Of a DNA stretch of 64,000 bases, positions 1 through 64,000 are shown one piece after another. The notes under the pieces are model-generated. The model searched no databases. It worked only from the letters and a program-made list of their open reading frames with translations, and was not told the DNA's origin. The stretch lies in the NCBI RefSeq assembly GCF_947568905.1, contig NC_079164.1:92008001-92072000 (forward strand). Reading direction: 5' to 3'. This stretch comes from Ostrea edulis (taxonomy: Eukaryota). Numbering within the stretch: the stretch's first letter is position 1; every line of letters begins with the position of its first letter. Made by a program: the position numbers and the translations under genes.

Positions 1-232
1 AAAGGACTTGACTCTGTATTAAAACTGTAACCAGTAACGCTGCAGTGAAAAAAAAGTTTTCCATCCTAACACACATTTAGATATCTAATTGTTTGGTATT
101 AAAGACATTCTTGACTTTCGTTATTTTTAAAAATCAATAATTACTGGAAATGAATATTTCAATTTTTAATTGACTGCATACTTTCCATCAGTATTTTAGA
201 TTTTGTTGTCACTTTTCTTGATTTGATTCCAG

Positions 233-3200
233 GTGGATGAGATTTTGAACTTTGCAATGTTGACGGGTAAAATACAGGCCTATCCTCTACATGTTTATCT
301 GGTGAGAGACTCTGATACTTTAGTCAGTGCTCTTGGACATGCTGCGTGCCACTCAAAAGAAACAGATGTTCTCAAGGTTTGTTATGTTCACAATAAGCAT
401 ACATGTCATCAGGCCAAAAAAAAAAAAATATGTTGGTTTCCACTTTCATCTCAAAATTTTTAAGGGTTGGTAGGTAGATGTTGTTTTTGTTTTTTATTTT
501 ATTTTATAGGTTGAATTATTTTTTTTTAATGATTTAGTATTCTACCATGCATAAACTATAGTGATTATCTAGTAATCAAATAAAAGTTATATGATGAATC
601 AAAACATTTCTTTCACTATACTGTAAACAAAAACTGTTTCTGTGTTTTGGAATCTGTCTAGTGCATAATAAATAAGTCAATAATATATACTCTTGTTGTA
701 GTGATGACATTCGCAAAATCTGTGAGAATAGAAAAAAACGTGTTAGGGTCGGCAGAAATTTTTATGGTCGGTCGGGAAAGTGGAAACCAACATATATTTT
801 TTTTGCCTCAATTTCTGAACAGGATCAGTGAGATTGAGCTTCAGAATGCAAAATGTTTTGCATCGTCTGTCCTGTGTTAACAATTGAACATTTTTAATCT
901 CTTCTTGAAAACTACCATACCAATTCTTTTCAAGTTTTGTATGGAACCTCTTTGGGATAAGGGGGGCATGAATTGTAAATTTCGGGACTCCTGCAACTGT
1001 GGGGCCTTATAGGTTGGGCAAAGTCTGCCGGGCAAAGTCTACCAAATATTTACCCATTTTCAAACATGCTCTTCATCTGTAACAAAAACTAATCGAAGAC
1101 AGGAGAACCTCTACCAAAAATGTAAATTTCATGATCTCTAGAGTAATGCTTCTGGCTTTAGGGCAGGGCCAAACTTGGTATATTTATGTGTTAAACATTT
1201 GAATAGCATCTATTTGATACTAAATTGAATCTACGTGAATATTTAGAAGTCCTGTAGCAAAATTTCATGATCCCAGGGGTAGGGGTTTTACTTCCAGGGT
1301 AGGAAGAAAATGGTCACAGTGATTTATTGTCTGTATCATATGAAAGACTTCTTTAATTTTCCTGATACCATATGAATCTAAATGCATCTTATGGAAAAGC
1401 AGAAAAGGTGGTACTAAAATAGTAAATTTTACAATTTACATCGAAAATAGTCATATAGTATTAATTTAACATGTTATATTATGTAAAGTCTTCATCAATA
1501 TGGACACTTTTAGGGCATTTGTGTTTAACATGTCTTGTTTTATATTGTTGTTGAATATTAGAACTTAGATGTGCAGAACAGTAAATTTATGATTTCGCAG
1601 CCTCTGGGGCTAGTGATACCTACCTACCTATCCTCTTCGTGCCCAGTGGCACATAAGGCTGATACCAGATCCCTCCATTTGTTTCTATCCATAGCCATCT
1701 TTTCTATTTCCTTCCAGGTTTTTCCCATCTTCTTTATATCACTTCCTATAGTCCTTCTCCATGTCTCTCTAGGTCTTCATCTGCTTCTCTTTCCTTCTGC
1801 TGGAGTCCATTTAAGTGCTGTTTTTGTGATGGATTCGTTTCCTTTTCTGACGACATGACCAAGCCATCTAATCTGTCTTTGTTTAATCATTGTGATTAGA
1901 TCTTTCTGCCCTGTTCTTTTATATAGATCTTTGTTTGATATTTTCCTGGGCCAGTAGATCTTGCATATTTTCCTAATAGACATTTTGTGTGGAATCCGGA
2001 CAGCCTTTGATTATCTTTTTGCGTTAGTCTCCAACATTCTGCACCATACAGCAAGACTGATAGGACATTGCTCTGGTATAGTCTGATCTTTGTCTTTTCG
2101 CTGATGTTACTAGTCCTCCATATTTTATTAAGTTGGTGAAATGAAGCTTTTGCCTTTTGTAATCTGCTGGTGATGTCTTTTTCTGTTGCGTTGTTTTTGC
2201 TAATTGTGCTTCCAAGGTATGTAAACTCATTTACTTCTTCCAAGTTCTCATTTTCTAATTTTATTTGTGGTGGTGCAGGAACAAACTGCATGGTCTTTGT
2301 TTTCTTTTTGTTTATTTTAAGGCCGATCTTGTTAGCATTTATATTCAGTTCGTTTGTTTTCTTTTGAAGATGGTTAGCAGTAGATGATATTAATGCGATG
2401 TCGTCAGCAAAATCTATGTCTTCTAGCATAGATGTCAGTGTCCATCTTATTCCTCTGCGTTTGTTCCCAACAGTTCTTCTCATAACCCATTGGGGCTAGT
2501 GATACTTTTAACTAATACTCATGACTAACAAGTCCTGCAAGCCTCTTGTTTGAAAATGTTCTGTTTGTTGCATAGCTGCATCTGTACAAAAACTTCATCT
2601 ATATTTTGTTGTGTTTGTAAATCACCATACACAGGGTATTGATTCTACAACTTTGAACAGCTCAAAATGATGGATAGTTACATGTGAAATGTTACACAAT
2701 GACTAAATCTCTGTGTAACTTTTATATGAAGGAATCATTGACATTTTACTCTGATATTTCCACTGAAATTGATTGAATGCACAGACTAGTAATGGCTCAG
2801 TGCATATTGCTTGTGGGTCTCAGGTTCATCATTTCATTGTTGGGTTTTTGTTTTTTAAACGATAATATCGACTATGATGACTTCATGATTTTGGACTTCT
2901 TTTCTTTGATATTTCATGAGATATTATTACTTTAATTGCTATGTAATGAAAAATCTGTAAAATTATGATTTCCTGCCAAAGAATTATTTATAGACCCAAA
3001 TCTGTGAGTTCACATTGTATGAAAAGGAATATGCTTTTGGATTTCACTTTACTCTGTCGAAAGGTACTTGTGACTCGCAAAACATAGAGTGTAAAGCTTT
3101 TACATTAATCACATGTGAACTTTTAAATTTACTGCTCCATGCTAACAGTTTCTATGAACTCTTGAATTTACTGCTCCATGCTAACAGTTTCTATGAACTC

Positions 3201-5933
3201 TTGAATTTACTGCTCCATGCTAACAGTTTCTATGAACTTTTGAATTTACTGCTCCATGCTAACAGTTTCTATGAACTCTTGAATTTACTTCTCCATGCTA
3301 ACAGTTTCTTGTGTATTTCAGGTGGAACCTGACTGTTCATACATTTATGTAAATGGTTCAGAGAGTCGGGGATCCCACAATGTGACCATTATCACCAAGT
3401 CAGGCCAGCACACAGCTTTTACCAATGTCAGGGTGTGGATACCAATGAATCCTCTAGATATTCAAATTTCTGATAGTAAACTCAGCAGAATTCGTTCCTG
3501 GAAAGTTGGCTCACTCAAGAACAAGTGGAGGTAATTGGTTGATCCTATGTCATTCAGTGTTAAATTTGTTTGATCAGCTCTTATAGTCAAGTTGATGTGT
3601 TGACAGTGTGTTTAGAAATGAAATGCAGGTAGATGGAAGATCTTAAGTGATTTAGGAAAACGGTATTGCATATGTGTCCATAGGGGATTGTTAAGGTAAT
3701 GAGCAACATCAAAGGATAAGTCTTGATATTTACATGCATCTGTTATCGATAATATTGTAAGTCAGTGGTCAGTATGTACAAGATTTCATTGGTCAATTTA
3801 AATTTTCAGTAAATCTTCCTTTTGTATGTTTAGAGTGTATCTTAAATGGAAATGTTTATTTTTATGTCAAAGGCAAACACTTTAATTCTGTTGGGTTTTA
3901 TCAAAGATTTTACATAACATGAGTTTGAATTGTTTATATGGCCATGGGAATACTTTACAGATCAAGGCATAAACGAGTGGTGGATTTGGGTATGCTGACT
4001 CATACTCATCCAAGCGTCCTTCTCGGTAAAAAATATAAACAGTACGGCAAAAGTTGTCAGTTACGGCTGCAGCAGGCCTTGGTGGATGTGTACGCTAAAT
4101 TTTACATAGCCACTCCAGCTGGCTATAACTACTTTGTCAACAGACAGGCTTCCCTGAAGATCACAGACCTTCTACAGCATCAGCTACGTGTTGCAGATCC
4201 AAGAATTATTAGTTTGAAGGACAAAATTCTTCAGGGCCAGAGTCCTGGACTGACTGAAGTCCAGGTAAAACTTTCAAATATTGTTGTGATATAAACATTT
4301 CAATTGAAAAATTCAGAATTTGAGTTCTCTCTTAGAGCTGATGATGAAACAGAGCAGTTGAAACATTTCATTCTCAAACTTCACATGATTTAGTGTAAGC
4401 AGTCATAGATTTTGGTACAATAGATAGGATGTTATACATTAGCTATCATGTTTCATTTGTAGGTAATATCTGCCAATGGGAGAGTGTTAGCAGCTAGAGT
4501 TGTTCGTGTAGGAAATGATAAAGTCCAGATAGAGCGGCTTATTGTCAATCTTGTGACTGGAATCAGTCTTGATGTCTATCCCTCTAAAGAAGTCCCAGGG
4601 GCCTGGTCAGCAAGAGGTCATATATACAGCAAATTCCAAACCCAGTGGCAGGTACGTATGCAAATAGAAATCAGATGACATATTAAAAGACCTCAATTTT
4701 TTTTTTAAATAAAACCATCGTAACTTCGTTTTTCAAAATGATAATAAAGTAGACAAATTTTTGTCTGTCTTGGTTTTTCAGAGTGGAATTTTGGACATAC
4801 ATATTGAGTTTAGTGATGGTACACGATTCCCATTAAACAAAGTGTCAGATGCAGATTTCTACCTGGAGGTGGAAAACAGAAATCAAATCTTAATTAAAGT
4901 TGTTGGAAATTTTGTCAGTAACCTTTCCAACATCAAAGTGTATGCAGTTTCAGAGGGCAGATCAGAATCTATCAAAGTGTCTTTGAAACAAGGGGAAAGT
5001 TGTCCAAAGAAAAAAATGCCAACCCTTTCCTCAGGATATGTAATAACAGAGGCAGATTTTTCACATGCCAACCAGGTTCAGAGTGACCGATTGTTCAGTG
5101 ATGGTCATTATGGAGACAATAGAGCCAGTGACAGATATGACAATTTCTATATGCCAAAGAAACCTCAAGATCTAGATAAACTTGTTAAACATCAACGAAG
5201 CCACGTAGATCAAGATGGAAAGAGCAAGAAATTATCTCATACTAATCCAAACTCACAAACACTAGTTGTTTTAAATGAACTGGAGAAAGATCTTGCTAAA
5301 AGTAATCCACAGATTCAGGATGTTTCTAGCCTCAACTCTCAAACAAAGAAAGAACTGTTACAGAGTCCAAACCATTCAAAATTAACTCCCTTGGAGATTG
5401 GCATGTATGTGCTGATTGCTGTGTTCTGTGTTGGCATTTCTGTATTTCTCATAAACTGTATAGTTTTCATGGTGAGACACAAAAAGAAGAGAAAAATCCA
5501 CAAGAGAAGTCACAAAGACCCAGTATACCAGGCAAAGGATTGGGTGTGGATTGGCAGGGCCACCTTAGAACGCAGCTCTGTGAAGACCGAATGTTCCCAG
5601 TCCCTGATGCCTGCAGAGGATTTCAACGGAAACCACACAAGTCATTTACGCTCAACATCCAGTCAGAGCAGATCCTCCTCAAGCCGTGGAAATAGTGCCA
5701 ATAGCAGTAATCGTAACAGCTTCGTATCAACAATCAAAGGATCGGAGTGCAGCATCCGCATCACGGCGAACCCTCTGTCAGACGACACCAGCAGTAATGG
5801 CCATCGTAACAGTGAGACTGCCAGTCAGGCATCTAATGCAGTCCCACAGGAGAAGTGGGACTACGAGGCAATGGGACTGTCTTTTGATCAGTTGGCTGAT
5901 TATTTTGACAATTTGAAAGAGTCTTCAGCGTAA
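233..5933 (+). CDS. TMEM132: Transmembrane protein 132 family, 3' part (five exons; 5' exons lie upstream of the window)
   Basis: Phase-compatible AG/GT exons 233-376, 3322-3530, 3961-4264, 4463-4651 and 4782-5933 (TAA). Translation includes EILNFAMLTGK...CHSKETDVLK|VEPDCSYIYVNG, a single TM helix LEIGMYVLIAVFCVGISVFLINCIVF, DWVWIG, and a C-terminal ...YFDNLKES, all TMEM132 hallmarks. Confidence 0.92.
820..1542 (+). mobile_element. Degenerate Helentron-type non-autonomous (HINE-like) repeat
   Basis: Ends in GGGCATTTGTGTTTAACATGTCTTGTT, resembling the 3' end of the HINE at 52028-52673. Boundaries are approximate. Confidence 0.4.
1620..2490 (-). mobile_element. 5'-truncated RTE-clade non-LTR retrotransposon (RT C-terminal half)
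   Basis: DIDFADDIAL RT motif, YLGS, LLYGAECW and RWLGHV. Perfect 15-bp TSD TGGGGCTAGTGATAC at 1605-1619 and 2491-2505, (TAGG)n tail, frameshift near 1976 and TGA at 1777-1779. Confidence 0.93.
3115..3309. repeat. 39-bp minisatellite, 5 copies
   Basis: Unit ATGAACTCTTGAATTTACTGCTCCATGCTAACAGTTTCT; ends 12 nt before the TMEM132 exon at 3322. Confidence 0.95.
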
Positions 5934-6395
5934 GGAGTAGTATTAGGTCCTGTACACACACCTGTGCTACCTGTTTATTTATGACCTGTACTTATACATA
6001 TGTGATATTCATTTATTTAAAAGAAACCCAAACTTACATTGGCATTGGTATGATTTTTTTATCATTTCTTTAGAGTTTATTGTTTCTATTGATATATTCT
6101 TGTTTATCATGTTTATATATACATTTACATTGAATTGTTTTTATGGATTTTTTTTTAAATATCCCACCTGCTATTTGTATTTAAAGTAAGTTTATACTGT
6201 CGTTGTTTTACGAATTTGTTTACACTCTTCAAAAAAATACAACAGGCACTAATGAAATGTTAACTTGCAATATGCTTGCCATATTTGTATTTCTGAGCAA
6301 AGTCAGTAGAAAGTGTGCACCACTAGACACTTCCCCAGAGACTATGATATTAATGTTGTGTTTATGTAAGATAAACTGCTACGTATTTATTATCA

Positions 6396-6401
6396 AATAA
6401 A
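6396..6401 (+). promoter_or_regulatory. Candidate polyadenylation signal for TMEM132
   Basis: AATAAA about 460 nt after the stop codon. Confidence 0.4.
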
Positions 6402-7423
6402 CAAAAACAGGTTACCCAATTGACAATAACCCTTTTAAGAATGTTGAATACACAACTTCCATTATTTGTAAATGCTATATATGATGGAATAGAGGTTAGA
6501 CATTTCATTTATCCAAGTCACTTGTATGCTAATTATAGCAATGTATTGTGTTCAGCTAGAATCTCTGTTTAGAAATGACAGTTTATGTCCCACTTTATAT
6601 AGTTTTAGTAGTTGTAGCTACTTAGCTTGTTTCAGATGGTGCATTTTACAAATTTTCAAGTTAGATACATGAAGAGTCTGATATAATTGATGTACAACAT
6701 GGACTGGAAACCAAAAAAAAAAAAATGATTTAGCATCAGACCTTGAAAGTTTTACGCAGTCTTAGCATATTTTCTTTGTTATTGAACAATTGTGGTGTTC
6801 AGTGACATGTGATTATCTTGGTTGTTATAGTAATTCATACATGTTCAAGAATTATTATTGGACAAGGATTGATCAACTCCATAATGCAATGATGATTTTG
6901 TTGGTGCTTCTGTAAATGCTGGAATCTCAGTGTTTTTTCCTCGTACTTTTTTTTTCTACAATTAGGTACAAAGAAGAAATCATGACTGAATGAATGGACA
7001 GTATGCAATACATTTCATTCGGAATACATTTTATTTTCCCCCCTTTCCAAAATCCTAAAAGACAAATAATTTGTTTTTAACTGTGATAAGTTCAGATATT
7101 TATCTTTTCAATCTTGATTTAAAGTACAACCACGGATGTTGTGAAAAATCACTAAAGCTTTACATATGAATGTTAATATCAGAAAACGTTATGTCGGGTA
7201 TGTAATGTGTGATTTTCATTGTTTTCAGAATAGTAGAATTGGTTGTTAATTTTCCTTATTGTGAATTAATTTACAATTAAACAATTACACCCATTAATTG
7301 GTCATTCTTTCAATTTTTTGAAATCGTTTTACTAATGAACTGTTATGTACATCAGTGTAAATTCAAATGTGTAAATTCAACAGTTCGTTGTTGAGGGAAC
7401 TGCTACTCATACGGTTTTATTAA

Positions 7424-7927
7424 AGGGACTGGTTCACGTTTTTCGGAAGAAATGTTTTTCAATTTTGATGTTAAAAATTGAAAATATAGCTCATTTAATG
7501 TTGACAACCAAAATTTGGGCCGTCTGAATGCAAAGATAAGAGCAATATCTTAGCTATGATTCTGTGTTATGTAAACAACGACTTGAGTCTTTATGTAAAC
7601 AAACAAACCAGTGAAACGTTAATTTTGTAATTTAAAGCATTTTCATTTTGTACAATCACAAATTTTAACTTTTAAATGACACATGTTACCTAAAGTATAC
7701 TTGAGATGTGATATATATAATAAACTTGGATCAATATCCATTTATTTTGAAAACCCCGTAAACAATAACACACCTCAATCTTTGTTTTCAAACAAATGAT
7801 AAACTCTCTATAACGAATTTCTGTCATGATGAATAACATTAATTTTTTTGTGAAACCTTCTAAACATATTATTTTGATGATTTAAAGTGAAAAACAAAAT
7901 GTGGAGGAAAATCGTGCATCAGTCCCT
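7424..7927. mobile_element. Kolobok-like MITE (copy 1)
   Basis: TTAA TSD at 7420-7423 and 7928-7931; termini AGGGACTGGTTCACG / CGTGCATCAGTCCCT; highly similar to 23801-24310. Confidence 0.85.
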
Positions 7928-7965
7928 TTAAAACGCTGAAATTGAACATTGTGAAACAGGTATTA

Positions 7966-8286
7966 GGCCAAGTAAAATTAATTAGTAGATTATCATTCCC
8001 GCCCGCCCCTCGAAAATCGCCCCGCCCCGTTTTTTTTTTATTTTTCAAAATTACGATTTCCGGATATTTTTATGCCCGGTCCCTATTGTAAACGTACTTT
8101 GTTTCACTTTGCCTTTTAGAAACCCAAATACACATGTAATTATGATTTATAAAGCTTTTTCTCAATGAGAGAAGGCATTTTCGAGGTCAAGAATACCATG
8201 GCGAAAAATAAAAAATAAAATCCTCCCACCCGCCCCATTTTTTTGTGGAGTTTGAATGATAATCTACTAATTAATTTTACTTGGCC
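7966..8286. mobile_element. PIF/Harbinger (Tourist-like) MITE
   Basis: 33-bp perfect TIR GGCCAAGTAAAATTAATTAGTAGATTATCATTC; TTA TSD at 7963-7965 and 8287-8289. Confidence 0.85.
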
Positions 8287-9189
8287 TTATGAAGACTTGA
8301 GAACAAACCAAAATTTATCCGGTTACCACATTTTTTAGTCTAAATTTTCAGCTACAGATTGTTTTCCCCGATATAAAAAAGCATTTCTCTCAAAGCAACT
8401 TGATTTTCCACTTGAAAGACACTCCACTTGTTAAAATCCGAAACATTCAATCGATTTACCCCCAATCGAAGTTAACACTCGGGATGTCAGGGCTATTGGT
8501 TTATAGGTGAAACCTCCACATAGAATTTTAACTCTTTGTTGACATCTTGAAGTCTATTGACACAGCTCAAACAAAACTGATTGCATACAGTCATCCCACC
8601 GCACCAAAAAAAAAAAAAAAAAAAAAAAAGAAACTTTAATCAAAGATGTTACTTATTTGGAACGGTTATAAAAAATACCACTGCATGTATATATAAATTG
8701 TTTTTGTCTTAGAAAGACATTGGAACTTATCATTCCCTATTGTTATACACTGCATAAAGAAATTATTGCAAGTTTCTTGCTAATGGAAAAGCAATGGATA
8801 CTGGAGGTTCGCTGATAAAACCAACCTTTTAAAAAAAAGTATCGAGTACAAATTTTTCGCTCCAGTAACAAACTCGTAGGTGGAAGGTGTTTCTCGTTTA
8901 CTTCCAATTATATACCTATTAACTCTTATATAGGGAAGGAGAGCCTATCGTTCCTGGACGTGTTATCGGAGTTCTGGCTTTAAGAGGCACTTTATATTCA
9001 CCATAACTACCTTAAAATCGGCCTCTCGGACTTTTGGATTTATACCAGGTAGGTAAAATTCGATAAACAAGTGGCTATCAAATAAACAGACAGTCACTTG
9101 AACTGGTATAAAACGTGGTATATATCGGATATAAAAACGTTTGTTAGTAGGAGCTAGGGTTGAAATGGTTTATTGTGTAAATTTCAGTC

Positions 9190-12100
9190 ATGGAAGCCAG
9201 TGAAAAGTTAACGATACAAGCCTTGAAGGCCCACGACAAAGTCCATCCGAAATTTAAGTCTTCTGGTCGAAGCCTCAAACAGAAAAGCAGAGCCTCTCTT
9301 CTCTCGTCTCCTGAAGATCCGGCTGAGGTAATAGAAGCTTAGTTTTACCATCTTAATCAAATTAACCGTATTATACCATTTTTGTACATTTCTAAAATAT
9401 TCAGTGCGCTTTAGTTCACAAAACATATAGAGATTGTTTTATATATATATAAATATCCCAACTGTAACTTGAAGAAACTGTCCATTCTCCATGCCACACT
9501 TAGCTTGGTTATAAAAAGAGGACTTTAGGAATTGAAATATTTAATTGAATTATACAGTTTTATTTCATGTCTATCGCTATAGACACAATTAATATTTTAT
9601 TAAGCTCATGTTAGAGATTTCATACCGCGAGGTTTTATAATTAAATGATCATTAAGGAAAAAAAAACAACCTTTTAAGTGTAGACATGTTTTTACTAAAT
9701 GCAGTCCCCTTACCGTAAAACCGATCAAAACATCTCTTGTGATCGAACACCTGGAACGCCTCTGAGAGGCAATCATTAATCAATTTTTTAAAATATATAT
9801 TATATCGGATCGGGTAAGCAGATCAATGACAAAAGTTATTCTATAAAGTCTTAAAGAAATCAACAATCTATATCAATGCCTCACTACCAGAAAATCCGGA
9901 CCACCACGAAACGAGAACCCCTCGTGTAGAGCACGGAGTCGCACATATTTGTCTTTAATGTTATATATAATTAATAGGTAACCATAGGCGAAAAAAGCTA
10001 TAATTTTAAATATTTTTTTTTTTGGTTTAAACATACTAGTATCTAAAACATTTAAATACGTCTGGTGAATGGAGTTAACAAACAAATGTTATAACAAATT
10101 ATGTGTATAATTAGAGCTTCACTTTTTTCTTATTGTCGTTTTAATAAATAAAGATATGCATTATATAACCTATCCCGGATGGAGAGTTCACATGCTTTCT
10201 CAGTTTTGGTACATTTACGTCCAGATAGCACCAATCTAATTGAAATTAGATGTTGGATCCGCTTGCATACTCGCTACACAAACATCGATGTTTGTGTAGC
10301 GAGTATGCGAGCGGATCCAACATCTAATTTTAATTGGATTGAGATAGCACGTGTTGCACATTTTGCAAATGCGTAGATTTATAGTGTTCTGTTCAGGCCA
10401 TTTGCTCCATTGTGGTTGGGCGCAGTTGCGAGGGCGAAGGAGAAAATTCACCCTCGCACTTTCCGCGCTAGGACATGTTCGAGATGGATATCTTCCTTAT
10501 GAAGTTCTTCTATCTGAACTCCACTAATATTGAAATAAGATTGTTATTATCCACAAACAATTTTGATATAGTACAAATTTGTTCACGGGAAGAAAATTTG
10601 TTCTTGGTAATTTTCTGTGTGAACAGTTCTTTGTTTTATTTGTTGCCTGTATACACTTCACATGCGGTAAACGCTAAATCTTCGCCCGGGATTACAGCCA
10701 CCATAGTAACATTTGCTTTGGCGGGCTTCCGGTTTAGGGAGAATTCCATAAGTATTCAAACTAATTAAAAAATAGTGGAAAGAGATATCTCTTTCTCATT
10801 GAGAAATATCTCTTTTTCAACGATTAAAGATACATGTATATCTCTTAGACTTTGAGAGATATCTCTATAGGAATTCTTAGAGATATATCTCTTTAAGTGA
10901 AGGAGATGTCTCTCAAAGTAAAAGAGATATCCCTCAGAGAGAGAGAGAGAGAGAAAGAGAGAGATATCTCAAAGTGAAAGAGATATCTCTTAAAGTGAAA
11001 GAGATATCTCTTAAAGTATAAAAGATAACTCTTAAGTGAAAGAGATAGCTTTTTTTTTTTTAGAGAGGTATCTCTTAAAATTAAAAGATATCTCTCATTT
11101 TAGAGAGATATCTCTTTAAAATAAGAGATGTCTCTTTGATTTAAAGAGATATTTTATTTTTCGAATAAATAGTAAAAGGACTTGCCATAGATGCGCGCTG
11201 AAATTCAATTGAAGAGAGCAGTAATTCAATTAAAGACCCATCTCATGACCGTACGGTTGGTGAAAATGTAGGCGGAGCCTAATCTACACAGATGTTATTT
11301 ACCTGGAGTGGCCAGGGTCTACCAAGGTGTTAATTGCTATATCCCATGACACTTGAAAGAAATACACAGAGACAGAGGTGATCCAGACAGAACATGGTAG
11401 AAATCTACATGTCCGTGCATTTTTGTTTTTGTTGTTGTTTTTATAGTTTTGATATACACAGGACCTGTCTCAGAAACCTCTGCAGAGAGTTTCTGTGGTC
11501 ATAGTGTTTGAATAATGGTTGTATTCCTAAGGGTAGCTGACACATACTCTACATCCACCCCCTCTTTCCCTCTCTCTCTTACTCTCAGTCATTGACTCAA
11601 TGAATAATTTCTGTTATAAATATAGAGGTGTCATAAATTGATGACATAAATTATTTCAATAAGTTACAAGTTTTAGAAATTATTGTGTAAAGTTAAAGGT
11701 TGATTTCTAATTGTGTAATTTATAATACACATGTACATGTATATATATAGAGGGGGGGGGGGGGTTACAATTATATTGAAATTGTATTGTTCAGGGGTCT
11801 TTTTAAAAACAATTGAAAATAGAAGTTGTGGACAGGTCAATGCTATCAAAACTCAGGTATACTGGGCTTCCTCAAGATCTAAAGAATGCCTGTAGATACT
11901 GACTGTTATTGTTATCAAAATACCTCTCAGAGGTAGCCCCAGACCACAGTGTCTGCAGATGTCTCCCCCACCTGAGATCTATTGTTAAATGTTTGATTGA
12001 CAGGCAGCTTATAATTTGTGGGTGTTAATTTAAAATTGGGTCTATCTATTGCATGTATCAATTCAATTATTACGTGCAATAATCGAATTATTGATCTTTT

Positions 12101-13559
12101 CAGTGGGATCCGGTAAAAATAGGTCATCGGTTGCCTTTGCGTGTTATAAGAGGCGACTAAATGGGGCGGGCCTTCGGATGAGACCTCAAAAACCGAGGTC
12201 CCTCGGCACGACAGGTGTGGCACGATAAAGATTTCTCCCAGCTCAAAAGCCTTGGTGACGTCTTTATATGAGTGAAAATATTAGATAATATATATACAAT
12301 CAACCAACCAATGAATTGAATTGTAGTGCGTATCAATTCAATTAATGCGCGCAATAATTGAATTATTGCTCTCTTCAATTAAATTAATGATTTCATTTTC
12401 ACATTCCAATATTTCAAATAATTTAATTGTTCAGGCGTTTCGTTATGCAACTTATGGTAAATATACATACATTAAAAGTAATTGACGAATTATAACTCTA
12501 TTTGAGAGTGATTTTATTTTTGTGTTTCCTATCCACCCATTCGTAGGCACTATATTCTCGTCTTGTTCATCCATCTGTGTCCTTCAAGCGATGAAGCTAG
12601 GGAGCAGGTGGCCTGATAAGAACACTCTTCCAAATAAATTTTACGGACACTAGTATTTTGAATTTCATTTCAAACAAGCAATTAAAGCGCAGATTAGTAC
12701 AATAAGAAGTGCCCCCTTGGAATTACTCCACACGGACAATTTTTCGATCGTATGACCTTTATGAATATTGCAACTAACTATAATCGTACGAGTATCGTAA
12801 GTTAAATTTTTACTAGTATATTTAAGCTATGTAAACAAAAAACATGGCACGAGCCTTAAAATTGTTTACACAACAAAAAATTGTGAACTCCAAGCATTCT
12901 AGACATTAAAAATGGAAAATAAAATTTGAAAATTTTCGGCTCAAATCGTTTCCATGCCCTTTAAAGATGTATAGCCTCATTCGAGATTCGTTCAATTACA
13001 GGGAAAAAGTAAACAAGATGACGGAACCACAACTCGTCGAAGTCGAACCATGTCCACAAGTTCCCAGTCTAAGAAATCTGAACCCGCCCAGGGTCGTCCT
13101 GGTATCACATTCTTCCGAATTGTTGCCGCCACACGCGCATGGCAACGTTTGGCTAAGAAAAAGAGCAGTCAACCACCGGCACCTAACAAACCTTTAGTTC
13201 AACTGGAAAACACGTACCAACTGGAGCCTGATTATAACACAGTGTTTGTTCCAAAAAAGGCGGAAAATATCATCCAGGAAACATTTAATTCTAGGCTACA
13301 ACAAGTAAAGTATGATTCTGTTCGAAGCAAGATTCTTGCTAAAGATTTGGCAACAATCATAAATAGGAAGATGAAGGACTTGGACATTCCTCGGTACAAG
13401 ACAGTAAGCTCTGTGACAATCGTTGAGAATAAGGGCCAAGGACTGAAAGTTGCCACGCGGTGCGTCTGGAATACTACCACGGACAATTACGCCACCTATT
13501 CGTATACTAACCAATCACTGATAGCGATCGGTCACGTGCATGCCGTATATTATGAATGA
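9190..13559 (+). CDS. Tctex1-domain dynein light chain (TCTEX1D1/DYNLT-like), 231 aa, two coding exons
   Basis: Exon 9190-9327 (MEASEK...PAE|gtaata) joins in phase 0 to exon 13002-13559. The C-terminus has ENTYQLEP, RYK..SSVTIVE..GQGLKVATRCVWN..TDNYATYSYTN.SLIAIGHVHAVYYE, the Tctex-1 fold. Exact paralog is uncertain. Confidence 0.88.
10232..10341. mobile_element. 110-bp zero-spacer foldback element with 9-bp TSD
   Basis: 55-bp arms with 3 mismatches, centred at 10286/10287; direct repeat AGATAGCAC at 10223-10231 and 10342-10350. Confidence 0.8.
10775..11190. repeat. AG-rich repeat built from reiterated GAGATATCTC palindromes
   Basis: More than ten imperfect AAAGAGATATCTCT units plus (AG)n; ends in AAAGGACTTGCCATAG. 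Family not identified. Confidence 0.55.
12105..12311 (+). mobile_element. 5'-truncated bivalve SINE body and tail (V-domain-like)
   Basis: GAGGCGACTAAATGGGGCGG...GGTGTGGCACGATAAAGAT body; 3' end TTGGTGACGTCT..TATGAGTGAAAA shared with the SINE at 29517; (CAAC)n tail. Confidence 0.7.
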
Positions 13560-15528
13560 AAAGATTATTTCTCCCTGAATTTTAAAAGATATTTTAATTA
13601 CATGTATATAATTACATTATTTGAAAACATGAATATAAATTTTTTGTCTCATAAAATTGGAGCGAATATAAAGTTTTGTGTTTTTTCTTAGAATTACGCT
13701 GCATTTTGTACACTAAATGTGGTTTGTTCTAAAAGCTACATTGTATGAAACAACAAAAACCAATCACACTTGCATAAAACCAAAAGAATGGACTATAGAA
13801 AGGCCGCTAAGGAATAGCTTAATTAAAATCACGTTCTTGTAGTCTAGTTTAATACTATTTCATCCTACATTGATAGGTTTGGTGTTGCCTTTAATCATTG
13901 TCAGATTATGTAGTTTCCCTATTGGCGAAGAACAACACACCATTAAGAGATTTTATATCGAGAGGAGGGTATTTCGATTTAAAGCTTTAATTGAATTCTT
14001 TTTGTAGGTCAAGCTTCGATGCGAACTAGACGATTTTATATCATTGGAAGGTTTTATTTATCGTTTGATAGTCGTCTCTCTTTCGTTGGTAGATTTATAT
14101 GCATGTAGTTCTGTAAAAGAATGAAGTGTGTTCACAGACAACTGTAAAATCTGTGCGGGAGAATCATATAATGGATATTGATTCCTGTGGTTGTATTGAC
14201 GGATCGTCGTATGGTATGGCGCAGTGCGTCTCTCAGCACTTTGTGGGTAAGACAAAAACGGTACTTAGAAGGACCATCAACCCTTGTACATATATTTCCA
14301 ATGCTTAAAGAAAGAAATTATGAAGCACACACACACATTAGGGGAAAATGGAGTGAATGGAAATGTCAGATGTCCATTGTTTACAATACATTTTCAGTGG
14401 TGGATCTAGGAGATTACAAAGAATTTCAAATTTTTTCTCGATATCGTTATAAAATAATTTTTTAAAATAGAAAATCTTTAAAAACCTAACTGATCAAGAA
14501 CACGTATGGGAAGTGGAAGCGGGTTATGTTTATGTAACGTATTTCTGGAATACAGATTGGAAACATTGGGCCTTTGTAGCAAACTATGTTTCCAAGACTA
14601 AAAATATTGCAGCAAGCCTTTTATTCTCAAATATCTATATGTATAAACCAAGATCAATCCACATTCAATTAAAGTTTGATCTCAACGTGTGTGTGCGGTC
14701 GTGGGTTGAGTGTAGTCACTAGTAAGAAGTTTCAGTAATTGCGTTTCAAATAAGAGTACAATTCAGATAACGTTTTATCTTTTCTGTTTCCATAGTACGA
14801 TAAAATTTCAAGAGAATATATTAGGAAAGAGTAAAATGGGGGTGGGGGTCATGATGATGGAGAACGTGTTAATCTTGTCTTAGTCGATGCAGGTTTAAAA
14901 CTTGAGTAATATATGTGTATTGTTTTACCAGAAAGAAACTGGTGTAGAGGTGGTGAAGTACTCTATTTACTTAGAACAAAATTTCTTGTAAGAACGGACA
15001 TTTTGTCTGGTTTAGTCATAGATTAAGGACATATGGAACTAACAATCCTACAAAATTTGAACTAAATCTGTTGAGCGATTTCGGAGGAGTTGCGTTCAGT
15101 GTTCCTATATTGTAGCATGTAAACATACTTAAGAGGAATTCTGTACATAAAGGGAAGCAGCTGCACACAGTTGGGGGTTAGGGGACTGGAAACTTCGCCT
15201 TTCTCAAAAATGAACATGGCAAATTTTAAGAAGAAATAACGAATAAACTGATACTTTAATGGATTATGAAATATATTTCATATAACCACACGTTATCAGT
15301 CCTTTTCTTTACTCTCCGTGTGATTGCATTAAACAAAGTCCCATAACTCCTGTAAAAATGGCAGCACAGTATATGATCAAATACATACTAGTGACTAACA
15401 ATCCTACAAAATCTTATGAGCTATTTCAGAGGAGATGCGCCCACAAAGTCAACTGGGACGGACACTGGTATGTCTACGTCCCCTTTAGTGCAGCGGCGGG
15501 AGACAAAAATGCAGAGACAACTAGTAAA

Positions 15529-15850
15529 CAGGGCCGTAAATTAACCTTCAATTTGGAGGAGGCAGGAAATTAGGCGGGGGTCTGGGGGCCGCCCAGGCCC
15601 CCAGACGCTGAGCACATTTTGTGCACACTGAACACGTTTCGTGCAAAATCCTTGATTCTAGGGCCTTCTAAGATGTTACTTGACTAACTCATTCTAAAAG
15701 AAAGATTTGGAATGCTTTTTAAGGGAGGTATCATGTTCTTAGTTATTGGAAACAACATAAATTCTAATGAACTTTAAATTTTAATTTTTTTTGGCTCAAA
15801 AGTTGGAGGAGGCAGCTGCCTCCTCCGCCTCCATGTAATTTACGGCCCTG
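15529..15850. mobile_element. MITE with 15-bp TIR and 5-bp TSD
   Basis: CAGGGCCGTAAATTA...TAATTTACGGCCCTG, flanked by GTAAA at 15524-15528 and 15851-15855. Confidence 0.85.
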
Positions 15851-15905
15851 GTAAATTGTATTCATGTCCTGGTTACATAACAATCTGAAAATCCGACATC
15901 ACCGT

Positions 15906-16156
15906 TGGCTGCAGATCTGTAGCTCTCTGTAAAAATATTGAGACAGATCCGGTCTGGAGGTTATAAAGCACAGACCCGGTCTGAAAGTTATAAAGCACAG
16001 ACCCGGTCTGGTGGTTATAAAGCACAGACTCGGTCTGGAGGTCATAAAGCACAGACCTGGTATGGAGGTTATAAAGCACAGAACCGGTCTGGAGGTTATA
16101 AAGCACAGACCTGGTCTGTCCAAATATTTTTCCAGAGAGCTACAGATCCGCAGCGA
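15906..16156. mobile_element. Academ-like TIR element carrying a 30-bp minisatellite
   Basis: Termini TGGCTGCAGATCTGTAGCTCTCTG...CAGAGAGCTACAGATCCGCAGCGA match the 24673 element; internal (CAGACCCGGTCTGGAGGTTATAAAGCA..)x~6. TSD not clear. Confidence 0.7.
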
Positions 16157-16483
16157 CATCGCCCTAGAAAAATGCATTCCAGTGCAGATTACCTGTTACG
16201 TCGGCCTTGTTAAGATTGTCAGCCTTGAAAAAGAGAAAGTTTGAAAAATTTCCTTGAAACTGGAGCAAATGATCCATCTGGAGATGGTTTGTAAATTTGG
16301 CTCCGATCAAATACTTTTGACCCCCCCCCCCCATGTTGACCCCGTTTCGTTAGATGTATGTGCGTTAGTCTGTCCGTCTCCATTCGAGGTTTTCTGTTAA
16401 TTGCTATTTTCATTTCTCTGTCACCTATCAAGCTGAAACTTGCAATGTAACTCCTTTTTGGGTCACTTTAGATCATGTTGTAA

Positions 16484-17065
16484 TTATACCCCCGCAACAA
16501 GTTGTGGGGGGGGGGGGGGTATACTGGAATCGGGTTGTCCGTCTGTGGACGCAATGGTTTCCGGGCTCTAAAGCATTATCCTTTCCACCTACAGTCACCA
16601 TATCATATATATGGACTACCATGGGATGAAGATGTTCCCTATCGATTTTGAGGTCCAAAGGTCAAGCGCACTGGACATCGAAGTAGCAATATGGTTTCCG
16701 GGCTCTAAAGCGTTATCCTTTCCACCTACAGTGTACAGTCACCATATCATACATACGGACTACCCATGGGATGAAGATGTTCCCTATCGATTTTGGGGTC
16801 AAAAGGTCAAAGGTCACGCGCACTGGACATCGAAGTAGCAATATGGTTTCCATTTAAATTCTTTAACGGCTTTTTTCATCGCATGGAGATGCTGTGTTCC
16901 TAGATAATCCATTTCTCCCTACAAACGAGAATACCCAAGGTTTGTCATACCATTTGTTTTTTACACTCAGAAAAGAGGTAGTTTATACCTATTACCAACA
17001 CCCTTTGGGAGATTGGGGTAAACGGGGGGTATTCTTAGTGAGCATTGCTCACAGTACCTCTTGTT
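16484..17065 (+). mobile_element. Helentron non-autonomous element (HINE) with two internal ~130-bp repeats
   Basis: 5' TATACCCCCGCAACAAGTTG..GGGGTATAC hairpin followed by GTCCGTCTGT; 3' GGGGGTATTCTTAGTGAGCATTGCTCACAG palindrome. Confidence 0.75.
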
Positions 17066-17939
17066 TTGATCTATTTCGACTTTTGCAGGAGTTTTGTCCC
17101 TTTATTTGAACGAGAATACATGTACATAACTTCTCCGGCTAACTCTTCTTACAGTTTTCAAGTGAAGATCTTATTATATAGAGTGTTTGTATGGATATTG
17201 AAGATGTGCATGTGGAAAGATTTTGATATTCTTGGATTTTTTTTTTTTTTTTTAATAAAAGTTCATGTTGTTGAACCTAGTTTTGAGGAAATGTAATAAA
17301 TTGAGTACATGGAACACACTGAAAAAGACTTGAATTTAACCCCTTTCAAATTTTATTACTTTATTTTGACAGCCACCTTAGGGAAAAGATTTTTTGACCC
17401 TATCCAATGAGTTTCTAACCCCCACCCTCAAAATAACATTGAAAAAGATATAACAATTTACCCCAAACATAGCCAAATCGAACTTGCTTTTAATCGAACT
17501 GATATTTTGAAGATAGCTGAACTTGAATTTAGTTCTACACCAGGTATAATATACATTTATGTATCACATCAAATTTTAAAGTGAACGAGTCCGATGCAAA
17601 CCTTTGGGGTCAATTTATATAAAGTGAAAGTTCGTGCATGTACCTGTATCCTACGGAATAATGTTGAACCCGAAGAGATACAATATATAGCCCCAAACTG
17701 AGCCCTATGTGATACTTTTTAGGGTTCTATTTGTTCGATTACATTGCTCCCTATATATCTCGTTTCATTTGATCACCCTATATTCAATCATTAGAGAAGG
17801 TCTGAAAAGTAGCCCCACCCTCGGGGCTCCCCAGATGATACCCCCAACAGCCCCAAAAGGAGGACAAAAAAATGATAGTCCTAGGGATCCCCTACCTTGT
17901 TTGCATATTCCTATTGTGGACTCTTCAATGATTAAGTTG

Positions 17940-18335
17940 TTATTAGTCCCCTACCGACGAAGACGAAGGGGACTTTAGGTTTGCGCTCCGTCCGTCTGTC
18001 CAGTTTTCCACATTTTTTTCCTCTGTTCTTGTAGATATTCATTTTATATTAGTTGCTTTGTAACTTGTGTCATAACAAGTTACAGATCAAGTTTGAATTT
18101 CGTCTCGGTCCGTTGATTTTTCACTCAGTTATGGCCCTTGGACTTAGAAAAATTGCATGAATTATCAGTTTTCCGGACTTTTTTTTTGGTTGTGCTTGCA
18201 GATATTCACTTGATATTTGGTTCATTGCTCTGCCATAACAAGTTACAGATCAAGTTCGAATTTTATCTCGGTCCGTTGATTTTCCATTAAGTTATGGCCC
18301 TTTGACTTAGAAAAATAGCATGAATTGTTAGTTTA
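17940..18335 (+). mobile_element. 3'-truncated HINE-like element with two ~165-bp repeats
   Basis: 5' AGTCCCCTACCG..GAAGGGGACT hairpin and CGTCCGTCTGTC; tandem CAAGTTACAGATCAAGTT.GAATTT units. Confidence 0.6.
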
Positions 18336-19140
18336 CATCCAAGTTTCTTACCTCTGTATAATACACTCATTAAAACTTCTAGTATAGTAATACAACAATA
18401 TAGCTAAATTATTAATGATCACCTACATGTCATAGTTTATTGACTTGGTTAAAGACCTAAACCTAATTATAAATTTGTCTTTTTTCTTTGTCTAGTCTCT
18501 ACTCGAATAGTAGTTGATTTCCAACCATTCCTATCCTGGTTCCCCAATTTTCCCTTTGACCATAACCTACATAATGAACTTTGAATATTGTTGTGGTACA
18601 GTAATTTTTGCAACCGGTAGGGGACTATGTATTGCCATGCAATACTCTCAGAATGCTTGTTTACCTCCATTATGACCCTATGTGATGTAAAATTAAGAAC
18701 TTTCAGATGAGTTCAATACTCCTTATAAGCTGCTTAACTTGTTGTTTATCTCATGATCAGTGTTATGTCATTCGATCACTCCATATTCTATCATTAGGGA
18801 GATCTGAAAAGTGTCACCTCCTGTTTCATTTGTCAAATGCATGAATAAAATTGTCTTTCCAAGAGCGATTACAAAATCTGGCATTTTAAATGTAAAATCC
18901 ACTTAGTATTTTCCAGTAACCCATAATGCAATTCAACTCATTCAGCTTATTGGTCGGATAGCATGTCACGTGGGTACTTCTTATATGGTAGCGTCCAACA
19001 TCGGAAAAAAAAAAAACATTCAATGATAACTAAATATGCAACATTTTCTTATATTGGTTCATAATTGTAACTTAGTTATATAAATTAAAAAAAAGGTAAG
19101 CATTTAATTCGTTTAAACATTACATAATGCACTTAATACG

Positions 19141-21771
19141 TCAGTCACTATGCTCATGTGTACTGTCTCTTCGGAAAAGTCCTCCTATTGAATAATAGAA
19201 CGCCACCAATTTACTTTTGACACTTTGAAAAAGCCATGACATCAGGGATTGTAGACTAGTAAAGTAGCCCGACGAAGCATTCGTTATCTGAGGAACATGT
19301 TCATCTCCAAGAGTCTGTTCATCATCCTTCAAAGTCCATTCTCTATCTGAAATATAAGTGTTCATTTGTAGGTAATCCAAAACTACCAGCAAAACAAAAA
19401 AACATGTTTATTGCGGTGCTTAGGGTAGGGATCTGTGGTAAGAACTCCCTAACACTTAGGGTAGGGGTCTATAATAAGAGATTTAGGGTAGGAATCTGTA
19501 ATAAGAGCTCCCTGACACTTAGGGTAGGGATCTGTAATAAGAGCCCCCTGACACTTAGGGTAGGGATCTGTAATAGGAACTCCCTGACACTTAGGGTAGG
19601 GATCTGTAATAAGAGCTCCCTGACACTTAGGGTAGGGATCTGTAATAAGAGCCCCCTGACACTTAGGGTAGGGATCTGTAATAAGAGCCCCTTGACACTT
19701 AGGGTAGGGGGATCTGTAATAAGACCCCCCTGACACTTAGGGTAGGGATCTGTAATAAGAGACCCCTGACACTTAGGGTAGGGATCTGTAATAAGAGACC
19801 CCCTGACACTTAGGGTAGGGATCTGTAATAAGAGCCCCCTGACACTTAGGGTAGGGATCTGTAATAAGAGACCCCCTGACACTTAGGGTAGGGATCTGTA
19901 ATAAGAGCCCCGACACTTAGGGTAGGGATCTGTAATAAGAGCCCCCTGACACTTAGGGTAGGGATCTGTAATAAGAGCCCCCTGACACTTAGGGTAGGGA
20001 TCTGTAATAAGAGCCCCCTGACACTTAGGGTAGGGATCTGTAATAAGAGCCCCCTGACACTTAGGGTAGGGATCTGTAATAAGAGCTCCCTGACACTTAG
20101 GGTAGGGATCTGTAATAAGAGCTCCCCGACACTTAGGGTAGGGATCTGTAATAAGAGCTCCCTGACACTTAGGGTAGGGATCTGTAATAATAGCCCCCTG
20201 ATACTTAGGGTAGGGATCTGTAATAAGAGACTTAGGGTAGGGATCTGTAATAAGAGACTTAGGGTAGGGATCTGTAATAAGAGCTTCCTGACACTTAGTG
20301 TAGGGATCTGTAATAAGAACTCCCTGACATTTAGGGTAGGGATCTGTAATAAGAGCCCCCTGACACTTAGGGTAGGGATCTGTAATAAGACCCCCCTGAC
20401 ACTTAGGGTAGGGATCTGTAATAAGAGCTCCCCGACACTTAGGGTAGGGATCTGTAATAAGAGCTCCCTGACACTTAGGGTAGGGATCTGTAATAATAGC
20501 CCCCTGACACTTAGGATAAGGATCTGTAATAAGAGACTTAGGGTAGGGATCTGTAATAAGAGACCCCCTGACACTTAGGGTAGGGATCTGTAATAAGAGC
20601 CCCCTGACACTTAGGGTAGGGATCTGTAATAAGAGCCCCCTGACACTTAGGGTAGGGATCTGTAATAAGAGCTCCCTGAAACTCTGTCCTTTTTTCCCTA
20701 CAGAAATACAGTTCTGCAGCTAAACATTTGTCATGCAGCATAAAAGTCAAGAAATTATTGGATATATATAAATATATATATATATAAAAACCTGGAAATT
20801 CTGAGATGATTTGATACTTTGCGTTGCAATTCCATGGGGCATAATATTTGCAGTCGTGTCCTTCGAGTTCCGTACCCCTATTTTCACATTCCTCCCACCG
20901 GAACGCGGTGCGAGTTTCTTGCCAAACGACAACCCATTTCCACTCAAACTTGACATTAGCAGGTAGTTTCACTGCAATGATCCATTTTCCAGAGTTTTCT
21001 GGAATTTCATCTGTAGAATACAAAGATAATTGGTAAAGGATTAACAAAATCGCTGTTGTTACAACAGTACTACAGATACAGGATGAGTATGAGGGATCCC
21101 CCACCCCAACCCCGAAACGAAAAACTTGTTTCTCCAGGCAGCGAAGCCGCCAAGGAAAAGAGCTTTTTTTGCCGAGAGGAGCCATAAAACTATTTCCCAA
21201 ACCAACCTTTCTGTAACTATTTTATTTCGCCGCAACAACCTAAAGAGATTATTTATCACACGTTATTTCAAGATTCTAAAATTGGCCAAATCATTCACAG
21301 TTAAATATTCATAGTCTATCACTCAAGTTCCAAGAGGATTTTTCACCATCTTATTGACTGCTTTTGAAACGAATTAGGTATTATATCTCTGTGATATATA
21401 TATATAAGATTTTGGATCAGCTCTTTGGACGAATAAAGCATGTCTTAATTCACTCCACTTTAAACAATGATTGGCAAGCCTAAAGACCAACAAATAAAAA
21501 TAAAACAACATGTAGTCTGTGTTGTAAATACGTTTGTAGAATAGTGTAGTTGTAGTGCTAGATGTATTTATATGTAGTTTTTGTTATTATTCTCTGTTGA
21601 TATTGGCCACATTATGTAATTCTTTTCGTTTGTCCTGAGGAAAAATTTAATAATCTGGTTGTTCGTGTCGTTGGTCATTTTAGTGCTTTGTATAATTTTT
21701 TGTATTTAACCTTGTATCCATGTTGTGGATCCGACATTTTTAGGTATCGGGTGTTGTTGGAACTTAGTGTT

Positions 21772-21827
<56 letters not shown>

Positions 21828-24800
21828 GTATGTATTCCTTTTTTGAGCTAAAGTTGTGAATCTGGAAGTGGGTTGAAAGCTACCGATACATTGACCAATC
21901 AAATAGCTACATTTTAGTCAATGTTATTGCTCAGTCACTACTCAATCAGATCGAATCTGTAGGGTATAAATACTGGGAAACCAAGTCTTCAACAAATATC
22001 AAATTATACACACATACTTTTAAACTTTATCAAGTAATGCTTTATACAATAACACATCAGTGCTAAAGGCCAACTACCTCTTAAAGACAGTGGTCTAACG
22101 CGTCTTCCGTGGCTTTCTCATAAAGTCATGGACGTCCGAGCTTGATCAACTCCACATTAAACACTTTCAACCATAAACACAACTATCCTGCTTTCGGCCA
22201 ATAAATAAGGAAGTTTAGGCGGCTATCTAAATTATTTAGACAAATTGAAGCAAGAGCTGGTGGGTTTCTGCACTGGATCCGGTGCTCCACTCCGGACTTC
22301 CTTTGCAGCATCCTCAACACAGTCTTCAAGAAGACCGTCTCCCCGATTTTACTGAGGGAGATCCGAGGGTCGATCGGTTACAGATGAAGAATAGCAAGCT
22401 ATCTTCAACAAGCCCTTCCCCAGACTATACTGTGGAGATCCGTGGGCGATCGACTCGAGGAAGAGGAGATGGACCCATCCACTACCTTCTGGAGGACCTA
22501 TCTATCCCCGGATCTTCAAGAGTACCTGTCCCCGTTCCCAGGGGATCCGAAGGTCGACCACCATCGTCGCCTCGCCGCAACAAACCAAGTGTAGCAGGGC
22601 CCCTACTGGGAAGTCTGTACTATAAATCTACACCATCGTCGTCGGCAACACAAAACATCGGTGCTAGAGGCCAACTTCCTCTCAAAGGCTGGTATAGCGC
22701 GTCTTCCGTTCTCTCATAAAGTCATGGACGTGCGAGCTTAGTCAACTAAACACTTTCGGCCATAAATACATTTGCACACACAACTATCCTTCTGCTTTAG
22801 GCCAATAAAAAGAAAGTTTAGGCAACTATCTAAATTATTTAGACAAATTGAAGCAAGAGCTGGTGGGTTTCTGCACTGGATCTGGTGCTCCACTCCGGAC
22901 CTCCTATGCAGCATCCTCAACAGTCTTCAAGAAGACCGTCTCTCCAATTTTACTGAGGGAGATCCGAGGGTCGATCGGCCACAGATGAAGAATAGCAAGC
23001 TTTCTTACAGAAGCCCTTCTCCCGATCATACTGTGGGGATCCGTGGGCGATCAACTCGAGGAAGAAGAGATGGACACATCCACTACTTCCCAGTCTGCAC
23101 TTTATATCTTCATTGTCGTTAGACATCGTCAGTCTACACACATCGTAACCGAGAAAACATCGATCAGAGCAGAAAGCTTAACAACGGTCAGGTATAGACG
23201 TGGCTGAATAAGTCTTTCACATACAAAGTCTGACAGTAATGATATATTATTTTATTATATACTTTACATAGGAATGAGACATTGTTAACCATTGGGAGGC
23301 CCCAGCTTTGTTTTCTTTCATCACCCAATATTCACTCATTGGAGGGGACTGGAAAGTGGCTCCGCCCTTGGGAGGTCCCAGGTGGTACCTCTACAGCCCA
23401 AACTGACGGAGGAAAATAATACCGGTGTATAGGGTTCCCTTTCCATGTCTGCATACTCGTTTTGTGGACTCTTCAAAGGTTAAGTTGTTATTAGCCTTCA
23501 TTATGTCCCCTACATGATGTAAAATCATGAATTTTCAGGTGAGCTCAATTGCCCATAAAGGCCTCTGTGACCCCTTGTAGGGGTTTTATATCTTTGATGT
23601 CATTGTTCTCTAGCCCTTTATCAGTGTTTTATTCCAACGTCCTATAGTCAACTATTAGAGAGGCCTGAAAAGTGGTCCCACCCTTGGAAGGTCCCAGGTG
23701 GTACCCCTACAGCCCCAAAATTAGGACGGAAAATCCTAGGGTCCACTTCCTAACCTGTATACTCCTTTTGTGGACTCTTCAAACATTAATTTGTTATTAA
23801 AGGGACTGGTTCACGTGTTTCGAAACAAATGTTTTTCACGTTTGATATTAAAAATTAAAAATATAACTCATTTAATGTTAACAACAAAAATTTGGACTGT
23901 CTGAATGCAAGGATAAGAACAATATTACTTTGATTCTGTGTTATGTAAACAAAGACTCGAGTCTTTTTTTATGTAAACAAACAAAGCAGTGAAACGTTAA
24001 TTTTGTAATTTAAAGCATCTTCATTTTGTACAATCACAAATTTTAACTTTTAAATGACACATTTTACCTAAAGTATACTTGAGATGTGATATATATAATA
24101 AACTCGGATCAATATCCTTTTATTTTGAAAACCCCGTAAACAATAACACACCTCAATCTTTGTTTTCTAAACAAATAATAAACTCTCTTCTTTTGTGGTG
24201 AATAACCTTAATTTATTTTTTTAGAAACCTTCTAAACATATTAGACTATATATTTTGATCATTTACAGTGAAAAACAAAATTGTGGAGGGGGGATCGTGA
24301 ATCAGTCCCTTTAACATTCATTACCCCCCCCCCCCCCCCCCCCCCCCCCCCCGTGATGTAACGTTAGGAACTTTCAGATAAGATCAATTGCCTTCAAATA
24401 TGAAACTTGATACTCAGTAATTAAGAATATGTTTATTAATTGTTTGAAAAATTATCAATTTTGAATAATTGTGAGTTACTTTTCAATATTCCGTCTAAGT
24501 ACTCTCAGTACTTTGATAAAAGGCGAAGATAACGAACAGTGATCAATCTCATAATTCCTATATGAAATACAAAATAGATAGTTGGGCAAACACGGACCCC
24601 TGGATACACCAGAGGTGGGATCAGGTGTCTAGGAGGAGTAAGCAGCCCCTGTCGACCGGTCACACCAGCCGTTAGCTGCAGAACTGTAGCTCTCTGAAAA
24701 AATATTTTGACATAACATCTCTGTTATGTCAAAATATTTTTTCAGAGAGCTACAGTTCTGCAGCTACCGTGAGTCCTGATCAGGTAAACGGAGTTATCCG

Positions 24801-25924
24801 TAGTCAAAATCAGTGTGCCAAGAACGGTCTAACAATCGGTATGAAACACGTCAGACAGCATTTGACCCGATGATAGGTTGTATTGGCAAACTAGATAGTT
24901 ATGATGACCATAGAATTTGCGAAATGCTGACTTCAATCGAAACTGTTGAAACCCCTGTACCATCAACTTGTTTGTCATTAGCTTGCCTCGATTTAAAAAC
25001 TGACCATACGCAGAACAAACTCTTGCGTATCGAATCAGTTGAGATATATAAACACCATATGCAAGTGATACTGGGATATTTCTACATAAATATGGGAAGT
25101 TGATGATAGAGAAGTTGAAATCATCCCGTTTGTACGTCATACAGTTGAGTTGTCAGTTTGCATTTCTTACTTTACGGCGTTTTTGCCTGCTAGTATAGTG
25201 ACTGCTAGCTGCAGCCTAATAAATATTTCAAGGCGTTTTAGAAAAAAATCTTGAGAACTGGTCGTAACATTAAATTCTCTACGTTAAAGAGGCACAACTC
25301 CATAAAAAAAAAAATTAACGAACGGGAACAAAACTCATCAATATACACCTGCATTCAAAAAATGAATTCGATATCTCAAGGTGTCTTTTTAAAAAGTCTG
25401 GAAAACTGGGTTTCGCGAAAGGACGAACAAGGGTAAAACTAAATTGGTCGGGGGCATACAAATACACCCGAAATACCCAACTACATTTAAAATACAAGGA
25501 AAGGAGGGTGGGTGGGTATCGAAAGTCTTGTCCACAAGCACCCATGGCACCTGTGGTACGTAATTCTCCTAATGCCATGTTAGGGCTCTAAGTTAGTAGA
25601 AATTCTGTCATCCTCACAACGTCAGGCCCGGGTCCTGAGTGGACACGGAGAACTATGACGTTGTGAGGTATACTCAGAGCATGTGGATTTTCCAAGACCT
25701 CATGCGAAATTTCAAACGTAATTCAAAATCGGGCAACGATGCATTTGAAATGGTAGTTCTATCGTTAACTTTATAGTGACTTTACCTGCCATGACCGCCT
25801 GTTTAACATCCCAGTTTCCTAAAACATCCAAGGAGCCACACACAGCCAAACACTTGCCTCGTGTGTTCGTGTCATAGTGTGTCTCAAAACTAATGCACAC
25901 AGTTCCATCATCAGAAGAAAGCAT
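19141..25924 (-). CDS. CBM20 (starch/glycogen-binding) domain protein with C-terminal amphipathic tail, 187 aa, three exons
   Basis: Exons 25924-25786, 21010-20792 and 19346-19141 join in phases 1 and 1 without stops. CBM20 motifs: ISFETHYDT..GKCLAVCGSLDVLGNWD..AV, GKW...VKLP....FEWKWVV, RWEECENR. Confidence 0.85.
19419..20679. repeat. 36-bp satellite, about 35 copies, each containing TTAGGGTAGGG
   Basis: Unit GACACTTAGGGTAGGGATCTGTAATAAGAGCCCCCT with some 27-bp deletion variants; lies in intron 2 of the CBM20 gene. Confidence 0.97.
21778..21823. repeat. (TA)n microsatellite
   Basis: About 23 uninterrupted TA units. Confidence 0.95.
22050..23150. repeat. Unclassified ~600-bp GC-richer tandem duplication (two diverged copies)
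   Basis: 22050-22647 aligns with 22648 onward (e.g. TATCTAAATTATTTAGACAAATTGAAGCAAGAGCTGGTGGGTTTCTGCACTGGATC in both); copy 2 lacks ~120 bp. Confidence 0.85.
23801..24310. mobile_element. Kolobok-like MITE (copy 2)
   Basis: TTAA TSD at 23797-23800 and 24311-24314; same family as 7424-7927; interrupts a ~360-bp repeat unit. Confidence 0.85.
24518..25140 (-). mobile_element. 3' end of a Penelope-like retroelement (RT thumb region plus 3' UTR)
   Basis: YKRDDFNFSIINFPYL..NIP.SLAYGVYISQLIRYARVC...LMVQGF..RLKSAFRKFYG; the same 3' UTR occurs at 28738 and 31797. Class assigned from motif recall. Confidence 0.7.
24673..24766. mobile_element. 94-bp minimal Academ-like MITE
   Basis: Perfect 45-bp TIRs starting TAGCTGCAG, 4-nt spacer TCTC, TSD CCGT at 24669-24672 and 24767-24770; inserted in the Penelope-like UTR. 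Confidence 0.88.
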
Positions 25925-26542
25925 AGTCTCCTCTTCAATTAAATTCCGGTCATGGCTGCATCACACATATATGTCTTAGACATTTTTAAATGTCTAAACA
26001 AAGTGTAGTTATACGGCGTGAAACACGAGGACAACGCAATTATTGTGAATGACCCTGACATTCGAGTCGTGCTACTAAATACGTGCTAAGTACGTACAAT
26101 CCCCCGGTACATGGTTTAAAGGGTCGAGATTATCAGCATAATTTTGAATTATGTAATACTACATATGCATATATACTGGTACGTGCACGATCATGTTTAT
26201 TCACTTTGATGATTGTATACACGTGCTACTATATGTAGCATGCATAGTCTAAGAGTACATTCTGCAACCCTGGAAATAGGATGACACCAGCATACACGAG
26301 AGAGAAAGCAACATATGTATTTTGTCTGTTTTATGCTACTTCTTGTTTCCTCTGAAAAGTGAAATGAAATAAATTAAACGTCCTTGGGCCACATCGCCTA
26401 CCTGAGTGATCTTGGCCCTGTTGTTTAGCTATATATTGTGATTTTTTGAAATCTTTATTCCTATGAAAATTTAATGGAACCCATGTTGTGGCCCAACCTA
26501 GCCACAAAGGGTCACGGTATAAACATGATACAATGTCACAAA

Positions 26543-26580
<38 letters not shown>

Positions 26581-27221
26581 TCATATTTACCCTGCCTTTA
26601 TTCAGATGTTCTAATTTTGAAAAGACTTTCTAAATCGATCTTTATTCCCATGAAAATTTTTGACCCCACATTGTGGCCTCAACTTATTCCCAAAAGATCA
26701 CAACATAACTCAAAATGAATTCACATACCCGGTAACACAGAGATGCCTTAACACCAATATGACTAACATGATCTTGCTGTTCTGGATAAAACCAAGGTCA
26801 TAGGTCATGGTATGATTTATTGACATAAGAAATCTATATACAAAATTTGAAAGCTCTCAAAGTACGTCAAAGGTCCAGGTCAAAGTCACACGGTCCAACA
26901 CCAAAGTATAACAAAGTTTTGTCATAAAGAATACACACAAAATATGAAAGTTTTACCTAAGATAGTTCAGAAGATATTGATTAGGTCAGATTTTTAAGAA
27001 AGTGAGTCAAGGTAACAAGATCAAATACGATTGAACCTCAAAGTCTTGTCATAAAGAATCTATATACAAAATATGAAAGCCATATCTTGTGCAGTTCCGA
27101 AGATATTTAACAGGTTATGTTTTCTTAAAGGTAGGTCAAATTTCAAAGTATTGTCATAAAGAATATATATACAAAATATGAAAACCCTACCTTGAATACT
27201 TCCGAAGACGTGTTTCATACC

Positions 27222-28733
27222 GACACATCTCATGTTTTCAAAGTATACAATATTACATGCATTTTGTCTTCTTTATGTTTATAGTAATTAATTCTAATAG
27301 TTCGTTCGCCGAGATTTTGCGATATTTAACCACAATACAGACTTAAATCTAAGCCCCGATTTCAAAAAGTCAAGTTAATTAGGTAGGTAGTCACGTGGTA
27401 CAGTGACGTCACATGCGCCCTTCGGATTGTGAAAGTACTGCGAGATATTATTAAAAACTCAACTTTTAGGGGCCTAATTAATTTACTATGGGCAACATTT
27501 AAATCGATGTTGATAAAGTGTCCGAGTTTTATATGTGTTCGCCACCAGTGCACACATATAACGATGTAAATACCCAAATATAGCGAGTAAAGCGTGTATG
27601 AAATCGGCAATATTGTGAGTAAATAATGTTTATATGGGCCGCTGTCTACAAACTGTTTGGGGATGTTATTCCTTTATACATCTGTAATTGGCGCTGTTTT
27701 TCTAAAATAAACAGTGCAATCATTATTTATTTTTGGATTAGACAAATTATGATACGTTAAATTGTTGACAACTAGGCCCTATGCCAAGCTATTGTCACGC
27801 GTGCATTTCGGAAAGAAAGAAAAAGACAACACACACACAAATCAATAAAAATATTCAAATTTAAAGTGGTAATCACATTATTTTATTTTGATAAAGCAAT
27901 CTTATTACTATTTTTGAATTGTGATCTGCACGTCTTTAGGAAGTACGAAGTGGGAGCACGGCGATATATAGCCTACTGACGCACGCAAGATGCTACGAGT
28001 TCAATAAAGAAATAATTTTATAATTCAATTTAAAGTTAGGAAATACAATATTCTATTATTTGTATAATTAAAAGTTCAATTATTTTGTATCTTTATTCTT
28101 TGTCGTTGTAAATCTACCTGTTGGTAGAAGTTACATATATGTTGTTACAAGGTGAAGGTCAGTTGATCCAAGTGTGTATTGAATTTGAAGAGCAAAACAG
28201 AATGTATGCTATAGGCCTACCAGTGCTTATAGCTTCGATATATCCATTTTCTCGCAGTTTATCAGCGTCTCTGTCCAAGCGATGTTTGAAAAGGTGACTG
28301 GGTGTGTTTTTTAAGGTAAAGTTCTTGCTCCAACAAAAAAATTATCCACGTCTTTTTTTTCGTACCTTCCTTCGAAAAAGTCTAAATCCTTTCTACCGAC
28401 AACTAGTACACCCGAGCACGGCACAAAACATCTTAATGCATTATTATTTAAAAGCCGTTAACGTGACAATTGGTTTTTTGTCGATTAAATCTAATCTGTT
28501 TTTGAAATGGCTAATAGATGTTTTCAAACCCGAGGGTGCATATGACGTCACACAAAATGGCGCGTAAACTAGCGAAAGAAAATATGCATATCGCAAGATT
28601 TGAATTTCATCGCTTTCAAACTCGAAAACTACGCAAAATATTTCATTTAAAACACATTTAAAGTAGTTTTAGGCATAAAAAGAGTTAATTTTGCTGAAAA
28701 AATGAAAAAGTTTAGAAACATGCGTTGTGTCCT
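27222..28733 (-). mobile_element. Non-autonomous Kolobok derivative with a decayed THAP domain
   Basis: Right end TGCGTTGTGTCCT plus TTAA; left end GACACATCTCATGTTT lacks its first bases. Minus strand from 28431 reads MFCAVLGCTSCR*KGFRLFR..., with a W....C..KNF motif recoverable by frameshift. Confidence 0.6.
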
Positions 28734-28943
28734 TTAAGCGTTCTTGGCACACTGATTTTGACTACCGATATCTCTTTTTACCTGATCAGGATATAGGGCT
28801 CACGGCGGGTGTGACCGGTCGACAGGGGATGCTTACTCCTCCTAGGCACCTGATCCCACCTCTGGTGTGCCAAGGGATCCGTGTTTGCCCAACTATCTAT
28901 TTTGTATTCCTTGTAGGAGTTATGAGATTGATCACTGTTCGTT

Positions 28944-29125
28944 TGTTTGTTTGTTTGTTTTTGATGTTTTCTGCCACACTCAACAATTTTTCAGTTATAT
29001 GGTGGCGCCCAGTTTTTATTGGTGGAAGAGAGAACCCAAATACAATGTACCTGGGAAGAGACCACCGACCTTCCGAAAGTAAACTGGGAAACTTTCTCAC
29101 TTACCGGCGCGAGCGGGATTCGAAC
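28944..29125 (-). mobile_element. Deu/Nin-domain-like SINE, truncated at the B box
   Basis: GTTCGAATCCCGCTCGCGCCGGTAAGTGAGAAAGTTTCCCAG... with (CAAA)n tail; 11-bp TSD CACTGTTCGTT at 28933-28943 and 29126-29136. Confidence 0.85.
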
Positions 29126-29427
29126 CACTGTTCGTTATCTTCACCTTTCATTCAACAGGTAACGTTTTCTTAAAAGTAGGTCAAATTCCAAAGTCACAAG
29201 ATAAAAGGTCATAATATGAAATGAATGGTCTTCCCATAAGAAATCCAAATGTGAAAAATCTAACTCAAATACTTCAGGAAATATTGAATAGGTCAGAGAT
29301 TTAAAATATAGGTCCAAGGTCAAGGTCAAACGTCATGAAATAATAAGGTCTGGCCATAAATGATCTATATACAAAATGTGAAAGCTCTGCCTTAAAAAGT
29401 TCGGGAGATATTGAATAGGTCGGGGTA

Positions 29428-29459
<32 letters not shown>

Positions 29460-29516
29460 AAGATCAAACACCACTGTGTACAAGGCTTTGTCATTAAGAA
29501 TATGTACACAAATAAA

Positions 29517-29764
29517 CCATCGCGGTGGCCGAGAGGTTAGAGCATTCGCCCCGCATGTGGGAGGCCGGGGTTCGAATCCGAAGTCGTTAAAACAGGTAGT
29601 GACAGTTCCATCGCCAAACGCTCAGCATCAGGTGTGAATGTCACGGGTCCTCCACGGAGATGACCTTAAAAACGGATGACCCGTGGCACACTAAAGAACC
29701 CTCACTGCTCTATGGCCGTAGGCGCCGAGCATAGACCTAAATTTTGAAACCCTTCACCGGTCTT

Positions 29765-29798
<34 letters not shown>

Positions 29799-29830
29799 CG
29801 AGACGTTAAGAAAGATACAATCAATCAATC
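29517..29830 (+). mobile_element. Near full-length tRNA-derived SINE
   Basis: A box TGGCCGAGAGG at 29526-29536, B box GGTTCGAATCC at 29569-29579, conserved body and (TCAA)n tail. Confidence 0.88.
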
Positions 29831-31796
29831 ATCATATATATACAAATAATGAAAGCTTCACCTAAAATACATGAAGTTCCGGATATATTTAATACGTTAT
29901 GTTTATAAGTAGATCAAACTCCAAGTTCAAGGTCAAAATGAAATGAAAGATCTTGCCACAAGAAATAAACATGCAAGATATGAAAGATCTACCTTAAATA
30001 GTTCAGGACATATTGAATAGGTCAGATTTTTATTTAAAGTAGGTCAAACTTCCAGGTCAAGGTCACAAAATTACACACCATTGCATTACACGAAACGTCT
30101 TACCGTAAAAAAATGCACACACAACAAATGAAATCCCTAGCTTGAATAGTTCAAAGGATATTTTTAAAGATTGGTCCTATATATCAGCATTTAACACTTT
30201 GCTCTCCTACCTCCTGGGACCATAATTTGCATAAACTTGGATCTACTATATTTCAGGAAGCGTTTATGTAATTTTTTTATTTTTCTGGCCAGAAAAATGA
30301 AAGAACAAAATTAATATTTAACATAGTTGTGATTGAATATAAATTATGTAACTTAATAGAATCAGAGTGAATCCGAAGGAATAAACCCGTCAAATAAGCA
30401 GAAAATTTCGATTCATGAATTATTGTCATCCTGTCAGTAATTCCTGCTCGTAATTTCCAATGTGCATTGACCCCGGAGGTCACCAGTTCGGAAAAATGCG
30501 AAGGAGAGGCACTGAGCACATGTCAGATTTGAAAACAATTTAACATGCCAATTTTATAGAAAATTCACCATCAAAATTTCATTTGAGTGGCACATTTGCG
30601 TCTCTATTACTTTCTAACACTTATAGTACTTCTTGTCATTCATGAAACAATGTAATATTTCAAACAAACGAAATGTGTAGTTACTCACGTCAGTCTCCAT
30701 CTTTGAATATGACCTCCGTCTCAGAAACCCGATTATGTTCGGCAATCATCGTTTCCATGTCCGTGTATACGACACAATGGCGGTTTATACGAAACGCCCA
30801 TTGTAGGTACGCTCTAAAACAATATTCCCTTGTTTATTTAGCTGATTTTTTCTTCAGATCGTGGGGACAATATTAATTATACCGATAGGATTTATTGATG
30901 CATTATTGGATAGTTGAAAAAATGCCGTCAACTACAGCGTGTATTGCTTTAAAGATTTCCCTATTTATTCGCATGTAAAAATTTGATCCCCTATTGTGGC
31001 CTCGTCCTTACCCGGGGGCCATGCCTTGAATAAAGCATTATTTGAATTGATGCGCACATTAAATAAATTATCGCTATCTTCAATTGACATTGGAGCGCGC
31101 ATCAATTCAAGTGTTGATATCATCAATTCATTTGAAGAGAACACCAACTCAATGAATGCGCGTAATATTCAGAACTGAATACATCATTGGTTGTTTAAAG
31201 AGATTGCGTGCATCAAACGAATTGATGATATCTCAAATAACTAAAAATATTTTCAATTATTTGAGTTTAAGTTAATTTCTTCGCCAAGGATAGTGAGTTA
31301 ATGAAGTAATCCCAAAAATCGCGAGATTCGGAATACACTATATCTTATTTTAAAATTTACCAACCAAAATTGGCATATTCGCAATTTAAAACAGTGTGTA
31401 ATTGCTAAATCATTTTTACTTTAAATTCCTAGCTTGCATTACCGGAACTATGATAATAATAGTAGGGGGTTTATGCCATAACACCTCCTCCTTTAGGGTG
31501 TTTTTTTTTTAAAAAATTAGTGGGTGGTATGGTATAAACCCCTACTATTCTTATTACAGACAAAATCACCAGTTCCTGTGCTGGCGCGAAAATGTCTTCT
31601 CATTCAAGTTCTTGGCCCATTATTCAGGCTTGCCTATGCATCAAGGCGCCGTGTACGAAAAATATTCTTTCGCGTCTTCTTTGGGATCTAATTAACTTGA
31701 CAGTTTCTACAGTCTCGTTTAAAGTCAGCATTTCGAAAATTCTGTTCATTATAATAATCTAGTTTGCCCATATAACTTATCACAGAGTCCATTCCT

Positions 31797-32037
31797 GTTT
31801 CATACCGATTGTTAGGCCGTCCTGGCACACCGATTTTGATTACGGATTACTCCGTTTACCTGATCAAAACACCCAGGGTTCACAGCGGGTGTAATCGGTC
31901 GATAGGGGATGCTTACTCCTCCTAGGCACCTGATCCTACCTCAGGTATATCAAGAGGTCCGTGTTTACCCAACTCTTTATTTTGTATTCCTTATAGGAGT
32001 TACGATATTGATCACAGTTCATTATCTTCACCGTTCA
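31797..32037 (+). mobile_element. Penelope-like 3' UTR fragment
   Basis: GGGGATGCTTACTCCTCCTAGGCACCTGATCC motif, shared with 24518-25140 and 28738-29150. Confidence 0.75.
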
Positions 32038-32907
32038 TAAATGATTGAAGAGCATTTGTCATTGAATATAAATCAAACGTCTGCATTCCGAGATTGATGC
32101 AAAAGTAGTAAATATGTCGATGCACAGTCTAGTTAACTCTCTTCAAAGCAGTTGATATAATCCTAATGTTTGATCCCGCTGTGACCAAATGAGCAATGAA
32201 CTGAAGTTTGAGGAACCCCCAAATCTACATGAGGATGTTCACTTATTGCATCACCTGAAAACTTCAGTAGTAGTGCAATAAATCATCAGAATTTCACCAC
32301 AGACCACCATGTTAACTTCATCATTCCTATTGCAGATTCTCCAGTCGTGGTTAGAAAATATACGTCAATAGGCATTACAAGACGATTTCCAATATCATCA
32401 TCTCTGAACATGCTAACTTTCAATTGATGAGACTAAAATCCCAATCACCCATGGGGTGCCTTTATAAAGTCTGGTAAAAAGCAATAGCCTAGACTGCCTG
32501 GTTCTGGAGTTACTAGAGGATGTGAAGAGTTTGAAACAAACTTCACCCGAACAACCTAAAATGCGCTTAGATATCTGCAACACATTAGATTCATATAAAA
32601 CAAATTTTAATGTATAACAAAACTTTCTTCAAGAAAGAACCAATACATCCACTTCATTGGTCATTCTGCAATAAATATTACAGTTCTTCACACAAGTTTT
32701 CTGGTTTAATAGGTAACTATTGCTCAAAATGACTCCACTATTTGTTGTACATTGTCCACATATGTTAGAGGGTCTAACTTTGTTTTTAATTGAAAGGATT
32801 GAGGTCACACTATTACTGCATCAAACTATATAGATAATTCTTTCACAACTGTTACACAAGTTCCAGTCAAAACAAGCACACTTATCACAAATGAACATTG
32901 CCACACC

Positions 32908-35900
32908 TCACGGAGGCTGAATACCCTGTGAGGAGAATCCCAGACCCACTCCCCTCTGAGTGTGTGTTGTCATGCGAGCAAACTCATAGTCTTTGTCCAG
33001 TCTAGAAAAGAACTCCTCTCGTTTCTTTATCTGTTCTTCTGTCAGTTCTGATGCGTTCTCATCCTCTCCACCTTCATGTTTAATTCCCATTAACTTTCTA
33101 AACTTTGTGGCAATCTTTCCACTGTCATCCTGATTAAATGCTGTATGCTGCCATTCCTTTTCCTTGTCCTAAAATACAGAATAAAAATGTTTGATGTTCT
33201 TCATGTCTGCTTCATGTTGCATATTCTTGGCTTTGGAAGATATACTCTTACAGGGCATATTCAAACTAGTTGATAGCAATGACCTTATCTATACGATCTT
33301 GATTCAGGATCATGACATTGATAATGTCTGACATCTGTGAACATCTACAGTATTACCATTATGACAATATTACAAAATTCTGAACAAGACACAAAGTGGA
33401 ACAGAAATATAGACACCGTGATATCTACATACTCCAATCTTTGATGGAGAAGATTATATTGAATTTAAACGGAGAGACTTGTGGCAACAATAGTCATCTG
33501 AAGATCCTATATTTTAAAACACACCTCTTTGTGCTCCTTAGCTTTGGACCATAGTAATTTCCTTTTCTGGACTTGCTCTGCATACTTCAATGGATTGACA
33601 GCTGCTGGGTTGTAATACTTCGGTACAGCAACCCCAGTCATTTCTTGAGCCTACAACCATAATCAAATGTAAAAACAAAGTGCATCACTACCCCAGTCTG
33701 GAACTGTGTGTACCTGACTCACTAGGATACACGATACTCCAGTCTGGAACTGTGTGTACCTGACTCACTAGGATACACGATACTCCAGTCTGGAACTGTG
33801 TGTACCTGACTCACTAGGATACATGATACTCCAGTCTGGAACTGTGTGTACCTGACGCATACTTTGAAACTAACAGACAGATGGATGGGAAAGCCCATAC
33901 CACAATAAGGCCTGTCAAAAGTCAGGCATATAATAATTCTGAAGGCATAATTATTTTTTTTTGTGCATTATCTTACGTTACTTCACCCTGTGAATTCATA
34001 CTCATACTAAGTACTTACCTTTTGGTGCATGGCTGCCATCGTATGCAGCAGAGCCACCTGAGGAGTCACACTAGACTGGGTGGACAAGGCCATTGCTTGA
34101 AAGAATCTTTTGTGTCCATCACTTAATGGAAGATTGCTCGGTTTCTCCTTTGGAGTCCCTAAATTCAATTAATGTCTTATTAACAATCTGAATTTCATAA
34201 AGATGTTAGAAAAGGTAAACAACTCCCCCAAAAATTCTTTGTCATTCTAAAATGTTTAAATGGTTCCACACCAGTCTGACTCATTCTTAACCAGCTGATA
34301 TCTGTCAGTAGTATTTTACCCACTCAACATTAAAATTTGACAAGCATGCAGAATTCCATGCACATTAAAATATACATTTTATTTTTCATATCAGTACGTC
34401 ATGTATTTTAAGTCGGAATATTGACCCTTTCCCCATACCAATTTTTCACAGTTGCCCCATTAAACTTAGGAACTCTATGTTCTAGAATTTTTCACATACA
34501 ACTTACATGTATCTAAAACAAAAGCTATAGTTCCCAGTCAGTCAGACTCTTCACTTATTAATAATGTGTTTGTGCGTCTTGGACAACTTTCGCTTTGGAA
34601 ATATCACACCATTCAGAATACTACATAGTTCTGTAAGGTTGATATTCTGAGTGTTTTCCTCGTGTGTTTCACACTTACAATCTGGTTACTCCACTGACAC
34701 AGGGCTACAACATTTAGACCCGTGTCCAGTGCTCACGGCCTTTGAGCAGGGAGGGTTTTTTATTGTGCCACATCTGCTGTGACATTGGACCTCAGTATTT
34801 GCAGTTTCATCTCAAAAACCACCCCATTTAGTTGCCTCTTATGACAAGAAAGGTGTAATAAGGACCTACTCTAACCCGGATCCCCAAGGGACTATAGAAT
34901 TAAGTTTTAGCTAACTTGCTACATAGTCTCACTGTACAACATGCACATTTGAATTACTTTAACAAAATATTCTTTGGAGAGAACTGTCAAAACATACCAT
35001 TATTTTCTAGTCCTTCTCCTGCCTGCAAGTATTTGCTGGCTTTTAACAACTGCTGTCTCATCTTTTCCTTGAAGGTCAGATGTTTCTCTCCCTCAGGCTT
35101 GGTTGTTGGTGGTGCAGGACGATGTACTCTTTCTCTACTGCGACTTCGGCTCTTCCCTGATCTAAATGTTTAAATAAACAAGAGACCCATGGATCACATC
35201 GCTCACCTGAGTCACCATTGCCCTGCTGTTGTCCCCCTCCCCCAATCTTTATACCCTAAATAATTTTGACCCACTATTATAGCCTCGAATGGATCACAAC
35301 ATAACTGAACTTGAATTCACACAATACCAATGACTAATATGACCTTGTTGTTCTGAATTAGAGGCCAGATTATAAATAAAAGGTCTTGGCCTATACAAAA
35401 AAGTTCAAACCTACATAGTTCAGGAGACATTGAATAGGTTACATGTAGGTATTCTTAAGAGCAGGTCAAACTCCAGTGAAAAGGTTAAAAACTTTGGTGC
35501 CATGAAAAAGGTCTTGTCACAGGGAATGCACATATGGATTATGAGAGCCCTATCACTCACCATTTAAAATTCATGAACAAAGTTAAAAGTTTTGAACAGA
35601 TTTACAGGACAAAAACAATAAGACTCTGACTATACTCACATAAAACCAACCATTGAATCCACATAAGTTAGGAGTGTTTGCATTTAGATATGATTTAGTA
35701 TGACCCCCTTTTACTCTTGAAAAGAATTCGTTTTAATCAATTTTTTGTATATTCTTATACAAACTACCCACAGCATGTATGTACTTACGAGACTGTACGA
35801 CATGTGATACATTATTTCACCCATTTTAACCAGGATTTTTGGGTTTTAAATTGGTATTGACAAACAAGCAGTCATTTCTAATGCATATTCAGAAGATAAA

Positions 35901-38900
35901 TCAAGTGTCAGTCATGTGTCCAGTTCAGACTTTCATAGGTAAGATCATTGGTGGTCTTATCTGTTTATTTTGTTACTACAGAATAGTGCCATAAGTTTAA
36001 GAGAAATGAAAATATCAAATGCCTTTTAATAATTTGTAGTTTTATGCTCTTTCAAACATGAATTTAGAGTTGTGTATGAGTTATATACATATGTTAGGAC
36101 TATCAACAGACGCCTATACAGGATTCATGAGCAGCAAATATTCTCACTATATTTGCTTTTTAAATAATCTTCTCGTTGTTTTCTTTAACATGCAAATGTT
36201 TTCAAGCAAGCAATTATGGGAAAGTTAATAACTTTAAAAATTATTTCAGCTGCATTAAAGTAATTCTGTACATTTTGAAAAAAAATTATAGATGAACATT
36301 GGCCCATAGAGCTGTAATTATCTTCCCTTGAAAAAAGATGCAACTATGCATTTAAACAAACTTGAATCCTCTATATCCAAAAATGCTTTGTAGCAAGTTT
36401 GGCTGAAATTAGCCCAGTGGTTCTTAAAAAGTCGGACATCTGACGAGCTTTCAGACAAGATAAATATATCACTAGATTAAATCTAAACTCGTTATGTGAA
36501 TTACATCAGTATACTTTTCATATTCAGTAAAAAAAGAAAATAGCATTTTACTTACAAAGAAATTGGTACAAAGCCATATTATTTTTGCTAATTGATTCAA
36601 AAACCGCATTTGTATCTAGCAAGTCTTACAGTACATGGTTGATTTCAGGTGAACACAACTCAATATTTAAAAAAAAGAGAGAAATACTACTACAGTTTGA
36701 GATTTTAATTTACTAAGTGCTTTTCATAATCTACCTGTGTTTGTGTGGTGACCTGCTGCGATGCTTCGACCTACTCCTGTGGCTCCTTTTGCGGTGCCTG
36801 TCTCGACTTCGACTCCTCCGCCTATCTCTTTTGTGTCTATGTCGATCTCTTGAGGAGTGCCTTCTCCGTTTTCTGTCCCGAGATCTGCTTCGTCTGCGTC
36901 TTCTATGTGATGAATGGTCTTTCCTTTCTCTACTCTGTAAAACATTTTTTGCTTTAGTTTCCCAATGACTCTAATGAGTAACATATGCAATTTTTTTTTC
37001 AATCCTAGAAGGAGTTAAATTTGACTGATTCTGATGACATCCAATCTTGATCTTATTTAGTGTACAGTTTCATCCATAACAGACTTTTGCGTCAAACATG
37101 AAATAATTTCTTATCCACCCTGAACGATCATGATATATCCATTTGTTTCCCAATTCAAACCACAGGCAATTGAATCGCCTGGGTTCAAATTCACTATTAA
37201 AGAATAAAGGTATAGACCTCTTAATATAGGGTATCCAAATTAGCCGACACAATTGCCTGTGATTCAAACAAAATACATTTGAGAGACACCATATCCTCTT
37301 ACACACCAGCATTAAATGGTAACGAATTTGACCTTAATGTCAACGACCTTTATTGGTCACATAACTTGGACATTCCTCTTTCCGTTCAGGATGTATGAGG
37401 TAAATATCTTGTTTAATTTAAAACATGATGCAGGATAAATATTTTAAACAGGTTAAGAGACAGAGAGATAAAAACAAAGCCCTTTGATCTCCAAATTTGT
37501 GGGATAAAAATACCACTTCATACTGGAAAAGCATTCGCATTGAACAAAAGAGACCTTAAAATTATCAAACATAAAACAGGAAACATGCACATTCAATCAA
37601 CATACCCTACGTTTTGATCTAGATCTTGAGCGACTAGAGCGAGACTTTCTCCTCGAGTCTGACCTATGCCTACGATGTGACCTTGACCTAGATCTGGACC
37701 GCTTCTTTCTGGATGGACTCCCTGTGGATCTCCTCTTGTCTTCGATTTCTTTTTTACTGGTTCCCTGGTCTGGTTCTTCCTCCTGATCTTCTTTGTCCTC
37801 CTCTCTGTTGGGGGATGGAGAAGCTGAGCCCGACCTGCTGCTGTGGGAGGATCTAGAGGAGTGGGAGGAATGAGAGGATGACCTCGCTCTGGGTGGCATA
37901 TCTAGTTCCTGTCAAGAACAAACAGAACTAAAAATTTCTAAAACATTGCTCCATATTACCTGAAAATATCATGCTATACATGTACATCTAAGAAAACTAT
38001 GTTAAGAACCCACTACATATACAGGTATCTGTAATTTGAGCCCAAAGAATATTAAACCTCTTGCAAAACAAACAGAAAAAATGATATTCTATCATTTATG
38101 AAATACTCAGGATAATGTATTCACAATGTACTAATACGTCACTTTGGTCAAATACCTAAGGGTAAGTTGATTAATCATAGATAAAAAGAAGTGATATTAC
38201 TATACAATATCAGAATTCAATTAAAACAAAATATCATTGTGATACAATATCATCCCTTCAACTCATTGGGGCTCCCCAATGTCTCAGAAATGTCAACAAC
38301 TATTATTTCTACCAGGTAAAAAAATTATAATGGGCTTCCCAATATCATTTTCATGTCCCATGTCCATCTTGAAACGAGAAGTACATAGTACTACATACAT
38401 GTCAAAAGTCCACAGAAAACGGAATAAAATCTGTCCCAGCTCAGGAAACTGTATAATCTCATCACAAATGATTGCGACATTGGTTACCTCCTCTTCGGTT
38501 TACTTACCCATACGCCACCAAACGACAACAAATCTCGAGATTTTTGTCGTCAATTTATGTTGAATCAGTGTTTCTTTGCAGCAATCACATGGTAAGGTAA
38601 ACCTAATTGATATGTAGATAGTTGGTCAGATTATTGAAGAAAATAACCTTTAACCTCTTTTCATATTTTCTAAAGTTAAGACAGGGGGGCTAGAAACACC
38701 CTATACCTAATTTCATTTCAAGGGATAATCTTACCGCACTGGTAAACCCTTTCAGACATGGAGAAATACATTCAATTTAATTTTACCCTAAGGATAAGAC
38801 AACCGCTAAGTAAGTCTTTCAGGAGTCCTACAAACAATATTTGAGAGTTGTGCACTCTGATTTTATCTTAGTTAGGCATGTTTTTTCTGGTCTGAAGGCA

Positions 38901-39961
38901 GCATTTAATAAAAACTTGTACGGGTTTAATGTGACATTAAAATAAATTTTTGGATGCTTTTCTTTCTTTTATATAAAATTTAGTCTGTTAATGAGGATTT
39001 TTTTGTGTTCTTTACCTTTTCAACAAACTCAGATCTAAACAGCTTCATGACATCATCAGCAAATGATCTTGATTTTTTGGGACTTTTGGCTGGAAAGAAA
39101 AAAAAAAAACCAAATTACTCAAAAATATGTTGTTTTAATCATAAATCGTGTAGAAATTAATTTACTTATGTTGCAATACATTTATCTATATACCAGGATG
39201 TATATAATATAAAAAAGTGTTTCATTTACCAACACAAAGTTACTCTCAGTGACTAACCTGATGCTCTTTTATCAAAACGAGTCTTCCATGAACATGACTG
39301 TATCAGAATAATTTAATATATGCTATCAAACAAGGAACATCATGTGAATAATGTTTTAAAGAGTTCTTCAAAACTCAATATCAAAGTATGTATATAATAA
39401 TTAAAGGTAAATAGGGCCATTTATACTTTATTTACATTATTGGTCTCTTACCTTCTTCCTCTGACGATCCTGGTGAATTCTTATCATCCTCTTTACTTTC
39501 CTCCTTTTCGTTTTCAACAATGTTTTGGAATAAACCTGGATACGCCACAATTCCTGCTTGAAGAAATTCCTGCACGGATTCAGGCTTCTCTGTGTCCCCA
39601 TTATCTCCAGAAATCATTTTCTCAAACGATTCCCACTCCGCCTGCAGACTAGAAGACACTTCTACCTGTCAAACACATAAAAAAAAAATCAAAAATAAAA
39701 CCCAGCAATTTATATATAGTCGTATGTAGAAAACGTACCATATTACGGTTTCAACGTTTCACTTCCGTTTTCGTTGTTAAAATGGCTGATGTCGCCATCT
39801 TGGTAAGGTGAACTGTTGCCATTATTTTTAAAAAGAGTATTCCCCAAAACACATGAGTATTTTGTTTAAAAATACGTTATAAATTATACCTGGTCTTGTC
39901 TGTTACTATTTGAGCTTTGTGATTTATCCCCATCATCATCATAACTCGCTAAAAGATCCAT
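32908..39961 (-). CDS. RSRC2: Arginine/serine-rich coiled-coil protein 2, about 517 aa, nine coding exons
   Basis: Exons 39961-39890, 39665-39452, 39089-39016, 37908-37606, 36934-36735, 35161-34998, 34158-34019, 33650-33525 and 33168-32908 join in frame. RS region, GVAVPKYYNPAAVNPLKYAEQ.QKRKLLW, KFRKLMGIK and THTQRGVGLGF are diagnostic. Confidence 0.92.
33693..33856. repeat. 46-bp minisatellite, 3.5 copies
   Basis: Unit CCAGTCTGGAACTGTGTGTACCTGACTCACTAGGATACACGATACT, about 40 nt from an RSRC2 acceptor. Confidence 0.95.
34713..34890 (-). mobile_element. Degenerate V-domain-like SINE fragment
   Basis: Reverse complement resembles 12105-12311 (GGGATCCGGGTTAGAGTAGGTCC...GAGGCAACTAAATGGGGTGG). 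Confidence 0.65.
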
Positions 39962-40030
39962 TTCGCAAGTGCGTATATCCGTACCAGAATATCCGCCCGC
40001 ACGGTTACGTTACTTCCGGTATCGATTAAG
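39755..40030. promoter_or_regulatory. Bidirectional housekeeping-type promoter region (RSRC2 / FAAP20-like)
   Basis: Locally CpG-rich; ETS-type ACTTCCG at 39761 and 40012; YY1-type AAAATGGC (+) and AAGATGGCG (-) at 39779-39801; divergent ATGs at 39961 (-) and 40276 (+). Confidence 0.65.
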
Positions 40031-40275
40031 TTTTTTACTCGTTCGATGAACATTTCGACTTCGTACTTGTATATATATACTGTACATAATGTTGTCGAGA
40101 AACACCCCTTTTCATATTAATATTGTAAAAAAAAAACCCAAAAAAACCCAAAAAACAAAGCAATCAATTAGCCTACATTTTGTACTTATCCTTAAATATT
40201 TTTTCCCCTTCGCAATAATTTGACAGTTTGATCCACTTGACTAGTTATAAAGTGAAAGCAGCATGAATATCATAA

Positions 40276-43200
40276 ATGAAGAGACTCAGTTTGAAACGAA
40301 AACTTGGTGTTATCGAGGAAAAGTCGTCAATTCAGTCTGTCCGAAAGACTTCCACAGAGACAGGAACTAGAGCCAGGTAGAATTAGAAGGCTAATTGTGA
40401 CATGTTAATTGTCTATTCATTAGACATGTTAGAGAAGGGGGGGGGGGTGTCACTATAGTATTTATTATTTATTTAAAATTATTTGAAACTAAATAAGGAT
40501 GCTTGATACACCACAGGTATCTGAATTTTGGTCAATAAATAGATACAAAAAGAAAAGAGAATAAAATACCCTATCTGTATTTATATAAGGGATAGATAGG
40601 GTATTTTCTCTCTCTCTCTCTTTTCTTTTTGTACCTATTTATTGATCAAAATTCAGATACCTGTGGATAAACCAACTGCTAACAGGAAATGGTTTCTATG
40701 TCATTCAAATATTAATGAGGTATCCATCCTGGATTTTAAGAAAAATTAGTTGTAAAATTATCCAACAAGGATTCAAACCCGGGCATTCTAAAAAGCTACT
40801 TGTGTATAAGATTATTCTCTGTCATTACTGTTTGTAATACCACTTGACTTCCAAAATGTACCCACTAGGCATTTAAAAAAACCAAACATTGTGCCTGTAA
40901 AACAGCTAGGGGAAATTAGGGGCAGATCAATCAAACCTTTGACAATTAACTCTTTTGTAACGTACAGCGGTCTGAACACGATTGCTGTTGCTTAACCAGA
41001 TATACATGTACTCTACCACATCACTAGAAAAGCTAGCTCACTAACCAGACAGTAGAAGTTCCCTTTAATAATATATTGTCCACTACACTTCATGTTTCCA
41101 CTTGAGTGCCTAGTATAATTAGGAGTCCATCAGAACAGAATATATTTATTCAAATTTAACTTTTGTACTGAAAAAAACATTTATTTCATTATACATTTGC
41201 ATTTCCAATGTTTTCGCCTTTCGTATCTTTATGAATTGTATAAATGGGCATAATCCCTCATGCTTATGAATGCAAAACTCCTTGATAAACATAGTACACC
41301 GAATTTAATGGCTGGGAATTCCCACTGAAATGAAAGTATACACATATACAAATGTAGAAGGTAAATACAAGAAATGAATTAATGACATATACTTATTACA
41401 TGTATCATCATATGTTTCATAATTAATTCATTTTGTGCTGATTTGAGAAACTCTTTCAAGGTATAGTGGGCCACCTTAAAATGCAAAATATTAACTAGCA
41501 TGTGATAAATAGAATTACCATAATGATTATGTAAAATCAGACCCCACATCAGATAAAGATTTCCCTTCAAACCTAATACTGTATGTATACAATATTTTAG
41601 TATATGGTGAATAGAATATCACTTGGTAAAATCCATATCATATGTCATATCAGCTCTTGGGCCCCATACCAGCTGTCATTTGATCTTGTGAGCTTGAATT
41701 TAATAACCTTTGTTCTACGAAGTCTTATCAAAAACTTAATTATTGGCCATGACTTTTGAAATGCAAGTGAAAGAGCATTTAAATTTGATGAATAGAAGTC
41801 TTGTTGAAAAAATATCTTGTGTAAGTGGTACCAAAATCAAAGTATGTCAATGTGACCTTGTAACTTTGTTGAGAATTAGATCCTCACTTGAAAACTGTGG
41901 AGGGAAAAACAGACAAATCATGTACTTTGTGTAATAATTCTTCAAAACTTCAAAACTGACCAAGTTCAATAGCCTGTAATTTTCTCAAAAATTGAAGAAA
42001 ATCAAAATCTTTGCCACATGCACCCCTACAATACCCATATAAACACTGTAAATCAAGAAGGTTCTCACCTGTTTAACAATTAAGATTGATGATTAATGAA
42101 TTTTCAGTCTTTACCTTTGAATTTTTTTTTCTGAACCAGGTTGCTTGTTATTATAATGATACATGTAGCTCTTGATCAAGCTTGTTTATTGCTGGGAACT
42201 GCTGCTCAGGTGAGCAATGTGGCCCATGGGCCTCTTGTTTATTTCTGATCATGAAAATTTTGCAAATTGAACATATGAAGTGGCCAGAATATCATTTTCT
42301 GAGTAAAGGTCATATCATATATTTTCAACATATACAAAACAGAATATTTGTTTCCAAATAGTGTTACCCCCCCCCCCCCCTTCCCCCCTTAATCAAATGG
42401 CAAGGTGTACCAAAAATAATAGATGATCTACAGTCAGTGTGGCTACTGCAGCATTAGATAGTGATGATTATAGCTCAATTAGGTTCACGTACATTAAGCA
42501 AGTATTTGATTATAAAGAAATGAATCTCATTTTTGAAAATACAAGGAAATAAGTATGCTGGTGTGAAGCATTGCAGTTCCATCATACCCTCCTGTATTTT
42601 CAACAATGAAGTTTATTTAATATTTTAAAGCTTACATTTACATTCTACTTTCATTTTTTTTTGGAATTTCCAGCCATTACAAGATTGCTAAACGTAGCCA
42701 TGTACTCACCGCCCCAAAAAATGTACAAAAGTCCCATAACTCCTGTAAAATTTGTTTAATTAAAATGATGGCGCAATATGATCAACTACATCTGTTGAGT
42801 GGTTTCTGAGGAATTACGTCCACAAAGTCAAGTGGGACGGACATCAGTATTTCTGTTGCGGTTGGGACAAAGACATTCTGTTATGGGTCAGAACAAACCC
42901 TTAATCTAGCACATGCAGCAGAATTTACTAACAAAAGGCAATTAAAGAATTGATAATATTCATTTACAATTAATAATTGAAAGAAAATGGTATTAATAGC
43001 AAAATACTAACTTATGGTAGTTGTCACTATTTTTGTGTGTGTAGATTCTGTTTGGATTTATTGTTCTAATTCCAAAATCCTTAGTTCCCAGTGTAAATAA
43101 AAAATCCTTAGTTCCCAGTGTAAATAAAAAATCCAAATGCATTGAAAGTGTCTAACCAAAGCCTTCTTTCTATCAAAAAAATTTCAGTGTATTCATTTTC

Positions 43201-46200
43201 TAGTACAATCTTGAAAGACAATGATGTAACCATTATGTCATCTTTCTACTAAAATAAGAACAATCTCGATCACAGGTGTCAATGAGGAAATAAACATGAG
43301 GCTCTGGAACAATCTAGTACAATTTAGTGCAGATAGTAATATACACAACAGCACTATATTTATTTGTATTCATATGTGCATTCATGCCTTTTAAAGGGAA
43401 ATAACTCAGATGCATCTCAAAACTTATGTATTGGATATGTTTATCTGTAACGTGTTGTCTCAAATACCAGCTATTGAGGTTCAGTAATGAAATTTGCAAC
43501 TTTTTTGCCATAAAGGGAAGATGGCAGTTGGCAGACCCAAAAATGGCCCAAACAGACCTACTTTTGTTAAAAATTTTAATCGAAGGGACACCAATTTCAG
43601 TCCCAATATTTCCCCCTTAGATTTGCCACTGGAGTATATGTTGGTATTAGGTTGACTTCTATTAATTTCGAGTCCAAAGGTTAAACTAAAAAGAAAATTT
43701 CTGGATCCAAGATAAATCCAATTCAGTACATGTATTTGCTTTAGCAATAAAATGTACCACAGTGTTATATGTTATTAAGATTTTTATTGAAATTTGAAGG
43801 TCATATTTCATAGTTCAAGGTCACTATAGCATTTTTGTTGAACACGCAGGTCTATTGTATAGAAAGTGCATTTGAACCAAAATAAGTGTAGTTCGACGAT
43901 TCCTCCTTGAATTTTTTCCCCGCCACACTCAACAATTTTTCAGTTATCTGGTGGCGCCCAGTTTTTATTGGTGGAAGAGAGAACCCAGATACAATGTACC
44001 TGGGAAGAGGCCACCGACCTTCCGAAAGTAAACTGGGAAACTTTCTCACTTACCAGCGCGAGCGGGATTCGAACCCGCGCTCCTCCTTGAAGTAATAATG
44101 CTGTATCTAATATTCTACCATTACAAAGTGCCTTGAAGCTGGGGCCACAAATTCACTAAATTTTTCTTATTTTGATGATTGTAAACTTTTTAAAGGCCAC
44201 TGGAAATCATTCATTCTGAAAAAATTGAACCACCACTACAGACGAGACAGACACCATTCCCGGCATATGTGTCCTCCCCAAAGGTATGTTTCTTTTAGAA
44301 AATACTGTAGATCTGGTAAGTTTGGTGCTGGAAATTTTTTGATTTTTTAACAGATGAATGAAATACACCAAAAATTAAAGCACCAAAATTTCTATTCATA
44401 TAAATGATACACTTGTAAATGAAATTGTACCAAAAGTAAACGCTAAGGTTTCACCTGAGTCATGCATAAACTTCCCACTTTTTCAACTTCTTCTCCAGAA
44501 CCATTGGTCCAATTTCAATCAAACTTGCCACAAAGCATCCATGGGTGAAGGAGATTCAAATTTGTTTAAACGAAGGGCAATACCCCCCCCCCCCTTCCAA
44601 AGGGAGATAATCAAAAAAAGGCAAAAATAGGAATTTGATCTTTTCGAGAATCACTGGGCCAGAAAAGTTGAAATTTACATGAAAGTGTCCTGATGTATAT
44701 GTACATGTAGTATGTAGTGTAAATTCAAGTTTCTTTAAACCATGGTCCCTGGGGGTAGGATGGTGCCACAATAGGGGATCAAAGTTTTACATGGGGCTAT
44801 ATAGGAATAATATTTAAAAATCTTCTCAATAACAACAACAGGGCCATGATGAGTCATATTGATATGCAAGCATCTCCAGGTATCACAGATTCAAGTTGAT
44901 TAAAGTTGTGGCCCCTGGGGATAGGGTGGGTCCAGAATAGGAAATCAAATTATTACATGTGAATACAGTGTATATTGAAAAAAATCTTCTTTATAACAGC
45001 AGCGCCTTGATTACTAATATTGATATGCAAGTATATCCTGTAGGTAATGCAGATTGAAGTTTGTTCAAATCATGACCAACGGGAGTTAAGAGTTGGCCTA
45101 AAATAGGGGTCCAAATTTTACATAAGAATGCACATACTAATTGCAAGAAACATCACAAAGTAAAATTAAACAGCAGGAAATGCATCAGTTGACATCAATG
45201 ATATACAGGCATCATTATATGATACAAACTCGCATTTGTTGACATAGGTATGTGATCAAACAAGGACATAGGACACATTTGACTTGCGATTTGCTTTTGT
45301 GATCGAGTTTGATGCTCGGGTTCGATATCACAAGTGTTGAATGTAGCAAAACGTGGTGTGTTTTGTGCATCAAGTTGTTTTAGTGCAGTTAGTTTTTCAT
45401 AGATTCACAGTCTTAAGTTTTAAGTCCTTATAGGTCTCCAACATGTTTTCCTTCGAAATTATACAAATGCCCCAATCTAATTAAAATCAGGCTTGTTGGA
45501 TCTGTGCCGTATACTCTACGCAGAGTATAAGGTGCGGATCTAAGAAGTCTGATTTTAATTAGATTGACAATTGCACCTAAGTTTATATGTTTTACTAAGA
45601 TTTTCTGCAAATTTGTGTCTTATTTTAACAATGAATAATGAAGAAACTTTGACCAGCTTACTTACTATATAATCATGCGGATCAGCACGATACTCAGGTG
45701 ACTGTTATTGTGTTAAGGCCCAAGGGCTTCTTGTTTAAGAAAATTCTGCTAAATATTCCTGAACAGATGCAAAAATTACACAATATACATTACCTCTTAT
45801 CTGAAAATCAATACCTTCATTGTATATATACAAGTTCAAATTGAAACAGGAGATTAATTTCCATGGAAATTTTCACAAAATCCATTCTTTTCAAGTCAAT
45901 GTCAAGTAGGTATGACCATGTGTGATTGCATGGTAGACAGGTATAGGAACCACTGCATGACATCTGTCTGGGTAGAGTCACACTTATAAATCTGGCATGA
46001 CATCTGTCTGTGGGTAGAGTCACACTTATAAATCTGGCATGACATCACATCTGTCTGGGTAGAGTCACTTATAAATCTGGCGTGACATCTGTCTGGATAG
46101 AGTCACTTATAAATCTGGCGTGACATCTGTCTGTGGGTAGAGTCACACTTATAAATCTGGTCGATACAGAACTGGTGTAATGTTTGTAGTTGCAGCGTGA

Positions 46201-47629
46201 CGATGTGGAGAGGTCAACAGACACTTCATCTTTTCCACCCATGTGCCAGTTGTGCAGGAAACGTAAACCACCTCCCAATGACTTCACACAAAATGTGAGT
46301 TACAAACTAAATGCTGTGAGAGAGATTCACTGCTAGTGCAGATGTCTTCCTATTTACTTACTTCTGAATTCAGTCTAAATTAAACAAGCTGTATATACCA
46401 TGTGCAGTATTGGTATTATAAACTAAGTGAGTGGATGGTTTCAGTATTACAAACTAAGTGAGTGGATGATTTCAGTATTATAAACCAAGTGAGTGGATGA
46501 TTTCAATATTATAAACCAAGTGAGTGGATGATTTCAGTATTATAAACCAAGTGAGTGGATGATTTCAATATTATAAACCAAGTGAGTGGATGATTTCAGT
46601 ATTATAAACTAAGTGAGTGGATGACTTCGGTATTATAAACCAAGTGAGTGGATGATTTCAATATTATAAACCAAGTGAGTGGATGATTTCAGTATTATAA
46701 ACTAAGTGAGTGGATTGATTTCAGTATTATAAACCAAGTGAGTGGATGATTTCAGTATTATAAACCAAGTGAGTGGATGATTTCAATATTATAAACCAAG
46801 TGAGTGGATGATTTCAGTATTATAAACTAAGTGAGTGGATGATTTCAGTATTATAAACTAAGTGAGTGGATGATTTCAATATTATAAACCAAGTGAGTGG
46901 ATGATTTCAGTATTATAAACTAAGTGAGTGGATGACTTCGGTATTACAAACTAAGTGAGTGGATGATTTCAGTATTACAAACTAAGTGAGTGGATGATTT
47001 CAGTATTATAAACTAAGTGAGTGGATGATTTCAGTATTATAAACTAAGTGAGTGGATGAAAATATTTATTTCTTGTTTTTAGTCATCTGCAGGTGTACAG
47101 GATAGAAATATTTGATAAGGATGACTACACATTTACACAATATATAGAAATAAAATTATAATTTTTAGTGCACAACACTGACTACAGATGAATTGCTTAA
47201 AACTTCAGTCCAGCAAGCAAAGAAAGGGAGGTCACCCTTACCAGAAATAAAACTCGAACCATCTCCCAGTAAAAGCACCATATCACAGTGCCCAATGTGC
47301 AACAAGGAATTTGATTCAAGGTATGGGGTAAAGTATAGCATGTCACTGCATTTAACAAAATGACATTAAAGCTGTATCATTTTAGTAAGAAAAAATATCA
47401 CATTTTGCAGGTTTTCATACTCAATATACTCATTAGTAGGTACATGTACAACTAAATAGATAGAATCATACTCACAGTATGGAACTCCTATCAGATTTTT
47501 ATATATACTAAATGGTACATTTGACATTTATTATTTTCTTTCATTGTTTGCAGTTTCACCATGCTTGGTGTGGACAGTCACTTAGCTAACTGCTTATCTT
47601 CTACAGATGACGATGATGTACACTGGTAG
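40276..47629 (+). CDS. FAAP20: FAAP20-like protein (Fanconi anemia core complex-associated protein 20) with C-terminal UBZ, about 171-173 aa
   Basis: Exons 40276-40376, 44196-44283, 46196 (or 46190)-46294, 47169-47320 and 47554-47629 are phase-compatible (2, 0, 0, 2). The C-terminus CPMCNKEFDSSFTMLGVDSHLANCLSSTDDDDVHW* matches the FAAP20 UBZ pattern CPMCQKEF....LDVDSHLAQCL....DVTW. The last two exons are secure; middle exons are less so. Confidence 0.75.
40512..40665. mobile_element. Foldback MITE with CA...TG ends
   Basis: About 65-bp imperfect arms CACAGGTATCTGAATTTTG...; flanks GATACAC / GATAAAC (6 of 7 match). Confidence 0.7.
43912..44080 (-). mobile_element. Deu/Nin-domain-like SINE (second copy)
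   Basis: Nearly identical to 28944-29125; 11-bp TSD TCCTCCTTGAA at 43901-43911 and 44081-44091. Confidence 0.85.
44451..45130 (+). mobile_element. Degenerate HINE with satellite-like internal repeats
   Basis: TCACCTGAG start, TTCAACTTCTTCTCCAGAACCA..GG.CCAATTTCAA box (reverse of 49140-49180) and ~165-bp internal repeats; boundaries approximate. Confidence 0.55.
45956..46160. repeat. 38-45-bp minisatellite, 5 copies
   Basis: Unit C(A/G)TGACATCTGTCTGGGTAGAGTCACACTTATAAATCTGG; ends 30 nt before the exon at 46190. Confidence 0.93.
46413..47059. repeat. 31-bp minisatellite, about 21 copies
   Basis: Unit AAAC(C/T)AAGTGAGTGGATGATTTCAGTATTAT. Confidence 0.97.
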
Positions 47630-48229
47630 CCAGTTCATAGTGGAGACTCTGTGAAATAACCCTATTGTGTTCATTTTTTTCTTTTTAAAAGTGAAAATAA
47701 TAAAAAAAAAATTAAAATAAAATAAAAAGAGAGGTCTACAGGTCACACCGCTCACCTGAGGAGCCGCAACTTCTCGTGTAAAACTCAAATATGACCCCGT
47801 CCTGACCCAAGGAAAACAAAATTTTGATCATTGCTTGCACATTGTGTCCTTAAAAATATTTTTAATGAGTTTTCCAACCATTTCCGATTTAAAACGTAAA
47901 CTGCAATTGTGGCCACATTGTAACCTTACAGGCCATTGTATCTAAATTACTATAAAGATGCTTGAATATCAAGGATTATAGGCAGAATGGTGGCATGAAA
48001 AAAATTGTCAATGAAACTTTCTCGTATTTGGTGAGATTTTAGTGCAGTGTATAGGGGATTCTCAATACAAATACATGTATATCCAAATCATGGGACTCTT
48101 GTCATTGTAAGTTGTGAGAATCAAGATACTTCCCCTGAACATTACGTTATGTACAATTACATTACATCATATGGTTCCATTTAATTTTCCCTGAAATTAA
48201 TTTCCATTTGTAATTCACAGACAATTGGG

Positions 48230-49127
48230 AACAATAGGCCCATGGGCCACATCGCTCACCTGAGTCACCTTGGCTCATAATTAAAGATATTTCCTATATA
48301 TTCACATGTAAAACTTTGATCCCTATTGTGGCCCCATCCAACCCCCGGGGGCCATGATTTCAACAAACTTGAATCTGCACTATGTCAGGAAGCTTTCATG
48401 TAAATCTCAGCTTTTCTGGCTCAGTGGTTCTGGAGAAGATTTTTCCTATATATTTGTATGTAAAACTTTGATCCCCTATTGTGGCCCCATCCTACTCCTG
48501 GGGGCCATGATTTTAACAAACTTGAATCTTCACTATGTCAGGAAGCTTTCATGTATATTTCCAATTTCCTGGCCCAGTAGTTTTTGAGAAGAAGATTTTT
48601 TAAAGATTTTCCTTATATATTTGTATGTAAAACTTTGATCCCCTATTGTGGCCCCATCCTATCCTTGGGGGCTATGATTTTAACAGATTTCAACCTGCAC
48701 TTTGTTAGAAAGCTTTTGTGTAAATTTCCACTTTCTTGGCCCTGTAGTTTTTGAGAAGGAGATTTTTAAATATTTTTCCTATATATTTGTATGTAAAACT
48801 TTGATCCTCCCTTGTAGTCCCATCCTGCCCCCGTGGGCCATGATTTGAACAAACATGAATCTGCACTATGTCAGGGAGCTTTCATGTAAATTTCCACTTT
48901 CCTGGCCCAGTAGTTTTTGAGAAGATTTTAAAATATTTTTCCTATATATTTGTATGTAAAACTTTGATCTCCTATTGTGGCCCCATCCAACCCCCGGGGG
49001 CCATGATTTAGTTCTTGAGAAGATTTTTAAATGACCCACCCTATTTTTGTGATTTATCTACCTTTTGAAAGGGACATAGCCTTTCATTTCAATGAACTTG
49101 AAAGCCCTTCACCCAAGGATGCTTTTG

Positions 49128-49170
<43 letters not shown>

Positions 49171-49245
49171 TTGAAAATGTAAAAAGTTTACAGACAACAG
49201 GCGATCAGAAAAGTTCACTTGAGCTTTCAGCTCAGGTGAACTAAT
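48230..49245 (-). mobile_element. Helentron non-autonomous element carrying ~166-bp HindIII-type satellite monomers (Cg170-like)
   Basis: Ends AACAATAGGCCCATGGGCCACATCGCTCACCTGAG and TTGAGCTTTCAGCTCAGGTGAACTAA; four to five tandem monomers containing GGAAGCTTTC and TTTGATCCCCTATTGTGGCCCC. Confidence 0.82.
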
Positions 49246-49402
49246 AAAAACCCTTTCAATACTTTTCAGATTTGGGGGGGGGGGGGGGGGGGGGGGGGGA
49301 GACAAAAATATAGTTGCAATTATTGACTTAATACTTCATGGCAATACTCAGCTAGGCGATGATTTTTTAAATGAATAGATAAATATTACTGGTTCATATA
49401 TA

Positions 49403-49859
49403 CAGTGCTCCCTCGATATATTGCCAACTTTTGTTCAAGACGAATTTGGGCAATGAAGCGGGGGTGGCATTATAATGAATTCACCATTATGGACAATTTA
49501 CTGAGCAGTCAAAAGAAAGTCAATACCGTAAAGCTATTTGGACTCTCTTTTGTATAAAAATTATCTCGAGTTTAACTCGGCAATTATTAGTAATTAACCT
49601 AGCCACCTGCATACCTTGTCCAAACTGTCCCAATATCAAAGTACAGGTGTGATTACGGATGGATGTCAGGTAGTTGGCATTACTATCAAGGATAAGCCCT
49701 ATAAAATTTGACCATTTTGTAAAAAGCAGTGGCAAATAGCGTTATGCGGGGGTGGCATTATAACGGGTGTTAACATGGGAGGAAATCTGTTCTTTAGAAT
49801 TTTCAGGCAATAAGCGGGGGCGACATTATAATGGGGGACAATATATTGAGGGAGCACTG
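49403..49859. mobile_element. Tc1/mariner (pogo-like) MITE
   Basis: TA TSD; TIR CAGTGCTCCCTC(G/A)ATATATTG. Confidence 0.85.
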
Positions 49860-50506
49860 TATTTATATTTTCACCCATGTTTTAAAAGGAAGCCATTATG
49901 ATGATGTAGAGTACTTCCTTGAGTGGAAAAACTAATTTGTAAAATTTAAATACACAAAAATTAATCTGTACAGTTGCAATTTGACCCAATCTTGTAAAAG
50001 GAAATGTACTTAAAAATTTCCAGATTTACGTTAACTAGTTATTTTCATATGCCAAGAAAGCATTGACCAATAAGACTGAATCTGATGATGCAGATATAAG
50101 AAACAATACAATAATATGCATACTGTATTTCATTTTATTTTACAAATGATCTGTCAAAATGACAGCAACATAAACTGCATGTAGTTCTGTAAAACATGAT
50201 GAGAAGATAACATTTCTGGTTATGTTTCTTTTGAAAGGACATGTCTGGCTGACGAATTCGACAGATAGTGGAAATAAGTCCTCATGAAATATAAGTGATT
50301 TACTAACTATCTGAATAAGAAATACCCCATTGTTAATTGTGAGATTCAGATTTGCTTAATATGTAATACACAGCAGTACAGTAGCATGTCCATGATTATT
50401 CTGTCACCACTGTAGAAAGAGATGAAATTAAACATTGGAAATCTGATTGTATCACACAATATCAATACACAGGAATGCGTTAAAAGAGCTAAACTGTGAG
50501 TGGAAG

Positions 50507-52136
50507 TTATGAGCATTTCCAGGCCGATTTATTAAGTCTGTCCAGTTCCTTCACTTTTTTGTACCTCCATATATACCACAGAAAGCCCACAGCAATAAGA
50601 AGCAGGGATTCTATATAGTAGCCATCTAGTGTGGTCTTGCATGCACCTCCATGTTGGGTACATTGCTGGAAAAAAAAATTCACAGATACAGTAATAAGCA
50701 ACTAAAATGCACACACCTTAGGCATTAGAAGAATTGTTAACATTGCATTACCCGAGTTATCATTCTAAAGCTCATCAAAATACAGCTATAGACTGCAAAA
50801 TCATGAAATCTCTAAATACAGCTAGGGACTACAAAATCATGAAATCTCTAAATACAGCTAGAGATTGCAAAATCATGAAATCTCTGCAACACGGTATACA
50901 GTGAAACCTGTCTAACTCAACCTGCACTGGGGTCAAATTTTGGTCAGATTTATAGACAGGATGGTGGATTGCAGTGTCAAGTAGAAATGGGAATGAAAAT
51001 TTGGGTCAATGTTCATTTTTTACATTTCCTACCACAGAGCCACTTCATCCAACAATCCTCCTTTCAATGGTGGATAATTAGAAAATGGTGAAGTTTCTAA
51101 CTATCTTCTCAAAATTACTTGGTCAGAGTTGGCAAAATTTTTGTGATGGTCTCCTTATATAGTGTAGATAAAATATTGTTCAACTCCAGCCTCCAGTGCC
51201 AGGATGGGGCCACCAAAGGGATCCATGTTTAGATGTGGCAAAGTTGACCCCAACTTTGATGAATGACCTTGACCTCTATCTAGTTTTGACCTTAACCATT
51301 CAATTCATTGAAGTCTTTACCTTGTATAATTAAAATTTTATGACCAAGTTAAAGTTACAGACAACCGAAAAAATTAACAAACCAAAAACATGTCCCCAGA
51401 TGTTCAATCTCCATCACATAAAAATGTTTTAAAAGCTTCTGAAGAACAGCCATTAAAGCTACCACTGTAGTGAACAGTACAAAAGGGAACTGTACTGTCT
51501 CACTAGAGAGCTAGCTTTTCTAGTGATGTGATAGAGTCTCTCTCTTGATCTCACAAGTTAAGCAATGGCGAGCGTGATCAGCACTTGGCTGGGTGACCGC
51601 TACACGTTATACTGCATGTATTATTAGTGTACACAATATGCAAATGACATGTAGAGTATATATGCAATATTCATAGATGTTTCATATTTGTATAAAGTAA
51701 TCCTTTAGATGGGATCCAGACATGCTGCATTTTAACCCCACTATCTACTTCTCTATCTTTAATGTTACATGTATCCTATCTATAATAAATAGATGATGAC
51801 AGCTTACTTCATCTACAGGAGCTGAATTTTCACAACTACCATTTGCTCCAATACACTCTTTCCATGTCAAACCATCCACTAACCACAATGCCAGTGTGCT
51901 AGGCCAGTTACCACCTGAAATACACATAGTTTACAGACAATTCAATCAAGTCTTGAGAAATAAATCTTTCATCCTCTTGCAGTACTTTTGATAATAATTC
52001 TTTCATTTTAAAGGGCATAGACACAATTTTTATGCCCCCCCCCCCGATCGAAGATTGGGGGGCATATTGTTTTTGTCTTGTCTGTCATCCTGTCTGAAGC
52101 TTTAACCTTGCTAATAACTTTTGAACAGTAAGTACC

Positions 52137-52171
<35 letters not shown>

Positions 52172-52271
52172 CAAAAAGACTTTTCCGTGGGTACCAATAT
52201 TTTTTATCCGGTTACCTTGACCTTTTTGAAAACTTTAACCTTGCTTAAAACTTTTGAACAGTAAGTGCTAA

Positions 52272-52304
<33 letters not shown>

Positions 52305-52634
52305 CAATACCTTTCTGTGGGTACCAACATTTTTGACCCTGTGACCTTGGAGTTTGACCTACTTTTAAATTTTTTAAACTTTACTAATAAATTTTGAACA
52401 GTAAGTGCTAGAGCTTTGGTATTTCACATGAGTATTGTGACAAGACCTTTCCATGGGTACTAAACCTTTTGACCTTGACATCTGAACTACTTTTTAAAAA
52501 ATTTGACATTGGTCATAACTTCTAAATGGTAAATATCAGAGCTTTCACATTGCACATGAGCATTTCCTGTGACAAAATCTTTCTACTGTTACTAAGATAT
52601 TTGTCCTTGTGACCTTGGCCATCATTGGAATTGA

Positions 52635-52673
<39 letters not shown>

Positions 52674-55600
52674 CTGACTGATTGAAGTTGACAGGTTTTT
52701 TTTTTTATAGAAATAGAGATCATTTATAGATAAGTGGATTAAAATCATTTCATAGAGCATATACTTTGCATTTACATGTTTATCAACATGCTTTTCATAG
52801 CCAGGAAACCACGTGTGGAGATGAAAACACCAAGATTTCTAAAAAGTATGTCGCAAGAATTCAACATTTCGACATAATGATAAATCAATTTAGGAAGCAA
52901 GCACAAAGAAGAAAGAATAAAAAAGTTTTGTTGTAAAAGCTTTTTTTCAACAAAGCTATCAACTTTGGACCATGCTGATAGTTGAGTCACGTGACATGTA
53001 TATATAAACAGGGTTCGTGCCTTGTTTTGAAAGTGAAAAGTTCAGATGTCTCAAATACAACTTTGTGTCAGTTTTTGAAATTTAGCTTTGTTATGTTTTA
53101 CAGGGATCAAATACCATCATATTGTCAATTAAATATCTAAATAACTTTTTTGTACCCAATTCGTGTCCATGCCCCTTTAGTAACATTTATTCTCACCTTC
53201 TTAATATTTGTATGGATGCAACATGTAAAGATTAAGAAAAGAACAGAATGGATAAGGTGTTAAGTAGTGTCATTGCTAGCTTACCGAGATTGGATAAGGT
53301 GTTTTAAAAGTAGTGTCATTGCTAGCTTACCGAGATTGGATAAGGTGTTAAGTAGTGTCATTGCTAGCTTACCGAGATTGGATAAGGTGTTAAGTAGTGT
53401 CATGTAGGTGCCTCCTATAGCAGGGTCGCTGATCTTAGCGTGGAAAGCCATGGAGGATACAAACATGCTATACAGCGCCACCTATAACAAACCAAGTGCA
53501 TTGATTATTCTGTTTAAAACTACAGATGGTACAAAATGTGTACATTTTTGAAAAGCATACAATAACTGACTGCAGTTTGCTCATTTATAATAAATTATTG
53601 CACGAGTCACGAAAATTGAAATTACTTCTTTGTATGATAAAAGATGCCAAAACACCTGGAAATACATGTGCAAGGAAACTTACCTGATGAACAGCATAGG
53701 CAATTAATATAAATGCATAAAAAGAGGCTGGGAAAACTCCAGGACTGGTTTGTACACCATAAGACATCCACACCATGAAGGCATACACAAAGCCCAGTAG
53801 TAATCTGCCAATACAAAAAAATCAACACCCACTTCACGAAATATGCAGTATCTTTTTCTTCCAAAAGACCCAAAGAAAAAAAACCACAGGCTGGACTTTC
53901 TTTTACATTGATAAGTAAATGAACATTACCAATTACAATTCAGCTTCTTTATGTACAATAAAGTTATCATTCCATTTCAAAAGAGATTCTGGGATTAAAA
54001 ACCCGTGAATTGAAATGAATCTATCAGACACAAGTGCATGTATGTAATCCTTTTGCTTCAATGATTTTTTAACTACAGAATACAGTAATCCTTCTTCCTG
54101 AAAACACATAATAGTAAAACAGCCTTATAGCAAAGTGCTGGGGTTGAACAATTTTAATTCCTTATAAACGTAATTCATTGTACTCATGAAGTTCATTATA
54201 TGTTTTGATACTAGAGGGAATGAAAATCACTTGGCTGTAAATGTGAATTTATTGAGAGTGTTTATTGTTACTGTATTTTACTGTATGTAGGATAATTGAC
54301 CAGTCTTCTGTAGTAGGGCTATATGGACCCTGGATATAGGCCTGGATAGCTCAGTGGTTAGAACACCTGACTAGTAATGCATGGGTCCCAGGTTCGATTC
54401 CTGGTCCAGCCATATATTTTCTCCTTCCTACATTACAATACCTACCTAAATGGCATTGCACGCAGGAACACATCCATGGGGGTTGGACCTGCAGTGTATT
54501 TACTGATGATCAGTGGTAGAATGATTTGTATAGGAATCATGGGAATAGCAAACAGAGCCAGTGTCTCCTTCTTCATTCCAGCCTCAATCAACTTCAAACC
54601 TGTCATGGAGTCGGCAGCTGCAAATCCAATCTGTTCAGGAAAAATAGCGAATCTAATATTAATCAAGATTGGGGGCAAATCTAAATTTCATAATGAAAAT
54701 AAAATTGAAGGATTCTTCATGAGTGACATTTAGGTACCATATGAAACATTTCAGGTATGGCAAAACATTTGCTATGCCCCAACTCAAATTTCATTAAAGT
54801 ACTAGTTTGTTAATGTCTGACCTTGACTGTGAGAAGTATAATGGCATAAGAGATCACAGGAGGTAGGCGGATGACCTTGACTAGTTGTTTGTATGTGTCT
54901 ACGATGCCCTGCTCACTGTCTGCATCAGGATCATCAGCCTCGTGCTTCATTATCATCACCAGGGTTGTTGTCACAAAGAAAACAATGCCCCAGAAGAACA
55001 TGAATCCTAAGATACAAGTAGATTGTGTTACTATTTCAAAAACCAATGGATGTTCACTACCAATTTTAGCCTGATAAAAGTTTGTGATGTTAACATCACC
55101 TATATGCGGTTTTTAATGTAAAATATCATACTGTTGTGCTTACCAGCAAGAGTGACAACTCCAGTTTTCTGAGGTTCATGTCTCAAATACTTGTTGCAAA
55201 AATCAGCGGACTCTAAGGCTAAAAACAAAATGTTTCCCAGAAAATACCCTGCAGTTTGTCCAACAGAATTACATGTGCTTGCCCAGCCAACATTTCTCCT
55301 GCGAATAGAAATAATGTATGCATGTACAGGTTTTGATCATAAGTGTACGAATGTATAATAAGTCTACTTACCTTTGGAAATAAACATTATTTCAATTCAA
55401 TTGTTGAGATATTTCTGTATATTTACCTGGAGAGCATTGTCAGGGCCCAGCCGTCTACAGCTATGTCTTGGGTGGCAGCGAGGAAATTCAACATAAAGAA
55501 TATTGCTGTTAGCACATATATACTCACTCCTCCACCGTTGGTCTCCCGTCCTATCAAACTGTCTACTTGAAATGATAAGATTACCATGAAAACTCCAATC

Positions 55601-55971
55601 AGATATTGAATAGGAACCAACCAGCTCTTCCTTCTTCCAAAAGAAGACAAATACAAAGAATCCACAAGAGGTGCCCATATCAATTTCAGGCTAAATGGCC
55701 AGAACACGAAACTAAACACAGCTTGTTCTTTGTAACTAACACTTCTGCTTTGCAACAGCATAGGTACACTGCCCGCTACACCAAGGGGAATACCTTGAAG
55801 TAAATATAGAAATAACAACAAAGCCACATTGCCATAGTCTCCTTCTAAACCCCTCGAGTTATCTGTAGATTCCTCATGTCTTGTTCTGGTGGACACAGGT
55901 ACATGGGGGAATGAATCTTCTCCTAAATCTGTTTCCTCAACTGTGTGCCTGGTACTTCGCCTTGCTGCCAT
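50507..55971 (-). CDS. SLC33A1: Acetyl-coenzyme A transporter 1 (AT-1), about 521 aa, eight coding exons
   Basis: Exons 55971-55427, 55298-55144, 55006-54822, 54630-54446, 53804-53684, 53481-53373, 51914-51808 and 50665-50507 join in frame. Motifs: LLFLYLLQGIPLG, WPFSLKLIWAPLVD, RRKSWLVPIQYLIG, ATQDIAVDGWAL, DPAIGGTYMTLLNT.SNLGGNWP, DGYY. An in-frame upstream ATG exists at 56019. Confidence 0.95.
51466..51604 (+). mobile_element. 139-bp LTR-like element containing a 5S rRNA-derived internal promoter
   Basis: TGTAG...CTACA termini; 51539-51601 aligns ungapped to the metazoan 5S rRNA A-box to C-box segment (about 46 of 63 nt by hand against human 5S recalled from memory). No TSD seen. Confidence 0.65.
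52028..52673 (+). mobile_element. HINE with about four ~120-bp internal repeats
   Basis: 5' TATGCCCCC..GATCGAAGATTGGGGGGCATA hairpin; 3' CGGGGGCATTTGTGTTTCACAAACACATCTTG palindrome. Confidence 0.8.
53250..53403. repeat. 42-bp tandem repeat that duplicates an SLC33A1 exon end and 5' splice site
   Basis: Minus-strand unit ATGACACTACTTAACACCTTATCCAATCTCG|GTAAGCTAGCA, about 3.5 copies; the third has a 4-bp insertion. Confidence 0.95.
54309..54437 (+). mobile_element. Solo LTR with tRNA-like sequence (Helenus-like TRIM)
   Basis: TGTAGTAG...CATTACA termini; A box TAGCTCAGTGG at 54347-54357, B box GGTTCGATTCC at 54391-54401; homologous to the LTRs at 57187-57520. Confidence 0.75.
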
Positions 55972-56198
55972 TTTTGAGGTAGTCAATAAATATAGTGATT
56001 TAATAAGCTTCTTCAACATACACCATCTAGTAGAGTTGTTTTAAAGCTTCCATCTCTAAAATAAAAAGAAATAATTAGGAAATTTTACTCTAGACTTATT
56101 AAGTTTAAGCTACCATCTTCATACAGGGTTGCAAATTCATTGAAAACTCGTGATCACCATGTAAGCTCCTGACAAAAGCACTTCTGGGAGCCAACATC

Positions 56199-56317
56199 TG
56201 TAAAAGGAAGGGAGAAAATGCAACAGAATTTGAACCCAGGCTCCCTGAATATCTAGTCAGGTGTTCTACCAACTGAGCTATCTGGCCATCGGCAATCGAA
56301 CCCGGCTGACTGCTACA
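56199..56317 (-). mobile_element. Solo LTR with tRNA-like sequence and 4-bp TSD
   Basis: Minus strand TGTAGCAG...TAGCTCAGTTGG...GGTTCAAATTC...TTTTACA; CATC on both flanks (56195-56198 and 56318-56321). Confidence 0.82.
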
Positions 56318-56850
56318 CATCATATTCAAAGAGCACACAAATTTATGCATCAATTACTATTCCAAACTCTGTTGCCAGAAGGTTTCTTTTTATTGTGAGT
56401 TTTAAATTCCTTACCTTTCTATTCTGATGATTCAATTTCCAGCATTTTGGCTACATTAACCAATTTTTGTTCATAAAAAATCTAAGGTTGCCACATGGGC
56501 AAGTTTGGGTGCAATTGTAGCAATGAGTGGTGTCGATAGGTTGGTGCCAGAAACATGAACAGTTCAAACTATATTCAGAGCCTAGCATCTCATGTTTGAA
56601 GGAGTACACTTAACTCAACCGATGGAAACATCAAAACTTTTACCAATAAACACAATTTGTAAACTCCTTAATTAAGGGCAGTGTGTTGTAAATGGGGTGA
56701 TATACACTTTTATACAACTTTTTGTTTGGATTAAATAAAATGGAAATTTACATCAAAATAGCTTTATCTAGCTAATGAAATTAACTTGATGGAGCTCTTT
56801 ACCATTTAAAAGTTGTATAGATAAATCAAGAGAGTGTTGGACTTATTATG

Positions 56851-57157
56851 TGTGGTGGGCAGACAGGATCAGGGGTCAAGGTTCAAATGTTAGCCTGTTC
56901 CATTGCATTTCTCTCTCTGTTATATTTGGTGCAATAGACCAGCCCCTGGAATTGACAGGTGAAAATGCCTGTCAGAGGATATTAAAGATCTTGGGTTGAT
57001 AGTGTGAAGACATTTAAGGACGGAGGAATGTGGCTTTCAGACAGCTTTGATCGCTGGTGGCAAGATAGCTCAGTTAGTAGATTACCTGACTAAAGATTCA
57101 GGGGGCCAGGGTTCAAATTCCAGTCTGGAACGAAGTGTTTTTTCCCTTCCTGTTACA
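56851..57157 (+). mobile_element. Two-LTR TRIM with tRNA-like LTRs
   Basis: Eroded 5' LTR 56851-56924; PBS-like TGGTGC at 56927; purine tract AAGGACGGAGGAA at 57016-57028; 3' LTR TG...TGTTACA at 57029-57157 with A and B boxes. Confidence 0.75.
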
Positions 57158-57186
57158 AATCTGACAATAGATGTATTCATATATAC

Positions 57187-57520
57187 TGTAGTATAGGAGA
57201 GGAAAAATTTGTTGGCCAGACCAGAATCAAACCCTGCACTCCTGCATTACTAGTCAGGTCCTTTAACCACTGAGCTATCCAGGCCGATATCCACTGTCCG
57301 TATAACCCTTCCTCTTCCTTTTAATTTGTCTTTGAAGACATACAACCCAGATTCTTTTTGCCCCTGGCAGGACAACCTGCAGTGCAGGGGTGGTCAACGG
57401 TACCAACTGTAGTATAGAAGAGGAGAAAATCTGTGGTTGGACCCGGAATCAAACCTGGAATCCCTGCATAACTAGTCAGGTGCTCTAACCACTGAGCTAT
57501 CCAGGGCGATATCTACGGTC
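57187..57520 (-). mobile_element. Two-LTR TRIM with tRNA-like LTRs
   Basis: 5' LTR ~57520-57408 ending TACTACA; PBS TGGTACCGTTGACC at 57405-57392; PPT AAAAGGAAGAGGAA at 57322-57309; 3' LTR 57308-57187 ending TACTACA. Confidence 0.82.
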
Positions 57521-58812
57521 CATAATGATGATTAATCATGATCTATTTGTAGAATAATCTTCTGATAGCTGAATCCTCGTGTCTTGGAAGATAGATCCGC
57601 GAAATAAAGTTGTAAGAGGTAGATAAAGCAGCGACACCAGCTGGTGTCACTGAATTCCCACTTTTTAATATGGAGTCCGCTCTGACTCTCCCCCGCACAT
57701 GTCACAATATAAAAGCGGAGGTAAGAGTCAGAGGAATCTCGGATTACGGTCCATATAGCCCTTACTACTACAATACTTGGGTCACATATGTCATTACAAG
57801 TTTGTAGCTCAGCAGTGAGCACCTGCATTGAATATATATATATCACTATCATTCCAATTTTCAGCAATATGCAGTGAATTTAAACTGAAATTCTGACGGC
57901 CGCTATACTTGTTCAGAAATAGCTGTACAATCCAAACCGGCCATATGCTATTTTTGTTCCAAAAAAAGGCCTGAGAAAGCCGAGTCGATCCTCTTATACA
58001 AAACATGCCACATTTATTGAAATTCTATGTAAATGTTGGAAATATACTGTACCTGTCAATTCTGTAATCAGCTTTACACAAATTATTTCCTAATAATTTC
58101 AATATTCGACGTGGCGAAACACGATTGTTTATTTTTCCTGAACGTGTGATCGGATACCAACAGTAGTACTAAGAAAATTCGTTCAAAAGAAGAAGGGAAA
58201 AAAATCATCCTCTAGAAATAAGGAGATCCAACTCAATGATTAAATGATATTCATTGATTTTATAAAGCGAAAATTATAATGATACTAATTCAAGAATATA
58301 TCAAAAATAGGTATGAAGAATAAAGAACATTAAGCACGACTTATCATCTTTCTCAAAGTGAAAGTAGGAAAAACAGAAAACGTACAACGGTACATTATGA
58401 TTATTATAAACTGCGTTCTACAAACAAGTGACATGACAAATGTGAAATAAGGCAGGCTGAACGCATAATAATACTAGGTAATGCAATAACCCTGAAGAAG
58501 CGTCTGTTTTAAATCTATGTCGAAACACTTCGTTTATGTTTATATTCTGCTTTCTTGACTTGTCACAAAATAATTCATCATCATGAATTGCAAGTCTTAT
58601 AATCTGTTGTATCTCCTGATGTCGATAGCTAATATCAACAGTAGAACGTTTTTAGGACTGTCTTGTAATTGAACTGATTGGGCAACACTCGACAGTCAGA
58701 CTGGGCGATATTAACTGCGGCATTTTGACAAAGTTAAATTGTGATTTTCAATTTTCTATGAAATTGTCGGGTCCAGTTAGCAGTACCATCTCTATAGATT
58801 TATCAATCTATT

Positions 58813-58987
58813 TAAGGAATGACTTTAATTCTGGGGCAAGTTATATGAGTATAACCTGGTTTGGGTCAGTTTACGCTTTATGATCCGCGAAGCAAATCAT
58901 AAAAAAGAGTAAACTAGCTGTTACAGTAAACTGACCCAAACCAGGTTATACTTGTATAACTTGCCCCAGAATTAAAGTCATTCCTTA
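58813..58987. mobile_element. 175-bp MITE with 62-bp TIRs
   Basis: TAAGGAATGACTTTAATTCTGGGGCAAG... arms at 58813-58874 and 58926-58987 with 2 mismatches; probable TA target. Confidence 0.85.
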
Positions 58988-61500
58988 TAATTTAATGCAA
59001 GAGACAAAGATACTAACCTTCGTTTATCAAAATGTACATAAACTCGGAAAAATACAAGTCAACTGAGCCGCGCAATGATTCACTTAGCAACAACGACGAA
59101 GTGTCTAGCTGTGAAGGTCGACATCTTTAATCTTAGTTCTATGGAGCCTAGCCTATTTATCAAAATATTGTATTGAAGGTGAAGTTTGTCATGATAGAAA
59201 ATACGTGTAGATACTAGACTATCCATGCAATGTGTATTTCGCTGACCTTTAGAGAAAGACATTGACTTTGAAGTCGCTCATCTCAGACAAATTGAGAAAA
59301 TACGGGAAATTGGATTGTTTAGGCCTACCCAAAATAAATCTTCAAATATCAGAAAATGCAATAATTTACGGCTTTTAACTCTGCGAAAACTTCTACTACA
59401 TGAAAACTTACCCTTGCATACAACGTTATCGCTAATAGTAAATCCAACACAAGTAAATATGTCTAAGCAAGTGACAAATCACGATCCACATGTCAATTTG
59501 ACGTCATGTAATAAAATGTGACGTATGAATTTTTGTTTGCTTTGATGAAAGGCGGATCAAGCAATGAAACACCCCCACCCCCCTTTTCCCCAGTGAGAAA
59601 TATATTTCAAAATGAACAGGGCAATGCTTACTTGGTAAATCATTGATTCGAATATAATATTGTTTTAATCTATTATTTGACCATCATACAGAGAAAGATG
59701 TTTTACAACAGTGATTTGCGTACAAGTAAATGCTAACATGTGTATCAAACCGAAGTATCTTATTGTACGTGTTGACTTTCTATCCCATGGAAGGCTAAAA
59801 ACAGTGCTGCGATGTAAATTTAGAGAGAGAAAAAAAAATAGTTCAGGCTTCTGGTTGTCAAGGCGGTGTGTCCCATACCAAACCAGGTTATACAAAAATA
59901 ACCTGTGTTCCTCAATTGGAATTTGACCAATCAGAGACAAGGATACAATAAGAATTAAATTATATATAGCTTTAAAAAGCTATATGAAATAGCTTGAATT
60001 AACTATTTCAAAACTTTTATGAAATAAATTTCTGAAAACCAAAAAATTGAATTTCACTGCATGAGTGAAAATTTGTTTTTATCTAATATATGTATTCCAT
60101 GCAACACATTAAAAACTATCCTATCTTCAGCATAGACTAAAAGTCCCATGATCGAGGATCAACAGTATAAAGGATTATTTAAGGCAATTGGATTCCACCA
60201 TGTGAAGTCATCATGCTTATTTATGCTTCAATGCACACAGGATAGTGGTCAATTAACAAAACAAAGAAAATGTTCTGTTCATGAAAATTCTTAAAACGAC
60301 ATACTGAGTCAGGGATTTATTTAAGTTTTTTTTACAAATGGTAAAGGGTACCTTTCCCCCTTTGACAACAAATGATTATTTTCCCTTCCACAGTTGAAAA
60401 TTTCCCTTCAATTGTTGAAACTACACAAAACTGTATGAGAATTATAACAAAAATCATTTTTATTAATATTCTAAGTCATTTTCTCTATAATTATCAAAGT
60501 CGTACGATAAAAATAATGATCAGTAATCAATCAATTTATATGCCTGTTTTGAGATATCATAATCTGAAGATGTCCCCCACCACCCCACTCTTGGGAGCTA
60601 ATGTGACTGCATTCTCAAAAATTCCCCCCAAAATTAAAATGGGTTGTAACATCTAAAAGCTGGATAAAATCCAGGGAGTACTGTTGTTCTGAACCGTATT
60701 TAAAAAAATAGTGTTATGGCTAATTCAAAGTATAAACATGTTAAAAAATTATTATGCACCTTTTTGACTAGGCCATTGATTTAATCTAATGGAATCTAAA
60801 CTAGCTTAATCAAGCTATTTCAATTAGCTTTATAAAGCTATATAGCTTAATAAAGAAAAATAGCTAAATATAGAGATTGTGGTGGACCTGATTATAGATA
60901 TACAGTGTTCAGTAGCAGCAGAACTTAGTTATGGTGAAAAATGGTTAATGCTAATCCCCCCACCCCCGTGAGTTCTGCATGCAGCTATAGGTATAGACTA
61001 CTACAATGTTTTATTGTTGTAATGATAGATATCCGATGGACCCAATTTTCATGGTGAGAGGACCAAGCTAGGCCACAATTATTCTAACTAGGTATTGACC
61101 AGACCCAATGTTACACCCAAGCAGGTCAAAATTTTGAGTCTGCTTTGGGTTAGCTGTGGGTTCACTAGGAGTCGTGCTTCTCTTAGTCAGCTTCAGAGCA
61201 GACTCTGGGTTTGCTTTTAAAGTATAATTTGTTCTTTCATGCATGAGGTATTCCTGGAGTCAGCTGACCCAGCTTTAAGCTTAATCACAAATGTACTCTG
61301 AATACACATTTTTGAAAGCAAAGTTGAAGAATACTTAGTGAGACTCCATACAGAAGTGAATTTTTTTCATTGCTGGTCATTAAATAGTGATAACAAAGAG
61401 AAAATCTTCTGCAAAACATGGACAGATATCAAATCCTGAATATTTCTGAAATGTACAAATTTAGGCAGAATTTTTTTGTTTTCAGGTTGTGATATTGATA

Positions 61501-62582
61501 CTGTTTACAGGGTTATTTTCGCCTTGTGTTATTTTTGCAGATAGTTTCACCCCTTTTTAAATTTGCCCAGATATACAGGTGACTCTCGATGGCTCGAAGT
61601 TCAATCTCTCGAAGTTCTCGGTCTCTGGAAGTGAAATCATGGTCCCGATTTTTCTCTCTGTATAACAAAGCAAATTTACTATCGAACGTTCGATCTCTCG
61701 AAGTGAAGTTGGGTCCCGTAAAACACATTTCATTGTTTTTCACTCTCGATCTCTCGAAGTGGTGGTAGCGTATACCCACCGTTACCCAAGCGTGTAATAA
61801 TTTCTGCTTGAACCTTACCTGGATTTTGTTGAATGCTGGAGGGGTAATTAGGTGTTTACATAGTTGAAACATTGCTGTGCTTCTGTGTGGAGGTGACACA
61901 CTTGAGTATATAATTGGCTAATTGGTTGCTTTACACATTACACTGGGGTTTTGTGTTGTGATGATTAAAAAAAAAACTATATATAATCCGACTATGAATA
62001 AAATCTATAATTTGTTTTGACTTGACAATGAGAGAGTAAGTTTTATACATAATTTAGAGATCTACAGTTTGTTCTTTATGTAAAGTTACTCTAAAACATC
62101 GTTTTACTCATTCATTAGAATTTTTGCTTTTGGTAAATCGACATAACATTGTGTTCTGTTTAGTTTGAGATAGTAAAGTGTCATCGGAACTTGGTTTTGT
62201 ATGCCTATCTAAGCATGATTAAAGAACAAATAAATACCTAAACTTTAAAATGTTTTTATTAATGCAAAATAAGATTTTTTATTTTGATATCAAATTAACT
62301 ACCTGACGAATATGAAGGAAAACATGTCAAAACAATATCATATGATCTTGTTGGTATACATTTCCAGTTACTGTAAAATCTTAACCATACCGGCGGACCG
62401 TCAATTTCCGAATTTCGAACTTTCGATTTCTCAAAGTTTTATCAAGGTCCCTTGAACTTAGAGTTATCGAGAGTCACCTGTAGTTGTGTTAAAAGAGAGA
62501 TATGAGAGAAATTAGTTTTGCCCACTCTTAATTTCGCCCAGTGACAAAAATAAAACGAGGGCGAATATTTCCCTGTATACAA
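61501..62582. mobile_element. TA-flanked Tc1/mariner-type MITE (host of a nested insertion)
   Basis: CTGTTTACAGGGTTATTTTCGCC ... GGCGAATATTTCCCTGTATACAA, with TA on both sides. Confidence 0.7.
61576..62480. mobile_element. Pogo/Tigger-like non-autonomous element nested in the previous MITE
   Basis: Perfect 15-bp TIR CAGGTGACTCTCGAT, TA TSD and subterminal CTCGAAGT repeats. Confidence 0.85.
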
Positions 62583-63226
62583 TATACTCCTCCTTTTTCC
62601 ATAAATTCTTTATAGGGCTGAAGCAGTAAGCCCCTATACAATACAATGTGTATTGCAATACTTATTCCACGTGTGGTATATTTTATAGAAGAAACAAATA
62701 ATAACTGTCAAAGAAAAGATTTTTAACAAAATGCTTCTAAACCACTAAATGGCTCTGTAGTTTGACTTGTTTAAGTTCATGATTGTTTTTGTCAGACTTG
62801 TGGCTGACAACAGTCTGGATCCTTTTGCACATTTAAACTTAGTTAAGGTTAACTGACAGTTAACTTCTAGGAGTCAATGGCAAGTGAAATGTCAGTTAAA
62901 TTAACCTTCATATAAAAATGATATGTACAAGTCAAGCCTAATGTATTTAACTGAACCTGACTTTAAAAAAACCCATAGTGAACGAAGATCGAGGCAGTGA
63001 ATTGAAGATTGAAATGAGCGTTTGTATTAAATGGTATCGATATTTCGGTGAATCGTTTCAGCACTAGTTCTTTAGGCTGTGTGATCTGACATCCTCCCGT
63101 CTAATCTGACATTCTGTCTAATCTGACATGTAATTTTTCTCTCGGGGCATATCAGATTAAACAGGTTTCACTGTATGTGATTTACATTGTCATTAATATT
63201 TTTGTTTTGTTTGTTGCAGTGTAAAA

Positions 63227-63970
63227 ATGGGAGTAAGGGGATTATTATCCCACTGCTTGCAGAGGAGAGATGAATGTGTTGAAGAGATAGATTTAGTATC
63301 TTTAGCAAGAAACGAAGGTGGCATTGAAATTCTTGTGGACTTTTACTCCTTTGAACACATGGTTCTTCCTAAATTCTGGAAGGGATTAAGCAACCTTAGA
63401 TACAATGACTATCTGAGAATACTCGGAGGTGAATATGGATCAATCGAAACATTTATTAGAAGATTTGTTGAAATTTTCAAGCAGTTAAAGATCTCTTTTG
63501 TGTTCTTCTTGGATGCTACAAAAGGCTGTTCAGATGCCAATACACAGCAGAAGCTAGACACCTGGATGAAGAGACATAACAAAGACGTCGACAGTTTGAA
63601 TGAAGTAATAAATGTGTGCCGAGGAACAACAGATATATCAAAATTAGAAGAACAAATGTTCATCAGACCTGTTTGTTTAGAAGTGCAGGTTGTTGAAACA
63701 TTAAAATCCTGTGGATGTGAATTAATTCAAAGTGTGACGGGGGAAGCAGACTTCATGATTGCAAAAGCTCTGCATGACCGCGAAAAGGCTTTTGCCGTAT
63801 GGAGTAATGATTCAGATTTTTGTATTTTCAGTAACTGCAGATTTATTCCCAATGAATTGTTCGATATTAACAACAGCCTTCAGTTAGGCCTTCCGATTGA
63901 TGTTCCAATGAAACCTGAGTCGCTTATGTGTGGAATAATCTCTACTGAAAAAGTCATGAACACATTTGGG
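63227..63970 (+). CDS. Asteroid/FAM120-type XPG-like PIN-domain protein, first coding exon (continues past the window)
   Basis: 248 open codons ending at a GTATGT donor: MGVRGL, ILVDFYS, LGGEY, VFFLD, GEADFMIA and WSNDSDFCIF. Absent from the ORF track because no stop falls inside the window. Confidence 0.88.
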
Positions 63971-64000
63971 GTATGTATTCTTAATAGTCAAGATATGAGA

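What the first reader, a model, noticed from the sequence alone, without database searches (positions are those of the whole stretch)
40276..47629. Hidden FAAP20-like UBZ gene absent from the ORF track
Five short exons join into ~172 aa ending in CPMC-x(14)-H-x3-C plus a terminal Trp. This is the FAAP20-type UBZ, in which the C-terminal Trp contributes to ubiquitin binding. The N-terminus has a basic KRLSLKRK motif. FAAP20 is mostly studied in vertebrates as the FANCA partner, so a mollusc copy bears on the age of the FA core complex. I could not find a clear FANCA-binding WxxLL segment, so either an exon is missing from my model or that module has diverged.
Basis: partly seen in the sequence, partly recalled or inferred. 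Interest (0 to 1): 0.7.

Follow-up and report, generated by a model that had tools for sequence, protein, structure and literature searches.

The report
Oyster FAAP20-like ubiquitin-binding zinc-finger gene
The five short exons are a real flat-oyster gene, already in RefSeq as an unnamed protein, whose end is a textbook FAAP20-type ubiquitin-binding zinc finger but which lacks the known FANCA-binding helix.

Summary
Five + strand exons (40276-40376, 44196-44283, 46190-46294, 47169-47320, 47554-47629) have GT..AG borders and consistent phases, and give 173 codons plus a stop.

A database search with exon 4 alone returned this exact 173-aa protein: XP_048767377.1, "uncharacterized protein LOC125674292 [Ostrea edulis]". 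The gene is therefore hidden only from an ORF track, not from public annotation.

- **Zinc finger.** Pfam UBZ_FAAP20 scores 46 bits (cut-off 25). No other UBZ family hits. Exon 5 alone matches only human FAAP20 among all PDB chains.
- **Ubiquitin contacts.** Every residue shown to contact ubiquitin in human FAAP20 is present, including the last-residue Trp.
- **Relatives.** Orthologues exist in Saccostrea (named "FAAP20-like" by NCBI) and Crassostrea. Intron-free contigs from six sequencing runs of related oysters confirm the splice across the zinc finger. A profile of the oyster proteins finds only vertebrate FAAP20 as its next hits.
- **Other shared motifs.** Oysters and vertebrates share an N-terminal K/R-L-S-L-K-R-K motif and a PFPxY motif.
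- **Partner gene.** FANCA is present in the same genome.
- **What is missing.** The FANCA-binding W-x3-L-R helix (Pfam FANCA_interact) is absent in all oysters, and no exon is missing. An oyster-only invariant FPPMCxxCRKRKP block is unexplained.

Verdict: a probable FAAP20 orthologue of divergent form. Interest is modest.

The parts
40276..40376 (+). Exon 1 (coding part): Met1 to Ala33 plus 2 nt of codon 34. Donor GT at 40377.
   Evidence: Residues 1-35 of P0001 map here. Oyster transcripts L015 and L018 align from exactly 40276.
40279..40305 (+). N-terminal basic motif KRLSLKRKL (residues 2-10). It is invariant in six oysters and matches the K-L-S-L-K-R-K motif at residues 8-14 of vertebrate FAAP20.
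   Evidence: The statistics are weak (hhalign E 0.025; shuffle test mixed).
44196..44283 (+). Exon 2: residues 34-63, entered in phase 2. Acceptor AG at 44194-95, donor GT at 44284.
   Evidence: Saccostrea P0005 residues 45-75 map here.
44254..44268 (+). PFPAY motif (residues 54-58). F55 and P56 are invariant in oysters. It is colinear with PFPLY inside the vertebrate FANCA_interact domain.
   Evidence: a short match, not significant on its own.
46190..46294 (+). Exon 3: residues 64-98, phase 0 at both ends. There is an in-frame alternative acceptor 6 nt downstream (46196).
   Evidence: Transcript similarity ends exactly at 46294.
46232..46270 (+). Oyster-invariant block FPPMCxxCRKRKP (residues 78-90), with only two conserved Cys. 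Function unknown.
   Evidence: Short helix 83-86 with pLDDT about 76 in the model. No counterpart found in vertebrate FAAP20.
47169..47320 (+). Exon 4: residues 99-148 plus 2 nt of codon 149. It carries the first half of the zinc finger (Cys139, Cys142).
   Evidence: It was the query that retrieved P0001 at 100% identity over residues 99-148.
47283..47320 (+). UBZ (FAAP20 / UBZ2 type), first part: residues 137-148 with the CPMC knuckle.
   Evidence: Pfam profile positions 2-12. Residues 137-169 of P0001 cover profile 2-34 at 46 bits.
47554..47629 (+). Exon 5: last base of codon 149, residues 150-173 and TAG. [quoted passage not shown]
   Evidence: 24.8 bits; the only PDB matches are 3wwq and 2muq/2mur, human FAAP20 UBZ, aligned flush to the terminal Trp. 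Helix 152-165 in the model.
47699..47726 (+). Poly(A) signals AATAAA (47699, 47721) and ATTAAA (47711), 70-95 nt after the stop.
   Evidence: pattern only; inferred.
39790..40275 (.). Probable shared promoter with a head-to-head neighbour on the - strand. ACTTCCGG (ETS-like) lies at 40012-40019.
   Evidence: The same motif sits at the 5' end of the related oyster transcript L015. Inferred, not tested.

Best explanation
This is the single-copy Ostrea edulis gene LOC125674292. It has five exons over 7.35 kb and encodes 173 aa. The product is a small, mostly disordered adaptor protein.

Its last 37 residues are a FAAP20-type (UniProt 'UBZ2-type') ubiquitin-binding zinc finger.

- Cys139, Cys142, His158 and Cys162 would hold one zinc ion.
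- The helix residues Asp156, Ala160 and Leu163 (the D-A-L motif), together with the tail residues Asp170 and the C-terminal Trp173, would close around the Ile44 patch of ubiquitin, as shown for human FAAP20.

It is most likely the oyster orthologue of FAAP20, the ubiquitin reader of the FANCA-FANCG-FAAP20 module. That module brings the Fanconi anaemia core complex, and through it REV1-dependent translesion synthesis, to ubiquitylated chromatin at DNA interstrand crosslinks.

- Shown here: the gene model, the domain identity, the conservation of the contact residues, the orthologues, and the presence of FANCA.
- Inferred: zinc and ubiquitin binding, and a role in crosslink repair.
- Open: how, or whether, it binds FANCA. 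The vertebrate W-x3-L-R helix is absent.
For: - **Gene model.** Exon-by-exon translation and phases are consistent. A search with exon 4 returned a 173-aa protein identical to the model, XP_048767377.1. That protein maps back only to these five exons in the whole 895-Mb genome.
- **Domain.** UBZ_FAAP20 scores 46 bits, E 4e-12, with no other UBZ family. Exon 5 hits only human FAAP20 UBZ in the PDB.
- **Contact residues.** The residues named as zinc ligands and ubiquitin contacts in PMC4267625 and PMC4370504 are C147, P148, M149, C150, L161, D164, S165, H166, L167, A168, C170, L171, D177 and W180. All have identical counterparts here: C139, P140, M141, C142, L153, D156, S157, H158, L159, A160, C162, L163, D170 and W173.
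- **Orthologues.** There are six oyster orthologues, two of them named FAAP20-like by NCBI.
- **Transcripts.** Intron-free contigs of 900-980 nt from six runs carry the whole CDS across the UBZ junction.
- **Outgroup hits.** The oyster profile's next hits are vertebrate FAAP20 only. hhalign on the UBZ gives E 3e-14.
- **Shared motifs.** The N-terminal K/R-LSLKRK motif and PFPxY are shared in the same order.
- **Pathway genes.** FANCA N-domain exons and FANCL are in the same genome.
Against: - Pfam FANCA_interact (PF15751) is not detected in any oyster protein or anywhere in the genome.
- The W40/L44/R45 helix needed for FANCA binding in human FAAP20 (PMC6400411) has no counterpart. The oyster proteins have no Trp before the C-terminal one.
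- Outside the UBZ, similarity to vertebrate FAAP20 rests on two short motifs whose statistics are weak (hhalign E 0.025, probability 2%; shuffle test mixed).
- No O. edulis RNA-seq could be consulted.
- No binding was measured.
Confidence: 0.75

Rival explanations
1. It is a FAAP20-related ubiquitin reader that is not a Fanconi core subunit. It keeps the UBZ and the N-terminal basic motif but does not bind FANCA. It would work alone or with another partner, for instance through the oyster-only FPPMCxxCRKRKP block.
For: - FANCA_interact and the W-x3-L-R helix are absent in all six oysters.
- No exon is missing.
- An invariant oyster-specific block has no vertebrate counterpart.
- In human FAAP20, residues 1-30, where the shared basic motif lies, were mapped to PP2A-B56alpha binding and not to FANCA (PMC6400411).
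Against: - Short binding motifs in disordered regions diverge quickly, so absence by sequence is weak evidence.
- FANCA and FANCL are present in the genome.
- The PFPxY motif lies inside the vertebrate FANCA_interact domain and is kept.
- The gene is single copy, so no other FAAP20 candidate exists.
Confidence: 0.2
2. It belongs to another UBZ family (RAD18/WRNIP1/SPRTN UBZ4 type, or Pol eta UBZ3 type) and only resembles FAAP20 by the CCHC pattern.
For: UBZ fingers are short and share the C-x2-C...H-x3-C skeleton. A second, weaker UBZ in the genome (contig 9) also touches the UBZ_FAAP20 model at 19.6-22.7 bits.
Against: - No other UBZ model hits at E up to 10.
- The score is 21 bits above the curated cut-off.
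- The FAAP20-specific tail (Asp at W-3, and Trp as the last residue) is present and invariant in oysters.
- All profile hits outside oysters are FAAP20.
Confidence: 0.03
3. It is a chance alignment of short open frames, or a dead gene.
For: Each exon is short (25-50 codons), and no O. edulis transcript could be read here.
Against:
- All five exons are conserved in other oysters, while introns and UTRs are not.
- The frame is intact.
- Pfam gives E 4e-12.
Confidence: 0.02

Closest known systems
Vertebrate FAAP20 (C1orf86), the FANCA-FANCG-FAAP20 module of the Fanconi anaemia core complex. UBZ structures: 2MUQ, 2MUR, 3WWQ.
   Same: - It is a small, mostly disordered protein with the zinc finger at the very C-terminus.
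- It has the same C-x2-C-x15-H-x3-C spacing, the CPMC knuckle, the D-A-L helix motif, an Asp at W-3, and Trp as the last residue.
- It has an N-terminal K/R-L-S-L-K-R-K motif and a PFPxY motif in the same order.
- FANCA is present in the genome.
   Different: - It has no W-x3-L-R FANCA-binding helix and no Pfam FANCA_interact hit.
- The tail is one residue longer.
- It has an extra invariant FPPMCxxCRKRKP block.
- I saw no match to the human pSer48-Pro49 (PIN1) or pSer113-Pro114 (FBW7 degron) sites, but I did not test for them.
Oyster orthologues: Saccostrea echinata and S. cucullata 'Fanconi anemia core complex-associated protein 20-like' (XP_062590424.1 and P0005), and Crassostrea virginica LOC111135150.
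   Same: They share the architecture and all four conserved blocks, at 47-53% identity. The intron inside the UBZ is at the same place: one Saccostrea model, P0004, reads through it.
   Different: The O. edulis protein is the shortest (173 aa against 190-226), through deletions in the unconserved linkers. It is left unnamed in RefSeq.
Pol eta UBZ3 and the RAD18, WRNIP1 and SPRTN UBZ4 fingers.
   Same: They are zinc-held helices that bind the Ile44 patch of ubiquitin. Pol eta shares the D/A/L contact pattern (PMC4370504).
   Different: They belong to different Pfam families, none of which hit here. None has the C-terminal Trp tail. All sit in large enzymes rather than at the end of a 20-kDa adaptor.

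Membership tests
UBZ_FAAP20 domain (PF15750, UBZ2-type zinc finger) | Profile match above Pfam's curated cut-off (25 bits) | tested here: met
   46 bits, E 4.3e-12, residues 137-169 covering profile 2-34. The exon halves score 16 and 24.8 bits colinearly.
UBZ_FAAP20 domain (PF15750, UBZ2-type zinc finger) | CCHC zinc ligands with FAAP20 spacing (human C147, C150, H166, C170) | tested here: met
   C139, C142, H158 and C162 in the spacing C-x2-C-x15-H-x3-C. Ligands as given in PMC4370504.
UBZ_FAAP20 domain (PF15750, UBZ2-type zinc finger) | D(-4)-A(0)-L(+3) ubiquitin-contact motif on the helix | tested here: met
   D156, A160 and L163 are invariant in six oysters. Motif as defined in PMC4267625.
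UBZ_FAAP20 domain (PF15750, UBZ2-type zinc finger) | C-terminal tail with an invariant Asp and a Trp as the very last residue | tested here: met
   D170 and W173 followed by the stop. The alignment to 3wwq and 2muq ends flush at Trp, with one extra residue in the tail.
UBZ_FAAP20 domain (PF15750, UBZ2-type zinc finger) | Binds zinc and ubiquitin | not testable with these tools
   This needs a binding assay. See Tried and rejected for the one computational attempt, which gave no verdict.
FAAP20 protein (Fanconi core complex subunit) | N-terminal FANCA-interaction domain (PF15751) with the W40/L44/R45 helix | tested here: not met
   There is no PF15751 hit at E up to 10 in P0001, in five other oyster proteins, or in the six-frame genome. 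There is no Trp before W173. Vertebrate controls hit at 29-37 bits.
FAAP20 protein (Fanconi core complex subunit) | Overall architecture: about 20 kDa, disordered, UBZ at the extreme C-terminus | tested here: met
   173 aa. The AlphaFold2 model has mean pLDDT 57, and its only firm helix is 152-165.
FAAP20 protein (Fanconi core complex subunit) | Homology to vertebrate FAAP20 outside the UBZ | tested here: inconclusive
   RLSLKRK matches KLSLKRK at 6/7 residues, and PFPAY matches PFPLY in the same order. However, hhalign gives E 0.025 at probability 2%, and the shuffle test was mixed, from 1/500 to 475/500.
FAAP20 protein (Fanconi core complex subunit) | Best reciprocal relatives are FAAP20 | tested here: met
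   The oyster profile's hits beyond oysters are named FAAP20 or carry PF15751+PF15750, apart from one eel protein with the UBZ alone and two short oyster fragments. The search covered a limited length range (95-303 aa).
FAAP20 protein (Fanconi core complex subunit) | Partner FANCA encoded in the same genome | tested here: met
   Four colinear exons of Fanconi_A_N lie at C1:61601505-61603047, scoring 41.8, 34, 31.9 and 22.3 bits. FANCL is also present.
FAAP20 protein (Fanconi core complex subunit) | Physical association with FANCA and stabilisation of it | not testable with these tools
   Oyster FANCA is not available as one referenced protein, and it exceeds the size limit of the complex tool.
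Other UBZ families (RAD18/WRNIP1/SPRTN UBZ4, Pol eta UBZ3) | Profile match to their zinc-finger models | tested here: not met
   None is listed at E up to 10 for P0001 or any oyster orthologue.

The most novel reading that the evidence does not exclude
FAAP20 is older than vertebrates, dating at least to the protostome-deuterostome ancestor. In this reading its ancestral form was a basic N-terminal motif, PFP motifs and the Trp-tailed UBZ. The W-x3-L-R helix that clamps it to FANCA would then be a later, deuterostome or vertebrate addition. Oyster FAAP20 would either dock on FANCA through another element (the invariant FPPMCxxCRKRKP block, whose two Cys could share a zinc with a partner or a second copy) or work as a free ubiquitin reader outside the core complex.
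Probability: 0.3. Interest if true: 0.5.

Novelty: new variant of a known kind. Interest (0 to 1): 0.3.

Why it matters
FAAP20 has been studied almost only in vertebrates. None of the searchable papers mentions it together with oysters.

A clear mollusc copy shows that the Trp-tailed UBZ and the N-terminal basic motif are old. It also gives a natural variant that lacks the FANCA-clamping helix. That makes one question testable: is the FANCA-FANCG-FAAP20 module as ancient as FANCC-E-F and FANCL, or was the ubiquitin reader recruited to FANCA later?

In practical terms, O. edulis LOC125674292 can be named FAAP20-like. Beyond that the finding is ordinary. The domain is a known family, the gene model is already public, and NCBI already labels the Saccostrea orthologues.

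Tried and rejected
**Joining the exons.** All searches on window sequence were exon by exon, by reference. The joined protein was used only as the database entry P0001, which the exon-4 search returned.

**Searches that gave nothing usable**
- The word search with exon 4 was blank. This was expected, because the length window of 35-112 aa excludes the 173-aa protein.
- The exact look-up of P0001 in assemblies found nothing on record.
- FANCA_interact found nothing in the genome.
- FANCA_CTD, Fanconi_C and FAAP100 found nothing exon by exon. The tool says this does not show absence.
- FANCF was marginal at 24.2 bits.
- Rfam over 36000-52000 found nothing, and there is no tRNA at 43700-44300.

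**Hunt for a missed W..LL exon in the introns.** There were five candidates, including MRLWNNLVQF at 43296 and an alternative frame of exon 2. I rejected them all. None can be spliced in phase to reach the UBZ frame, and none is matched by the orthologous proteins.

**HMMs of the N-terminal halves against shuffled sequences.** The result was inconclusive.

**Co-fold with ubiquitin.** I co-folded residues 130-173 with oyster ubiquitin, taken by reference from the polyubiquitin gene. The tool returned no verdict (score 0.03, mark 0.34). This counts neither for nor against binding.

- The primate hit P0011 (Papio) was left unused as possibly human-like.
- Intron positions were not compared with vertebrate genes, because no vertebrate genomes are available here.
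- No fold search was run, because the model is mostly low confidence.
- Five papers were not held.
Full report
**1. The observation.**

Reading 40000-48000 and translating each proposed exon by reference confirms five + strand exons:

| Exon | Coordinates | Length (nt) |
|---|---|---|
| 1 | 40276-40376 | 101 |
| 2 | 44196-44283 | 88 |
| 3 | 46190-46294 | 105 |
| 4 | 47169-47320 | 152 |
| 5 | 47554-47629 | 76, including TAG |

- All four introns are GT..AG, with pyrimidine-rich acceptors.
- The entry phases are 0, 2, 0, 0 and 2, and the lengths sum to 522 nt, or 173 codons plus a stop.
- The two split codons read Arg34 and Ser149.
The finger is C-x2-C-x15-H-x3-C, and the protein has 173 residues.
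- Each exon's open frame is at most 56 aa, and there is no ORF of 90 aa or more between 38563 and 54377. This explains why an ORF track misses the gene.
- No N stretch lies in the region.

**2. The domain, exon by exon.**

- Against Pfam, the end of exon 4 matches UBZ_FAAP20 positions 2-12 (16 bits), and exon 5 matches positions 15-34 (24.8 bits).
- The two residues between them are Ser148 and the split Ser149, so the halves abut without an indel.
- No other UBZ model appears.
- Against all PDB chains, exon 5 alone matches only the human FAAP20 UBZ entries 3wwq and 2muq/2mur (E 0.006). The alignment runs flush to the terminal Trp of both proteins.
- Exon 4 alone gives only noise in the PDB.

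**3. The gene is already in public annotation.**

- The word search with exon 4 was blank, because its length window cannot reach a 173-aa protein.
- The exhaustive search with exon 4 returned P0001: 173 aa, 100% identical over residues 99-148. Its sequence equals my exon-by-exon reading.
- P0001 is XP_048767377.1, 'uncharacterized protein LOC125674292 [Ostrea edulis]'. The window is therefore flat-oyster chromosome sequence (G000 contig 1, 92.05 Mb).
- P0001 maps back to the genome only as these five exons, so the gene is single copy.
- As one protein, P0001 scores 46 bits (E 4e-12) on UBZ_FAAP20, residues 137-169. There is no FANCA_interact hit and no other UBZ family.

**4. Relatives and splicing evidence.**

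- P0001 finds orthologues in Saccostrea echinata (190 aa, named FAAP20-like), S. cucullata (a partial model named FAAP20-like, plus a model that reads through the intron inside the UBZ) and Crassostrea virginica. It also finds three proteins from Logan assemblies.
- The Logan proteins sit on contigs of 903-982 nt from six different runs. Each carries an uninterrupted CDS of 224-226 codons, short UTRs and an AATAAA near the end. They are transcript-like, whereas the O. edulis gene is spread over 7.35 kb.
- Across the UBZ junction the transcript reads ...CCC AG|T TTT ACC ATG CTT. O. edulis gives ...TCA AG|T TTC ACC ATG CTT when 47320 is joined to 47554.
- DNA similarity between those transcripts and the window is confined to exons. 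It starts at the ATG (40276), ends at the donor of exon 3 (46294), and resumes at the acceptor of exon 5.
- The orthologous proteins map to the five exons and to nothing else in the introns.
- O. edulis RNA-seq itself could not be consulted.

**5. Is it FAAP20?**

Evidence for:

- The structural papers name these human residues. Zinc ligands: C147, C150, H166, C170. Fingertip: P148, M149. Helix contacts: L161, D164, S165, L167, A168, L171. Invariant tail residues: D177 and the C-terminal W180. Mutants D164A, A168Y and W180A abolish ubiquitin binding.
- All of these have identical counterparts here: C139, C142, H158, C162, P140, M141, L153, D156, S157, L159, A160, L163, D170 and W173. The tail is one residue longer. 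All are invariant in six oysters.
- A profile of the oyster proteins finds, beyond oysters, only vertebrate FAAP20: Pogona, Anolis, Sphenodon, Rhineura, an eel and a baboon. I did not use the baboon entry. Profile-profile alignment of the UBZ gives E 3e-14.
- Outside the finger, vertebrate FAAP20 starts with an invariant K-L-x-L-K-R motif (mostly GKLSLKRK) at residues 8-14. The oysters start MKRLSLKRKL.
- A PFPxY/F motif follows in the same order in both groups.

Limits of that last point:

- The two matches outside the finger are short and weak: hhalign E 0.025 at probability 2%, and a mixed shuffle test.
- I count them as suggestive only.

**6. What is missing.**

- In human FAAP20, FANCA binding needs residues 31-48 with W40, L44 and R45. 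Residues 1-30 were mapped to PP2A-B56alpha (PMC6400411).
- Vertebrate controls hit Pfam FANCA_interact from that helix to the PFP motif at 29-37 bits.
- No oyster protein hits it. The genome has no six-frame match, and the oyster proteins have no Trp before the last residue.
- Candidate W..LL segments in the introns cannot be spliced in phase and are not matched by orthologues.
- The module is therefore absent or unrecognisably diverged in the whole oyster group. It is not lost to a modelling error.
- In its place the most conserved oyster element is FPPMCxxCRKRKP (residues 78-90), with only two conserved Cys. The AlphaFold2 model gives it a short helix at moderate confidence. The rest is disordered apart from the UBZ helix 152-165.

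**7. Context.**

- FANCA is present as four colinear Fanconi_A_N exons at C1:61.60 Mb.
- FANCL is present at 107.6 bits.
- FANCF is marginal.
- Several other core families were not seen exon by exon, which does not show absence.
- The gene lies head to head, about 500 bp apart, with a - strand gene. Poly(A) signals follow the stop by 70-95 nt.

**8. Mechanism.**

- Shown: a conserved, spliced, single-copy gene for a disordered protein that ends in a FAAP20-type UBZ with every known ubiquitin-contact residue.
- Inferred from the human structures: one zinc ion held by C139, C142, H158 and C162. The helix and the folding-on-binding tail clamp the Ile44 patch of ubiquitin, with W173 indispensable.
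- Inferred from orthology and the presence of FANCA: it acts as the ubiquitin reader of a FANCA-containing module in crosslink repair and REV1-linked bypass.
- Open: the FANCA contact.
- A co-fold with oyster ubiquitin gave no verdict and is not evidence either way.

**9. Novelty and verdict.**

'Hidden' applies only to the ORF track, because the model is in RefSeq and NCBI already labels the Saccostrea orthologues FAAP20-like.
- No searchable paper links FAAP20 to oysters. Papers on the evolution of the pathway deal with other subunits (PMC10085685).
- One defining module of FAAP20, the FANCA-interaction helix, was tested and not found. I therefore file the protein as a member of the UBZ_FAAP20 domain family and a probable, divergent FAAP20 orthologue: a new variant of a known kind, of modest interest.
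- The two earlier notes of this scan on the same window concern other loci and did not bear on this.

Noticed in passing
window 46413-47059 and 45955-46160: There is a tandem array of a 31-bp unit, 20.8 copies at 94% match, inside intron 3. A 42-bp unit array of 5 copies ends 30 nt before exon 3.
   Followed up: no
window 40511-40560 / 40617-40666: An inverted repeat with 50-nt arms, 96% complementary and 56 nt apart, lies in intron 1. It is a hairpin shaped like a miniature transposable element.
   Followed up: no
window 39450-39665 (- strand) and 39790-40275: A head-to-head neighbour gene has an acidic 72-aa exon with no Pfam hit and a probable first exon ending ATG|GT near 39730. The intergenic stretch of about 500 bp holds ACTTCCGG at 40012-40019. 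The same motif lies at the 5' end of the related oyster transcript L015.
   Followed up: partly
G000:C9:19464150-19464233 (-), locus L001:1501-1992: A 164-aa open frame ends in a second, weaker UBZ: C-x2-C-x14-H-x3-C, ending SCLIE, with no terminal Trp. It scores 19.6 bits, below the cut-off. It is preceded by QTNLAAMF, which looks like a PCNA-interacting box. It is a different gene, perhaps SPRTN-like.
   Followed up: partly
window 40263-40370: An upstream ATG, 13 nt before the start codon and in another frame, opens a 35-codon ORF that overlaps exon 1 and stops before the donor. It is either a small upstream ORF, or the transcript starts downstream of it.
   Followed up: no
G000:C5:25289371-25290954 (-), locus L026: A polyubiquitin gene has seven head-to-tail 76-aa units in one open frame.
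   Followed up: partly
P0004 (Saccostrea cucullata XP_062587699.1): This public model reads through the intron that splits the UBZ and so loses the second half of the finger (FDP then RYVSLK...). A separate partial model, P0003, holds the correct end. It is probably an annotation error in that genome.
   Followed up: partly

What the first reader, a model, noticed from the sequence alone, without database searches (positions are those of the whole stretch)
56851..57520. Tail-to-tail pair of miniature LTR retroelements whose LTRs are tRNA-like Pol III promoters
Seen: two ~300-bp units with the order LTR-PBS-short hairpin-PPT-LTR, pointing at each other 29 bp apart. Each LTR has an A box (TAGCTCAG.TGG) and a B box (GGTT(C/T)(G/A)A(T/A)TC). 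Both internal regions share CCCCT..CAGG...CCTG..AGG, TGGGTTG and AAGACA. The minus-strand PBS TGGTACCGTTGACC is close to the complement of the tRNA-His 3' end (TGGTGCCGTGAC). Knowledge (from memory): TRIMs with small-RNA-derived LTRs include Cassandra (5S) and Helenus (tRNA). Inference: two diverged subfamilies of a non-coding, Pol III-driven LTR parasite that would be misannotated as SINEs or tRNA pseudogenes.
Basis: partly seen in the sequence, partly recalled or inferred. Interest (0 to 1): 0.8.

Follow-up and report, generated by a model that had tools for sequence, protein, structure and literature searches.

The report
Dead Helenus tRNA-LTR mini-retrotransposons in oyster

Summary
56851-57157 (+) and 57187-57524 (-) are two LTR-PBS-hairpins-PPT-LTR units, tail to tail and exactly 29 bp apart. 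Independent DNA runs confirm the arrangement.

Each unit belongs to a large family in this 895-Mb oyster genome. Intact copies are about 366 bp, with TG..CA LTRs of 129-140 bp. They have a PBS matching the genome's own tRNA-His, a polypurine tract abutting the 3' LTR, and 4-bp target duplications. In the younger family 18 of 30 copies have perfect duplications, against 2 of 30 in a shifted control. This rules out a SINE.

Kojima 2024 (PMC10886601) already describes this kind as Helenus, with 16 families in Ostreidae. The plus unit is a CpG-decayed relative of Helenus-1_SaGl. The minus unit belongs to the Helenus-2_SaGl / 4_CVi / 2_CGi lineage.

The window copies are relics. One LTR has lost its A box, LTR tips are deleted, and neither element has a recognisable TSD. 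Two solo LTRs lie nearby (54309-54437 and 56199-56317).

Pol III transcription remains untested, because no RNA run was available. The scan had already flagged Helenus-type TRIMs elsewhere in this genome (four earlier notes).

Side observations: some genomic copies carry an exact 18-nt tRNA-His copy, a direct trace of priming, and two gag-bearing elements share the LTR tips.

The parts
56851..56924 (+). Family B (Helenus-1_SaGl-like) element, 5' LTR. It is 74 bp instead of 129: an internal deletion removed the A box. It starts TGTGG and ends GTTATA.
   Evidence: Comparison with the 129-bp 3' LTR and with genomic copies.
56925..57028 (+). Family B internal region: TT spacer, decayed PBS (56927-56940), hairpin 1 (CCCCTGG..CAGG..CCTG..), remnant of hairpin 2, and PPT AAGGACGGAGGAA (57016-57028).
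57029..57157 (+). Family B 3' LTR, 129 bp, running TGTGGC...CCTGTTACA. It holds a tRNA-like segment with decayed A and B boxes and a T-run. It aligns without gaps to young genomic LTRs, with 25 of 129 positions different and 7 of 9 CpG sites lost.
   Evidence: Homology of genomic copies stops at 57157.
57158..57186 (.). 29-bp spacer of non-element DNA between the two 3' LTR ends.
   Evidence: Bridged by independent contigs.
57187..57309 (-). Family A (Helenus-2_SaGl / 4_CVi-like) element, 3' LTR. It ends ...CTATACTACA at 57187. The first 11 nt of the LTR are deleted. The A box is intact and the B box is decayed.
57310..57407 (-). Family A internal region: PPT remnant AAAAGGAAGAGGA (57310-57322), hairpin 2 remnant, hairpin 1, PBS TGGTACCGTTGACC (57392-57405), and a 2-nt spacer.
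57408..57524 (-). Family A 5' LTR. The tRNA-like segment at 57438-57503 scores 28.8 bits against Rfam tRNA (threshold 29). About the first 15 nt of the LTR are missing or replaced beyond 57524.
56199..56317 (-). Solo LTR of family B, 84% identical to a young copy over the whole 129-nt LTR (a short internal deletion leaves 119 bp), flanked by a perfect 4-bp TSD GATG/GATG (56318-56321 and 56195-56198).
54309..54437 (+). Solo LTR of family A with intact A and B boxes. It is called a tRNA by ARAGORN and by Rfam (39.2 bits, 54340-54412). No TSD is recognisable.

Best explanation
[quoted passage not shown] The copies come from two ostreid families and inserted independently, 29 bp apart and tail to tail. 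They sit in a small cluster that also contains two solo LTRs.

How the family works, with the basis for each step:
1. The A and B boxes of the tRNA-like part act as an internal Pol III promoter. The RNA starts at the tRNA-like +1 in the 5' LTR, must read through the single T4 run of that LTR, and stops at the T4 run of the 3' LTR. This would give U3 of about 30 nt, R of about 80 nt and U5 of about 19 nt. This step is inferred.
2. The RNA, which carries two conserved hairpins between PBS and PPT, is packaged by the Gag of an autonomous partner. This step is inferred.
3. tRNA-His primes minus-strand synthesis at the PBS. This is shown by copies whose PBS is the exact 18-nt copy of the genome's own tRNA-His.
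4. The PPT primes the plus strand. This is inferred from its position.
5. The partner's integrase inserts the DNA and makes a 4-bp TSD. This is shown at the family level.

The window copies are only about 80% identical to young copies. They have lost CpGs, LTR tips and one A box, and they are not expected to be active.
For: Structure and ends:
- Alignments of 19 and 30 genomic copies show LTRs starting TGTAG... and ending ...TTACA or ...TACTACA, followed by TT and TGGTGCCGT(T/A)GACC. The tract AAGGAGGGAGGAA directly abuts the 3' LTR.

TSDs:
- Family B has 18 of 30 perfect 4-bp TSDs, against 2 of 30 in a shifted control. A 3-LTR array is flanked by ATAC/ATAC.
- Family A has 8 of 19 with at least 3 of 4 matching, against 2 of 19 in the control.
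- The solo B LTR in the window has GATG/GATG.

Abundance:
- 850 LTR/PBS junctions and 2552 LTR 24-mers were found at up to 2 mismatches, with 0 for reversed controls.

Primer:
- The genomic tRNA-His(GTG) 3' end plus CCA is the exact complement of TGGTGCCGTGACCAGGAT.
- That 18-mer replaces the family's imperfect PBS, in register, in L065, L070 and L086. In L066 and L087 the copy runs on into further tRNA-His sequence.

tRNA-likeness:
-.

T-runs:
- There is one T4 run per LTR and none elsewhere in intact copies.

Published identity:
- Kojima 2024 describes the kind, including ostreid families, 4-bp TSDs and a tRNA-His PBS group.
- Exact 40-nt and 34-nt stretches are shared with Helenus-1_SaGl-LTR. 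Exact 28/29-nt stretches are shared with the Helenus-4_CVi, 2_SaGl and 2_CGi LTRs. The hairpin-2 18-mer is present in published ostreid Helenus internal sequences, among them Helenus-4_CVi-I and Helenus-2_SaGl-I.
Against: - Neither of the two window elements has a recognisable TSD, and two of their four LTR starts are missing, so at this locus the case rests on homology to better copies.
- No RNA data exist for this stretch, so Pol III transcription, the start site and read-through of the T4 run in the 5' LTR are all unproven. A T4 run directly after the tRNA-like part should stop many Pol III transcripts before the PBS.
- Own LTR pairs are only slightly more alike than LTRs from different copies (94.5% against 93.7% in family B; 84% against 83% in family A). 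This fits a burst from one master copy, but it is weak on its own.
- The comparison with the published consensus sequences was made by exact short words and by eye, not by a computed alignment.
Confidence: 0.93

Rival explanations
1. The units are tRNA-derived SINEs, single or dimeric, mobilised by a LINE. The apparent LTRs would be two SINE heads.
For: The repeats contain a tRNA-like head with A and B boxes followed by a T-run. Kojima proposes that Helenus arose by insertion of a SINE into a TRIM LTR.
Against: There are fixed TG..CA ends about 30 nt upstream of the tRNA-like part. There is no A-rich or LINE-like tail and no graded 5' truncation. TSDs are 4 bp rather than long and variable. 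A PBS and a PPT sit at the exact LTR borders.
Confidence: 0.02
2. The units are short pieces (1.5 repeats) of a roughly 237-bp satellite or tandem repeat made of a tRNA-like part plus a spacer. They would not be transposed units.
For: Arrays of the form LTR-I-LTR-I-LTR exist. Examples are L004/L017/L024, L029, L032/L050, and runs spaced about 237 bp apart at C4:43244790-43245264 and C1:107223977-107224452.
Against: Most loci hold exactly two LTRs and one internal region, dispersed over all ten chromosomes, each with its own 4-bp TSD. One array is itself flanked by a TSD. Arrays are a known secondary product of TRIMs (PMC6934838).
Confidence: 0.03
3. The tail-to-tail pair is one composite element, a foldback or inverted-repeat unit that moves as a whole.
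For: The two units face each other only 29 bp apart. Tail-to-tail LTR junctions occur at other loci (L066, L085, L089).
Against: No other genomic hit spans both units. Homology of all copies stops at the LTR ends 57157 and 57187. The two units belong to different families of different age. At the other loci the junctions run through a PBS copy, which the 29-bp spacer here does not contain.
Confidence: 0.02

Closest known systems
Helenus-1_SaGl (Saccostrea glomerata; Kojima 2024, Data S1)
   Same: The LTR is 129 nt, the same length as family B here. Exact 40-nt and 34-nt stretches are shared with this genome's young copies. By eye, about 8 differences in 129 against young copies and about 29 in 129 against the window's 3' LTR. 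The internal plan is the same: TT, His PBS, CCCTGGAATTGACAGGTGAAA hairpin, second hairpin, AAGGAGGGAGGAA. The TSD is 4 bp.
   Different: Young copies here start TGTAG rather than TGTGG. Their PBS carries an extra A (TGGTGCCGTAGACC), and the anticodon-loop region differs. The window copy is a decayed relic with a deleted A box in its 5' LTR.
Helenus-2_SaGl, Helenus-4_CVi, Helenus-2_CGi / 2B_CGi (ostreid Helenus with Thr(AGT)-like LTRs)
   Same: Family A shares exact 28- and 29-nt LTR stretches with these, the PBS TGGTGCCGTTGACCACCCCTGG of Helenus-2_SaGl, and the hairpin GTCTTCGAGGGCGAAGAC. ARAGORN reads one copy as tRNA-Thr(AGT), matching Kojima's note that bivalve Helenus can mimic tRNA-Thr.
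   Different: The LTR tail (…TTTTCTCCTCTCTCCTATACTACA) and the U3 start differ in detail from each published consensus. No single published family matches both the LTR and the internal part best.
Cassandra (plant TRIM with 5S rRNA in its LTRs) and Ajax (nemertean)
   Same: The same idea: a TRIM whose LTRs carry a small-RNA gene segment with a Pol III promoter (the TRIMp3 class of Kojima 2024).
   Different: Those use a 5S-derived type 1 promoter, make 5-bp TSDs and occur in other hosts. Here the promoter is tRNA-derived type 2 and the TSD is 4 bp.
biv-TRIM (Satovic et al. 2019, PMC6934838)
   Same: A bivalve TRIM with solo repeats and tandem arrays.
   Different: A different family: no canonical PBS, a conserved TGATCCCAAAGGAC motif, and no tRNA-like LTR reported.
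tRNA-derived SINEs (SINE2)
   Same: A tRNA-like head with A and B boxes, short length and high copy number. Annotation tools confuse the two.
   Different: SINEs have no LTRs, PBS or PPT. They use LINE-type insertion with variable TSDs and tails.

Membership tests
Helenus (TRIMp3, Kojima 2024) | Two direct LTRs around a short non-coding internal region, whole element under 1000 bp | tested here: met
   Intact copies are 365-367 bp, made of an LTR of 129-140 nt, an internal region of 93-109 nt and a second LTR. The window units are 307 and 338 bp.
Helenus (TRIMp3, Kojima 2024) | tRNA-like sequence with A and B boxes inside each LTR | tested here: met
   Rfam tRNA scores 39.2 and 28.8 bits. ARAGORN calls both LTRs of most genomic copies. 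In the window, three of the four element LTRs keep both boxes, though decayed.
Helenus (TRIMp3, Kojima 2024) | PBS complementary to a tRNA 3' end directly after the 5' LTR | tested here: met
   The PBS follows a TT spacer. Its first 9 nt, and then GACC after one inserted base, match the genome's own tRNA-His(GTG). Some copies match 18 of 18.
Helenus (TRIMp3, Kojima 2024) | Polypurine tract directly before the 3' LTR | tested here: met
   AAGGAGGGAGGAA abuts the TG of the 3' LTR in both families. The window has AAGGACGGAGGAA and a decayed AAAAGGAAGAGGA.
Helenus (TRIMp3, Kojima 2024) | 4-bp TSD (animal Helenus) | tested here: met
   Family level: 18 of 30 perfect against 2 of 30 in the control. 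In the window only the solo LTR at 56199-56317 keeps one; the two elements do not.
Helenus (TRIMp3, Kojima 2024) | Sequence homology to published ostreid Helenus consensus sequences | tested here: met
   Exact shared words of 28-40 nt and by-eye alignment to Data S1. No computed alignment was made, because typed consensus sequences were not sent to tools.
Helenus (TRIMp3, Kojima 2024) | Transcription by RNA polymerase III from the LTR | not testable with these tools
   No RNA run holds the stretch. It is also unproven in the original paper.
Helenus (TRIMp3, Kojima 2024) | Dependence on an autonomous Gypsy partner | tested here: inconclusive
   Two gag-bearing, His-primed LTR elements share about 10-14 nt at both LTR tips with families A and B. 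Their pol could not be fetched.
tRNA-derived SINE | LINE-type insertion: A-rich or LINE-like tail, variable-length TSD, 5' truncation, no LTR | tested here: not met
   Fixed TG..CA ends, 4-bp TSD, paired LTRs, PBS and PPT.
Functional tRNA gene | Canonical cloverleaf with a 7-nt anticodon loop and a consistent isotype | tested here: not met
   ARAGORN reports 4-base 'anticodons' (agta, agag) for nearly all copies.

The most novel reading that the evidence does not exclude
The genome preserves fossil replication intermediates of Helenus. These are insertions made of a complete LTR, then TT, then the exact 18-nt (sometimes 27-39-nt) copy of tRNA-His, and nothing more. That is the makeup of plus-strand strong-stop DNA. 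They were inserted without a recognisable TSD, which suggests an integrase-independent route.

Together with the in-register 18-mer replacements, they would be direct genomic proof of the primer. With the tip-sharing gag elements and the two covarying hairpins, they would allow the TRIM-partner relationship to be worked out in oysters.
Probability: 0.4. Interest if true: 0.4.

Novelty: already known. Interest (0 to 1): 0.15.

Why it matters
The practical value is in annotation. Each copy adds two tRNA-like hits, and this genome holds thousands of such LTRs, which inflate tRNA and SINE counts. The locus itself adds at most a species record to Kojima 2024. The side observations could give a cheap, sequence-only way to study how a Pol III-type TRIM borrows a Gypsy machinery. 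These are the tRNA-copied PBS, the LTR-plus-PBS-only insertions, the shared LTR tips with gag-bearing elements, and the conserved hairpins. They lie outside the window and are only partly followed up.

Tried and rejected
- RNAalifold on a MAFFT alignment of 18 internal regions found no compensatory pairs. The alignment put the two hairpins of families A and B out of register, so it is uninformative. Single-sequence folds give the two hairpins with z of about -4 for young family B copies and only -0.4 to -2.3 for family A and the window copies. Covariation in hairpin 2 (GTCTTCG/CGAAGAC, GTCTTCA/TGAAGAC, ATCTTCA/TGAAGAT, GTCTTTGG/CCAAAGAC) was read by eye and was not tested statistically.
- An apparent 15-17-bp TSD around the LTR+PBS insertion in L061 was rejected. 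The target there is itself locally repetitive, and five other such insertions show nothing above shuffled controls.
Pol and integrase were therefore not examined, and 'Gypsy' rests on the paper.
- No RNA run holds the stretch, so no expression test was possible.
- biv-TRIM (PMC6934838) was considered and is a different family.
- Clustering: 9 of 55 independent loci have a second, separate Helenus block within 1.5 kb, and several more hold adjacent or arrayed copies. This was noted but not turned into a claim of targeted insertion, because the search may favour word-rich places and the genome-wide density is known only roughly.
- Published consensus sequences were not pasted into tools, so identities to them are by eye.

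Full report
**What is there**

The stretch was read directly. On the minus strand, a direct repeat of about 100-120 nt recurs at a spacing of 222 nt and flanks 98 nt of unique sequence. On the plus strand, a 129-nt repeat at 57029-57157 has a shortened partner at 56851-56924.

Rfam scores the minus-strand 5' repeat as tRNA at 28.8 bits, just under the threshold of 29. A further copy at 54340-54412 scores 39.2 bits, and ARAGORN calls that one too.

The window is AT-rich eukaryotic DNA. It comes from an 895-Mb genome with ten large sequences. Runs labelled 'oyster metagenome' hold the stretch, so the host is an oyster. Its size does not fit the three ostreid assemblies used by Kojima 2024; that is my inference, and the species name is coded here.

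**Family anatomy**

Searching the genome with each unit gave about 1900 first-look candidates each, and dozens of near full-length hits.

I aligned 19 copies of the minus-strand family (here 'A') and 30 copies of the plus-strand family ('B'), each with flanks. This fixes the true borders.
- LTRs begin TGTAGTAATTAGGG (A) or TGTAGCGGTCAGCC (B), about 30 nt upstream of the tRNA-like part.
- LTRs end ...CTATACTACA (A) or ...CCTGTTACA (B). These are TG..CA ends with short inverted tips.
- After the 5' LTR come TT and TGGTGCCGTTGACC (A) or TGGTGCCGTAGACC (B).
- Directly before the 3' LTR lies AAGGAGGGAGGAA.
- Family B is very regular: 129 + 108 + 129 nt.

Target-site duplications:
- In family B, 18 of 30 copies have perfect 4-bp TSDs, against 2 of 30 at shifted control positions. 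A three-LTR array is flanked by ATAC/ATAC.
- In the older family A, 3 of 19 are perfect and 8 of 19 match at 3 or more of 4 positions, against 0 and 2 in the control.

Own LTR pairs are 94.5% identical on average in B and 84% in A. The window's A copy is 76.5%.

Exact-word counts give 850 LTR/PBS junctions and 2552 LTR words for family B at up to 2 mismatches, with none for reversed controls. That means hundreds of full elements plus solo LTRs and arrays.

**The window copies**

The B element (56851-57157, +) has a 5' LTR cut to 74 nt by an internal deletion that took the A box. Its 3' LTR aligns without gaps to a young copy, with 25 of 129 differences, and it keeps 2 of 9 CpGs.

The A element (57187-57524, -) lacks about 15 nt at the start of its 5' LTR and 11 nt at the start of its 3' LTR.

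Neither element has a recognisable TSD. The 29-bp spacer is ordinary DNA.

Two solo LTRs lie nearby. An A-type LTR at 54309-54437 has intact boxes but no TSD. A B-type LTR at 56199-56317 has a perfect GATG/GATG duplication.

That makes four insertions within 3.3 kb. Such clustering is common in the family: 9 of 55 independent loci have another separate block within 1.5 kb, and TRIMs are reported as insertion hotspots (PMC6934838).

No genomic hit spans both units, so the pair is not a composite element. Contigs from three independent studies bridge the junction without a difference.

**Mechanism**

*Shown.* The genome's tRNA-His(GTG) gene ends ...ATCCTGGTCACGGCA. With CCA added, its last 18 nt are the exact complement of TGGTGCCGTGACCAGGAT.

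The 16-mer core of that sequence occurs 79 times in the genome, against 0 for the reversed control. I examined the first 30 sites.
- In three full Helenus copies (L065, L070, L086) this exact 18-mer replaces the family's own imperfect PBS, and the internal region continues in register. This is what is expected when the PBS of a progeny copy is inherited from the plus-strand copy of the tRNA primer.
- In L066 and L087 the copy runs on into further tRNA-His sequence.

tRNA-His priming is therefore recorded in the DNA. The 4-bp TSDs show integrase-type insertion.

*Inferred.*
- Pol III start at the tRNA-like +1.
- R of about 80 nt, bounded by the single T4 run of each LTR. Intact copies have one T4 per LTR and none in U3 or the internal region.
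- Read-through of the first T4 run.
- Packaging through two hairpins between PBS and PPT. These fold well in young B copies, with z of about -4. By eye they show compensatory changes between families and published consensus sequences.

No RNA data were available.

**Known or new**

Kojima 2024 (PMC10886601) defines Helenus exactly as this: TRIMs with a tRNA-like sequence in the LTRs, a PBS, a PPT, and 4-bp TSDs in animals. The paper lists 51 families in pteriomorph bivalves, including 5 in Crassostrea gigas, 4 in C. virginica and 7 in Saccostrea glomerata. It describes a tRNA-His PBS group and names Gypsy-39_CGi as a similar autonomous element.

Its Data S1 holds these matches:
- Helenus-1_SaGl has a 129-nt LTR and the same internal plan as family B. 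Exact 40- and 34-nt words are shared.
- Helenus-2_SaGl, 4_CVi and 2_CGi/2B_CGi share 28/29-nt LTR words with family A, along with the PBS and the hairpin-2 18-mer.

The kind and the lineages are therefore already described. At most this is a record in another oyster. Four earlier first-reader notes of this scan flagged Helenus-type TRIMs elsewhere in the same genome.

**Candidate partners (observed only)**

Among the His-PBS sites, two groups are not Helenus and carry gag-like reading frames downstream.
- L067/L073 has a zf-CCHC match. Its LTR starts TGTGGTAGTTTGGG and ends GCTACA followed by TTATT before the PBS, as in Gypsy-39_CGi of Kojima's Fig. S2C.
- L077/L082 has weak SCAN/PNMA capsid-like matches. 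Its LTR starts TGTAGTGGTTT and ends TTCCGGTTACA.

Their tips resemble those of families A and B respectively. Such tips are common in this group of elements, and pol could not be fetched, so this is only a lead.

**Caveats on procedure**

In one search I printed a majority-rule string of the aligned TRIM copies to map coordinates. I worked from single real copies (L040, L044, L013, L030) and give no consensus here.

Noticed in passing
L061, L062, L068, L080, L083, L087 (also L063, L075, L076, L081): These insertions consist of a complete family B LTR, then TT, then the exact 18-nt tRNA-His copy TGGTGCCGTGACCAGGAT, and then unrelated DNA. L081 reads LTR-TT-18mer-AA-LTR with no internal region. 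This is the makeup of plus-strand strong-stop DNA. No TSD above chance was found. About 13 of the 17 Helenus-linked exact-PBS sites in the sample are of this truncated or rearranged kind.
   Followed up: partly
L066 (same place as L014), L085, L089: Tail-to-tail junctions occur between a family B LTR and an inverted family A or B LTR, joined through a tRNA-His copy. In L066 the copy covers 39 nt of the tRNA, reaching the anticodon stem. These look like recombinant reverse-transcription products.
   Followed up: partly
L055:1741-1870 (minus strand): A chimeric 5' LTR starts as family A (TGTAGTAATTAGGGCTATATGG...), ends as family B, and is preceded by a PPT. This suggests template switching or recombination between the two families.
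   Followed up: no
L067/L073 and L077/L082 (C1:69313798, C1:96502486, C2:15944598, C2:50147376): These are gag-bearing LTR elements with the canonical tRNA-His PBS. Their LTR tips resemble those of Helenus families A and B, making them candidate autonomous partners. Pol was not seen, because no more genome letters could be fetched.
   Followed up: partly
L007:850-1507: A tandem array of a 46-bp unit derived from the A-box region of the family A LTR (about 14 copies) lies next to an element. It is a micro-satellite born from the tRNA-like part.
   Followed up: no
window 57558-57700: Word depth in independent DNA runs is extremely high here (up to about 450,000, against about 64 for unique DNA in the same run). 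This means another high-copy repeat lies just beyond the truncated 5' end of the family A element, and it may have caused the truncation.
   Followed up: no
My permissive Rfam scan of 50000-64000 listed no 5S rRNA match there. I looked no further.
   Followed up: no
G000:C1:101093893-101331373: Six exact tRNA-His 3'-end matches fall within about 240 kb. Two were fetched and confirmed as tRNA-His(GTG) genes, so this is a tRNA-His gene cluster.
   Followed up: partly
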